Assembly (NCBI GenBank): GCA_004022145.1
Contig: RCNU01000008.1
DNA from: Paecilomyces variotii
Lineage: Eukaryota
Reading direction: 5' to 3' (one strand)
Length of the DNA: 64,000 nucleotides
The notes under the pieces: model-generated
The model's input: only the letters and a program-made list of their open reading frames with translations
The model's database searches: none
Told to the model about the DNA's origin: nothing
Program-made: the position numbers and the translations under genes
Shown: positions 1 through 64,000 of the stretch, in pieces
Position numbering within the stretch: the stretch's first letter is position 1
Layout: each line of letters opens with the position of its first letter

Positions 1-373
1 AGAGGTCGACATATGGAAGGCCCAATCTCTTCAAGCTTTTCGCACACGCTTCCTTCACATACTCCGGGTCGCCTCTGATCTCCAGGGAGCCGTCAGGCTT
101 CGGATGCAACGCGAACTTGGTTGCCAAGAAGATGTCCTTGCGTTTTTCGGGGTTGGCCGCAAACCATTTGCCCAGCAAATCCTCATTGTCCATGTAGATG
201 TCGGCCGAGTCCCAGAAATGTTCACCAGCCTCGTATGCGGCATCCAGGACTGCAAATCGCTCGTTGTCAGGCTTGGGAGGGCCATAGAAGGCGGATAGAC
301 CCATACAACCGAAACCGATGCGGTTGACCTCAGGGCCGTTTCGACCGAGAGGGGCTTTCGGGATTGACGCCAT
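1..373 (-). CDS. Aldo-keto reductase (YakC-like), N-terminal part; runs off the window start
   Basis: Not in the ORF track. Manual translation from ATG 373 gives MASIPKAPLGRNGPEVNRIGFGCMGLSAFYG...FWDSADIYMDNEDLLGKW...DIFLATKF...SLKRLGLPYVDL, with the AKR GxGCMG, DxAxxY and ATKF motifs. Confidence 0.93.
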   Translation of the reverse strand, partial: MASIPKAPLGRNGPEVNRIGFGCMGLSAFYGPPKPDNERFAVLDAAYEAGEHFWDSADIYMDNEDLLGKWFAANPEKRKDIFLATKFALHPKPDGSLEIRGDPEYVKEACAKSLKRLGLPYVDL

Positions 374-1528
374 TCTTTTTCAGATGTTATGTTTATTCGG
401 AATCAATTGAATGCTGCTCGAGTTATCGTGACGGGGGCTGGATTTATATTTTGCTGGATAGGAAAAGACAACAGCTGTGTCCGTGGATTTAAACAATGCT
501 GAGTATTACAAAACCCAACAATTCCACTTCTCGGAGATAAATTGAGGAGTTCTTGGGGCGCGCTGGGGCTGGAGTATATCCACAACCAATGGATCGCCAT
601 GGTGATAACACATATCGTCACAACTACGGCAGAGATTGCGTGACTAAATTTTAGTATGCTCCACGCGGGTATATGGACGTTGATATAGCTTATTATTATT
701 GGAGTCTACTAGTTATACTCTGTACAGTTATAACATGCAGAGATATTGGAAGCAGGCTGAGAAAGGGAAATATCACATGGAATTCTCAATAAAGGAAAGG
801 TTGCCAACAATAAAAAAAAATCAAACATGAGAATCTATGGTTATTTTGCACACGTCATTCGGATTCGAATTATCCCAAGCTGACAAATCACCAAACGCAA
901 GAAGTTCCAATTTCTACAGAGTTTCTGTCAACTTCTATATCGATGCCGGATATTAGCGTTTATCTCCGAGGTATCTCCTGGATTGCTGTACATCTATCTA
1001 TATAACGTTAAGTGGTGTAGAGAACAACTCATCGAATCAGTCCCCTCTATCAATTACAACGCCTGTGTCGCCATGCAGGCTTAGGACCGACCGTTGTCAG
1101 AGTGTAAAGTGGCATGATTACTTGACATTTATGTTACAGATTTTCTTCAAGAATTCTGCTGCGTCTGTCTTTATATATCTGCCCTAAGCGTAATTTTTAA
1201 AATTCAACAGATGCCGGTTTCCTTGTAAACGTGTATAGGAATAGCGCTTCAACGGTGTAGAGCCTGCGCGTCCCAGATTAGAAATAACCTTTATATCGTC
1301 CATGGAACTCAATAATATTCGCCGCCATTACTGATGCTCGACTTCATAGAGGACACGAACAACTTTTCTTGTCCGTTGCAAACGGTCGTTACTATATGAC
1401 CCTTTCCACGACTATCAACACGCTCGAACTAAGTGAGTTGTTTACATCAAATTGATTGTCCCATCTTTTGAATCATCCAGTCTTGGGGTCTCCAAGGTTA
1501 TTGCCGCAGTGAATCTAACGTCATAACT

Positions 1529-1843
1529 ATGGACGACAAATCAGGAGAAATGGCTGCTGCTACCAGCAACAACGCTCCTGACAACTCAGATGATGAGATA
1601 TCTGAACAAGAGATCAGACGATTCCAGGATATTTCCCACTTGTCATATCCCGAAGCGAAAAGCATTCTCATACGTCACCGCGCGAATGCGTCGCGCAAAA
1701 GGATCTCTGATGCTCATTGGGAGCGAGTGAAAGCCCAAAAGGAAGCTGAGGGGTTCGATAGAGAAACATACGAGTATGCCAGTCAAGCTGGGTTGATATA
1801 CCGTCAAGATGATCGTGATTCTCGTGACACCGACACAGGTTAG
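1529..1843 (+). CDS. Small hypothetical protein (104 aa)
   Basis: ATG-initiated ORF with protein-like charged/helical composition (ISDAHWERVKAQKEAEGFDRETYEY); no family confidently recognised. Confidence 0.5.
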   Translation: MDDKSGEMAAATSNNAPDNSDDEISEQEIRRFQDISHLSYPEAKSILIRHRANASRKRISDAHWERVKAQKEAEGFDRETYEYASQAGLIYRQDDRDSRDTDTG

Positions 1844-2765
1844 TCACATAATTGCGGCCTTCGGATGAAGTACTTTGTAAATCTAGAAAGGCCGCTCTTG
1901 ATTCTCCCCAGGCCATTCCAAAACTTGGCTGCGACTCTGCAGATACTAGCTACTGGTGTCTCGGATCGCGAGTGCACTTTCTTTTGTCTTACTGCTGCTG
2001 GTGCTGCAAAGGAGAAATAGTCACGTACCTTACATGACTCGGATGACGTTTAGATTGGTTCTGATATCAATCCAAATTTTACGCCAACACCACACTCAAA
2101 ATGCAGAACATCATCTTACCCACTCTGTCTGGTATCTTTTCTGCGGCACACTCAAGTATGCTGAAGTTCTTGTGACGAACCTGTCATCTCTGATAGCTCT
2201 CTTATCGAGCCATCTATGACGGCAGGAGGTAATTTGAGACAGCTAGAAGGAACTCATAGTGCTCCTGTTAATGGGTCTCTATATGAATGACAATAGCATC
2301 ATGGAGTGAAGAATCTTATCAGATTAGATCGATGAGTAATTCGGACTTCCTCTTCGGGCTCAGACTTGCTTACATAAGTGCGGGCGAGCTTGCCTTGTTC
2401 TTCCTTGCTTGGCCAGAAACGCCTCATTCCGTCAGCCTCGCGTTTCTTTGCGATCTCTTCTCTTCATCTCGATGTCTCTTTCGAGGATGCAGAGTGTCGT
2501 GAAGTGCCAAACACTACGCTACGCCCTCCGGCGTTGACTAACGAGTAACGACTGACTCCACCGTTCTCATATCGCTTGAGTTCCGCGCACGCGACTAGGA
2601 CCGTGGACTCGGCCCCCGCCACCCTTTCACAAGAGCCATTGACCGCCGCACGCCTGGGAGAGACACACTGCGAACGCCCCGGAAGCTATACATTGGGCCG
2701 TGAAGGCCGGTACTTGATCGAATTGGGCTTTTCAAAGTGCCTTACGTCTCATAGACATCTCCGAG

Positions 2766-4525
2766 ATGACCGCAGACGCTCGGCAGCCCATCAACAGGCG
2801 GGGTTCTTCAACCCAGCATTACCAGACATTCGCGACATCGCCCCCAAAATCCAGAGGCCGTCCCAATTCTGGGCAATCTGAATCATCCCAAGATGCCTCG
2901 CACGACCAGCACAATGAGGGTGCCGACACCTCTACCCGTTCCCCATTGCCGGTTAAGCAAATGCTCGTGCTGGCAATGATTGCCTTGTCGGAGCAAACAG
3001 CGTTGAATTCGATCAGCCCTTACTTACCAGACATGGCCTCATCATTCCCAGAGGTGGAAAAGGAGCAAGTCGGGGTCTACGTCGGTACGATTGCTTCCGC
3101 TTTCGCTCTCGCGCAGTTTGTCACCAATTACTTCTGGGGCTGGCTGTCGGACAGAATTGGTCGGAAACCAGTCATACTCCTTGGAACCTTGTTGACGGCA
3201 GCATGCTTCGTTGCATTTGGATTCTGCCGTACCCTGTGGCAAGCGATTGTGGTGCAGGCCTTGATGGGTGTAGTGAACGGAAACCAAGGCCTGGTGTCGA
3301 CGTGTCTGGGTGAGATCACCGATCGCAGTAACCAGTCTAAAGCATTCACATATCTGCCTGTGCTTTATGGGATTGGAGGAATAACTGGACCCGTCCTGGG
3401 TGGATTGCTGGTCTTCAAGAATAACCCTTTCAACAAGGATCAACCGAATCCGTATCCATATATTGGCCCGAACCTTCTCTCCGCCGCTATCTTGCTCGTC
3501 GATTTCATCCTCACAGTCATATTTCTCGAAGAAAGTCTCGAAGATGCGGAAAATCTGCCAGATTTTGGACAGAGAGTTCGTAACCTCTTCAGCTGGCTGT
3601 GGCAATTCACTAGCTCGTCGCGTCCGACGTATCTTCGGGCTCAGTACAGTGGTCCCTATAACTACAGACCTGTCTCCCACCCCGACCATGACCATGACAG
3701 TGACCTTGATTCGGTATCGGAATCTTCTCAAGGTTTCCACACTCATCACGAAGAGCTTACGAAGGATGAGATCTTCAACCGGGATACTGTTCTCCTTCTT
3801 CTTACGTACTTGATCTTCGCTCTATGCAATGTGTCGTTCAACTCTCTATATCCGATCTTTGCACAAGCTGACCCGCCTTCTGGACGCGATCTATCCCCCC
3901 AGGAGATTGGACTCTCCCAAGGGTTCGCCGGAGTTGTGACCATCATCTTTCAGATCTGCATCTTTGGAAAGCTTAGGGACAAGATGGGCAACCGCTCATC
4001 GTACCGTGCAGGCCTGCTTGGCTTCGCTATATCATTTGTCCTCATGCCGTTTGTCGGTTACAAGAGTAAAGAAGGTGGTCTGACGACCCAGTCTGCGCTT
4101 CTCGCCGCTGAGTTGTGCTTCGTATTGCTAGTGAAGACCGTGGCTGCTGTTGGTGGATTAACCAGCGCTCTCCTGCTGGTAAGTATCCCATGATGACTAT
4201 GATGAACATCGCTGACATCGCATGTTAGATCACAAATACTGCTCCAAATCACTCCGTCCTTGGAGCCCTCAATGGCCTTGCCCAGACCCTTTCAGCGGCG
4301 GGTCGTGCAGCCGGTCCGTTCCTTTCTGGTGGCCTCTTTTCACTTGCTCTCAAGCTTGGGCACAAAGGCGAGGTTTTGGCATTCGGCGTCTTTGGTGCAG
4401 TAGCATTTGTTGGCTTCATTCTGAGTTTCGGAATCCGTTCCCTGAGCCTGGAGGCACAAGGCTGGGGCGGCAATGACGACGATGACCATTACAAATCTGA
4501 CGAGGAAGAAGGCCCCTCCACTTGA
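2766..4525 (+). CDS. MFS transporter (ZIFL1/YCR023C-like)
   Basis: MFS motif A (WGWLSDRIGRKP) and multiple hydrophobic segments. Intron 4179-4228 (GTAAGT..CTGAC..TAG); exon 2 reads ITNTAPNHSVLGALNGLAQTLSAAGRAAGPFLSGG to TGA 4523-4525. Confidence 0.92.
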
Positions 4526-5125
4526 TGACCGCTAACCTCGTTTCGCGGACGAGTTTATGAGCATGATATGTCTGTCCTTTCCGTTTTGAGCGTTAGTTTT
4601 TGTTCTCGACTGCAAGATTGTGCAAAAAGTGACTTCGGTCTGTAGATGAGTTGTGTTGGCGGCTGATGTTTCTCTAGAACAGATACGTTTGTATCTTTTA
4701 GATGTCTGTATCTTTGTAGGGAGTGTTGAAGGTTTTCTCTTGTGTGTGGGTCCCGGATCCAAGAGACCGTGTATGACTAGAATACCCAATATATATTCCC
4801 CATTTTGACATTTGTTCTTCTGTTCTGGTCGCAATTCACTACAGCAACTATACTCATTGCTTGAGATACGTACAGGAGTATTAACCGGTCGATCAATCCA
4901 ATAAAATTATCGCATTATCGGTGAAATATCAATTCTTAAGTGAAAGGAATTAGACATTCTTTTTCTCTCGGGTAGAATATAACTCAAACATGAAAAGATA
5001 GATATGAAACTCCTCGTCAAATTTACAGTGTACCCAAGACAAAATAAACCATGCCAAAAGAAGAAGTTGAAAAAGGAAGAAAAATGACCAGTACGATTGA
5101 CTATACAAACCTCCCCTTTTATCCC

Positions 5126-8100
5126 TCAGATCCATTCGAGAACATACATGAATGCCTCGCCCATGTATCCGTTCAAAAGCGTCCCTTGACAATATTCAAT
5201 CAAGTCGTTATCCGGGATACTGAGGGATTCGAACTTTTCACGTTCCCCACCTCCGCTGCGCGCGTGGATGCGTCTATCGATCTGCTCGCGGAGCATTTCC
5301 TTCCCTGGGGCAATGACGAGGTATGTCGCGAAGGGACGAGAGGGCGGCGAGACGGATACGTATTCTTGCATTTGGGGGGTGATCCACTCGGTTGTTTGAG
5401 TGTTTTCTTCCTCTGAGGATTCTGACGGTGGTGATGGCTCCGAAACGGAGCTGTCTAGTACCATGTATTGAATACTGACGTCGGCTGAGAACAGGATGAT
5501 GGTGTTCACGACGGAGCTGAGTTTCATGCGGAAGGTGGTGAAGTTGCGTTGGTCGAGGAAGAAAGTATATGAGGAGGTAATATTTGCAGTGGAAGAGTTG
5601 TTTTTGGTTTTTGATGCGATTTTCGCTAGGGCTGTATCGTTGATTAAACTGGGGCATTTTGGTTTTATGGCGACGGATTTGGATTGGCGAAGTGTGATGG
5701 ATGGGATGCATCGAGGTTTATGCGTGGGCATGTGCTTCTTCTGGCAGTTTTCAGAGCAGTATCGGACCATGTGGCAGCCTGGGTTGTTTTGGTTAGTATG
5801 TTTGTTGGATTCCGGGATAATTTACTGTGAGGAAGGATGGAGAAAGGAGGCAGCTAGTGTCTTACCATTGCATAGACTCTTTGTGGGAGATTGACAATTT
5901 CCACATGGCCCTTCCTCGTTTAGACCCCATGCCTTCTTCTCCGCTGAAAGCACGTCTTGGCGATGGCGCAAGTCAGCTACTCGCTTCTGAGCATAGTCCA
6001 TGCGTCTTCGGGAATGATGATCCGGCGGAGTCTTCCGGGCGATTTGTATGAGTTGACCGTATGCTTGAATGGCCTGCTCCAATGCGTCGAGATGTTCGCA
6101 GGAAACGCATAGCGCACTAAGGGCATCGAGGGTTTCAGGGGCGTCAGTTCCCTTGACAGAGGTCAAGGCCTCGAATAGGCTTTGGAAGAGATCAACGGCG
6201 TCTCTGTTTAGATTTGCGTCCATATATGCTCGACCAAGGCCCTGCAAGACCCTCAGGGACTGCGGCTGTCTCGACCGTCGGTAGTGGTCCAGGATTTCCT
6301 TGACGTCCGGCGAGAAGTCGAAATTGTCCGAGGTCTTGAGGTATTTTGCAATGGCATCCCTCGTCATTGAGCTGTCGATACCAAAAACACTCCTGCAGTA
6401 TGGAATCATCTTCCGTGAAATATCTCGCGACTCTTCGTTTAGCCCCAATTTTTGATAGAGCATAGACAGATTATCCATCGCAGTCAAGGTATTCTCATGT
6501 TGGAGACCGAAAACTGTTTCCAATGCTGGGACGACCATTTGGAAGAGGAGAACGGCCGTTTCAATATCACCGAGAGAGGTCTTGATGGTAGCAAGATCCT
6601 GCATGCTGCCCAACGTTTCCGGCGCATTCTGACCCAGTGTTTTCAAGCGACCTGCGAGCGAACGGTCGTATAATTCTGCCGCCTCAGTTGCGTATCCGTC
6701 TTTCTCGCACAATGTAGCCATATCGTTGAGAATGCAGAAGTTCCTTGGATAATCACGGCCAAAAGTCCTCTTGTATAACCCAAGCGCTTCGAGAAAGCAC
6801 CATTCTGATTCTGAAGGTTGGTTCAACCTTTCATATATGCGACCCAGTTCATGCAATATCCCTGCCCTGGACATGCGGTCAATATCTAGGGCCGGATTCT
6901 CATTGTAAATGTTGAGCATGTCGAGATATTCGGCGGCAGCATCTTCCAGATTGCCTCGTTTAGATTCCGACTCTGCTCGAGATTGTATAGTACTAGCTTT
7001 CGTCCTTAATGGAGTGGACGAGATACATTCGCTGATCTGCAAGTATAGGAAAGCAATCTGCTCCATGGAGAGTACCCGTTGCCGTCCACAAACATCGTTG
7101 GCGAAGGAACCATCTGAAGCTGTACGAATGTGAACGAAGGGCCCAGGAGCGCCCTTGGGCGAACCTCCATAGCCGCTGTCTGAGTCCGAGATATCACCCA
7201 CTCTTATTTTCAGTGCGGGAGAATCTCTGCCACTGCGACTCTCGCTCCGTTCACTGGCATTAGTGCCGGATTTAATCGAATCATTATCACTCTTTAGCCG
7301 ATTTGATACGATGGAAAAGCGAATGGCTCCCTTCTTGATCAACTTCTTGCCAGCAGAAGTACTACTACTGTGAGATAGGCCTTACAGCGGGTGAGCGATC
7401 ATATTCCGAGTTTGGGTAGCGAGACTACTTACTTCGCGATATTTTCTTGCCGAACACTGATCGAAAAAGGGAATCCTTCTTGGTGTTGTCTCCGTCTGCA
7501 GTAGCCCCCGAGTCACAGGAGGCATCGTCCTGGTATTCGCCCACCTCGCTGGGCTGAAGAAAGGTTTCCTCGCAAAGGGTGGTGACCGTTGTCTTGTCTG
7601 CATCTGACCCAGTAGTGGGAGCATGGGCTGCTTCCATGTTAGAAGATTCAGTTAGAACAGCGACCTGTTGAAAACACTCACAATTAGTGCTCATCTCAGT
7701 AATTGTCATTAACTGACTGATCGGAGACAGCGGCAGAGTCCCGCCGTAGCCTTCTTGCAGAATGCCATTTGGAGCATGAACTGACAACGGTCAGTTGACG
7801 AGATCTTGTGGACAATCGATATGTGGCAGTAGTCTTACCGCGTTCGAGTTCCTCTGCACTGGAAAAGCTAATAGCAACCAATTCGTCATCGTCTCTTTGG
7901 GGATTCTCTATAATCACATCAGTCCCCTCCAACTGAAGTGTTTCGAAGCCGTGCCGACCTACTTCTTAGAGGCCAGGACTCTCGCAGCTTCTGAGGCCCA
8001 CGTAAGATTGTAGAGGACGGCTTCTTGGTGACGGCGGTTTCGATCGTCGGTATTGGAGCTTGCGGTGGCATGGGGCCCGATCTGCCCGAGGATGCCAAAC

Positions 8101-9673
8101 TAGGGCTCCTACTGTGATCGGAGCTGGTCGAGTCCTCAGAGCACTCCCGCAGCTGACGGTATTCCATGTCGTCATGCCAGTCGTAATGCGCATCGAGCTC
8201 ATAGCTGACCGAACTTGTTAGCATGAAGAGGACAAGAAAAGAACAGCTTGGAGTCCACTCACGAAGTATCATATCTCAGTCCACAATGAAGACACTCGAG
8301 ATCTTGGGTTTCGTCTAGGAACCCATCAGATATGATCTATCAATGGAGACAGGGTATGACTTACGCATATTCTGATGTGCGTCCCGATCATTCTCATTGG
8401 AGAACTGCTCTCCGCACTTTTCACATGCGACTCGGAACGGCTGCGCATCCAAGGGTATTAACCTCTTTTCGACCCGATAGCCCCTCTTGATGAGCCTAAT
8501 ATGATGGCCAACCAGGTTAACGCGACTTGCAAGACTAGATACAAACCCTAGCCTGAGGGATGCTTATTGTTCGACGGAGTAATCGACCTACCGGTCCCGC
8601 GTCATAACGTATACGACTATTGCGCTGCCAGGACAATACTTCGTAAGGTGATGTTGCTTCAATTCGGCACTAGGAGAATGTCAGAATGACACGGGTATGG
8701 AAGCCAGTTCTTTGGAACATACGACGAGGAGTATATAGCGTCACAGTCCGGACAGAAGCACTCGCACATCTGATTTCCGCCATCGCTCTTCTCTGTGTAA
8801 GGAGGGAAGAAACGCAGCGCATCTTGGAAACTGTCCACGGCCGATGGCGTCTCATCCGAACCTACACGATCTTATCAGTTTCATGATAGACAAAACATCC
8901 AGTCCCTCTCCTGAGATATATCCATACTCTTTAGTGTCTTCCCTGCCAAAGATAACAGCACTTCCGGTGCGCGTAAAACCCCATGTCGAGATTTCCTCGC
9001 ACGGATGCTGCTCCCTAATCCGTTTTCAGCGATACCTGCATGGAGCCGTTGTTGTCGTTCTATATGTGATTGACGATGGCCTTCGAACTCATCTCTGATT
9101 AGAAAGGTCATTAGTTGCTGCTGGTTGTCAATCGAGAAAAGGGATACTGAGGTCTTCTCACCGGTCAATGAAGCTCTTTGCACAATGATAACAATGCATC
9201 TTGCACGCAATTTGAAACCACGCCAGCCCAACATACGCATACGCTCAAAGAACCCGTGGAGCTTGGAGAGACGCCATCTTTTAATCAACGGGAAGGGCGG
9301 TGACGATGCCTTAGGTCCCGCCACTACATACAACCGGCCTTATCCTCCGGTGGATTCTCCAAGGCTCCTATGGCGACTTGGGATGGACGACAGATGCGCA
9401 TAGTTCCGTGTCTCAAGCTGGTATGGAAACTCTGAATAGGATCCCCTCGCATTAGCAGTGGGCCGCGAGCCAAGGGAGAGGCCATCGGTCCGGATACAGA
9501 GCCAATGGAGAGTTTGAGAATTGGCGTCGATCGAGAATAAGGTCGCTATGAACAGCACAAAAGGCAGTAGTATTGGGCGATAGCGGAAATGCATCACCAA
9601 GATTGGGTCGAGTTGACCTGTTCCCCTTGCCATAAGTATCAGGGTCCGTCTCCCCAAAACTCAGCCAATCCAT
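5126..9673 (-). CDS. Multi-exon protein with four C2H2/C2HC zinc fingers, kinesin-light-chain-type TPR repeats and a MYND zinc finger
   Basis: Spliced fingers: CYHCAKSFIDR|DEFEGHRQSH, CPDCDAIYSSS|AELKQHHLTKYC, CEKCGEQFSNENDRDAHQNM|H, CLHCGLRYDTS|YELDAHYDWH. TPR exon 5866-7380 (e.g. LGQNAPETLGSMQDLA, FGLQHENTLTAMDNLS). MYND CGNC..LCNG|CHMVRYCSENCQKKHMPTHKPRC spans intron 5779-5865. The most 5' exons and the start (ATG 9673) are uncertain. Confidence 0.72.
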
Positions 9674-12599
9674 ACGATTGCCAGACTGGTCCAAGCTGTC
9701 AGGAACCACAGTTGCTAAAGTCGCCAACCGAACCTAGGCGGTGCTGGGCGGGATAAAAAAAGGAATCTTCCGCACACTGTTCCACGGGTTAGAAACAACC
9801 AGTGGGCCATCATGGGGAGGTTCAGTTCATCTGTGTACGCTAAAAGCTCTCAGCTTTGGCCCCTTGCGTTGTCTTCTTCCCCACAAAAGACGGACGGCGC
9901 AAGTTACTTTGACCACGGCGAATCTCGACCGTCGCAGATCATCCGCCAGTCGCTTTGCCCAGTGCGACTTGTATTCTTTTCTGTCTCTGTTTCCCAGGAT
10001 AGCCGTGCACCTGTCATATCTTTATTTTTCGATAGTGGCCGGACAGGGCTGGTTAATCGATGAATTATCACATGGACTACTCGTGGTCTGCAGATCATCC
10101 TTGCAAATGTCGGGAAATTCAAAGGATCAGCACTGATTTACAGCAGTCGAACTGCCATCTGTGGAGTCATAATAATAATAGTAATACACTTTGTGCGATA
10201 TGCATCCATCTATGTATCCCTAGGGATCGATCGATAGTTCGTTACGAGATGACCATTAACACATAAGAAAGTCAGCGCCCTTAAGGGTTGCTCTCTTAGC
10301 GTCCTTATCGACCACATCTTGCAACGAGGATTCGTCAATGATGGCCTTGAAATAGTCCAGGCAAGTTTGTCGCAGAGAACTGAGGAGTCCTGGTATGCAA
10401 GAAACAGCCGCAGGCAGCAATGATTGCAGGCGATCGCACCGGCATCTAGCCAGCTTCAAGAACAAACTAGCTAATGTGCAGTGTCTATATTGAGACGCAA
10501 TGTGGCCGGCCCTACAGGAATCTACGGCGGCGACATCTGTGCATACCTTCTGACGATTATTAGCTCTGACTGGTGTGCCCTGCGTGTCGGTAATGCAATG
10601 ACCATTGTCGAAACGACTTCCACAGAATCCCTCTATCATGCCTGTCCAGCTGTCAACTTCAATTGCAGATAAACCCCCTGTGTTCCAGAACTCGCCATTG
10701 TGGTCAATTGAGATTCTCTTCAGCGGTGTCTGCAGCAATCGCTAGCGATATGTTGTGCGCAGTTGTCAAAATACTCTATCTATTGTTGTTGGAGCAACCC
10801 AGGGCAGGCCGTCCGTTAGATTCCGACTCGATACGTTCATAATATGCCCAACCCTGTTGTCCGAAACCAGGAGAGTCTCGGATTATTGTCTTTTGAGTTG
10901 TAGACTATCTCCCTTTCTGCCGTCATCCTGTGTTGGCGATCTTCGGGAATTTCTCGGTGGGGCCGTCCAACAATTCCATAAGTAGGGACAATTATTAGGT
11001 GGGCTCAGCCCTCTGTTTAACGTAACGTCACTGCTAACTAGGTACTTAGGTCCTGGACGCCAGCTCGCTTACTCGAGACCTGAACTTCGAAACCGAAGGT
11101 CGACTGCTTATCTTTACTGCACGGTGACTCGTGGAGAGATAATCCCGGAAATGCCTTCCGAAAGACGACAGATATGGTGCAGTGAATTTCCGAATCAGTA
11201 GTGATACCTGCTCAACCTCTACTTACACATGCTACAGCAAAACTGCCAGACCTCAGTAGACAGATATTATTACATCCAGCAACTAACGATCGATGAGGGT
11301 GGGTTCACTTTTAATAAACCAACTCGCTTCTAGACCCGCAAGGCCCTGGGGAACCTTTACTCATCGATGGCTGGTGTCAAGTAATCAACTACTAGATTAA
11401 CGATTCCCAACTGAAGAGCCGATACTGATAGATGATGACATCGGATTTTCTACATGATGGTCTTCTTTCTTTTTCTCAACTCTGCCTTACTAACATCTCT
11501 GGCCTAGAACCACCTCGGTTGCTTCCGGGTTCCCTCAGGACTCAGGATAGTCTGGTCTAGATACCCCGCACCACCAACCAAACCAGATTGATTGCGAACT
11601 GAACTAGGATTAAGCTTGTTCGTGCTGCTATCTCTCATTCTTCCCCGACGAATATCCCAGTTTTCGATGCTCTATCGTATGCGACTAAGGAGTTCTTGTT
11701 GTATTAGATTAGGTTTCGAGGTTCCTTTCCTACCATGCGATTCCATGCAGTCTGCTACGCATGAACTTGGTTGGAGTTGCGCACGATGTGCAATCTATAA
11801 TGACTACCGTTTCTTCCCACGTGTAAGATATCTGTGGGTTCAGGATGGGACAAGTGGCCAGATGTGGTCAGATATGGGCAGCTAGAGACAAAAGAGGTTC
11901 TTCTCGAGCATGCCAAACCACTCGAAGCCCTAAGCTTCATAGTCCAGTCCAGAAAATTGTGAATGTCCACACTGATAGGGTTCTCTGCGTCTTCCTGGAA
12001 CCTTGGCCATGGACTAGGTTCTGTCGACCGTAGAGACATGGAGCACTGGACGAACGGTGATGTTACGGGATATAGGACATCGAATTCTGGTATCCCCACG
12101 AAAAAGAGCCGTAGAGTACTATAGCTACGAGGGCCAACCCGGTTGAGTAACCTCTGTCTAGCATAGAGGATGCAATAACATCTGACAGTTTTGATACGTG
12201 AGAGAGATGTAGATCGTCCAGTGCAGTTGCGAGACGCCCGATGTTGACTGCCGATTGCAACCACTGAGCTCTCGCTCTGTTTCGCAGCTGAAAACGGCTT
12301 TCTTGACGTTAATCAGGCCGGAGACAGAATGCGAATTCCCATGAATTGTCTTCAGGATGCTCCGTAGTTGGGATCATTAAGCTTCGTGGCTTCCCTCGCT
12401 ATTCTGCTGCGCGTATCGTCATCGACCTGCTTTTCTGTACACGCAACAACCACAGGAACCACAGACCCCGCTCGGATCGAACAATTTGAAAGGAAATCCT
12501 GCGTGATGGGCATTCCTAACCCCATCCGTATGGCTTGTTCGCTCCATGAGGAACTACTACGGCGCCAATGGATGCGGGCGCGATGCTAAGCTGTCAAGG

Positions 12600-12638
12600 T
12601 GACGTCCCGGATGTACTTAACTAACGTCATTTTTACGT
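12600..12638. promoter_or_regulatory. Cluster of CRE-like (ATF/CREB) half-sites upstream of catA
   Basis: TGACGT 12600-12605, ACGTCA 12624-12629 and TTACGT 12633-12638, about 230-270 bp upstream of the catalase ATG. Confidence 0.45.
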
Positions 12639-12869
12639 TCCGCGCGACGCTCAACAAGAGATACAACAATGACGGGCTCAGCAGTACATAAAGCACGCTG
12701 CCATCCATTCACGGCACGATGATTTCTCATGTACAGACGAGCTGGCTCTATTATTTATTAACCCCACACGGTCGCACCAGGTATCGGTTATTCAGTCCCC
12801 AATTGTTCGATCCAGGATAGGGAAGCCTAGCGCAACTCAACTGCTGAGCAGAATATCACACACAACATA

Positions 12870-15228
12870 ATGGCTGCAACAATTTCCAGTGGCCTCCAGA
12901 AGGCCCAGGATGTCATCAAGAGTGCTGCTTCCAAGGACAAGAAGGTGGTGGATCTGGCGCGCAACACAGAAAACGTCAACGAATCCAAGGAGACTTTGAG
13001 AAGTGACCACGGCGTCGCTATCAGCGATACTGACCACTGGCTGAGAGTCGTGGACAAAAACCACACGGGCCCATCATTGCTGGAGGACCAGTTTGCCAGA
13101 GAAAAGGTAAGAGGAGTCCTCGTGTAATTGTTGGACCCAAACCGTGGCAATTGCTAAACACCTTGCAGATTCATCGTTTCGACCATGAGCGTATTCCGGA
13201 ACGAGTAGTGCATGCCCGTGGAACTGGTGCCTTTGGAAACTTCAAGCTCAAGGAGAGCATTGAGGAGCTTACTTCTGCCGGCATTTTGACCGACACCTCA
13301 CGAAACACTCCCGTCTTCGTCCGCTTCTCGACAGTGCAGGGAAGCAAGGGCAGTGCCGATACCGTCCGTGATGTTCGAGGATTTGCCGTCAAGTTCTACA
13401 CCGACGAGGGTAACTGGGATATTGTCGGAAACAACATTCCTGTCTTCTTCATCCAGGATGCCATTAAGTTCCCCGACTTCGGTCCGTACACTGATGCCGC
13501 TGTTGAAATCGTTTGGGTCTGCTAACTCTTGTGTTAGTTCACTCCGTCAAGCCTGAACCTCACAACGAGGTTCCCCAAGGACAGTCAGCTCACAACAACT
13601 TCTGGGACTTCGTCTTTCTTCACCCGGAGGCCACGCACATGTTCCACTGGACCATGTCTGACCGTGCTATCCCACGATCTTACCGTATGATGCAGGGATT
13701 TGGTGTCAACACATTCAGCCTGGTCAACAAGCAGGGCAAGCGCCATCTTGTCAAGTTCCACTGGATCCCTCACCTTGGTGTTCACTCTCTGGTCTGGGAT
13801 GAGGCTCTGAAGCTGGCTGGACAGGACCCTGACTTCCACCGCAAGGACCTCATGGAGGCCATCGACAACAAGGCATACCCCAAGTGGGACTTTGGAATCC
13901 AGGTGATTCCCGAGGAGGACCAGGACAAGTTCGAATTCGACCCTCTGGATGCCACCAAACTCTGGCCCGAGGATCAGTTCCCCGTCCGCATTATTGGAGA
14001 GATGGAGCTGAACCGGAACGTGGACGAATTCTTCCCCCAGACTGAGCAGGTTGCTTTCTGCACCAGCCACATCGTCCCCGGTATCGAATTCTCCAACGAC
14101 CCTCTGCTCCAGGGCCGTAACTTCTCCTATTTTGATACTCAGATCACCCGTCTGGGCCCCAACTGGGAAGAGCTCCCAATCAACCGACCTGTCTGCCCCG
14201 TCCTGAACCACAACCGCGATGGCGCTATGCGTCACAAGATCACCGCTGGCACGGTGAACTACTGGCCAAACCGTTTCCAGGCTGTCCCTCCAACGAAGCC
14301 TGAGAACGGCGGATTTGTCTCTTACCCGGAGAAGAACCAGGGCTTCAAGCAGCGTGCTCTGAGCGACAAGTTCCGCGAGTACCACAAGCAGGCCCAGTTG
14401 TTCTATAACTCCATGTCGGAACACGAGAAGCTCCACATGGCCAAGGCCTTCAGCTTTGAGCTGGACCACTGCGATGACCCCATCGTTTACGAGCGTATGG
14501 CACTGCGTCTGGCTGAGATCGATCTCGGCCTTGCCCAGAAGGTTGCTGAGAATGTTGGTGCTCCTATCCCCACCAAAGCCCTTATGGTGAACCATGGCAA
14601 GACCGCACCGCATCTCTCTCAACTCGAATTCGCACCCAGGGTGCCAACCATCGCGAGCCGTCGCATCGCTATCCTCATCGGAGACGGTTATGACCCTGTC
14701 GCTTTCACTGGCATCAAGAACGCTGTCAAGGCCGCCAAGGCCCTACCTTTCATCATTGGTACCAAGCGCTCTCCTATCTTCGCCGACGGCGAGGACAAGT
14801 CAACTAGCAAGGGTGTTACCCCAGACCACTTCTATGACGGTATGCGCTCGACCATGTTCGATGCGACCTTCATCCCCGGTGGTTCGCACATCAAGACCCT
14901 GGCCAAGAACGGCCAGATCAGGTACTGGATCAGCGAAACCTTTGGCCACCTGAAGGCTCTCGGTGCTACCGGCGAGGCTGTCGACCTCGTCAAGGAAACC
15001 CTCTCCATCGTGCCCGGTCTCAAGGTCGCCAACGCCGGCAGCAGCGGCGTCACAGAATGGTACGGTGTCGTCACTGCCCACGGTACGCAAAAGCCGGAGA
15101 ACTTCAGCGAGACCATCAAGATCCTCAAGGACGCCAAGGACTTTGTTGGCCAGTTCTTCTACCAGATCTCTCAGCACAGGAACTTCAAGCGTGAGCTGGA
15201 CGGTTTGGCCTCGACGGTTGCTTTCTAA
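12870..15228 (+). CDS. catA: Large-subunit monofunctional catalase A (conidial type)
   Basis: [15 protein letters not shown] (distal His), [13 protein letters not shown] (proximal Tyr) and a C-terminal DJ-1/GATase-like domain; no signal peptide. Introns 13107-13168 and 13482-13537. Confidence 0.95.
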
Positions 15229-15634
15229 AATCGAGTTGCAACCTGGAAATGTGAGAATGAGATACACGAACTTGAAGCAAATATTAATGACGTGCTGGGC
15301 TCGTATGGGAATCGAGACTGCTATGGAATGTATCTAATGTATGACTTTCTTAGTGTAACAGTAAAACCAAATGATATTCTAACCTAATACCCGAACGATT
15401 TCCAAGAACGTTTTCGTAACACATTTTCTTGTATGAATGGGAATAGTAGACGAGAATATATAAAAAGGCAAAGAGACATATGTATACAGATCGAAGCTCA
15501 ACAAATCTCTAGAATGGGAATAGGGTATCGAACGATTGTCAACAATACGTATGTTCACAAGCGATTCTAAGTACAGAATCTTACAAAAAAACAAGATAAC
15601 GCGCGGAATTGTGGTGAGGTGAAGTGAAGTCAAG

Positions 15635-18600
15635 TCAAGCCCATCTCCACCCGGGGGCATTCGATAGAGACTTTGGATCAAGGAGGGGAGTACCCGGTGG
15701 ATGATCCATGTTTGAGGAGCCCCGCTTCAGCTTCGAGAACCGATTACCGCGCTCGCGCTTCTTGCGCTCCCTGAGTAGAAGGTTGACGGCAGCGTCGGGT
15801 TTGACGGAGTCGCCTGTATCGGTGATCTTGAGGGCCCATTTGGCATCGTCTTCTGTGAAGCCGAGTTGGTAGACCATCCTGTATATGGCTTCATCTGCAG
15901 GATCGAGAATTTGGCCGCTAGTTGGTTGTTCGATCAACGATCCGAGATAAGGAACGGTAGACATTGGGCGACTGGTAGATATCGGGACGAAGACGTTGGT
16001 TCCAGAAACACGCTGCATGTCGGGAACAATAGAGGATCCGGAAGCACTCAAGGCTTCTCTCCTCCATTGGTCTTCAAGACGGTTCATGACTGAGGGATAG
16101 TTGGAGATAGGGGATAGTTCAGTAGCCGCGCCATTGGGACTGTCGGGCTGTTCGCTATACTGCGGAGGTTGATCATCAGGAGATTCCCACGGGAAACCAT
16201 CCACGGGGATCTTCTGCTGATATACTGAAGCATCACTGGTTGAACCATTGGGGCTAGACTGTGGCGAATCCGGTGATGCATTGCCAGAGTCCACGATAGA
16301 TGGTTTTTCCTGTTTCGGTTGCAGGTAATCTCTAGTTCGCTCCTTGTAAGCGCGCGAGACCGCTTCTTTCAGAAACGATGCGCGGCTTGCCCCAGTCTCC
16401 GTAGGAGACCATTTGGTCAAACCCAGTTTCTGGGCCCTGCGGAAAGTTGTCTCCGCAGATTCAGCAGGACATAAAGAGCTGATGCTGAGCACGGCTGATA
16501 GTCCCAACGTGAGGACATAATGAGTCCACTCCTCTGTACTCTAATATTAGCATTTGACATCGATGGAGGTTGAACAGGTATACTAACCAAGCACTGCTTC
16601 TTCCTTTGCAATGTCCCCCGTTTTCATATCCTGTCCATCAAAAACGCCGAAGCGACGAGCTTCCGCACGCATTCCGTAACACGGCTGAAGAAGAACACCA
16701 AGACAAGTCCAGATCTCAGTCATATCGTACAGTTGCGCTGTGGACAAACCCTCTCCGTTGCCTTGAGCGAATCCTTGGGGAGGCTCGAACAGCACGTCAT
16801 TCATACTGAAAGATTCGACCACCAAAGTCGCTGGGTCTTTCATTCGTTGCTTTGCTTGCTGTCCGCCGTTTAGCCAGTCTATCTGGCCACGAATATCATT
16901 TTCACGGCCTTTACCAGATCCGAAGATGCGGCAGAATGTCCATATCCTCCACAGTGCATCGTCAATCTCTGCAGCTCTAACCGTGTCAAGGCCGGCGAGG
17001 CCACTGACCGTCTCTCTCCGTAATAAGGATGAGCATCGCAGCAGAAGGAGCGACTTCACATGCGCTAATGTGTAGATATCCTTAACGTAATGGTGAAGAT
17101 AGAGACTCGGTGTGTATGTGGGCACTGGAGCATCGGGATCTCTCAGATGTTGCCATTCGCTGCTCCGTGGTGGGCTCATTTCGCGCAGTTCCCAAGCCGC
17201 CGGTGTCATATTGAACAGTGCGTTCCTCATGAGGTCGAGTTCATGACGCTTGAACGTCTGGTAAAAGTTTCTGTTCGTTAAAGCAACTGCGAAGAGATCC
17301 TCTAGCGTATCGACCTTCTGAAGGATACCCAGGATGACTTCCTCCGGGATATCTGCGGGTAGTGGGATCTTGACTTCCGGTACGACATCGCAATCTTTGA
17401 TAGCAGGGGACGGCATTCCAGCGTCAAGTTCATATATACTGGACATACGTCGAGTATTAAACCACTGCGGAGTTTCTGATACTGATGGAAGCTCCACTGC
17501 ATTCATATGCCGATTGAGAGTGGACGACTCGGGGCTCTCTACATAATAACCAGAGAGAAGAGGCTCGTCTTTCTGGTTGCTGTTGTCTCTAGCGTGCCAT
17601 TTGACGTGAGAATGAGACTCCATAGACTGGTTCGAAAGACGCTGTATCCTCTCAGTCTGAAGACGAGGGAGTTGTAGCCGTAGTTTCTCACTCGATGTCG
17701 AAGTCCTTCTTTTATGGGATTGGTCGCCATTGTTATCAAGTTCGGTCGTCGCAATTTTAGCGGAATCATGGAAAGAAGCCATAGGACTTCTAAACCCAAC
17801 TGACCCATTTGTCCTTCCGACTAGGACGCCAATCTTGGGCTTTTCTTTTATCCTTTCATCTAAGTCGTCAATTGCAGATTCCAGGCTTTGGCTGCTCAGT
17901 GAACGAAAATGGCCATCTGACTCGTTACTTTTTCTGCGAGTGAGGCCGGAAACAGAGAAAGAGAAACGCGCTCTAGACTTTCGAATCATTCTATTTCTCT
18001 TTGAGTCTCGGGAAGACTTGGCGTTTTCCATTTTCCTGCGTTGCTCCTGTTTATCTTCTCCAGGTAACAACGGACCTTGACTGAATGATCGTAGAATGAC
18101 CGGCGGAGGTGGTGATCGCGTAGCAACCATTTCCGTAGCACCTCTGCTTCTCTGCAATGGCCATGTAAGGATGTCTGGTGTCTCCTCAATTGCAGCATAT
18201 TTAGCGAGCTCATCCTCCAGTTCCTGAGCGGCTTCCGTCAATGACGGAGAAGGTCCATTCTCCTCGGCCTGCGGCATATTTCGTGGATTGGAACGCTGAA
18301 AAGCCTCATCCAATGCATCCAAGTCATACTTTCTGGTTGTGGAAATCATTGTAGAGTCCCTATACCCGTTGCGACGGCTGCTGCGTAATACCAAAGTCCG
18401 AGTTTGGGATCGATCACCATCGTCGGAGGTCGAATTAGGACGACGTATCGCCAATGGTGACATCTTAATTGGAGGTTCTTCAGGTAGGGGTTTGTTCACC
18501 AGAACATCGACTAAGAGGTGTTCCCTTGAGGATTTCATGTACCACCTTTGTGAGGAGCGTAAGTCGTCGAAGACCCCTGCCCTTGTCGGCGACATGACGG

Positions 18601-19429
18601 AGTAAGTATCGTCTGCCTTGCGATCTGGAATGGGCGAGTCCGAGCCAACACTTGTGATTGAGCTTCTGCGACTATAACATGAGGAACCATTCTCAAGAAG
18701 GTCTTGCGATGACATAGACGATTCACTTATCCGAGTCGTATTCTGGACGTGGTTCTCGGAGAAACTGTGGTGATAACTGTCACTCAGGGGAGAAACTCTG
18801 CCCTGCTGAGCATCCTGGCCGATAGAAGATATGAGGCTGAAATGAGAAGACAGCTCAGGAAAGAAACGTCGCCAACGAGTCCCTGATCCATGTGGTACGT
18901 GGTCAGAGATTGGTGATATAGTCGATGAAGACGCAATGCTCGCAGCATCGTCAGCATCCGATTCATCCGACGAGTCTAGGTGTACGGACGTCCTCATTGT
19001 ACTCTCCAACGATTTCTCCCGGTGCAGCTTTTGTTTGAGAGGCCCCGATGGGGTTCTCTTTGTATTGCGTGGGTGTTCAGCCATGGGGGATATGGCCCGT
19101 GTTGACGAGCGGTTCTCAAAGGGTTCTGAGTCGAAACCGTCAATGACAATCGCGTTCAGTGTAGGGTCCGACATCGAGGATCTGTTCTGGTTCGAGTTTA
19201 GACTAGGGGAGTAAAGCGATATTATACGGTCCGGCGACTCGTAGCCTTGCTTGTTGCTGTTCTTGGATTCCGCGACTTGGAACACCCTGGGCATACGGAC
19301 ATGGGACAAGGACCTCACAATCTCCACATTATTAGGTGAGTCGAACTCCTTCTTCTTTCTGCGTAAAAGGGCAGTGTCGGATAAGGAAGCATGGCCATGA
19401 ACAAAACGTAGTCCCGCAAGCGACGGCAT
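15635..19429 (-). CDS. Hypothetical protein: long disordered N-terminus, F-box-like segment, C-terminal UBA-like domain
   Basis: IPEEVILGILQKVDTLEDLFAVALTNRNFY (F-box-like) and IYRMVYQLGFTEDDAKWALKIT...AVNLLL (UBA-like). Intron 16534-16587 joins the 948 aa and 290 aa ORFs in frame. Confidence 0.85.
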
Positions 19430-21773
19430 GAGATAGCTGATGTCACTCTGCTATCGTTCCATTCGTCAGCAGGCGCTCAAACAAAGGATGGGAAACATCG
19501 TCGAGAAATTTGAAATAGCGAGATAAAGGCACATTAACATAAAGATAAAAAAACAAACCTTGAAGACCAATATCCTAAAGCTTCATAGCAAGTCCGCAGC
19601 TCACCCTTCAATAGCTGGACGCCCCTTGATAGTTTTGATGCTGGTTCCCTGCCACAATGGAATCTACTTCCTTTAGTAAGTCGCTCACAAATGACAGCAG
19701 TAGAAGAAAGATCTCGCAGGTGGTGGCATCACTTGTTGGGGGTTAACTAGTTAGTTATTCAATATGTTAGGTCAGCACGCGGGGTCCAAAGGACATATGT
19801 GACTCTGGTAGGTACAGTCTGGTCTGACGAGTCTTCTAGCTGGCGGCTTAGTACTGGAAAGGGCCGTAAGCTGACGGACCCATGCTCACGGATGTGCTGG
19901 TGGCTAAAGTTGTAGTCGTTCCCTTACATGCCCATCGAGTTACCCAGATGAGGATAGAGTGTCCAGCACGGTCAGGGCGATCACCGTGGCTTTGGTTCGC
20001 ACCTTATTTGCAGCCCCAAACGACAACCGATGCGATTGGATACAGAAGCGATACGAGAGCGAGCGCGACGATCTCTTCGCATTGAAGGCCTGATTTAGCG
20101 GTTTGGGGGCTGAATTCGCAACGTGCCCTGCCTCCGTGAACTCGGGCTATTGATCCTCGCGACAGCCAACGGGGGCCAGACAAAGAGCTTTTGACCAGGG
20201 CTAATCCAGCCAAGAACATCGTGGATCAGCATTTGCCTACGATGGTTAGACAAACGACGCAGGCCTGGCCTCTCTTATTGTCCGTCCGCATTGTTCCAGC
20301 AATAATAAATGGGCCGATATCCCTCGCTCATCGGACTCGCTGTGTGGGTTGTCTGTGCGCAACAATTGGCGGCGCAGCAGAAGTTTTGAAGCATTGGACG
20401 CCCTTAGGAGACACTTGTAATGCAGCTACAAACGGCCAGCCAGTCCAACTCCTCTGTCGTATACGGTTTCCGTAGCGCAGAAATGGCCCCCAAAATGGAG
20501 GATTGCGGGGCAGACGTATTCACGGCAGACACTAGATGATCTGAACACTGATTCTGGGCGAGGTCTTATCATAGACATGCCCTACTCCGTACAGTGATTT
20601 CCCTATTCCTGTTCCTGTTTCCACTATCATTCTAAAAATGCCTTCACGGCCTCAGAAAAAAGCCCGAGAACGCTATTTCCGGCTGCAGTCCGACGCCTTA
20701 GAACTGGATGATAACAATAAAACCATCGAGTTCTATCGGCCTTCTATTCTTCGCGCGCGCCATGGTCGAACTCTCCGCGGGAGGTCTACTAACCTCATCC
20801 ATGGAAATATGCCGCGGGGCCGAAAATGGGGCCGTGTACGATCATCCGTTTAAGTCGTCCGTTAAGCTTCTCTCTCTTTTCTCGAAGCACACGGCCCCCA
20901 TGGCGTGCTGTTCATAGGTCTAGAAGTCATGGACGTCCCTGCAAGGAAGGGTCCGATCAACTCGGTGCAACCTTCTAGAAGGATATCTGACCGGCCCTAG
21001 AATGATGTTGTAGGGATGAACACTCCATGAGAACGACGACGCCAATCGTAAGGCCAGGGAATGTCCCTAGCGCGATGCTGAAGTGGACAGGGCGTAGAAT
21101 AGTCCCATCCGGTGGCGTGCGGACCGATTTTCCCCTCGAGTGATTACTGTAGTTCCACCACTGGACGCAGCATTTGTGCAGGCCAGACGGCATGACAGGG
21201 TCTAGGGCCGCGCTGTAGACTGGGGCAATTTGCCGTGGAATCTCTTCCTTTCTTCTAGCGCTGAAGACGTATGCACCCGATATGAGCGCTAAGTATACGA
21301 AAACATCTGTCCATAGTGTTCAGTTCCTTCAAGTGGAGTGCTGCCGCTGGTGCAGATATTGAGACATTCCCCTGCAGTAGAAATCTGTTGTAGAACAAGG
21401 ATGGTTATAGCTTAGTCGGCTCTAAGCAGAATACGTTGCCACAGAAGACGTAGACTTTGGAGAGTTTAGTCTTCTAGAACAAGGGTTGTGATGTAACAGA
21501 AGGACTCTAGAATGGCATCGATGTCTTCTTCCACGACAGAATTCTAGATGCTGCAGTCGTGGATGCCATAATTGCTTCCAAGTAAGAAGGTTTCCATATT
21601 CTGAATGTCATAAACGTAACTCTGTCAAAATACTGCTACCAACGTGGTAGGCAAATCTGAGAAGGTTTCTGTGCGGCCCGCTGTTCATGCCAGGGCCCTT
21701 TAGGTCCAGCACAGATCTGGGTGAGCCTACTTCCCAGCCAGAACGATTCCTCGACTTTATCCCGCGGTCGTCC

Positions 21774-22827
21774 TCAACCGGACATGAGGCTGAGGTATAT
21801 AGCCCAAAGAACACCAAATAGACTGGAGACAAGGAGACGCTTGTCAGCAGGGATAGCCACGAAGCAAAGAATCGAAACAAAAGGCCACATCTTGAAGCCC
21901 GCAATCATGATCGGCCAGAAGTCCTAGTTGATAGAATGTCAGTCGGCGGTACTTCACGGCGGGGGTCATCTGAATCTCGATTGAGAAAGATAGAAGGCAA
22001 GGTTTCGTTGAAAGAGTCATTGTCATCTCCAACTTTAAATGCGGCGGATTAAGTCGGCTTGGTAGGGCTCTGAGAGTCCTTTTATATCTACAGAAGATAT
22101 GTAAATTCAAAAAAAAAATCCACTTACGGTCTTAATAGAATCCACCACACTATCGTAGTCTTGACCACGCAGGATACTCATTGTCGTCAGGAATAGAACC
22201 GTGTTCCATGCCGCGCCCACTGTCTGGTCAAGGAACACCTTTATGACAGTGTTCTTGACATTCAGGCCGCTTCTTTTCTTTCCGTCCCTGGAACTCTTTT
22301 CATCTTTGGCGTGACCGTCTTCTTTCTCGGTCTTCGGTTTCTCCTCTGTGGTTCCCGGGAATGTAGTTTCGAGATTTTCCAACCACAGGAAGGTTAGTGG
22401 AGAGGTGATCAAAGCGCAGGTTGTGAACTGCAATAGTGTATTGACGTCTAACTGAAAGGGTTTCTGGAACTCTCAATGACGGTGGAGAGCTATGGTGCCC
22501 ACCATAGCAACTCCGATATAATCATTCGTCAGCTTTCATAACCTCAGGCCTGAAATAGCGCAGTTTGATGTTGAGACCGGGTAAATGGTACGATGTTCAG
22601 ATCAAGCTATTTAACGATGACGCAGCAAGAACGCCAGTAAATTGCCAGACCAGAACGACGAGTTTACGATCACGGATCACTGGAAATGTAAAAGGCAGAC
22701 TAAAATGAAAACTAAAAGCGAAGCGCACCTGATCCCGGTATGATTTGATAACCTGAGCGAGTACATTCGATCCGGCATTGATCACAACAGCCTGAAAGGT
22801 TGCCTTGGCAATTGGCGGCACAGACAT
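21774..22827 (-). CDS. Mpv17/PMP22 family membrane protein
   Basis: Three exons: MSVPPIAKATFQAVVINAGSNVLAQ; KVFLDQTVGAAWNTVLFL; DFWPIMIAGFKMWPFVSILCFVAIPADKRLLVSSLFGVLWAIYLSLMSG*. The DQ and WP motifs are typical of the family. Confidence 0.9.
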
Positions 22828-23607
22828 GGTGGTTTAAATAGCCAATTACTGCTAATCGCAAGTCAACCAACTGCAAAAGCATTTGCGTGAAATGAATACA
22901 GAATCGAATATATTATTAAACGTGGGCTGTACCTAAGAATGGCCGGTTTGTCCCTTTGCGATAGATTCCTTTGTCGCTCTCTCTTTCCGAAACTCAAGAG
23001 TTTCCTCAAAGATCCGCGGCGAAACGCTCCCCAGATTGAGTCCCAAGAGAGCTTGAGAAGAAAGCAGGGAGCACAGAGAGGGAAAAGCAGACGATGGAGA
23101 GACAAGAGGCAGATTTTTCTCTCTACGTAGAAGATGGTGGATTCGAAGGATCTCTTGCTGTTTCCTCAATTGTCAAACAGGTCAGAATACGCGCAAGTGA
23201 CGCTTGTTTGCGATTGGTGATGCGACGGATCGGCGCCAAGACTGGATGGGTCCGGTGCGGCGGCTTCGATGCATTTAACAGAGCGCAATGTACGGAGTAG
23301 ATAAATAGGTAGATATTGTGGGGAGATGTCATGTTTTTATGGGTAATTTCAAAATCTTAGGAACCATTTATAAATAGTCGAGTACCGGTTTGGTGTTTGA
23401 TTTGTTGCAAGAGAGTAAGATACTAGAGCGCCATCGAACAAAGCATAAATAAACATTCACCAGACCAAAGCCAGTAACAATTGGAGTGGAAAGCATATTT
23501 GTCTGAAAAGCAAGCAATTCAGATCTGCGGAAAGTGGACTAAACGCCTGTGCGATCAAACTTCATAGGCATCATAATATCATTAATCCCTCCGTGATGCA
23601 TCGTAGT

Positions 23608-23634
23608 AGAAAGAAAGAAAGAAAGAAAGAAAGA
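23608..23634. repeat. (AGAA)n microsatellite
   Basis: Six full AGAA units plus a partial unit, just downstream of the acyl-CoA oxidase stop codon. Confidence 0.9.
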
Positions 23635-23647
23635 CATTCCTGTATCT

Positions 23648-25690
23648 TCATAGCCTGCTGGTGCGATTAATGACTCCCTGGGTCTTATCGGAACGGGGCG
23701 TCTCGTACTTGACAAGACGGTCAATAAAAGCATCCCATGCGCCTTGGGAAAGGATGGGTGCATCGCAATACGGCCCAGCACCAGTTCCCTCAAGAAGCTC
23801 CTCAAGGCGCGGCAAGACAGCGTTCAAGGCCTTCTCCTCCATCATAAACTGGGCTTCCCGGCCCAACCCGGCGTGTTGGACGTACCAGCTAGGGTCTTGC
23901 ATTATGGCACCAATCTCATAGAGTGCTAGCAGATCTGGGTGGACGCCTGCCTGCGAAGCTGCCTCATATGCCATGCGCTGGCCAATTGCCTCAATAAGGG
24001 GCTGGCAACGAGGAAGGATCAGATTGTTAAACTCATCACTGCGATGTCCGCCTTTTATGGTCTTCATCAAACCCCAGCATTCCTTGAACAGGCCTCTCTC
24101 GTGAAGTGCCAGCAAGCTCTGAGGGTTCCTTGGCGCTGGCATTTGATATCTCCCTAACAGAAGCTCGGAGGCTAGCCCTGTATTCAGATCATCAGCTGCT
24201 GTTCCATGCGCTACTCACGGTAGATTGTCACTTACGGATGCATAGTGCCAAGACGTCTCCCTCTGCAACTGAGATTCCTCTTCCTTCAAGCTGTGACTCA
24301 ATGATGTTGTTGTACTCAAAAAGGCCCTGTGCACCGCATCGTTCTGCTAGGGAGTGGAGACTGCCTTGTGTAGCTTGATTGACCACTGCCTTAAGAACAG
24401 TCCCAATGCCATGACGGACTGGCCCTTCGATACGGGTGTCCACAAACAACCTGGCACTGTCCTCAGCATACGCATCGAATACATATACCTGCGCCAGGGC
24501 ATGCAGGATTGGACGCTGTTGTGTACGGAAGCCAATAATCGCCATTGGCTTGTTATGTGATCCTTGGACTGTTCGTCGCATGCTGTACTTTCCAGCCACA
24601 TAGAGACCTCTCTTTAGCATCGGTATCATGGAAGTCGAAAGGGCGAGAGTGCCAACGCCAACGCGCCAGATAGTGGCCAGAAAGTTTAAACGCATGTTGA
24701 CAGGTGTATCGAGAGATCCTAGAAGTGCTGAACCCGGTAAACGTACGTGGTTAAAGTACGTTAGAGAATGATCGACAGGTTTTGAGCCAGTCCTGCGAGG
24801 GAGGACCCTGTGACGAGAATGTTAGTCGCACAAATAACAAGGTAATATGAGATTTAACATAGCAACCTACTTGCATGTAACGCCATCACACATCTTATGG
24901 CCATCGTTCAGCCAGACAATGAACGGTCTAACACCGCGATCTTCGCCTTTGACGATGAGTCGGGCGATAACAACAGCTACGCGTGGAAGCCCTACTGGAG
25001 ACGTTGGCGGCATGTACCTAAAAGACGTTGTCAATAACGTTCGTATTTCGTTTCTGATGAAACACCTTACTTTGCTGCATTTGCAGTCGGGGTGTGGAAG
25101 TCAAATTCGCCATTTGGGAGAAGTGTAGCCCTGGTCTCAAGGTTGGCAGCATCCAGACCGTGTCCAATTTCTGTTAAGAGGAACTGAGCACTGTAACGCT
25201 TGTTAGTATCGGGTGATGAGAGTAGGAAGTTCAGTGCACTTCTAGTGAGATACTTACGAATAGTTGAACTGCAAGATATTGTCCATAAGCTGCACAAGAT
25301 CGGGTCTTTTCTTCATGTAGGGTGCAATTGTCCCTGCAGCAAGATTGTACTGGATAGTCACCAGCGTAAGAGCTGCAGCATCCATGCCCATGGCCATATC
25401 GGTATGCATCTGCCAGAACTTTGGAGTGAGATGCAGCACATCTTGGACGGTAAGACCTGGGTGAGAACGTCAGTCAATGTTTCCTTCATCTCTCATGAAG
25501 TGAATGGGTAGATACCGTATGCTCTTCCTATGGCCTGGGCTCGAAGGTAACTGACAGCAACAGATTCAGCTGGAGCTGACTGATGAGAATATGGTTTGAA
25601 TAACTCTTGGCTGAGAAGGGACAGGGTTGGTGTGCCCTGGACATTTTCGTTCCCGTGGGAATTTTCAGGGAGGTGGACCTGTGTGCTCAT
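23648..25690 (-). CDS. Acyl-CoA oxidase/dehydrogenase-family protein with PTS1 (-SRL)
   Basis: LTEIGHGLDAANLETRAT, FDFHTP..AAK, ERCGAQGL and EGDVLAL motifs across several exons; C-terminus ends TSRL*. Confidence 0.9.
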
Positions 25691-28612
25691 CTTGAAGACA
25701 CCGCCAGATGTGTGATTGTCTGGATCAAGTCTCGACATGAGGTCTGAAGGGGGAGCAATATATACTCCCTTTCTGGACCTACTGAGGAGACTTAGAAATC
25801 CTTCGAAGTGAGGGACAATATCCACTCGTCGACCTCCGTGGAGGTTTAGGCGCGGAGGTGAGTGGCTTCTGTATCCTACCGCGGGAGGAACCATCGGATA
25901 CCGTTATCACCGTGGGCCAGCCCCGTAGTGAATACTCCCGTATACTTGTGTTATTACCCTTAGCGTTGTCATCATGTGGAGATTTTAACATCGTAGTCTC
26001 CGATTCAAACCTAAGAATTCCTCTAACACTGCTTAGTGCTATGACTTTCAGGGTCTTGATTCGGAGATCATGAATCTCACCGTCATAAGAGGAGGGGCTG
26101 GGCAGAAATTGACGATAAGATAGAGATCTGCTATACTATAGCAGATGTCTTATGACCTATGTACCCCCACCCCGTCATTCTCGGATAAGAAATATCTATC
26201 CTATTATGATGAATTACATTGGAGTGGAGCGTCTCAACCGAGTCAACTCGAGCGGTGAACAATACTTCACCATATGCAAACCATCCATAATAGCAACCCA
26301 TCATACAGCAGCGTGGCTTGTGTAGTTGCAAAGACATTTGGAGCAGTAATGAACGTACTGGAGAAACGGACGGCATTTCTTGCCGCGAACTACCGTTATG
26401 ACAGGTCCCTAGCAGTATACAAAGAAGCTGGAGGTGTTGCATATATCAAACTATCAGTATCCATAAGCTTTCTGTTTGTCCTCGTGGACGTGATGGTTAC
26501 TAGAGGAATTCGCCAATCATACTTGGACCTGTGCTGCCCTGTCGACAGGGGCAATACACCTGATCAAATTTTCAGTGGCTGCGCTTGTAGTAAAAAATAA
26601 CGGCGGCTACATTGAGGGCCAGTAGTTCCTCTAGTGCTGTGATCAAAGTGGTGGTGCATGGTCGTCCTCCGCACGAGTTGATCTGCAATTCTTCAGCCAA
26701 GATGTAGATCCTAGGTGCCCAATGATACTTGGGGTCCAAGCTCAGCATGCAGCACTAGGAATAGCAAACCATGCAGACGTCAGGATTCGGCAGTTTGTAC
26801 CTGCTTGTTGACGTGACGCCATGAAACATTTCGATTCGACTGTATGAAAAATATCGCGGCAAAGGCTGCAGGGTACTCCCCTCCATGTACTTGACCAGGT
26901 TCATGGATCCTCAGAGAGACAAGTGTAGAAGTTACCTCTCGATACTTCCCACGACTAGGCAACTTGCTAGTTCGCTTTAACAGAGTAATAGCTGCCATCT
27001 ATCCAGGGACAGAGGATCCTTGCGTGGGTATGCTCTCCGATTCCAGTGGCCCTTCACGGCATCTTCCTTGACAGTGTGCTGCAACAGAAGCCGAACTGGG
27101 CTGGACATGTAGCGAAAGAGCTCCGCTGCATAAACATTTGCTTTCGGGAGCCTACATCTCTGGTCTGAAAGCAGCCCTGTTTGTTAACTCGAGCTTGCAC
27201 CATGCTTCGTATACCAAATTGTGCATCTATCCGAATGTACCAAATGTGCGGCACCCCTGGCCGAGAGCTCGAAGTCCCTGCGGCGGTTCGTATGGTCGAT
27301 ATCCGATGACCCTGGACAAGTGGAAGCTTGGACACCGTTTACGCTAGGGTTCTAAAAGTCCCTACAGAAAACTAGGGACTACCCGCCGTGGGGATACTTA
27401 GAGGCGGGAATACCAGTTTGCCTGAACTTTGAAGACCCCGGTGTTCGATTTTCCCTCGGGTATTATGTGGGACTGCCGTTCTATCCCACATCCTTTAAAT
27501 TAAGAATTATGGAGACCAGCGGTTTCTTAATTCTCCGCACTGGAGATTTTGACGTACGAGCCATTGTCGCAGCTAGGGAAGTTTGAACAGTGGGGAAGAT
27601 CGCCTGGAGTTGACGTTAGTCTATCAGTGAGCGACAAGGGCTTCAGGACCCTGACAAGGAAAATGACACTCTACTCCGTATGATGTGCTGGATCTGGCCT
27701 GACGTGCAGGAAGGGTCCCCCAAAGATCTATATATCTAATTCTACTTACCAGGGTATGTCGGGAAGCTGTCTCCGGATGTTCTTCCAAGGGTTTTGAGCT
27801 CCCTGGTCGCACAAGATAGAAGCCGGAGAAGTGCATAAAAATAGGCTTTGGATGACTAGTAAACTCATGAAGGAAATGACTGATTCCACCGGCCACGGGC
27901 ACGGCCCGGAGCGCCCTCAGATTAATCACATCTGAACTGCTCTAGAGTTTTGGCGTGAGGTGAGAAATTAGTCCAGTCATCAGAGGCGACGACCGTCCGT
28001 GTGTTTCCTGTGGCAAGCGATGATCGGCTACCATCTTTTCGACGCACCTTGACAGGATCAGTAACATCGAATCCTCCAGCAGACAATGTGAAGAAACTCA
28101 TCTTACAGCTAATACTCGACGCTACTTTAGACATATGTCAGCGCGGGCGGCATTCGCGGCCACCAGTTCGATTGAGAATGCCAAAAGGAGAGGCTCGCAT
28201 GATCAGTTACTAGCGCTGAGCTGGCCTAGTTTGTTGCCGGTCGCCTCTCTTAAGCACTTCTCGCGCTCTTTGTCCACGAATGAACAATTTTCTCTCTCCA
28301 TAGGCTATCACGCTATGCTCTCTAGCTCCTTCTAAAACTCGGATGGTGCCGGCCTTGGAGATCCAAACAAAACACAAAACCCGACAATGCCTAGCAGCGT
28401 CGTCGGCTGTTGCCCTACAGAATGATACTGCGCATGATAGTTCTAATCTCCGAAACAGATAAAAGGTGATATAGTATCCTATTACTAGAGGAAAATACTC
28501 TCGTGGAGACCTCCTTGGGCATCACCTGAGTCATTTAACCAGCTCCTGGACAAATAGAATTATTGCAATCAGGATTAAAAGCACACTGGCTAAATGTCTG
28601 CCCAAGCTCATG

Positions 28613-30439
28613 CTACCAGACAAGGATTTCATTCCTTTTCGGTGTGGTGGAGGCTTTCGTATCAAAGGATAGCTTGTCTTTGCAATCAAGTTCTTTGCAT
28701 ACTGCACGTGGTCAACAAGGGAAAATAACAGATAATGGGAGAGACAAAAAAAGGACAGATATGCTCACAGAGGTCTGCTTGTAGAGATTTTGAGCTCCTT
28801 GTAGATCGCCTCAGTGTTGGGAATACTTCATGACCCAACGTTTTCTCCAGCTTGAGATGTGTCTTAAGGTGGAGGAGGATAGCATATTGCGATTCTGTCA
28901 TAGATGGTGGCCTGTTAGTACAGTATGGTATGTACAGTATGTCTATATCGCTCATTGGGAGATGGAGCTTGCTACAGGGATAATTACCTCGGCCAGTCTC
29001 GTTTGCAACGTCGATATTATCGTCACTATTGGCGCGATACCATCGAAGTAGTGTCAGTCACTAGCCTATAAGAATTAGTGGGTTACAGGCGGCTCATGGT
29101 GACCGGACATGTATCGGTGCACTTACCATATTCACGTTTCAGAAAGCTCACGAGGGGCTCATGAGGGGCTCATGAGGGGCTACTCGACGGGAGCTCAAAG
29201 AAAAGTACTTACTTTGATCTTCGAATTTCCGCTATTTCCGCAAGATAACCTTTCTCTATTTCCGTCACCCTATCTCGGAGCACTCTAGACAATTCTTTTG
29301 ATACTGTGGCGGCAGAGCTAGGTTGCTGGTTACGTCCGTACAAGTCGCAACGGATAAGGGTCTTGCGCTCCGAGTAGGGCAGAAAGCAGAGAGAATACAA
29401 CAACCCTGAACCCTGTATAGAGTACAATGACGCTGATGGGAAGATTCCTAGTTTTGCCGTATTTCCTGCCGGAGATGTCCTAATGAATAGACTAGTGAGG
29501 CCTGACAGTTTGGAGCGGGGGCTGCATCCTTGAAGATTTCCCAGATCGAAGCTACCAGGTTTCACTATACGACATATGAGCCTTTTCGCGCCTCACAATA
29601 ACGAACTGCCATCCGATCTTACCTGCCATCTTCCAGTTAAAAGCCCCTTCCAGCGTCCAGCCTGTCACCCAAGTCGAGTCTACTGTCAAACCATGGGAAG
29701 CCGCAAAATCATTCGACTGACTCGAATCGACCTCTGGCACTGAGGGACTCGCGTCCAGGTTGATAAAAATCAGTCCATAGTTGCTGGTGTGTGCATGAAT
29801 CTCGAATAGACCGTTCTGGGACTTATCGAATCCTGGCACGTCCTCGAAATGCGGGGCTTTGATGAGGTCACCCCGCGTGTTGTAGCTCCAGCCATGGTAT
29901 CGACAGCCAAGAACAGTTGACGAGCCGCATTCCTTTTTCGTGATTGTGTATGCTCTATGGCGGCACACGTTGTGAAAGGCTCTCACTATGCCATCTTTAC
30001 CTAGAATGAGAAAGACTGGGAAGCCGGCAATGTCTAATGAGTGATAATCTCCAGGCTTGGTGAAACGGCTGCGATGGGAGACATAGAGCCATGTCTTGAG
30101 CGAGAGAAGTGAGCACGGGCTGTTATTCGCCTTGAACTATAGCAACCCTGCACTGACCTTGCTGAAAATAGCACGCCTCTCTAATTCGAAGACGTCTTTG
30201 CCATTCCACCAGTTATCTGGAAACTCCGACTCCTTGGAAACGACTGACTGACATGCTTCTGCCGAGGACCGTGGCGATGCTGAGGTGGATATCCTCGAAG
30301 ATGGTCTCTTTGCCTGTTTTCCAGCCTTATCATTCGATGATATGGCAACTTTTCTATAAAATAAATAGGAACCGGCCAATAAGCCCACCAGTATATACGT
30401 CGACGCCAGCGATGAAGGCAAGCTCAGAATCTCGTACAT
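28613..30439 (-). CDS. Rieske [2Fe-2S] oxygenase alpha-subunit homologue: intact Rieske domain, degenerate catalytic domain, N-terminal membrane anchor
   Basis: Hydrophobic N-terminus; FELERRAIFSK|TW; HNVCRHR and CRYHGWSY ligand motifs; NWKMA is not followed by E/DxxH..H. Predicted 3' exons end HLKTHLKLEK..LCKELDC..ILVW* (TAG 28613-28615). Confidence 0.88.
29152..29181. repeat. 11-bp tandem repeat (GAGGGGCTCAT, about 2.7 copies), intronic
   Basis: gaggggctcat gaggggctcat gaggggct inside predicted intron 29026-29212. Confidence 0.85.
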
Positions 30440-31080
30440 CGTATAGGCGATCTATGAAGAAGTGAGACAAAGCGTAATGATTTTTTCTTTTTTTCCTTTC
30501 TGGACCAATCCACAAATCCGAATTAGCAGCAACTTCTCAATGGCAATACTCTGAGTGTGTCCTTATACCTTTTTCATTTCGGTCCGACCGCTGCCAATTT
30601 CTCTCTGCAGAATCATCCCGACCGAGACACGGACGCGCCTAGAAGTAGCACCGTGAGAGCTTAACACAGAAGAACCGCTATCCAAACCAAAAGTTGAGAG
30701 ATCTATTCGACAGTACAGGTTTCCAAATTGGGTGCGATGATCCAGGAACATCTAAATGGCTGCTGTTCCCGCTCTTAGCGCAGGTGTCTGCGTGATCTCC
30801 AACCTGTTATGTTATCTGTATGGGAAGTGCCGTGTGAGAACTTGTTTCATTGGATAACCTGATGGATAGAATGGACACTCCAAGAGATAGCGTTGATGAT
30901 CCAATGCGATGGCTTTCAATATGAACTGGCGCAAAATAGATGAATTATCACTACCAGCAGGAATACGTGGCTAGCTGCTACTTAAGTACGACACGGACCT
31001 CCCGTTCCATTTTACTGTGGTTTTTGTAACTTGAGATTTTCTCGACTGATGACAGACCACATAGTCATCTAACTAGTTAA

Positions 31081-32282
31081 CTATGCAACGCTCGAAACAA
31101 CCCCAGGAGCAAGTTCCCTTTCTGGCTCAGGTCCGTGCTCGGTCTCGACCAGCTTAAGCTTCTCTGATTCGTATTGCTCGCAGACCAAATCGAAAACTCG
31201 TTCTTGATAAACTGCATGGTTTGTATAGTCAGATGAGCAAGCACGCAATGGGTCATAATCTTCAGGATGCTCACAGGCAACACCGGACTCTTTTTCCGGA
31301 TTCAGAATCCCTTCATTATAGACGCCTTTCTGGAGATTCTCCTGTGCTTTCTCGCACAACTCGAAATCCTCCATGGCGACCTGACGGACGAATTTGTAAT
31401 ATTCTTCAAATCGGTCTCCCGATTCCAAATGGTAGTAGTCGAACTCCATCCGGGTCACGTTCGGGTCTGCTGTTGGGCAGACGCGGAACGAAGACATGCC
31501 TCCGCCGTAGACGTTCAATGTGCAATTGGGGAAGAAATAAAGGAACAAACCATCATCAGGCTTCTTAGGATCCGCCACATGTTGTGAGAAATTCTTGTGA
31601 TTGTATACCGTATAGAACGTTGGTGGATAATATACGGAGAACGATGGATGAGTATACTGGCAATGTAGACATTCCTGGTATCCGTCAACCCTGTATTATT
31701 AGTTGGTATGAATTCGCTTTGCCACAATATAGTGCACAAACATCGTTTTCCAGTTGAAGTTTCCCTCGTACTTAATGCTGCGTCGGTACGGGCGTTTTGT
31801 GAAGTCTACCCTCTCCAGCAGCGGCTCCAAATCGGGATAGAACTCATGAAAACTAGGCGCATCGTTGGATAGAGTAGCGAAGACGAGTCCGGTAGGAGTC
31901 ACATGGTTCCGCAGTTCAGTTCCCTTAATGGCATGTTAACAATCGTCGTTCTGCATGATAATTCTGTCAAAATGGAAACTTCGTACATCCTTAACAACGG
32001 TGACCTTGATATCACCTGGTCCAGGAAAAGCGCCATTCGAACTTGTTCTGAAGGCGCAAATATGCTGTTGAGCTATTTCATATTCAACTTTCTCCCCGAT
32101 ATTGAGGAAACGAGTGACGGGACCAAGAAGGTACCAGGACTATCGCAAAACGTCAGTACTTATCACCTGGGATATGATTATTCTGTCGAATATACCTTCA
32201 TAAACACACCCCGTCTCTCTAGTTGATAAAGGGGCAAGCTCCGATACCACGAGGCCGGTAGGGTCCTTGTTAGTTCCGACAT
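31081..32282 (-). CDS. Choline/carnitine-monooxygenase-like alpha subunit: intact catalytic domain, no Rieske cluster ligands
   Basis: Five exons (introns 32140-32195, 31924-31986, 31691-31741, 31212-31274): MSELTRTLPASWYRSLPLYQLERRGVFMK|SWYLLGPVTRF...VVKD|GTELRNHVTPTGLVF...NWKTM|VDGYQECLHCQYTHP...QVAMEDFELCEKAQ. No CxH or CxxH pair in the Rieske region. Confidence 0.88.
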
Positions 32283-33606
32283 CTTCAGCAGTACTTCTAT
32301 TTCTATGACAATCAGATAGTACCTGTTGGAAGAAAGGTCCACCTTTTGAATATCTGCCGTATTCTCATATTCTACGTGTCTACATAATTATATTGAACGA
32401 ATTCCCTTGCTGTCCTGCCTGTCCGTTTTATTGGCTAGGTATAAGCTTTCCTGAAATGGTTATCTGATCCCGATGCAGATGTGATGCAGGCCATCAGCGA
32501 GTCGGCACGCCCGACATCCTTCATAGTACAGTAGTAGGTACGGGGATAGTTAACTTGGGATTTATCACGCAGATGACTAAACATGTCTCGCGGATTGGTT
32601 TATTATGTTATTCCAACGCAAATAAGAACGGATATCGACGTGCTGAGTATTTATTGGCCCACAGTAACAAGTCTGCCACGACCTGAAAGTACAATATGCT
32701 GGAGATCCACGTGGGAACACTCAGTGGTGCATCGAATAGTCGATCTGTAAGTCCTCTTACAAATTCTTCATCTGCGATAAGTGCCCGCATAGCAAGTAAA
32801 GCGTTTCTAATCAGATTGTTCGAGATATTCCCCGGCAATAGTTCTTTATCTCAAACTGCTAATACTCTGCACTCATCATTTTGAAAGTTCTCCGGTAACC
32901 TAAATTTTGTTCTGAAATGCATAATCTTTCGAAGATCCGTAATGTGCTGATAGTGACGCAAGGCACATAGACCTGATATTGAGAACAGACAGGAGTGCGA
33001 CCTGTTTGTTAGCATGATTATGACGAACAGCGCCTCATGTGATACTCTAAGGTATGCTATCATACCCTCATTAAAATGGTCTCTATCTTCTCAGAAGCAG
33101 TGGTCAGAGAACTCAGGAAATACCTCGAACTGGATAAATCACTACCTTCTGGTCTAAGCAATATTCGTGCGCTACTGTTGCTTTTGCTGTTGCCTGGTCT
33201 TGGCCCTTGTTGAATCGCACAGCCACAGAAGCTTCAGGCGGGATGAAGAGGAACAAAGAGATGACTTCTCACTTGGAGCAAGAATATATCCAGTTGCGAT
33301 ATTCACGAACAAGAAAGTCGTCAAGTTTTCTGAATACAGAGTGCTCCAAACCGTATCTTCCTCGTCTTATTGAGGGTGTTTGCGTGCGGAGTAGACTCAG
33401 AAAACCGAGTTGGTTAGACAAGCCCCACGATTACATACGTCGTGACGTCCCTCTCCGCGGATCAATCATTCATCGGATCCCGTGAAGCGGCCAGGCGACC
33501 TTCGGTATTCAGCGGCTCATACTTCTCAATCAACACGACTTCATCTCTCAGGAGGCCTTTTTCCTACAGAAGCAGGAGATGAACATCTGTTACTAAGAAG
33601 AACACC

Positions 33607-36344
33607 ATGGCCGGGTCTAGCACCAAATTTACCCCGCCGCCTTCGCCGCCCTCTCCGACCGCTTCCTTTTACGATGTGAGCGACGAAGAGGAAGACGAAT
33701 ACAATACCATTGCGCATGCCAAATCGGGTAGGGGAGTTAAACTTCTCTTTTCCAAGAGCAAGGTATGACCCTTGCCAATGTCCCAATCCCATTCTTATTA
33801 TAAAATGACTATATACTAACGTGTGAATTCTCGACGTGACAGGTCTATGTCCATCCTTCGCCCTCATCAAAGGATAACATCCCCGGATTCATTGCCCTTA
33901 TTCAACAGAAGTCGGTTGCAGACCGTGGTCATACACAGTCCACATCATCGGGATCCTCCAAACATGACGATCCAGCGTCCTATCTACTTGCCTGGGTACC
34001 CGAGTCATCCCTAGGCGATGCTTATAGCACCTATGTTAAGGTCGACCTATCCGAGAGTTCATCCCCTCCTCGACAGACATACCTCGTGCCGCCGCTTCCA
34101 ACGACAAGGTCACATAATGATACGGTCGGCCTCTATGCGTTTGCGGTGCCCCTTTCTGACGTATACTCATTACTCGTGCGGCCCCCAAGCATCGGGTGGT
34201 GGTATGGAAGTCTTGTGATCAATACGAAAGTTGGCGATAGCTTCCCGGCTCTGTTCTTTCATGACAGTGAGTGCGAATCGACGATCCTCCAGAAGAAACG
34301 AAGAACCAAAGAAAGCTTTGATCCGTTTGGCGAGGATGGAAGCATGTTTTGGGGCGGTGATGAGGTACTGAGATGGTTGAGGCGATATGTTGAGGTACAG
34401 CGTTCAGCAGCTGATCCTAGCGTCTATCTCATAAATCCCTCCGAAGAAGACAAACTTTCATTTGGCCGACCCTTAACTGCCGGTGGACCACAGAAGGCTC
34501 AGGATAAAGGCCAGGCTGCTGCTGCTGCGTCGTCCCGTTCAGCCGCCCCGGCAGAACATGATGCCGGAATGGATCCTTTGACTAAGGCATTGAAAGAAAC
34601 GAGGTGGAAAGTTCTCGAGCACTTGAGTCGGATAACTACCTTTACGAGGCGGACTGCAAATGAGATTGCAGAAAACCCACGGATACCTCTACAGGTTCGG
34701 AGGTTAATGAAGAACCCGGAAATCCAAACTCTGCAAGATGAGTTCGAAAGCGCAAGAATATACCTGGCCCGCTGGGCCATGGGCATTGCAGAGCAGAGCG
34801 AGCGGGAAAGGAACCAGCGCATATGGACTGCGCAGGATGTTCTCGAAAGAGAGGATAGTTCCCTTGGAGAGTTTGAGATTTTAGATTTGGAGACCGGTAC
34901 CATGAGTATCCACGAACGCCGGAAGACCGTCACAATGGAAGAGTGGAATGGGTGGTTTGATTCCGCTGGAATACTTCAGGTGACAGTAGATGAAGTGAAA
35001 GAGCGAATATTCCATGGCGGGCTGGATCCAAACGACGGCGTCCGGAAGGAGGCATGGCTGTTCCTTCTTGGCGTATACTCGTGGGACAGCAGCGAAGACG
35101 AGCGGAGAGCGATAATGAATTCGAAACGGGACGATTTCGTACGTCTGAAGGGTGCTTGGTGGGAGAGGATGGTCGAAGGATCAACATCAGCAGAAGACCA
35201 TGAATGGTGGAAAGAGCAAAAGGGCCGTATAGGTATGATTCCCCCCTCAATACCTTACTATTGTATTCCGTGGCTGACTGAGCATTGTTTTTGCTTGAAA
35301 CAGAGAAAGATGTGCATCGGACGGATCGCACCATCCCGCTCTTCGCAGGCGAAGATATTCCCCATCCAGACCCCGACTCTCCGTTCGCGGATACTGGTAC
35401 CAATGTGCATCTCGAACAGATGAAGGACATGCTTTTGACATATAATGAATATAACCCTGACCTCGGCTACGTGCAAGGAATGAGTGATCTATTGGCCCCA
35501 ATCTACGCGGTCATGCAAGACGATGCTGTTGCGTTTTGGGGTTTTGTTGGCTTTATGGACAGAATGGTAAGCAAAACCACAGTTTTAACTGCCGGTATGG
35601 CATCCACTCACCTCTCATAGGAGCGCAACTTTCTACGTGATCAGTCGGGAATGCGGGCTCAACTTCTGACTCTAGATCATCTTGTTCAACTGATGGATCC
35701 TCAGCTCTATCTTCATCTTCAGTCAGCTGATAGCACGAATTTCTTCTTTTTCTTCCGCATGCTGCTGGTCTGGTATAAGCGGGAGTTCGAGTGGTCGGAT
35801 GTACTACGTCTATGGGAGACGTTATGGACAGATTATCTGTCAAGCCAGTTCCATCTCTTTGTCGCTCTAGCGATCCTGGAGAAGCATAGAGATGTTATAA
35901 TGACCCACCTAAAGCACTTCGATGAGGTTCTCAAGTACAGTAAGTCACTATCTCGATAAACTATTTTCCATTGGCGATCTTTAGCTGACTTGGGCGTTAG
36001 TCAATGAGCTCTCAAATACGATCGATCTCATTAATATCCTCACACGAGCGGAATCACTCTTCCGTCGCTTCGAAAGAATGGTGCAAGCGATAGACAAGAA
36101 AAATAACTTCCCTGCTCCTTCGGTTCGCCAACGGAAGCCAGATTCTAGCACCTCTGCTGATAATAAAGGAAAGTCACCGCAACGTGCAGTCACAACTGGA
36201 GCCAGCACCAGTAGTGTCATTGCGCGGGCCAACGGAGCCGAACAAGAGCAGGTTATCTCTCCCGAGTTGCGGCAACTCCTGAGCAGGGATGTCATCACCG
36301 TTGATAAAAAAGACTCCCAGAAGCACAGTAATAATCGCAGTTGA
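33607..36344 (+). CDS. gyp7: Rab GTPase-activating protein (TBC domain), Gyp7
   Basis: N-terminal VKLLFSKSK|VYVHP..DNIPG; TBC motifs (I)EKDVHRTDR, YVQGMSDL and FFFRMLLVWYKREF; multi-exon, ending at TGA 36344. Confidence 0.92.
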
Positions 36345-37489
36345 TCATCCCCTTACATGTTATGACTAACGCAGGACTACACGACACTGGTTTATGGGAA
36401 CCTCATGTTGAAACTTGTGATGGCGTTTGTGGCTTTATCCAGCAGATCGGAGGCGGCGTTCCTTGGTTCATTTTGTATTCTTGTTATAACTTAATAACTT
36501 TCCCTGTTATTATATTTCCAGATACCGTAGATACCTTATCTTGGGTGGTATTCTTGTAGATGATTAGTCAATCAATATAGCTAGCTAAGCTACTGTATAA
36601 CCTCGAGAGGGAAGATCAAGGTATGATTCAGGATACACTACGAAGATTGAGGACTGCTTTGAGCAAACCCTGTCCAAATGCCTGCATCTGTTGGGTGAGA
36701 TTTCTATTGATTTTTATTTCTTCTGTTCAGACTTTCAATATTTATCTTGTCTATTCGTTTCAAGTCTAACGTTGCGGCAGTACGCCGGATGTAACGTTCA
36801 TGTTCGAGGCATATTACATCTCTACAAGGTCATTCAAGATAGCTATATATGGAAAATTGTTTGCTATGTTAACTTTTTTTTTCACGAAATATCGAAATCT
36901 TATCTGACAAGACAAAGCTATCTAATCCAGGGGGTATTTATGCACACAACCTAATTCAGCTCCGGAACCACGAATCTTCAAAATAGAAGAGGAAAATAAT
37001 GATAAGAAAAATTGATAAGAAAGAAAATAAGGAAGAAAGTAATTATGTTCTCTCAAGACCGTGTACGCATGTAAGCAAGGTGTTGAAGAAGTAAAAAGTA
37101 AAAGATCGACAAGTGAATGGACGCAGAAAGGCACTGATTGCTGATATCCCGGTATCATCTTTCAATATGTTCGAACGCCTTGTATGCAAAATGAAAGGTA
37201 TGTTTTTTCTGAAGGAATGTGCGAGCCACCGCAAGAATTCAGACGAAAGGTGCGAGCGAGGTATATGAAACAAAATAGGCTAAGACTAGCCTTCTCGTTT
37301 CACGCCTTGCCTTCCAAAATGGTGCTAATGAAGCAATCCCAAGACAATGCAATGAATGTAGATGACTGCGCACCGCTCATTCTAGATGCTAGACATCAAG
37401 GCAACATATTTTCAACGCCGAGAAAGGAGTGATAATATCATCACGAAAGAGATAAGAAGCGTATGCATCGGTAATTGGTCTGCGTTTTC

Positions 37490-40400
37490 TTACAGTCCTT
37501 GACTTGACTCTCTTCGCCTGTCAAGTCCGCGCAGTAATACTCTCTTATTCAAACCAGCAGTGCCAATATCGCTGACACTGCGCAATTTCGGCTCACTTGG
37601 CCGTTTGGATAAGCTGCTTTCTCGTCCTGTGCGGGTCGCACCAGGTTTAGGTAGCTTCAAAGACACGTTTTTTCGTGCTTGTCCGAGGACATCCTCTACC
37701 CAAGCCTCACTCTCAGGACTCATTGACATACGCCTTGATCGTGGCTTTGGACCAGCAAGACCCAGAGGGGTCACTGTAGTGGAATGAGACGAGCCAGCAA
37801 ATGGGCTATCCGCGGTTGAGCCAACGCTAATGGATGTATTCGAGGAGACAGAAAGTCGACGGTTGCGACAAGAGACGACAGATAGCGGCGAGGCGTGATC
37901 GCCAATCGTCTGGCTGTCGGCGGTTGGAAGGTCTCCAAGCTCGTCAACCGGCGCTGCTGGCCGCCTGGTCTTGCGTACAGCAAGCGAAGAAGGGGATCGC
38001 GAACTGAGAGAAGAGCCAGGGCGAGATGGAGTTGTTCTGCCATTGTTAGAAGGCTGGGTCAGGGTACTGCCAGGCGACGAATGGGAGGGCGACGAATGAG
38101 ATGGAATCTCCTGCACCTCAACCTTTTGTTGGTCCGACGACACTCTTCGCGAGCCATGATGAATGGCATATTCTCTCAAGTATTCGCCCAAATCGGCCCA
38201 GCCTCCACCAACTCGCACCATTACTCGTTCTCCACCCTCTCCAACAGTGCGGACAAACAGCTTAGTCGGAGGTGCTGTTTTTCCGCGATGAAGATGATAG
38301 ACCCTGACGGAACTCTCCTCACTTGCATACGATCGAGGACGCCGAGCCCGGTTATACGCAGGGGTGAGATATAACGACGGTGTAGGCGTGCTGCTCCGAC
38401 TTGAAGGCCAGCGGGGAGACACTGAACCTAGACGCTCATTCCTTTGAGAGGGCGCTAAAGAGTTCCCGGCAGGTCCGTCTGTAGTTGGTGCGTGCGTGAG
38501 ATGGATTCGTGCTGGAAGGGTATTTAGAATCGAGTTGATTTTGTCTTCGAGCTCATCTCCCGTCGTTTTGGCCGACGGACTCGCTGGACGACTAAGTTCA
38601 GATGGGGTAAGCGCATAAGCTGGACCCGTCACGGAAGATCCATCGAACATATCAGTTTCCTGTGTATTCAACCGCTTATTTGACCGTGCAGGGACACTTG
38701 AGGCTTTCCAAGAACTGGGCTTTTTTATCTTCTCAGGGAGATGCGGAGATTCTGAAGTCTCCCGCCCACCCTGCCTTTTAGCCATGGCGTTTCTGGTTCC
38801 TGTTTCGGGAGTAGAGAAGTTAAGAGCAGCAGAAGTCGAATGCTTAGTAGCGGGTGCGCGCCTGCGAAGATCAGCAGGAATGACTCGTTTCCGTAGCGGA
38901 GGCAGCTCATCGTTAGGTATCTGTTCAGGTGATGGACTAGGACTTCGCTCCAGTGACTCCAGATTGACGAAATCATCATCATAATCTTGATCCACGTCTT
39001 CATTGATGAATCGCTGCAATGGAAGACTTGCTGTTCGGCAGTGTTTGAATTCAGGACGACTGGGCCCACGATGGCGGTCGAAGTTGAATAGATGCTCCTG
39101 TCGCAAAGTAGCCTGGCTGTTGCTTCGAGCATGCTCAGTAGATAAATGGTCATTTCGAGGAGGGGTAGGCGTCTCAGTAACCAGCGGAGTCGTCGGCGAT
39201 CCACAAGTGTAGGCTTCTCTGGTTTCCGGGCTTGATAACAATGACGGATAATCAGAGATCGGGGACTCAGCACCAGAGACATCGGAGGGATCCCGACGGT
39301 ATGGCTTAGGCTGACCCTTTGCGGAGCTCAAAGGCTTCGGCCTCAGTTTGGACATCCTAATCGGGCTTTCGAGACCAAGTTTTGGTGATGATTCTTCATC
39401 CACATCAGTAAGGTTGCCGTCTGGCTTAGTGCTGACAGATCCAATACGGTCTTGATTTCTGGCGTCATCGCTAGAACGGTCCCGAGGCTTGGAGAAAAGA
39501 GAAGAGAATGGAACGCCATGTGGTGAGCTATTTGGGGGGTATTCAGAAGGCTCAGGCTTTGTCGGCGTATCCGCGTTGGTTCCCTCGAGTGGTGCCGAAT
39601 CTTGTAGCTCGGATGGCCCCATGAAGATATCATGTGCCACTTGTGACAGATCCGTCAAAACAGGACCCTCCTTCCGGAATTCACTGTCGTTATTATCTTC
39701 ACTTCCGGTCATCTTAGTCGTTGCGATATCAGATAACCTCTCAGTAGGAACGTCCGGTAGGTTTAGTGCGCCTGAGGGCTTGACAACTGGTGTGGAGATA
39801 TCCTCAAGAGTGGGTGTATCATGGTCCAAATGTTCGATAGAGGGAGTTATCTCATCTTCCGATGCATCAGAGCGCTGCTGTGGCGCACTTTGTGACTCGT
39901 TTTCAGTGGTGCCATCGAGGGCTAATGATCGAGGTAGTGAGCAATCCTCCGAAGGCGAGTCGTCTCCATACGCAGCAGCGTTCTCCACACGTATAGCCTG
40001 ATCTCTATCGCCGGAAACATTAGACGTCGGGGAAATTCGTGCTTGATTGTCGCCTTGGGCAGCGGGACCTGATGAAGATGTGCTCTCGTCATCCGACAAT
40101 TCTCCGTCGCTCGTGTGAGGGTTGGGATTTGAACTAGACACGGGCCGTGGCTCCAGTTCCTTGTCAAACACTGTTCCAGCCTCAGAAGGAGACGTTAGAT
40201 TCTGCGGCAAGTCCTCTGGGGCAGTTTGCATATCACCACTTGTATGTGATGATCCCTGCATTTGATCGTTAGGTGAAGGCAAATCTTTCTCTCCAGTGGG
40301 AGACACTTGGTTATCCGTTGACATCTCTTCAGAGATATCTGAAAGCCGGTCATCCAAAGTCTCTCGTGGAGGACGGTGTATATCAAGATCCGCGGGTTGA

Positions 40401-41878
40401 TCTAATTGGATAGCGGATGGTTGAGGTGTCATATCTGCTGCACCGGTAGGGGCTACCCTGTCGACTTTCTGCTTTGGCGTTTCTGACTGGACATTGTCAA
40501 ATGAGGTTCTTGAAATAGGATCTGAAGGTGTATCTATGGTCTTTGTAGGAATGTTCTCAACCCCATAAGGGATAGTGTTGGATGTAGATCCCGAGATATT
40601 CGCGCTGATTTCGACGAGCTTCCGATCATTCGAGACCTCTTGTGCGTTGATATTGGCCTCTGGAAGGTCCTCATTCTTGGTATTGGCAATGGACTGACTC
40701 TCTGGAGTGCTGTTGACCTCCAAAGCAGGCGTTTCTGGTTTTGAGGGACGTTCCCGTGGAACCAATTCAGGTATTGGCGCCTCCGGTTCTTTAGCTTCAA
40801 CGGCCAGTTCCAGTTTCGGTTTATTTAGGCGCATTAACTCATTCATGACAACACGTTTCTCGGCTTCGATAGCCCATGTGCCGAAGTCAGCTTCTATGGC
40901 TTCCAAGTCATCGATCCACGCCTCGGGTAGAGAGTCCTCGCGGCCTTCCAGAGCGTCGAGTATGTTGTCCATCCTTCTTCCCGCAGAGACGACTAGTGCT
41001 TCTAGTTCAGCTCGCTTTGCATGAAATGCATCTCTTGAAAAGAAAGTATCTTCCTTGAGGGATTGGGCCGGCTTCAGAGCGGCCATTGAGGAGTCCATTG
41101 TGGCACGTGCTTTCTCAAGTCGACTTAAGAGACCAGGTATTTGACGGAGGACGAGCAGACGGACGTCCCAGGTAGTGAGAAGGAAATTCAAACGAGATAA
41201 AGTGGGAAGCAGTCGCAGGATGGTAGCTGTTACTATAGCGGTGAAATCGCTCAATTGAACATAGCTGAACGAGGGTGGGCCGACGGATATCGTACTGGCT
41301 GACGACGACGGCCGGGAGCGAGAGGGAATATGGGCGTTGAGGACGTGTTCCTTCAACTCTTCGACGTCCAGGCTATCCATACCATCACGGATCTCTTCGA
41401 TTCGTGTCTCGTATCGCTTGACCATTTCCGCTGGGAGGCTGCCAAAGTATTCTTCTTCTGATTTGATGGTACCAGACTCATCTTGCGTCGTCCGCGTTGG
41501 CGGAATGAACCCTTTCCCCAGTTGAGCATCTGCCTTCCTCGGCCATCCCCACCCGAGAACTTCTCTGTACCATTCTTTTAGCTTCTTTGCTGCCACCGCT
41601 GCCCGAATCCCAAGCGCGCGTTCGTCCGTGGACACCTTTGAGATACTCCGCGTCAGTAGGTCTTGCGCCGTCTTTTCGTTCTTAGGAACGGCATCGACGG
41701 AAGTCAGCGCCTCAAGGGTCGACTCGGGCGAGAGGTTACTGAGCAGAGGGTCTAGGACATGGTAGGAGAACTGAGACTTCCGCTCAGGGGAACGTGACGG
41801 AGACCGCGAAGGCCGTCTGATTTTAGCGGGGGTCAGGCGCATTTGCGGAAGAAGCGGACTCGAGTTAAGGTGTGCCAT
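37490..41878 (-). CDS. GAS2 (GAR) domain protein, 1462 aa
   Basis: KLFVRTVGEGGERVMVRVGGGWADLGEYLREY GAS2 signature; helical N-terminus and long disordered middle region. Confidence 0.9.
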   Translation of the reverse strand: MAHLNSSPLLPQMRLTPAKIRRPSRSPSRSPERKSQFSYHVLDPLLSNLSPESTLEALTSVDAVPKNEKTAQDLLTRSISKVSTDERALGIRAAVAAKKLKEWYREVLGWGWPRKADAQLGKGFIPPTRTTQDESGTIKSEEEYFGSLPAEMVKRYETRIEEIRDGMDSLDVEELKEHVLNAHIPSRSRPSSSASTISVGPPSFSYVQLSDFTAIVTATILRLLPTLSRLNFLLTTWDVRLLVLRQIPGLLSRLEKARATMDSSMAALKPAQSLKEDTFFSRDAFHAKRAELEALVVSAGRRMDNILDALEGREDSLPEAWIDDLEAIEADFGTWAIEAEKRVVMNELMRLNKPKLELAVEAKEPEAPIPELVPRERPSKPETPALEVNSTPESQSIANTKNEDLPEANINAQEVSNDRKLVEISANISGSTSNTIPYGVENIPTKTIDTPSDPISRTSFDNVQSETPKQKVDRVAPTGAADMTPQPSAIQLDQPADLDIHRPPRETLDDRLSDISEEMSTDNQVSPTGEKDLPSPNDQMQGSSHTSGDMQTAPEDLPQNLTSPSEAGTVFDKELEPRPVSSSNPNPHTSDGELSDDESTSSSGPAAQGDNQARISPTSNVSGDRDQAIRVENAAAYGDDSPSEDCSLPRSLALDGTTENESQSAPQQRSDASEDEITPSIEHLDHDTPTLEDISTPVVKPSGALNLPDVPTERLSDIATTKMTGSEDNNDSEFRKEGPVLTDLSQVAHDIFMGPSELQDSAPLEGTNADTPTKPEPSEYPPNSSPHGVPFSSLFSKPRDRSSDDARNQDRIGSVSTKPDGNLTDVDEESSPKLGLESPIRMSKLRPKPLSSAKGQPKPYRRDPSDVSGAESPISDYPSLLSSPETREAYTCGSPTTPLVTETPTPPRNDHLSTEHARSNSQATLRQEHLFNFDRHRGPSRPEFKHCRTASLPLQRFINEDVDQDYDDDFVNLESLERSPSPSPEQIPNDELPPLRKRVIPADLRRRAPATKHSTSAALNFSTPETGTRNAMAKRQGGRETSESPHLPEKIKKPSSWKASSVPARSNKRLNTQETDMFDGSSVTGPAYALTPSELSRPASPSAKTTGDELEDKINSILNTLPARIHLTHAPTTDGPAGNSLAPSQRNERLGSVSPRWPSSRSSTPTPSLYLTPAYNRARRPRSYASEESSVRVYHLHRGKTAPPTKLFVRTVGEGGERVMVRVGGGWADLGEYLREYAIHHGSRRVSSDQQKVEVQEIPSHSSPSHSSPGSTLTQPSNNGRTTPSRPGSSLSSRSPSSLAVRKTRRPAAPVDELGDLPTADSQTIGDHASPLSVVSCRNRRLSVSSNTSISVGSTADSPFAGSSHSTTVTPLGLAGPKPRSRRMSMSPESEAWVEDVLGQARKNVSLKLPKPGATRTGRESSLSKRPSEPKLRSVSDIGTAGLNKRVLLRGLDRRRESSQGL

Positions 41879-43366
41879 TGTGTCTTTAGATGAATATCAT
41901 GGCCCTGTAGGGCACGTCACAGGGAAAACCCAGCCAGAGGGAAGGGTCGAAGAGTCTATGCTTTAGCTGGGGGGGAGGTCTGGCTGTGTGGTAAGTATGT
42001 AGGATCGATGTGTGAGATGCGAGCATGCTGAGATGGAATCCCGTAGGGACATCGGATGCTCGATCGTGCAGGACACAGAGGCAAGGGTCCTTGGGAGATC
42101 TGAACAAAAAGCTCGAAGGCTGGTTTCGGTGGTGGTCGGAAGAGAGTCGAATATGGGAGGCGTTGTTAAAGGACAGTATGGAGTTGACTGGTCACATGGA
42201 GGACCAAACAGAGCGTTTGGAGGTAGAAACGAGCGTGGAGACGAGCTTGACTGAGTCGGATCGCAGTATACAGAGTAGACCAGCTCTCTGTCGGGTGATA
42301 GTTGGCTTCAGACGTCCGTTTGTCGCAGCAGCTGTGCTGTGCTGATGCGTTGTCTTTGTCTCGTCTCGTCTCGGAGGCGGCGCTTCTCTCCCAGTGGGTC
42401 GCGGAGGCTCTACGCTACCGCCGCCAAAAGGGGGCTTCTCGGCTTCTGAGCTTGTCGACTATTATAATAATCACCGCGTCAAGTGGACCGGACGATCCTT
42501 CATCACTCACTTAAGAGTAGGGCTGGTCTCCCACCTGGAGATGACCACGCGAGAGTTCTGTTGTTGCGCCCGACTCTTGCCCTGCCAGTGCGGTTTTTTC
42601 TATCTTTACACATCGGGATGGGCTGTCGTGTCCCTCGCGCCCAGCAGGATCCTTGCCCGCCGATCAGCCAAGGAAAACATCTGCAAGGCCAGCTATAGAT
42701 GTATACAGAGACGATTACCATACATAACGAAACTGACCACACGCGTTTGCGGCAAGTCATTGGCACTAGAGGATTGCAGGCAGCTAATTACTGCAGTATC
42801 TGCGTTAGTCGCGAGCCCAGCCATCGTTTTATCCCCACTGCAGGAAGAGTGAGCACGGGCTTCCTTCGTTTGAGTGCCAAAAAAAGAAAAATAAACTACG
42901 GAGTACGGTAACTAGGCCTGGATTTGCAGGAGCTGGCTCCCGCAAGTTCATAGGCCCAGCGATCGATTTAAAAAGCCTGGACAGACCCGAGGACTTCATG
43001 CCGTTATGAAGTATGCGATCAATAATGCCTTAAGGCAATGTTGTCATAGTGGCGTGGGTCCGTCCATGAGTCAAACCTGGGATAGAAAACACTCTACCAT
43101 ATGGTATTGCTTTCTCTATAAAGTCGTGTCCCTGGCTCCGGATCTGCCCGAGTTCTGGCCTACCACATCAGAGGTCATGATGATGAAACATGGCATCCAT
43201 AACCTTGAGATTTCAGAGAGGACCAGTGTCAATATATATATCGTCGCCTGGCATATCTTCTGGGTTGACATGTAGGTAACTTTTCTGCGTCACGATTGCT
43301 GTAGTAATCCTTCCTTGACTGTTTCATTATATCCTGTTCGTGTATTTTTAAATAAGTGTTGAAACC

Positions 43367-45015
43367 ATGGAGAGGGCTCAGAATCCTCCGCAGCCTTTTG
43401 GAAGTAGTAAGGAGTAGTTCCCGCCACGACTACAATGGGCAGTTCTGACATAGGAAAGAGGCGTTGGTCGACATACCCCAGGATGTCCTTTATGAAATTC
43501 GGCGCATTGAAGATCTCTTCACTGTGAGTCAGAAGAAGCTCAAGCAAATCACCGATCATTTTGTCAAGGAGTTGGAGAAAGGTTGGGCTGATTGAACTTC
43601 AACACTATTTATATAAACGAAATGCAAAGCTGACACACGGTCGTCGCATAGGTTTAAGCAAAGAGGGTGGTAATATTGTCAGTATACGGACCGGTCCCTC
43701 CTCGATCATGGCCAGGCTAACAGCAGAGATAAGCCAATGAACGTTACCTGGGTTATGGGATTTCCCTCTGGTGATGAAGAAGGAAGGTACCTGACCATCG
43801 ACATGGGCGGTACAAACCTGCGAGTGTGTGAAGTTGCCTTGACGGACGGGAGGGGCGAATTTGAAATCACACAAGACAAATACAAGATGCCATCAGACCT
43901 GAAGTCGGGCACAAAAGATCAGCTGTGGGACTTCGTAGCAGAATCTATGGACAACTTTTTGAAGAAGCATCACCGTGGAGGGCAAACGTCTGAGAAGCTG
44001 CCACTCTCGTTCACATTCTCATATCCTGTGACACAACCTACTATCAGAAATGGTATCCTGCAGCGGTGGACAAAAGATCTCGACGTCAAGGGTGTCGAAG
44101 GGCAGGATGTAACCCCTCAATTAGAAGCTGCTTTTGAAGCAAAGGTTAGTTTGGTCCATACGCCCAGCGATTGACAAAAGATTGCTAACAAGATTTTAGA
44201 AAGTACCTGTCCATGTTGTCGCACTGGTTAATGATACAACAGGAACATTGATTGCTTCCCACTACGCTGACCCGAAGGTGAAGATCGGAAGTATCTTCAG
44301 CACGGGCTGCAATGCAGCATACATGGAAGAAGCGGGCTGCATCCCGAAGATTGCAGATGCTGGGCTGTCACCAGATACTCAAATTGCGATCAATACGGAA
44401 TATGGTGCCTTTGACAACGAGCATAAAGTGCTGCCTATTACCTCATTTGACCGAGAAATCGATGAAGGTTCACCGCGACCTGGCCAGCAAACGTATGAAA
44501 AGATGGTCGCTGGGCTGTACCTGGGGGAGATACTCCGCCTTGTCATGATCCACCTTCATGATAATGATGGACTTTTCAAGGGCCAGGATATCTCACGTCT
44601 GCGTGAGGCTCATGTTATTGACACCTGTTTCCTGTCGACGATCGAGGAAGACATTTCTGAATCGATGAAAGATATATATGACGCATTTAATAGGGAGTTA
44701 GGTATTAAACCGGCTTCTCACGAGCTCAAGGTGTGTCGATACCTGGTTGAGCTTATCGGGACGCGCGCTGCACGGCTGTATGCCTGTGGAATAGCTGCTA
44801 TCTGCAAGAAGAAAAACATCACTTCCTGTCATGTCGGCGTCGATGGGTCCGTATTCAACAACTACCACCGATTCAGAGATCGAGCCGCTCAGGCTCTTCG
44901 CGAGATCCTAGACTGGCCCGAAGGAACAGACGATCTTGTCACACTCCAGTCAGCAGAGGATGGCTCTGGAGTTGGCGCTGCACTTATCGCGGCGTTGGCT
45001 GTGGAGCGATCCTAA
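43367..45015 (+). CDS. Hexokinase-family protein (divergent paralogue)
   Basis: IDMGGTNLRV, FTFSYP, VNDTTGT, TGCNAAYME, INTEYGAFDN, EKMVAGLYLGE and EDGSGVGAAL motifs. 5' exons (..ITDHFVKELEK|GLSKEGGNI|PMNVTWV) reconstructed manually; the first exon is tentative. Confidence 0.9.
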
Positions 45016-45449
45016 CGTGGTCAAATTAGAGAACTCTACTTAATAGATTATGCGTCTAGCCTTCTGACGACCGCAAACTACAACACCACCCCATGACACA
45101 TATGCAGACATTCTACTTTGAGCATTTTCTGTTCCGTGTATTGTTCCAGTTATAGAGGTTTATATCGCAAGAAACACGAGTACCGAGACTTGATAAATTC
45201 AAAAATAATACACGAATAATTCCTCACGTCTCTAGAATTTAGACATCATCTCTAGCTGTTATAGCAGTAGAATAATTATCTAATTATGGAATAATATACT
45301 TATTATAGGACTAACAACAACAAGATTTGTTTGAGCTGTAGTCAAGTACTCCGCATATATCAGTGCACGGACCACATAAACTCCAAAGTACTTTACGCGA
45401 ACGACACGACCTTGACGCGACGATAGGAAACCATGGGAGCCTCGGCGAG

Positions 45450-46906
45450 ATGAGGTTCAGGAGCCAGCTCACCAATATCAGCACTTTTGCCAGTACGTAT
45501 CTTCACTTAAGAAAAGCAAAGATTTAATCTGTAGTTCCCTTTTTCTTCTTCTTGTTTTTTTTTCCTTTTCCTTTCTTTTGCCCACACTGCCTATCTTCAT
45601 TTCTCTACACATTGTGATCTGCTGTCCGCTAATAATTTCGTCCCCACCAGAATTCACGGCATCTCTCTCATCGCTGGGGAAGATATGTTGGATGAGGCTG
45701 GAAGATGAGGTAGTCCGGTTTACGATTATCCCTGACCAGGGGACGCAGGTTTGGGCGCAGTTACCGATTGTATGCTTGCTTGCTTGAATATGTTTTCTAT
45801 TCTACTTCCCTCATCTCTGTTAATAAAGCTGACTGACACATTTTACAAGGAAACCATATTCGACGAAACATACACGATCCAATCTGCCACAGGAGTAATC
45901 AATCTTGAGGTCCCCATCGGGGCCCTGCATCGAGCGCTACGATCTGCCATCGGCGCAAACTCAGCACAGCTCCGTCTGACGAAGAAAGGCCCCGTACCTC
46001 TTCTCGCACTCACGATCCGTGCATCATCATGGACCGCTGGGACGAATGCGCTTGGAATCGAGTCAGAGAGCACAGGTGAAGGCATCACTGATATCCCTCC
46101 AGCATTCAACACCAGTATCGAAGACGATGAAAGTCGTCGTCGTGGACCTCGCGAACGCGAAACTGTCATCACGCAGGAAATCCCAGTCAAGGTCCTGCAC
46201 CAATCGACAGTGGAAGGATTGCATGAGCCGCGATGTCGTCCGCCAGACGTGCACATTATCCTACCTAGTCTGATACAGTTGAAAAGTATCTCTGAACGAT
46301 TCAATAAGCTAGCGATGGACACGAGTAGCGGCAGGACCGCTACCGCCGGTAACGGGTTATCTGGCTCGTCAGGGCCCAAGCTTGAGCTGAGTGCTAACAT
46401 GCATGGTTCTTTGAAACTTGCCATTGCTACAGATGCCTTGCGGATTTCAAGCGTGTGGTCGGGCCTGATTAACCCACCGCTGGATCCGGAGCAGCTATCG
46501 CAGTCAGAGATGGACCAGCTTCCGAGTGAACGGATGAGATTACTGGGCGGTGAGAATGGAGAGAATGAGGCCGGTTGGGCGAAAGTGAGAATTGATGGGA
46601 AGGACTGGGGTCGCGTGTTGAGTGTGGGACGGTTGAGTCCGAAGGTCGTTGCGTGTAAGTGTGTATCTGACTACTTGTCTGATCGTCTGTTTGTCCCTCG
46701 TTCCACTGACGCGTCCCGATTTCACGTTTTCTTTATAGGTTTCATCCATGAGACTGCACTCATTCTATATGTCTACCTCCATGGGAGCTGGGCCGGAGAA
46801 GATTCATGTTTAACAGTGAGTCTTCAGAACTTCTGCCAAAATATCGAAGTGTGCAGGAATTGACAAGTGCATTTTATAGTATTATATCAATTCGTATGCC
46901 ACGTGA
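45450..46906 (+). CDS. hus1: 9-1-1 checkpoint clamp subunit Hus1/Mec3
   Basis: MRFRSQLTNISTFA|KFTASLSSLGKICWMRL..FTIIPDQGTQVWAQL, ITQEIPVKVL, EPRC.PPDVHIILP and LSANMHGSL; C-terminus LT|YYINSYAT*. Confidence 0.88.
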
Positions 46907-47541
46907 ACCAAGCAAAATGTTAAAAGAACTATCGGAATACTAGTAATATCAATCTTGTGAACCGGCAGTGTACTCATTCCAAGACATCTTATAACAATGT
47001 AGAAGAGGCTCGGAATTATCACTTAGGTAATAGAATGTTTGAGGAGTCTCTGATGTCAGAACCTATCGATAGTATCTTAATCACACATGTTACTATACGT
47101 GTGTCATCAATTGTGAGTTAATAGTATTAGACATCATATATTCCTTTAGGGCGCGATCATAACACGACCAAATATTACAATAACATACAAAGACATAGCC
47201 TCTGAACGGGTCAAGAGATGTCGACAAAATATGACAGGCAATACTGGGGAGGACAATCCAGCTCCGATCCAGGTAACAGAGGCCTTCATAAAAGCGCCGG
47301 GTGATGCAAAGAGGCAGCAAAGCAGAAAGTAAAATTCGTTCAAAATCAAAGTTGCCAATGAGCAACTGCGCTGAAAAACCTTGAGGCTCGAGAAGCTCGA
47401 ATAACCAGATATCAAATGCAACAGATTAACCAGTGTCACAAGATTGATCCCACAAATGATGCTTCCATGGGAGGGCCAATGTCGGTATAAGTCAGGTTGA
47501 TTTGTCCACTTGGTCACATCAAAACGTCAGAATAAATGTCA

Positions 47542-50500
47542 TCATTTCGCCATGACATCGACGTAGCCTCTTCCCTTCTTCTTTCCCCTGGCAGTACCTC
47601 CCTTTCGGGGTTGCGGGGCCCCAAGCAAATCATCTATCGAGCTAGCATTGCTTAGTGAAGTGGACGGTCGAGAGGGTGGCGCGAGGCTAGAGCCCGCAGG
47701 AGGCGTCGAGTTCGCTGCTGCACCGTATGACAAGGATCGTGGCAAAGAATTTGGAGGCGTAGCTAGCGACGGTGTAGCTGGACTGCCGGAGCGTAGCGGG
47801 GCGACCGAAGGGGGTGTCATAGAAGCCGCAAATGCTGGACCGCTTGAAGGCGCTTGGGGACCAGTAGGGGCAGCACCACTGCCAGAGCTGGAGGCTCTGC
47901 TCTGCGGAGCAGGCCCCTTGGGCGGCGGTGGTGTAGCTTGCGTCGCGGTATTGGCGCTGTTAGGATCCTTCTTGTTGACCCATTTCTTTAAATTGGGGTC
48001 GTAATAGAAGGAATTTTCCTCGCCGAGCTTTGCGCGGATAGGACCACCACCGTTAGAAGTCTCGCTGTCCCTCCTCCCTGCGAACCAACCGCCGAACCAA
48101 CCTTTCTTGCCGGATTGCGCAGGCTTTTTGGCTATAGTAATTATATTAGTAAAGGGGTTTTCAAACAGAAGACTTGGCGTAGATCTTACCATCAGCTTCG
48201 GCAGCTCTCCTGAACGCCTCATCCGCCTCACGATCTTTTCTCTCCTTTTCGGCCTTCTTGAGTGCTTCCGCGCGAGCGGCCAGGTCATCATCATCGTCGT
48301 CATCGATAAAGGACTTTTTCTTCGGCTTCTCAACAGGTGACTCGGCCTGGTCTTCCGGAGTCGTTGTGCCTTCCGGTTCATATGACGGAGGTTCGTATGT
48401 ACCGCCAGATGGAGGTTCATAGGTAGAACTTGCTACCGGGTAACCGGCAGGCTCTTGGGGATGAAGGGGCTGTCCAAACGAATTCTGGCGGAAAGTGTGA
48501 CCTGGATTATAACCACCCGACATCGAAGACTGTCGTGAGCTGACACCTTGTTGTGGATACGTTTGGGAGGCCAAGTCCTCCTCTACTGGCGCTAGAGGCA
48601 TGTAAGATGACTGTGGGGGAGTAGCCTGGTAGCCGAAAGTAGCCGGCGAGCCATAAGGATTGAAAGCCCCGCCCTGATATGAACTGGTATCGCCTGGGGT
48701 AGATGGCTCCTGCGAGCCACGTCGCTGACCAAACGGGAAGCCGAAGGACGGAGAACGCTGAGAGTCCAGGGATGATCTTGCACGATACTGTTCAGGAGAC
48801 CCATTCGGGGCATACTGATTACCCGGAGCATATCGTGATGACGTACTCGGAATAGGCTGCGGCGCTGACGCAGGATAAGATCCGTACAGATCCGACACCG
48901 ACGGAGAGCGGCTCACGGTCGGAGTACCAGTAACCTTGGCGAAAGGCCCGATATCCTCACCTGGTTTAGGAGAGCCGTTTGGAGCGGTTTCACTGTCGTC
49001 TCCAGCAACGAAGCTGTTGAACTTGGCCCACATAGATCCCGACACCTTCTCCATACTGGGCTTCGATATCCAAGACGAACCACCTTCAGCAGGCGCTTGC
49101 CTGAGGCGGGTGGACAATTCGTCGAGCTCCGAGAATAGGCGCTGGTGGTAATAATGGGAAGGTTTCGTGCTCGCCTTCAAGGTAGCTGCGATTGCATCAC
49201 AGTATTGTTGTGCTTCTGCCTTTCGTCCACTGTCGACCAAAGCCATCGCATATTGGATTTTGAATGCCTGAAGATGTGGCAGAACGGCAACCGGGGAATT
49301 TTTCAGCACTGCTGTAGCGAACTCGTAAACCTCCGTCAGAAGAACCGCATCTTCATCAAGGAAGAAGGTAGTAGGAAATTGGCGGTGGTCAGCTCCAAGA
49401 AGTACAACATTTGCCTGCGGATCATCCACGCCGCCGAATAATTGGAGAGGTGACATGGCTTGCGAAAATATGTAGCATATATGAGAAGCTTCTGTGCGAC
49501 CGTAGGAGGCAAGTAGTCGACCCAACGCAACCAGGGCTTGATAGTCATCGGCACTGCGGTTTCCCAAGACCAGTCCTAAAGTATCACGCCAGCTATCTAG
49601 ACCATCAAGCGCATTCTTGGCAGGCCCCTGGCCATCTAGTTTGCTCACCATCTGCAAACCTGCCCGAGCAGAAGGAGGGACCAGTTCGTCTATGCTCTCC
49701 TCGAGGTTTCCTGCGAATATCTCATAGAGTGCCGCGAGAGATTCACTATGGGGACCAGCAGAGCGCACTTCTCTTCTAACAAATTCTTGGACCACCTGTC
49801 TCCAGACAGACCGGTCCAGCGTCGACGAAATCAGCATTGCGTGGCCCCATAGACGGCCGTCCACCGCATTCCAGACTGCCTTCTCCCGCTCGCCAGCAAG
49901 AAGGTCATTTCGAATTTTCTGGAGAGTCACGAAATCCACAGCATCAGGCTGAGAAGACGACCCAGTGGGCTGATATATGCCAGATGCATTGAGATCACTG
50001 CTATATAGCTGCTCGGTCTCAGAGGTTTCGAGACCCGGGAACAGAACACTGCGGATGGATTTTTGAATATCAGGCGATCCTTCTAAAGTGCCATCATGTT
50101 CCACGAGGAGTCTGACTATCTTCCAAAGGAGTACTTTCTCTTCATGGCGTTTGTCAGGCTCCGGGTGCAGACGAGAAGCCTCCGAGATGCCAGAGTTCTC
50201 GAACTCAGCGATCTTGCTTGATAACCAAGCAATGACCTCCTTCTTCTTTGACTTCGATTTCAGAGGGCCCGGGTACTGTACTATATTTTCCGCAGGTGGC
50301 AAGATATCACGAAATTGACGTATCTTCACCTCCCCAGGCGTAGGCTTAATCTGTGGTGCGAGACTTCCAGCTGTGTATCGAGGGATATGTTTAGGAAAGC
50401 ACGTAGTGACACCGCCTCCGAAGCCAAAGCCGATGATAGGGGCTCCCTTCCAGCGTTCAAGAGGATCTAATTGCTGGTCATCGGTTGGAGGTATAAACTG

Positions 50501-53014
50501 AAGCTGCTGCGGCAATGTTCGCGCAGAGGCAGCATACGGATTAACACTTTTTGTTGGGGAGCTAGGATCATGCACAGAAGCAGGTCTTTGGAATGGTTCA
50601 GTCGTAGTCATTGACAGACTTGGACCAGCTAGCTGTCTCCCGGGAGACTGTGTAATTGACCTCCGGGGAGGGGCGAACTGCACATCATTAGCAGGCGCAG
50701 GCAGCTGCGAGGGAATCCTTGGCTGAGGTATATGTTGCGGTTGCGGCTGCGGCTCCGATTCGACTCGCCCTGCAAACTCATTGACGTAGGTTGGAGGTGC
50801 ATATCGGTTGCTAGAGGGAGACATCTGCTGGGAGGGCACCGGAGAATTGAGGTGCTCGGGAGTCTGCCCTCGCTGCAGGAGAGGAGGTGATACACTTTCC
50901 TGTTGTGCTTCTGGTACTTCAAAGGAGGCTTGAGGTCGATACGCATTTCTCTCATGATGAGCGAGGGGGCTTGACGTGCGCGGCTGGAAGGGCAAGACGT
51001 TCGACTGAGGACCAACACCTGCTGGTTGAGAAGCATAGCGATTGCGAGCAGGCGGCGCAGTAGACTGAGGAGGCGGAGCGGGGGAGTATCTCGGAGATGG
51101 TGGAGGTTTGGCCGCTAGTTGCCCAGGAGGCTGGGGCGAGTATCTCGAGGCGGCACCGGGCCCTGCCGAAGGAGCACTCGGGACAGGAAGAGTAGCATAC
51201 GGATCTATGCGTTCGGGCTGTTGAAGCTTAGACGCGTATGAATCGGTAGCGGGGCGGGGAGGGGCTGAAGACAAAGGCGCAGAAGGCGGTACAGCCACTG
51301 GCGGTGAAGGTACGGCAGTTGAAGCAGCAGCAGGCTGTGGAGTATATCTACCTCTGCTTGCTGGACGAGACTTCGAGGGCGGAGGAAGCTCTTCATAGAA
51401 ATTTTTGGGCGCCGTCACTGGTGGTGCCGGCGGCGTCGCTGCCGGTGGAGGCGGCATACTAGTAATGCTACTGCTCCTGGGAGGAGGAGGGGGCATGGCA
51501 GTAGCCGCAGATGTAGCAGTAACCGGCGACACGACGACGGGCTTAGGCGTTTTAACCGCCCTCCTTGGACGTGTCAGGTCGACTGGGATGTCATAAGGGG
51601 ATTTATAGCCCTCCTTTGAGCGATGTACGAAGCTTTCAGCTTTCTCCCCAGTAGCTGCCGGTTGGGGCTGATTGGAATATGCCGGTGGAACAAAGGGACT
51701 GCTTCCCTGCCCGTATGTCGGCAGAGGTAAACCCTGTGTCAGCTCTGATATCGATGGTTGATGAGGCGTGTATAGATTCGGCTTGACTTGAGAGTCGACA
51801 AAGCCTTGCTGAGGCCAGTAACCTGTGTTTTGACTCGCTGGTTGGATATCATTCAGAGGTGTAGGTTCCGGAACTGGTTGTGTAGCTGCCGGAGTATTTC
51901 CAGCGAGATCGTCATCTATCAACAAGTCGTCGTCATCCAATTCAGCTTGCCATCGAGCAGCAAGGTCCTCCTCAGATGATGTCTTTTGGATAGACTGAGT
52001 ATTTTCTCCATCAGGAGGTTGCAAAAACGGTGCTGGACTCTCACTACTTTCTTCATCCCTAGAAAAGTCCATAGAACCTAATACCTCCGACGTGTCCTTG
52101 CGCTTGACAGGAGGAGGAACCACTTCTGGAACAGAGGACTTCTGCGCAGAGCTAAAGAAGTCATCACCTTCATAATCATCGTCAAAAATCTTGGATAATC
52201 GGCTGCCCCTTTTGGCTTCTGGCGAGACCGGTGTCTCAGGCAGATCCTCCACGAGAGGGATGCCCTCTTCATATCGAGTTTCAGCTTCTGGAGGTACGTA
52301 GATTGGTTTGGTCTGCGTCCTCAACTGATCAAAGAAGTCGTCTTCTGAATCTGTGGCACCGTTCCCCGACTCATTCCAATAGGCGTTCTCTTTCTCCCGG
52401 GTTTCCCCATTCGTAGTCTGAGACATTGGCAGGTGTGTCTGCTCGCTCGCAGCGGGCTCTTCTGGGTCGGTAGCCAACTCCGTGGCAGCAACATCCTCCT
52501 TCGGAACAGCAGACTCTGCCAAAGCTGAATCCGAATTCGTCAAACCATTCGTCTCCTCGCCTTGAGCATGCCCTGTAGAAGCACCGATAGAATCGAAAGC
52601 GGAAGCCGTCTCGTCATCGCCCCAATCAAATCCATCCGCGCGTTTCTCTCCAGAATCTCCGGTGGCATTGGCAGACGATATCCCAGGCTCGTTATTTTCC
52701 TGGGGTGGTGTGCTCGATTCAGACTCTGCGTGAGTGTGCCCATTTCCGCCTTCAATGGGATTCTGAACCGGACTATCAGAACCACCATGGTCGATCGTGG
52801 GCACAACACCATTCTCATCCGAAGCCTCTGGTGCGTTATGTCTCTCTGACAGATTATCTAAAATCTCCGGTGCAGAGTTCTTTGCGCTCAAGTGTAAACT
52901 GGTCGATTCCGCAGACGGCAGAGGATGGTCCTCTGCCGTCTCCGCTCGGAGGGCGGGATTCCACGAAGCGTCGGGCGCGACTGCAGACGCGCCATTTCCA
53001 TTGCTGCTGGACAT
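47542..53014 (-). CDS. sec16: COPII coat assembly protein Sec16
   Basis: Central domain (WKGAPIIGFGFGG, YPGPLKSK, LWGHAMLIS, LLTEVYEF) and C-terminal [23 protein letters not shown] and GYVDVM; intron 48132-48189. Confidence 0.93.
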
Positions 53015-54197
53015 GGTGCCTTCCCTGAGGTATCGAACAAAGAAGAGATCAAAGCTACTGCCATCTTGTCAGTCTCATAGACTTCCTAAGCGCTCAGGGG
53101 CGGCAAGGCGATGATGGCAACATCAACGTAATGGCGACTCACTTATACTGTACACATGGAACAAGAAGGAAAAGGACAAACAGAAACACACGAATCTGTC
53201 TTTCTCAGTTAATGAAGACACAATCTGCGCACGGTCATGACGGAAAGACAATGGCGTATCGCATGCCCGTGAGATTCTGGACCGAGACCACTGGCCAGCT
53301 TGACGCCGTTTGAGACTCCGGGGCCTTGAAGTACGGGACGCGCTGGCGGCTTCATATTGTTCCGTCCGGAGATGGCCAGCTATCCTTTGCCGCAGTCACG
53401 TGCACAGATGATGTCTTGACCGATCTATGGTAAGACAGCTGTGAAACAGGCCAGGTTGCTCAGAGCCCTTGGGGCTTATATACATATTGGTTGTAAATAT
53501 ATAAAGAACACTTTGAGCGATGGTGTTTGTCACGGCTAGTGCCAGATTTGCAGTTGTGCTGCAGCTTCTTGTGGTGTAGTTGAATGACGTTTTGTTTCTA
53601 GGCTACCTACGAGTATGTACAGTACAGTACAGTACTTATGGATCTCCAGGCCAAACATAGTAGTAGGGATGGGTATCATCCACCATCTGAACTGGCTTCT
53701 TTGGCGATAGTATAGTGCTTGACGATGCTCATATTCCTGGAATAATTATACTCAAATATAAAAATTGCACTCTATAGAGAGCGCACAGTGTAAATGCAAC
53801 GCGATTTGAATGGCTGCGCCACAACCCAAAGAAGTCTCGAGACGTGGCTTCGATCCGGCCGGTATCGCACGTGACTGGCCCGCAGTTACACATCTGGTGG
53901 CAGCACCAGATGGCCAGGCAGTGCTTGACTGAAACACTACATGGGTACCGCGATAATTCCGGCTTCCAAAACATCATTTTCGTCTATGGTGAGAAGATCG
54001 ACTAGCGAAATAACTGTCCGTTCTGGCTTTTATCTACGTTGAGCTGAGTTTCCTTCCTATTTGCTCACAAACATAGCTGCCTGTCGCGCCTCCCTACGGA
54101 ATCAAACGCGATGATCCTCTGGAGCTCTCTACACTGCTACTCGACCTGACATGATATGCGAGCATGCGTCTTGTATAAACAATTTGGTTTTGGATGA

Positions 54198-57100
54198 ATG
54201 TGGTCACAGACTTTTCAGACCATGTCTTTGTCCGCTGAACACCTGCATTCGATTGACAGCGCCGGCGACTCCGGTTCGGAGGATGATCTTGACTTAGAGG
54301 AGCTGGATCCTGAGGCGGAGGGTAATTCCCATTCCTTCAGACAACCTGGGAATAATGCTGGGAAGCGGAGAGGTTATGGAGACGGTATTGCTCTCAGAAA
54401 CTTACGCGTAGGGGGTAGGGGTCGTCTTTGGGGACGACATCAGCGCCGTGAATCAGAGGACGACCTGGACGCCTTGTTGGAGGAACAAGGTGACGAGACT
54501 GGCCGAGTGTCTGGAAGCTCGAACAACTTCCCAGAGGACGATGCACCTCTTCTGCGCAGTTCGACTCGTGGTGGCCTGCGCCCGTCGATACACGACGAAC
54601 CGTCCACCACGCGAATCGGCCGATTCCGCCTCCCTAGTTTCAAAGCGACAAACGCATCACATCTCCCATTCAGTAACCAGGATGCTGCTGAGAGCGCTCC
54701 TGAAGATGCACCTTCGCGGGAAGTCCTGGTAGGACAAGCCCAGAAGACCAAATTCCCTGCGAACGTCGTCTCGAATGCAAAATATACCCCGTGGAGCTTC
54801 CTGCCTCGCACGTTGTACAATGAGTTCTCCTTCTTCTTCAACATTTATTTCCTTCTCATTGCCCTTTCGCAAATCATCCCTATTCTGCGAATTGGATATC
54901 TATCGACCTACATTGCGCCTCTTGCCTTCGTTGTCTCCATATCACTCGGTAAGGAAGCTCTTGATGACATAGGGCGTCGAAGAAGGGACGCAGAAGCGAA
55001 TGCGGAGGAGTTCACGGTTTTGTCTTTCGGCCGACCAGTCGCCCGGGGCCATGCGCGAGTGCTGTCAGCTGCCCAGAGCCCCGAAGTTGACAGCTCCAAA
55101 CTATACGAGATCAAGAAGAAATCCCGCGATCTTAAAGTAGGCGACATTCTCAAGCTCCGTAAGGATCAGCGTCTGCCTGCCGATGTGGTCATCTTGAAAA
55201 GCACACTGAACGACGCATCCGCATCTGAGTCCCAAGAGTCCACCTCCGAGGCTGCACAGGAACCTGTGTCGGATCTCATTGATGCAGCTATCACAAATTC
55301 CCCGGTAGATGCGCAAGGCTCAACACTCGATAACACCATCGCGGCCGTCTCTTCCACCTCAACAGATGCAACCAATGATACGTTCATTCGGACCGATCAG
55401 CTTGACGGAGAGACAGACTGGAAATTACGTCTTCCTTCCACACTCTCACAAGGTCTCCTCCTCAGCGATTACCCGCGACTGAAGGTCACCGCTGGTCCTC
55501 CTGAAAAGGACGTTAACAAATTCGTGGGTACGATTGAGCTAATGCAGCCCGGTGGTGCTGCCTATGACCCTCATATCGACAAGTCCAGGAACCCTGCATC
55601 TCCTGGGGCGGATACCGACGGTGACCAAGGCGGTGAGCCATCACGGAACACTTCTGCCCCCTTGACAATCGACAACACTGCCTGGGCGAACACTGTCATT
55701 GCATCGAACACCACGACCCTAGCGGTTATCATATACACGGGATCGCAGACGCGATCGGCGTTATCAACGTCGCCTTCTAGGTCTAAGGTGGGCTTACTGG
55801 AATATGAAATCAACAGTCTAACCAAGATACTATGCGTATTAACCTTTCTATTATCCATCATCTTGGTTGCTTTAGAGGGATTCCAACCCACTAACGACAA
55901 AGAATGGTATATCGCGATCATGATCTACCTGATTCTCTTCTCGACCATTATTCCCATGAGTCTGCGGGTCAACCTTGATATGGCGAAGTCCGTCTACGGC
56001 CGTTTTATCGAGCGCGACAAAGATATCCCTGGAACAGTTGTCAGAACTAGTACCATCCCCGAAGATCTGGGGCGGATAGAATATCTACTGTCAGATAAGA
56101 CGGGAACACTAACACAAAACGAAATGGAGTTGAAAAAGATCCATGTTGGAACTGTTTCATACGCAAATGAGGCAATGGAGGAAGTTGCTTCTTATATCCA
56201 ACAGGGTTTCTCCGGGACCCCTACGGGTAACGGGGCAGCGCCAGTATTGATCACACCATCATCGGTATTTGGCGCTCATGCTGGGGCGGGCGGTGCTACA
56301 CGAACGCGCAGAGAGATAGGATCTCGTGTTCGAGATATTATCCTTGCCTTGGCTCTGTGCCATAACGTCACTCCGACAACTGACGAAGAAGATGGCCGAA
56401 AAGTTACTAGTTACCAGGCTTCATCCCCCGATGAGATTGCCATCGTGAAGTATACTGAGGAAGTTGGTCTTCGACTGGCGTATCGCGACCGCCAAAGGAT
56501 CGTTCTCGAGTCTACTCACACGAATAATGTGGTTGTACGCGTCCGTATCTTGGATGTTTTCCCCTTCACTTCCGATAGCAAACGCATGGGTATCATAGTC
56601 CGATTTGAAAATACTGTCGGTCAGCAAGATCTCTCCAAGGATGACCCCGAGATATGGTTCTATCAGAAAGGTGCAGATACTGTTATGTCTTCTATAGTTG
56701 CGGCCAATGACTGGCTGGATGAGGAAACAGCAAATATGGCCAGAGAAGGTCTGCGAACTCTCGTCGTTGGCAGGAAACGGCTTTCCTTTCAGCAATACCA
56801 GGCCTTTTCTGCAAGCTACAAGGAAGCATCCCTAGCCCTTCATGGTCGGGATGTCGGGATGGCCAAGGTTGTTGGCCAGCATCTTGAGCGCGATCTTGAA
56901 CTTCTAGGTGTGACTGGTGTTGAAGACCGTCTACAAAAAGACGTGAAGCCATCTCTTGAGCTTCTGCGCAATGCTGGCGTTAAAATATGGATGCTGACTG
57001 GTGACAAAGTCGAGACTGCACGCTGTGTTGCTGTTTCAGCAAAATTGGTTGCTCGAGGCCAGTACATTCATACTGTTGCCAAACTGAAAGAAAAGTCCGT

Positions 57101-58115
57101 CGCTCAGGAAACTCTTGATTTCCTTCGAAACAAGACCGATGCATGTCTTCTCATCGATGGTGAATCACTATCTCTGATGTTGGCCCAGTATCGGTCTGCA
57201 TTTATTACTGTCGCCGTCCGTCTGCCCGCTGTGATTGCCTGTCGATGCTCCCCGACTCAGAAAGCAGAAATTGCAGATCTGATCCGACAGCATACTAAAA
57301 AGCGCATTTGCTGCATTGGTGATGGAGGTAATGATGTCTCCATGATCCAGTCTGCGGATGTTGGTATCGGTATTGTGGGCAAGGAAGGTCGACAAGCCTC
57401 CTTGGCCGCGGACTTTAGCATAACGCAGTTTCATCATGTCACTAAACTGCTGGTGTGGCACGGGCGGAACTCCTATAAACGCTCGGCGAAGTTGGCACAA
57501 TTCATCATGCATCGTGGGCTTGTCATCAGCGCATGTCAGACTATGTACAGCATCGCTAGCCACTTCGATCCTAAAGGTCTGTTTGTTAACTGGCTTATGG
57601 TCGGTTACGCCACGATATATACAAACGCCCCTGTTTTCTCCCTTGTTCTGGACCGTGACGTCGACGAGGAACTAGCGAACCTTTACCCCGAGCTTTACAA
57701 AGAACTGAAAACCGGCCGAAGCCTGAGCTACCGTTCCTTCTTCACGTGGGTTATGGTCTCCGTATACCAGGGTGCAGTTATCCAGGGTCTCTCGCAGATC
57801 CTTGTCGGCGCTATCAGTGGTCCCCGACTTATCAGCGTGTCATTCACCGCATTGGTTCTCAATGAACTCCTGATGGTGGCTATTGCTGTGACGACCTGGC
57901 ACCCGGTCATGATCTTCTGCATCCTTGGAACGGCGCTGGTATATGCAGGCAGCGTTCCGTTCCTGGGAGACTACTTCGATCTCGCATACGTTATCACTTT
58001 GGACTGGGTCTGGCGAGTTGTCGTAGTATCAGCGGTGTCGGTGATCCCAGTCTGGATCGGAAAGCTTGTGAAGCGGGCCTGGAGCCCTCCAAGCTACCGC
58101 AAGGTTAGAGGCTAA
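54198..58115 (+). CDS. neo1: P4-ATPase phospholipid flippase, Neo1/DnfD type
   Basis: DQLDGETDWK, IIPMSLRV, DKTGTLT, LTGDK and GDGGND motifs in a single 1305 aa ORF; the start may be the second Met at 54222. Confidence 0.95.
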   Translation: MWSQTFQTMSLSAEHLHSIDSAGDSGSEDDLDLEELDPEAEGNSHSFRQPGNNAGKRRGYGDGIALRNLRVGGRGRLWGRHQRRESEDDLDALLEEQGDETGRVSGSSNNFPEDDAPLLRSSTRGGLRPSIHDEPSTTRIGRFRLPSFKATNASHLPFSNQDAAESAPEDAPSREVLVGQAQKTKFPANVVSNAKYTPWSFLPRTLYNEFSFFFNIYFLLIALSQIIPILRIGYLSTYIAPLAFVVSISLGKEALDDIGRRRRDAEANAEEFTVLSFGRPVARGHARVLSAAQSPEVDSSKLYEIKKKSRDLKVGDILKLRKDQRLPADVVILKSTLNDASASESQESTSEAAQEPVSDLIDAAITNSPVDAQGSTLDNTIAAVSSTSTDATNDTFIRTDQLDGETDWKLRLPSTLSQGLLLSDYPRLKVTAGPPEKDVNKFVGTIELMQPGGAAYDPHIDKSRNPASPGADTDGDQGGEPSRNTSAPLTIDNTAWANTVIASNTTTLAVIIYTGSQTRSALSTSPSRSKVGLLEYEINSLTKILCVLTFLLSIILVALEGFQPTNDKEWYIAIMIYLILFSTIIPMSLRVNLDMAKSVYGRFIERDKDIPGTVVRTSTIPEDLGRIEYLLSDKTGTLTQNEMELKKIHVGTVSYANEAMEEVASYIQQGFSGTPTGNGAAPVLITPSSVFGAHAGAGGATRTRREIGSRVRDIILALALCHNVTPTTDEEDGRKVTSYQASSPDEIAIVKYTEEVGLRLAYRDRQRIVLESTHTNNVVVRVRILDVFPFTSDSKRMGIIVRFENTVGQQDLSKDDPEIWFYQKGADTVMSSIVAANDWLDEETANMAREGLRTLVVGRKRLSFQQYQAFSASYKEASLALHGRDVGMAKVVGQHLERDLELLGVTGVEDRLQKDVKPSLELLRNAGVKIWMLTGDKVETARCVAVSAKLVARGQYIHTVAKLKEKSVAQETLDFLRNKTDACLLIDGESLSLMLAQYRSAFITVAVRLPAVIACRCSPTQKAEIADLIRQHTKKRICCIGDGGNDVSMIQSADVGIGIVGKEGRQASLAADFSITQFHHVTKLLVWHGRNSYKRSAKLAQFIMHRGLVISACQTMYSIASHFDPKGLFVNWLMVGYATIYTNAPVFSLVLDRDVDEELANLYPELYKELKTGRSLSYRSFFTWVMVSVYQGAVIQGLSQILVGAISGPRLISVSFTALVLNELLMVAIAVTTWHPVMIFCILGTALVYAGSVPFLGDYFDLAYVITLDWVWRVVVVSAVSVIPVWIGKLVKRAWSPPSYRKVRG

Positions 58116-59002
58116 TGTGTTGGATCATTCTGGTTCTGTTGATTTGCTTGGTTTATCTGGGAGCAAAGGTGTTTCTGGCGCTTCGTTGTCGATGGTTGTC
58201 AGCAAGCCTGATGACATCATGTTTTCCGTAGTTATAGCCTCAGCGTGATATCTATAGATGGGTGCTCTTCCTGTTGATGTTCTCAAAATCATAGCATCGA
58301 ATCGATTCTTTTTCATCAAGGGAATTACAGACTGCATTATCAGCATCATGGAGGCGTAGACCATAGCCTAAAAATAGCCCCCAATCGGATCAACAAACAC
58401 GTCTGCCTGTGCTTTGGGGTCCGATTGTTGGAGCTGCAACCAACACCAACGGCCGTAACCTGAGCATTCCTCCGACTCCCCGAGTCGGCAGACGGAGTAT
58501 CCAACTCTGCGACGGGAGAACATGGCCGTCGATTGCGCCGTACGATCCAGTCCTGAGCACAACTGACAGGTTGAAAGAGTAAAAGAGAATTCCCGCAGAT
58601 GGAGGCGTTTATTAGGGCCGTAAGACCTTTTTGCGGCTGAACTTGAGCAATACACATGTACTACCTAAATGCGGGGGGCAGCACTCGGGCCAATTGCTTA
58701 TTTCTTTGCGCTCTGAATGGGGGCCGACGGCGAACAGAGCAAGTCCGAGTAAGCAGAGAGATATAATCTCGTATAGATCCTTGCTTGGTCTTCTTTTCTC
58801 TAGAGCTTATTTATATCATTAATCCTTGGGTTGAGGGTGAAGTGCTTTTGTTCTCAAATACAGCGACAGTACTTCTGTCACACAAATATATCATCCTCAT
58901 CGAAGGCCCAATCTGTCTCGATCTTCGCAACGGATACTCATCACATAGCTGTCCATTTCTCGCGTTTGGCATCTACGAACGATATATAATTCCGTTGCAA
59001 CC

Positions 59003-60247
59003 ATGCCAGCCCTAAAACCGATCTTCCCCCCGATGAACACGGGGCCCCAGTCCGTCTTCGCAAAAAAGGACGGGTTCAAAATGGTCCGTACGATTCGTTC
59101 CTTTGCCAAACATTCGGGCAAAGAATCCTATTTTTAATTAATGCACAACCCGCCTGCAGATTCTCAATAACAACTTCTCCCCGTCGAGCTGGCTCCTTGC
59201 CGCAGCAGCAGTCCAGGGAGTGATCACATGGCTCTTCCCAACAGTGCTGAGCTTTCTGCCTGCGCTGTTTATCCTGGGGTATCGCGTTCTGGATATGGTT
59301 TTGATTATATATGGATTTCGACAGAATCGATACATGGACGGGACCGTGGGGAGGAAAACAACGGCGCAGATCCCGGATGAAGATGGGAATTTTGGAGATA
59401 AGCCTTCGAATGCGACGGTGGTTGTGCTTTTGTTGGGTTTGAGGACTAATCAGTACGTTTGGTCTCATCGCTTAGTTCACTTGTTGAAGAGATGGAGTGA
59501 CGTTTATATGACGATTCTTTTTAAAGCGTTTGATGTCTCTCTCGTGTATACACGAACCAAAATGCTGACATACGGCGGCTGCTTTAGTCCGCTTGGAATA
59601 TTTTATCCTGGTTTCCAGAAAATCAACTCATACTTTGTCGACATGATGAAAGACCTCGAGTCAAACCGGGAGGATTATGGATGTGAGTTCTGTTTCCCCT
59701 TCTACCTACTTCAACATCTAAAAACAAACCCCCTGACAACCCGGGAATCCTTCTAGATCTCACAACTTCATCATGGATCTCCAGCTCGGACCGCGCCGCA
59801 GGCAGTGAGCTTCTGAACATATACTATTTCCGCTCTATGGATGGGTTACTCAAATTCGCACACAACCCATCCCATAGTGCCGGTGTGAACTGGTGGAATA
59901 AGACCATCAAGGAGCATCGTGATATCAGCATCATGCATGAAGTGTATGAGGCGGAGCCGGGCCATTGGGAGAACATCTACGAGAATTATTGGCCAGCAAG
60001 CTTTGGTATGCTTTCCTCTTCTTTTTCTTTTCTCGTGGAATTCATGAGAAATATGTTGGGGGTAGTGCTCTGTACTGACCATCTCTCGCTCTCGTCTGTA
60101 GCGTCGACCAAGTACCCAGTGAAGAATCAGACCGCAGACGAGAAAGATACTGCACCACAACAATGGGTGAACGGCATGGTCGATGCGGCGACGGGAAGTC
60201 TCAACTCCTCAATGAAGAGGATGAGAAGGTTCCCAAGTCGTCACTGA
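59003..60247 (+). CDS. DUF4188 / Af470-like monooxygenase
   Basis: Multi-exon: NFSPSSWL, GRKTTAQIP, LLGLRTN|.PLG, YFRSMDGLLKFAH..H..GVNWW and IMHEVYEAEPGHWENIYEN, typical of fungal DUF4188 proteins. Confidence 0.82.
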
Positions 60248-60410
60248 ATTGTTGGTTCATGTGGAAATTGAGGAAGTTTTCGTAGTTCTGGTCCGAGTGC
60301 TCTTTCAATTTCATCTATATTGGGCCTACTTTCATGGGCTGTTTTTCAGCTCTATAATGACCTGTCATGTTTGCAGCGTTTCGACGAGTTTGGTTTGTGA
60401 AAAGCGATAG

Positions 60411-60440
60411 TCTTCTTCTTCTTCTTCTTCTTTTTTTTTT
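60411..60440. repeat. (CTT)n plus poly-T tract
   Basis: tcttcttcttcttcttcttc followed by ten T. Confidence 0.85.
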
Positions 60441-60685
60441 CTTCTTTCTCTCTTTCTCCTTTTCCCCGTAAATCCAAGTCTTTCAAATATTGATGGAAAT
60501 CTAATTTGCAGGACGTAGAGCCATACTATAAAATCATGCAGATTAGAGTAAACTCAGCCGGATTCTTCTTCTTCTTCCTTCAACAACATCTTTACCCATT
60601 CGTTTGAAAAGTTCACTCTAGATCAGATCATCATTTGGGAGGGGCTATCAGTAGTCCTGCAGAAAAATGTCATTGTTTAGACTTA

Positions 60686-61294
60686 TCATTGCGTCATCCT
60701 CGAGAGTTTGTCCACCTCAGATGGCATAAATGCCATCACAGGATCACCGAGAGAATCACTATCGTCAGATATTTGCTGATAGACAAGCCTCCGTAAGGAT
60801 CTTCTATGGCCCAGTGCAGAGCCCCAGATCAATAATGGGTTCGAGGAGCTCACTACCGACACATACAACTCTTCAAGTCCTTCGAACGCACCGAGGAAGC
60901 TAGAAAGCGCGAGAGCGCTCTCCATGTCTTCCATATGTAGATCAGATTCAATCGGCAAGTAGGAAATACGATTCCTGGGTTTCCGTCACTGATCTTTGCG
61001 ATCTCATTCGCGGCAATCCTTTTCATGAAATACATTAGCTTAAGATACCAGTTGAGACACCAACATCCAAGATGAAATGAGTTATGCTCTATGACGGAGC
61101 ATTCAGTGATGTGATCCCGATTATCCAGCTCGGGCCACGAGATAGATATTCTCCAAATATCGGAATCCTGACAAGGAAATCTCCTCGTAACCCACCAGTG
61201 CGGAGACTAATAGACTTGAGCTTTTTTCTGCTTCTGTAATAGAAGGCCGGAAGAACCGAGGAGCTCCTCTGGAACGCACATGCCTAGATCCCAA
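60686..61294 (-). pseudogene. Frameshifted remnant of a fungal F-box/LRR-like hypothetical gene
   Basis: Protein-like fragments in different frames (WDLGMCVPEELLGSSGLLLQKQKKLKSISLRT; ISLSGFRYLENI; LSSFLGAFEGLEELYVSV..IWGSALGHRRSLRRLVYQ) interrupted by stops and frameshifts. Confidence 0.55.
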
Positions 61295-61986
61295 CTATTT
61301 TGGGACGGAATTCGATTAGATACTAGACGTAGTTACGAAAGAAAATAACTGGCGGCTAGAGCAAGAATGGGTGTTCAAGCAGCTGTTTGGCTGTCTTGCG
61401 TTCCTCTGGCATCCATTTAAGCATCGACCTAGTGAACGCCAAAAATAGCTCTCCCAGAAATCTTGATTCTCTTCTTCAAGGCCGCAGGTCTGCGGGGTGA
61501 TAGAATAGGAGCAGGCTCATGCGCACCCTGGGGAGCCTGCTTTTTGTATCACACAGTATGGCAACATGTTGAAGGTGAGGTGGAACAGGAAGAGGGAACA
61601 GGAAGATACGTTGTCAGTATCACATGACTGGGCCGCCCAATGTTCAAATACAGTGGGTACTCAGCTATGCCACTATTCCTTTTCTGTTTATCATGTGATA
61701 TCAGGTGATCTACTTCGTAAACAAGAGAAATAGTTACCTAGGTAATTAGCTGAATCAGACAACTATCGTTCAGTGGATGCCTCATCTGTCCACTCTGCTT
61801 CCACACGCAAGCCCATGTTGACAGAAGTGCGACGGAGGGACTCAATCCTGTCAAGATTTACGATCGCCCAGAAGTGATGAACAGCGGGCCGTAAGCGGTC
61901 TAAGAACGGGACCCAGGCTCAAAGCGAACATCGGGTCCTTCCATGGATGTGACAGCCTACTGATTCGAGGCTTAAGCGCATCAACT

Positions 61987-63609
61987 TAGAGTAAAGCGAT
62001 CTCAGATGCTGGACGAGTGACTTGCTGAAAGCCTGTGATGGCGCCAATCTTCTTGACTCGCGGCTCCAATGTCGTGTAGGGAAGAGGCTGGTTAGGGGAT
62101 ATGCCAATTTGTAAGTTCTCGACGTCCATGGGAGGCTTATCACGTCCTCTGAAAGACAGCTTGTGCTTCTTGGCTAATCTTCGGATCACCTACACAAGTT
62201 AGCTATATAGCAAGCATTACGCAAAGATGAAGCGGATGTCAGGGTCGGCTGTGCGGTGAGGAAGGAGTCACTCATACTCGACGCATCTGACGATTCATCT
62301 GTTTTCCGATCTTATTGGAAGTATCCCTTCTGTATACCAGACGAAATACCTTCCAGAAAGCGTCCAACGAGCTCTTGCACTTAACGCCTGGAAGCCGTCT
62401 CCCATTCTTTCCATGTTGTAGATTGAGAACCCAGTCTAGGAAGGAAGGTGTACATGATCGAAACTAACAGATATACGAATTCCTTTTTGGGATCCTTTCG
62501 AAGAAAAGCGCAGAATCTATGTGGCTCCGAAGTTGGGAAGCTAATTCACCGGGAAGGAGAGCGAAAGAGGCCTGGGCAGCGTACCTTATTGGGATCACTT
62601 TTCCTCCACCCAGTCAAGGAGGGCGGTGGTGCCTTTGCTATAGTCTTCCTCATCCTCGGGCTCGGTTAGTTCAGTGTCGTCTTGACTTGTCTTGGGTGCT
62701 TTCTCTATCGGAGTCGTCGCTGTAGTTGGACTCGCTGTAGTTGGACGACTGGTAGTCTGCCTTTCGAGAACGGCGAGCCATGAGATGGAGGTAGATGGAG
62801 GTTTCACAAAGTAAAACATTAAGCGTGTCCGGGGTTTGTTTTTGGGATAAAGATTTGGTATTTTAAAGAGGAGCCCAGCTTTGGATGATGGGTCTGGATG
62901 TCAAAGAAGATCGTGCCATTTCGAATTAGAATCGCCGTATTGGGAGAAGAAACATCGGGCCACCTGGGTGAAAGGCCGCCATTTATTCTGATAATAATGA
63001 GAGGAAGCCATTTTCGACTCCCTTAGGGAACCGCAGCGTAGCAGACACAATGCAAGATTGTGAGTATGGGTAGGTCGCTGGGCTCGCTGCGGGCGAATTG
63101 AGGTTCCAACTTCCACTTCATGTCAGTAGTTGGTGGTGCGTGGATGGCGGAAGGGCTGGAAAATTGTCAGCCAAAAACCAGCGTCGACTGTGGCCGTTTT
63201 TTGGCTGTCCATTTGCCGTCATCTAGTTAAATATATATAGTATAGATTTCTAGATTTATATAGATTTATAGTATCATTAGACCGCATAATAATGCAGTCC
63301 TTGTAGTATGCATCTCAGAGACTAGTGACTTCTTCTTAAAAATAATCAATTCTACTCCTTACAAATAGATGGTTTAAGATTTTTTTTATTTAATTTTTAA
63401 TCTATTGCTTTCCCTGTCTGCTTAGTAGCGGTTGGTAAGATGCCTGCCGAGACCCGAGTCTAGATTCTAGAACAGCGCATAACTGCGGTCTGTATAGATA
63501 CAGTAGTAGTACAACTCCATACAAGTTGACACTAAAGTACTAACAACTATAAAAATTTTCCAGCCCAACGGTACGGACAGGGCTTACTCTAGCTACTATA
63601 GTAGAGTAA
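61987..63609 (-). mobile_element. Putative derelict Starship remnant (boundaries tentative; may extend to about 60544)
   Basis: Captain pseudogene flanked by TTACTCTA copies on the minus strand at 63602-63609 and 61987-61994, with a third at 60544-60551; TA-rich stretch at about 63225-63420. Confidence 0.5.
62010..62781 (-). pseudogene. Decayed DUF3435 tyrosine recombinase (Starship captain) gene
   Basis: MARRSRKADY..; DDTELTEPEDEEDYSKGTTALLDWVEEK*; FCAFLRKDP; FLDWVLNLQHGKNGRRLPGVKCKSSLDAFWKVFRLVY..KIGKQMNRQMRR|VIRRLAKKHKLSFRGRDKPPMDVENL fused directly to ISPNQPLPYTTLEPRVKKIGAITGFQQVTRP. Contains stops, frameshifts and an internal deletion. Confidence 0.85.
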
Positions 63610-64000
63610 CTAGTTAGTCAGTTAACATCCATGGATTACCTAGGTAGTATACTAGTTCCCTATTCGAGAATAATGGTTGACAGTGCTCCTCCTCATTGGG
63701 CTCCGAGGTCCGGACTCGGGGTTTACTCCAGGCAGAAGTTGCTGTTGTGGCTTTTACTACGGAGTACTTTACTCCAGTTAAGTAAAGTAAAAATTGCAAG
63801 TGGATTCGGTTGATGATCATCTCCATCACTATCCACCGGGGCGGGAATGTCGAGACAACTGATTTGATCGATTATTCGTTGATGCGGACGCCGTGGAAGC
63901 TCTGGCAAGCTTCTCGAATGTGTTTTGCGGCGGGTTGTGTGTGGGCAGTGGAGACTGGATGAAGGGCTTTTTGCCTCTGGCTCTTTTTCTTTTTTTTTTT

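What the first reader, a model, noticed from the sequence alone, without database searches (positions are those of the whole stretch)
28613..32282. Tandem complementary half-enzymes: a candidate split (heteromeric) Rieske oxygenase
Seen: two same-strand homologues about 640 bp apart, both with the N-terminal P..W....ERR..F.K.W motif. Gene A (30439-28613) has the full Rieske ligand set (CRH...CRYH) but no iron-binding residues after NWK. Gene B (32282-31081) has DGYQECLHCQYTH and MED but no cluster ligands. Both have clean splice models with no internal stops. Established: in alpha3 Rieske oxygenases (choline monooxygenase/CntA type), electrons pass from the Rieske cluster of one subunit to the mononuclear Fe of the neighbouring subunit through a bridging Asp/Glu. 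Inference: A and B have reciprocally subfunctionalised and assemble as a hetero-oligomer, with A as electron relay and B as catalyst, possibly acting on a quaternary amine such as choline, carnitine or betaine.
Basis: partly seen in the sequence, partly recalled or inferred. Interest (0 to 1): 0.92.

Follow-up and report, generated by a model that had tools for sequence, protein, structure and literature searches.

The report
Two-gene split Rieske oxygenase in moulds
Two neighbouring fungal genes each keep only one of the two metal sites that a Rieske oxygenase needs, the pair stays together across many moulds, and it probably works as a two-protein enzyme that breaks down a choline-like compound.

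Summary
The window matches Paecilomyces variotii. Gene A (30439-28613, minus strand) keeps the Rieske CxH/CxxH ligands but has lost both iron histidines. Gene B (32282-31081, minus strand) keeps Y-x-E-C-x-H-C-x3-H plus the Asp ligand but lacks a 48-residue block holding all cluster ligands. RNA contigs show both genes spliced and polyadenylated separately. Both are conserved in Eurotiomycetes and Dothideomycetes: all 120 listed B hits carry only the catalytic Pfam domain, and 104 of 120 A hits only the Rieske domain. They are neighbours in 15 named assemblies and in 24 of 30 informative metagenome loci, in two orientations. A also keeps a membrane anchor and a C-terminal L-x-W tail like the cytosolic Fe-S assembly signal; B has neither. 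B carries the quaternary-ammonium (group Va, CntA-type) signature.

Best reading (0.6): an obligate two-subunit Rieske monooxygenase, with A as electron relay and B as catalyst. Physical binding was not tested. The simple "sister duplicates" origin is disfavoured (AU p = 0.014). My searches found no paper describing the pair. The closest precedent is bacterial NdmCDE. Verdict: new variant of a known kind, interest 0.68.

The parts
31081..32282 (-). Gene B: catalytic subunit lacking the Rieske cluster (322 aa). Exons: 32282-32196, 32139-31986, 31922-31741, 31689-31275, 31211-31081.
   Evidence: The spliced translation is identical to P0001. All four introns are seen as CT..AC joints in RNA contigs, X1 showing all four and X9 three. 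Only PF00848 is found.
31864..32139 (-). B residues about 30-100: remnant of the Rieske domain with no cluster ligands. A 48-column block present in A is missing here.
   Evidence: Alignment A1. No Cys or His is invariant in this stretch among 32 orthologues. The model is confident here, with block pLDDT 85-95 for residues 31-100.
31648..31680 (-). B motif Y145-x-E147-C148-x-H150-C151-x3-H155: aromatic cation-pi residue, bridging Glu, Cys pair and two iron-binding His.
   Evidence: Every named residue is invariant in 32 of 32 orthologues. The motif aligns to the CntA Y-M-E-C-Y-H-C-G-P-A-H segment. Roles of the CntA residues come from PMC7948474 and PMC10952381.
31366..31368 (-). B D249: the carboxylate of the 2-His-1-carboxylate iron site (M-E-D motif).
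   Evidence: Invariant in 32 of 32 orthologues. Aligned to the E-D of CntA and Stc2.
28613..30439 (-). Gene A: Rieske-cluster subunit with an iron-less catalytic-like domain (452 aa by RNA). Exons: 30439-30158, 30094-29623, 29564-29213, 29025-28988, 28894-28769, 28701-28613.
   Evidence: RNA joints. The frame is open. It matches P0121 apart from the micro-exon stretch. Only PF00355 is found.
30338..30415 (-). A residues 9-34: N-terminal hydrophobic helix, a probable membrane anchor.
   Evidence: Helix 9-34 in the model. 83 of 106 A-type proteins have a hydrophobic 19-mer in their first 70 residues, against 1 of 65 B-type proteins.
29894..29965 (-). A Rieske ligands C138, H140, C158 and H161 (C-R-H ... 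C-R-Y-H).
   Evidence: Invariant in 32 of 32 orthologues. Rieske Pfam hit. Aligned to CntA residues 40-220.
28625..29683 (-). A residues about 232-449: catalytic-domain fold without an iron site. There is no H-x4-H after N-W-K, and the carboxylate position is variable.
   Evidence: Sequence search against solved structures stops at the N-W-K motif. The whole-chain model still matches CntA over 342 of 343 residues, TM 0.70 by target. hhalign to the B family runs through this region.
28988..29025 (-). 38-nt micro-exon of A that is missing from the public annotation.
   Evidence: Joints 29025|29213 and 28894|28988 appear in X1, X2 and X9. Comparison with P0121.
28616..28624 (-). A C-terminal tripeptide L-V-W, resembling the [LIM]-[DES]-[WF] signal that recruits the cytosolic Fe-S assembly targeting complex.
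   Evidence: 80 of 106 A-type proteins end in W, and 49 of those 80 fit the strict motif. 0 of 65 B-type proteins end in W or F. The motif and its link to fungal choline monooxygenases come from bioRxiv 10.1101/2023.05.19.541488 (passages).
30440..31080 (-). Intergenic spacer between B's stop codon and A's start codon. It holds B's 3' end (poly(A) near 31005) and A's upstream region.
   Evidence: A loose T-run lies before 31005 in X9. The X1 contig that carries A runs on to 30970.

Best explanation
A and B are the two subunits of one Rieske non-heme-iron monooxygenase whose two metal centres sit on separate, paralogous alpha-type chains.

Proposed roles (inferred):
- A faces the cytosol and is usually membrane-anchored. 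It receives its [2Fe-2S] cluster through the cytosolic Fe-S assembly machinery, using its C-terminal L-x-W tail.
- A takes electrons from an unidentified reductase and passes them to B's mononuclear iron across the subunit interface, through B's bridging Glu147.
- B binds a small quaternary-ammonium substrate (choline-, carnitine- or betaine-like) against Tyr145 and oxidises it, probably cleaving or demethylating at nitrogen.
- The dead domains (B's cluster-less Rieske remnant and A's iron-less catalytic fold) are kept as docking scaffolds for head-to-tail assembly.

Shown: the complementary site loss, conservation, expression, gene linkage, the folds and the group Va signature.
Inferred: A-B binding, the electron path, the substrate class, the localisation and the stoichiometry.
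For: 1. Complementary sites hold family-wide. All 120 listed B hits carry PF00848 only. 104 of 120 A hits have no PF00848, and the other 16 are 644-820-aa B-then-A fused gene models. By motif, 115 of 120 B hits have only the iron motif and 106 of 120 A hits only the Rieske motif. The 3 short A hits that matched my loose iron pattern did so in the C-terminal tail.

2. In canonical enzymes the cluster and the iron of one chain are 44 A apart, and electrons cross to the neighbouring chain through the bridging Glu (PMC7948474). B keeps that Glu in 32 of 32 orthologues but has no cluster of its own.

3. Linkage.
Five of these have consecutive locus tags.
- Of 30 metagenome loci with at least 2.5 kb on both sides of B, 24 have an A-type gene 424-1257 bp away: 17 tandem and 7 divergent.
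- 40 of 45 adjacent A-type genes show both ligand motifs in the best match.

4. Both genes are constrained. The alignments span two classes of fungi.

5. Both genes are transcribed and spliced in RNA contigs X1 and X9.

6. The cluster ligands and the assembly tail go together. A has both and B has neither, as the published rule predicts.

7. In one locus type (L077/L078) both genes are broken together. B is a 92-residue remnant with an in-frame stop, and A has lost a His ligand.

8. Both models match the quaternary-ammonium oxygenases CntA and Stc2 best.
Against: - No test of A-B contact was obtained.
- 6 of 30 informative loci have no A-type gene within 7 kb of B (L054, L066, L071, L074-076), so linkage is not universal.
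- No reductase gene lies near the pair in the window. None recurs in the 13 related loci examined.
- A three-membered head-to-tail ring made of A and B can hold only one productive Rieske-to-iron junction, so the assembly must differ from the known alpha3 form in symmetry or efficiency. This is my reasoning and was not tested.
- A and B are not sisters in the tree.
- Contig depths for A and B differ in opposite directions in X1 and X9, and the tool states that contig depth cannot rank genes.
- The B model is of low confidence (mean pLDDT 63, and under 50 around the iron motif).
Confidence: 0.6

Rival explanations
1. The genes are functionally coupled, but there is no stable hetero-oligomer. 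A acts as a dedicated, membrane-tethered Rieske-type electron shuttle that docks only transiently on B, or on B oligomers, much as a ferredoxin would.
For: The linkage and complementary sites fit this reading equally well. The ring-symmetry problem disappears. A evolves about three times faster than B, with end branches of 0.29-0.93 against 0.11-0.34, as a looser partner might.
Against: A keeps a whole catalytic-domain fold, matching CntA over 342 of 343 residues, and that part has conserved positions. B keeps a confidently modelled Rieske remnant. A mere shuttle and its client would not need these domains.
Confidence: 0.17
2. A and B have unrelated jobs. B uses another electron source or a chemistry that needs no cluster, A serves another enzyme or acts as a sensor, and their adjacency is inherited gene order.
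For: 6 of 30 informative loci show B without an adjacent A. A and B are not sister lineages. Other fungal relatives also lack cluster ligands (P0262, P0264, P0273, P0284, P0344).
Against: Adjacency survives in two different orientations (17 tandem, 7 divergent), which points to retention after rearrangement. B keeps the bridging Glu, whose known role is electron intake from a neighbour's cluster. Both genes are decayed together in L077/L078.
Confidence: 0.15
3. One or both genes are decaying duplicates (pseudogenes), or the two are really a single gene wrongly split.
For: Each gene has lost a site that the canonical enzyme needs. 16 public gene models join B and A into one 644-820-aa protein.
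Against: The frames are open and the splicing is RNA-supported. Ligands are invariant across two fungal classes. B has its own stop codon and a poly(A) end near 31005. In 7 of 30 loci the genes are divergent and so cannot be fused. In strain variants of A, 12 changes are synonymous and 10 are not, and none of the 10 falls in the Rieske core, residues 96-230.
Confidence: 0.03

Closest known systems
Carnitine monooxygenase CntA with its reductase CntB (group Va Rieske oxygenase, PDB 6Y8J)
   Same: It is the best structural match for both A and B. B shares the Y-x-E-C-x-H-C-x3-H motif and the Asp ligand. Electron transfer between chains through the bridging Glu is the established mechanism (PMC7948474).
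   Different: CntA is a single chain with both metal sites that forms a homotrimer. Here the sites lie on two paralogous chains. No CntB-like reductase was seen nearby.
Yeast Cmo1, the putative choline monooxygenase of Scheffersomyces stipitis and other budding yeasts
   Same: It is the nearest canonical fungal relative. A nests among these proteins in the tree, and both have a C-terminal Trp tail. Cmo1 is thought to cleave choline to trimethylamine and glycolaldehyde (PMC5816127 passages).
   Different: Cmo1 is one 440-460-aa chain with both Pfam domains. Its biochemistry is itself uncharacterised. Orthology of the A/B pair to Cmo1 is not resolved.
NdmCDE N7-demethylase of Pseudomonas putida CBB5
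   Same: It is the precedent for a Rieske oxygenase whose catalytic subunit (NdmC) has no cluster and receives electrons from a Rieske cluster on another protein (PMC4408171 passages).
   Different: There the Rieske domain is fused to the reductase NdmD and a GST-like protein, NdmE, is required. Here the cluster sits on a full-length alpha-type paralogue with a dead catalytic domain. The system is eukaryotic, and no GST-like or reductase partner was seen.
Stachydrine demethylase Stc2 (group Vb, PDB 3VCA)
   Same: It is the best single-sequence match for B (E 3e-10) and a strong fold match for A.
   Different: Stc2 has Asn where CntA and B have the cation-pi Tyr. It is a single chain with both sites.
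Clients of the cytosolic Fe-S assembly targeting complex that carry a C-terminal [LIM]-[DES]-[WF] signal
   Same: A-type proteins end in L-D-W, L-A-W and similar tripeptides. Fungal choline monooxygenases are listed among such clients.
   Different: In this window the tripeptide is L-V-W, which departs from the consensus at the middle position. Recruitment was not tested.

Membership tests
Rieske non-heme iron oxygenase alpha subunit (canonical) | Rieske [2Fe-2S] ligands C-x-H ... C-x-x-H | tested here: met
   Met by A only: C138, H140, C158 and H161 are invariant in 32 of 32 orthologues. B is tested and does not meet it, because the 48-column block that holds these ligands is absent and it has no PF00355 hit.
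Rieske non-heme iron oxygenase alpha subunit (canonical) | 2-His-1-carboxylate mononuclear iron site | tested here: met
   Met by B only: H150, H155 and D249 are invariant in 32 of 32 orthologues. A is tested and does not meet it. There is no H-x4-H after N-W-K in any of 32 orthologues, and the carboxylate position is variable.
Rieske non-heme iron oxygenase alpha subunit (canonical) | Both metal sites on one chain | tested here: not met
   Neither A nor B has both sites. Neither gene alone is therefore a canonical member.
Rieske non-heme iron oxygenase alpha subunit (canonical) | Head-to-tail oligomer that brings one chain's cluster next to the neighbour's iron | not testable with these tools
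Group Va quaternary-ammonium Rieske oxygenases (CntA type) | Aromatic residue two positions before the bridging Glu, for the cation-pi contact (CntA Y203) | tested here: met
   B Y145 aligns to the Tyr of the CntA D-N-Y-M-E-C segment and is invariant. The definition comes from PMC7948474.
Group Va quaternary-ammonium Rieske oxygenases (CntA type) | Cysteine pair flanking the first iron-binding His (CntA C206/C209) | tested here: met
   B C148 and C151 are invariant and aligned. The feature is described in PMC10952381 (abstract).
Group Va quaternary-ammonium Rieske oxygenases (CntA type) | Activity on a quaternary ammonium substrate, with a dedicated reductase | not testable with these tools
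   This needs an enzyme assay. No reductase gene was found near the pair. No whole genome is held for this window.
NdmCDE-type split Rieske oxygenase | Catalytic subunit without a Rieske cluster | tested here: met
   B.
NdmCDE-type split Rieske oxygenase | The Rieske domain is carried by the reductase, and a GST-like structural subunit is required | tested here: not met
   A has only PF00355 and a catalytic-like fold, with no flavin or NAD domain. No GST-like gene was seen among the window's neighbours.
Cytosolic Fe-S assembly clients with a C-terminal targeting signal | C-terminal [LIM]-[DES]-[WF] | tested here: inconclusive
   The window's A ends in L-V-W. Among 106 A-type proteins 80 end in W, and 49 of those 80 fit the strict motif while 26 end in L-A-W or L-V-W. 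Binding to the targeting complex was not tested.

The most novel reading that the evidence does not exclude
A and B form an obligate hetero-oligomeric Rieske monooxygenase. It would be the first such enzyme in eukaryotes with the cluster and the iron site on separate paralogous alpha-type chains, each chain keeping the other's dead domain as a docking surface. A three-membered head-to-tail ring of A and B can contain only one productive junction. The enzyme must therefore run with a single active site per ring or adopt an assembly not yet seen in this family. It would stand in Eurotiomycetes and Dothideomycetes (Aspergillus, Penicillium, Histoplasma, Blastomyces and many plant-associated fungi) where budding yeasts have single-chain Cmo1. 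It would open an unstudied route of quaternary-amine breakdown, possibly choline to trimethylamine, in moulds.
Probability: 0.4. Interest if true: 0.8.

Novelty: new variant of a known kind. Interest (0 to 1): 0.68.

Why it matters
Rieske oxygenases are textbook homo-oligomers (alpha3 or alpha3beta3) in which every chain carries both metal sites. A widely conserved fungal pair that divides the two sites between paralogues would be a natural dissection of the inter-subunit electron path.

It would matter in four ways:
- It would pose a concrete structural question about how the assembly closes.
- It would be a natural example of the rule that the cytosolic Fe-S targeting tail travels with the cluster ligands.
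- It would correct current database names, where B is called "choline monooxygenase, chloroplastic" and A "iron-sulfur cluster-binding protein", and would flag the 16 fused gene models.
- If the substrate is choline or a related compound, it would identify an unstudied nitrogen-scavenging, possibly trimethylamine-forming, route in Aspergillus, Penicillium and dimorphic pathogens.

Tried and rejected
Tools that gave no answer:
- Whole-genome search: no genome is held for this window. Paralogues, a canonical single-chain copy and reductases elsewhere in the genome could not be sought.
- Complex prediction for A (residues 68-445) with B came back "NOT FOLDED" under a rule of the tool.
- The Atlas searches gave only Ascomycota clusters with generic names.

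RNA contigs:
- Run X2 gave no contig over B, and X4's contigs are unspliced. Neither bears on expression.

Leads dropped:
- P0318 first looked like an independent A-like form. Its closest relative is a 424-aa protein with both Pfam domains, and it comes from an unnamed assembly, so it is probably a faulty gene model.
- A peroxisomal-membrane (Mpv17/PMP22) neighbour was suggested by three fused Aspergillus models. It was not found between 26.1 and 28.5 kb of the window.
- No recurrent neighbour emerged apart from amino-acid permeases in 3 of the 13 loci examined (L040, L050, L077).

Literature:
- Five searches found no paper describing this fungal pair.
- Linder 2014 is not held. I know it only from citations.
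- Supplements of the bioRxiv preprint (its figures S2 and S3) could not be seen.

Earlier findings of this scan: nothing for this genome or sequence. Three bacterial group V notes turned up and do not bear on this pair.
Full report
WHAT IS THERE

The window is fungal. B's spliced product is identical to a Paecilomyces variotii protein (P0001), and A's Rieske exon is 99% identical to the neighbouring P. variotii protein P0121, which lies on the same 1,519,584-bp contig. P. variotii belongs to Eurotiales, Eurotiomycetes.

Both genes lie on the minus strand, with B upstream (32282-31081) and A downstream (30439-28613), 641 bp apart. Pfam finds a Rieske domain only in A (E 3.5e-16) and the Ring_hydroxyl_A catalytic domain only in B (E 2.6e-14).

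GENE MODELS AND EXPRESSION

Assembled RNA contigs of three runs carry spliced copies. X1 and X2 bear the organism's own label. X9 is a food-fermentation metatranscriptome.

- B's four introns are 32140-32195, 31923-31985, 31690-31740 and 31212-31274. All are CT..AC on the plus strand, that is GT..AG for a minus-strand gene. X1 shows all four and X9 three.
- Four of A's five introns appear in all three runs: 29565-29622, 29026-29212, 28895-28987 and 28702-28768.
- A's first intron appears in its canonical form (30095-30157) only in X9.
- Loose T-runs mark poly(A) ends near 31005 (B) and 28452 (A), so the genes give separate transcripts.

Spliced at these junctions, B translates to 322 aa and equals P0001. 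A translates to 452 aa. It differs from the annotated 445-aa P0121 only where RNA shows a 38-nt micro-exon (28988-29025) that the annotation lacks.

A fourth run, X4, gave only unspliced contigs and says nothing about expression. X2 gave no contig over B.

THE COMPLEMENTARY LOSS IS REAL AND FAMILY-WIDE

A and B are homologous over their whole length (hhalign probability 96%, E 3e-9, 273 columns). Aligned together:

- B lacks a 48-column block that in A contains both ligand loops (C-R-H ... C-R-Y-H).
- A has nothing in place of B's E-C-L-H-C-Q-Y-T-H.

Among 32 A orthologues the four cluster ligands are invariant, and none has H-x4-H after the shared N-W-K motif. Among 32 B orthologues Y145, E147, C148, H150, C151, H155 and D249 are invariant, and no Cys or His is invariant in the Rieske remnant.

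In the database listings:
- All 120 B hits carry PF00848 only.
- 104 of 120 A hits carry no PF00848. The other 16 are 644-820-aa models that join B and A.
- A motif count gives the same picture. The three short exceptions turned out to be chance matches in the tail.

FOLDS

The A model (mean pLDDT 76) has an N-terminal helix at residues 9-34. It matches CntA over 342 of 343 residues (E 4.9e-21, TM 0.70 by target), followed by Stc2. Sequence similarity to solved structures stops at N-W-K. A's C-terminal half is therefore a catalytic-domain fold without an iron site.

The B model is weak (mean pLDDT 63, and under 50 over residues 142-197) but is confident over the Rieske remnant. It also matches CntA best (E 3e-11).

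CONSTRAINT

B is very conserved: 74% mean column identity between Eurotiomycetes and Dothideomycetes. A is less so at 40%. In the tree, A's end branches are about three times longer than B's.

A related strain's contigs differ from the window at 32 listed sites in A: 10 intronic, 12 synonymous and 10 non-synonymous. Nine of the 10 non-synonymous changes fall in residues 231-345, one falls at residue 80, and none falls in the Rieske core. The sample is small. It fits strong constraint on the cluster domain and weaker constraint on the dead domain.

LINKAGE

Five of them have consecutive locus tags: Monascus, Rasamsonia, Polytolypa, one Aspergillus niger strain and one Penicillium malachiteum strain.

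A metagenome scan with the B alignment gave 79 loci. A local tblastn with A's Rieske region found an A-type gene beside B in 45 of them: 30 downstream on the same strand and 15 upstream on the opposite strand. Of the 34 loci without an A-type gene, 28 have under 2.5 kb on at least one side.

Among the 30 loci with at least 2.5 kb on both sides:
- 24 have an A-type gene within 424-1257 bp (17 tandem, 7 divergent).
- 6 have none within 7 kb (L054, L066, L071, L074, L075, L076).

Several loci are near-copies of one another and I did not collapse them, so independent lineages are fewer than these counts. In 40 of the 45 loci the best match shows both ligand motifs. Three of the remaining five matches are cut short. 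The other two (L077/L078) are a locus type where both genes are wrecks: A has lost a His ligand, and B is a 92-residue remnant with an in-frame stop.

Adjacency kept in two orientations, together with joint decay, argues for functional coupling rather than mere inherited order. The six loci without A show that coupling by position is not universal.

A SECOND ASYMMETRY: MATURATION AND ANCHORING

Of 106 A-type proteins, 80 end in Trp. The tripeptides are L-D-W (38), L-A-W (23) and others, and 49 of the 80 fit [LIM]-[DES]-[WF]. None of 65 full-length B-type proteins ends in W or F. That tripeptide is the published recognition signal of the cytosolic Fe-S assembly targeting complex. Fungal choline monooxygenases are listed among its carriers, and the signal is reported to be lost together with the cluster ligands (bioRxiv 10.1101/2023.05.19.541488, passages; its supplementary figures were not visible to me). 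The A/B pair follows that rule.

In addition, 83 of 106 A-type proteins have an N-terminal hydrophobic segment, against 1 of 65 B-type proteins. The Dothideomycete A proteins in alignment A2 lack it.

WHAT KIND OF OXYGENASE

B's motif aligns residue for residue with CntA's Y203-M-E205-C206-Y-H208-C209-G-P-A-H213. The CntA roles are:

| CntA residue | Role | Source |
|---|---|---|
| Y203 | cation-pi contact to the quaternary ammonium group; defines the subgroup | PMC7948474, |
| E205 | bridging glutamate, essential for electron transfer between chains | PMC7948474, |
| C206/C209 | cysteine pair, a group V hallmark | PMC10952381 abstract, |

Stc2 has Asn at the Tyr position. B is thus a group Va-type catalytic subunit, which supports a quaternary-ammonium substrate without saying which one.

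The nearest canonical fungal relatives are the single-chain Cmo1 proteins of budding yeasts. Cmo1 is thought, without biochemical proof, to cleave choline to trimethylamine and glycolaldehyde (PMC5816127). In the 120 hits listed for a yeast-type query, Eurotiomycetes appear only as fused A+B models. This hints that the pair stands where Cmo1 stands in yeasts, but the list is cut at 120 of 752 hits.

Neighbouring genes give little:
- The window has catalase, acyl-CoA oxidase, RabGAP, hexokinase and Hus1.
- In the 13 related loci examined, only amino-acid permeases recur (L040, L050, L077). No reductase recurs.

ORIGIN

In a 60-row tree, A and B are each one clade (support 100). A sits in the unresolved fungal Cmo1-like group. 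B, together with two unnamed 318-320-aa relatives, sits apart on a long stem next to the bacterial rows. Forcing A and B together costs 19 log-likelihood units (AU p = 0.014; 32 rows).

I named that group after seeing the first tree, and long branches are involved, so the result is weak. It does mean the simple story of one tandem duplication followed by reciprocal loss is not supported.

Other relatives without cluster ligands nest at separate places: P0262/P0264 inside the yeast clade, and P0344 beside P0288. Ligand loss may therefore be recurrent. These sequences are unnamed and I could not check their gene models.

MECHANISM AND VERDICT

The best-supported reading is a two-subunit enzyme. 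A is the cluster-bearing electron relay, cytosol-facing and often membrane-anchored. B is the catalyst. The dead domains are kept for head-to-tail docking.

- Shown: site complementarity, conservation, expression, linkage, the folds and the group Va signature.
- Inferred: binding, the electron path, the reductase, the substrate and the stoichiometry.

A three-membered ring of A and B can have only one productive junction, so the assembly is an open and interesting question.

The nearest precedent is bacterial NdmCDE, where the cluster-less NdmC is served by a Rieske cluster on the reductase NdmD, helped by a GST-like protein (PMC4408171). The fungal arrangement differs in that the cluster sits on an alpha-type paralogue.

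Five literature searches found no description of the pair. I rate it a new variant of a known kind.

Noticed in passing
window 30095-30171: For A's first intron, RNA contigs X1 and X2 skip 30109-30171, whose ends read GT..AG on the plus strand (the wrong sense for A). X9 shows the canonical 30095-30157. Both skips are 63 nt and in frame. The odd one changes four residues of the conserved E-R-R-A-I-F-S-K motif. It may come from an antisense transcript merged into the contig.
   Followed up: partly
window 28988-29025: The public annotation of A (P0121) misses a 38-nt micro-exon and uses another acceptor site. RNA gives a 452-aa protein instead of 445 aa, and the RNA version agrees better with orthologues in that stretch.
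   Followed up: yes
window 30440-30970: The X1 contig carrying A runs on 5' to 30970, about 35 nt from B's poly(A) site. This could be a long 5' leader of A, read-through from B, or antisense RNA. Contigs cannot tell which.
   Followed up: no
proteins P0262, P0264, P0273, P0284, P0344: These are further fungal Cmo1-like proteins without Rieske ligands, placed at separate points in the tree. Some end in Trp. Cluster loss may be recurrent in this family, or these may be faulty gene models.
   Followed up: partly
L077:7001-7969 and L078: In one locus type both genes are decayed. B is only its last 92 residues, with an in-frame stop. A is a fragment with C-Q-R in place of C-x-H.
   Followed up: partly
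L040:4214-6022, L050:2020-3339, L077:3935-5856: Amino-acid or APC-type permease genes lie next to the pair in 3 of the 13 loci examined. L040 also has a Zn2Cys6 regulator. This may be a small nutrient-use cluster.
   Followed up: no
proteins P0130, P0134, P0135, P0137, P0138, P0140, P0142, P0143, P0156, P0158, P0182, P0196, P0215, P0216, P0224, P0237: Sixteen public gene models of 644-820 aa join B and A into one protein. In this window the two genes have separate stop codons and poly(A) ends, so these fusions are probably annotation errors.
   Followed up: partly
window 29150-29190: Three head-to-tail copies of an 11-nt unit lie inside A's 187-nt intron.
   Followed up: no
window 13507-15228 and 23648-26135: A catalase gene and an acyl-CoA oxidase gene, both typically peroxisomal (recalled), lie downstream of A. 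RabGAP-TBC upstream of B is syntenic in L041 and L062.
   Followed up: no
window 28645-32500 (run X4): A metatranscriptome run holds unspliced contigs, about 2-4% different from the window, over both genes. This is genomic DNA or unprocessed RNA of a related strain.
   Followed up: no
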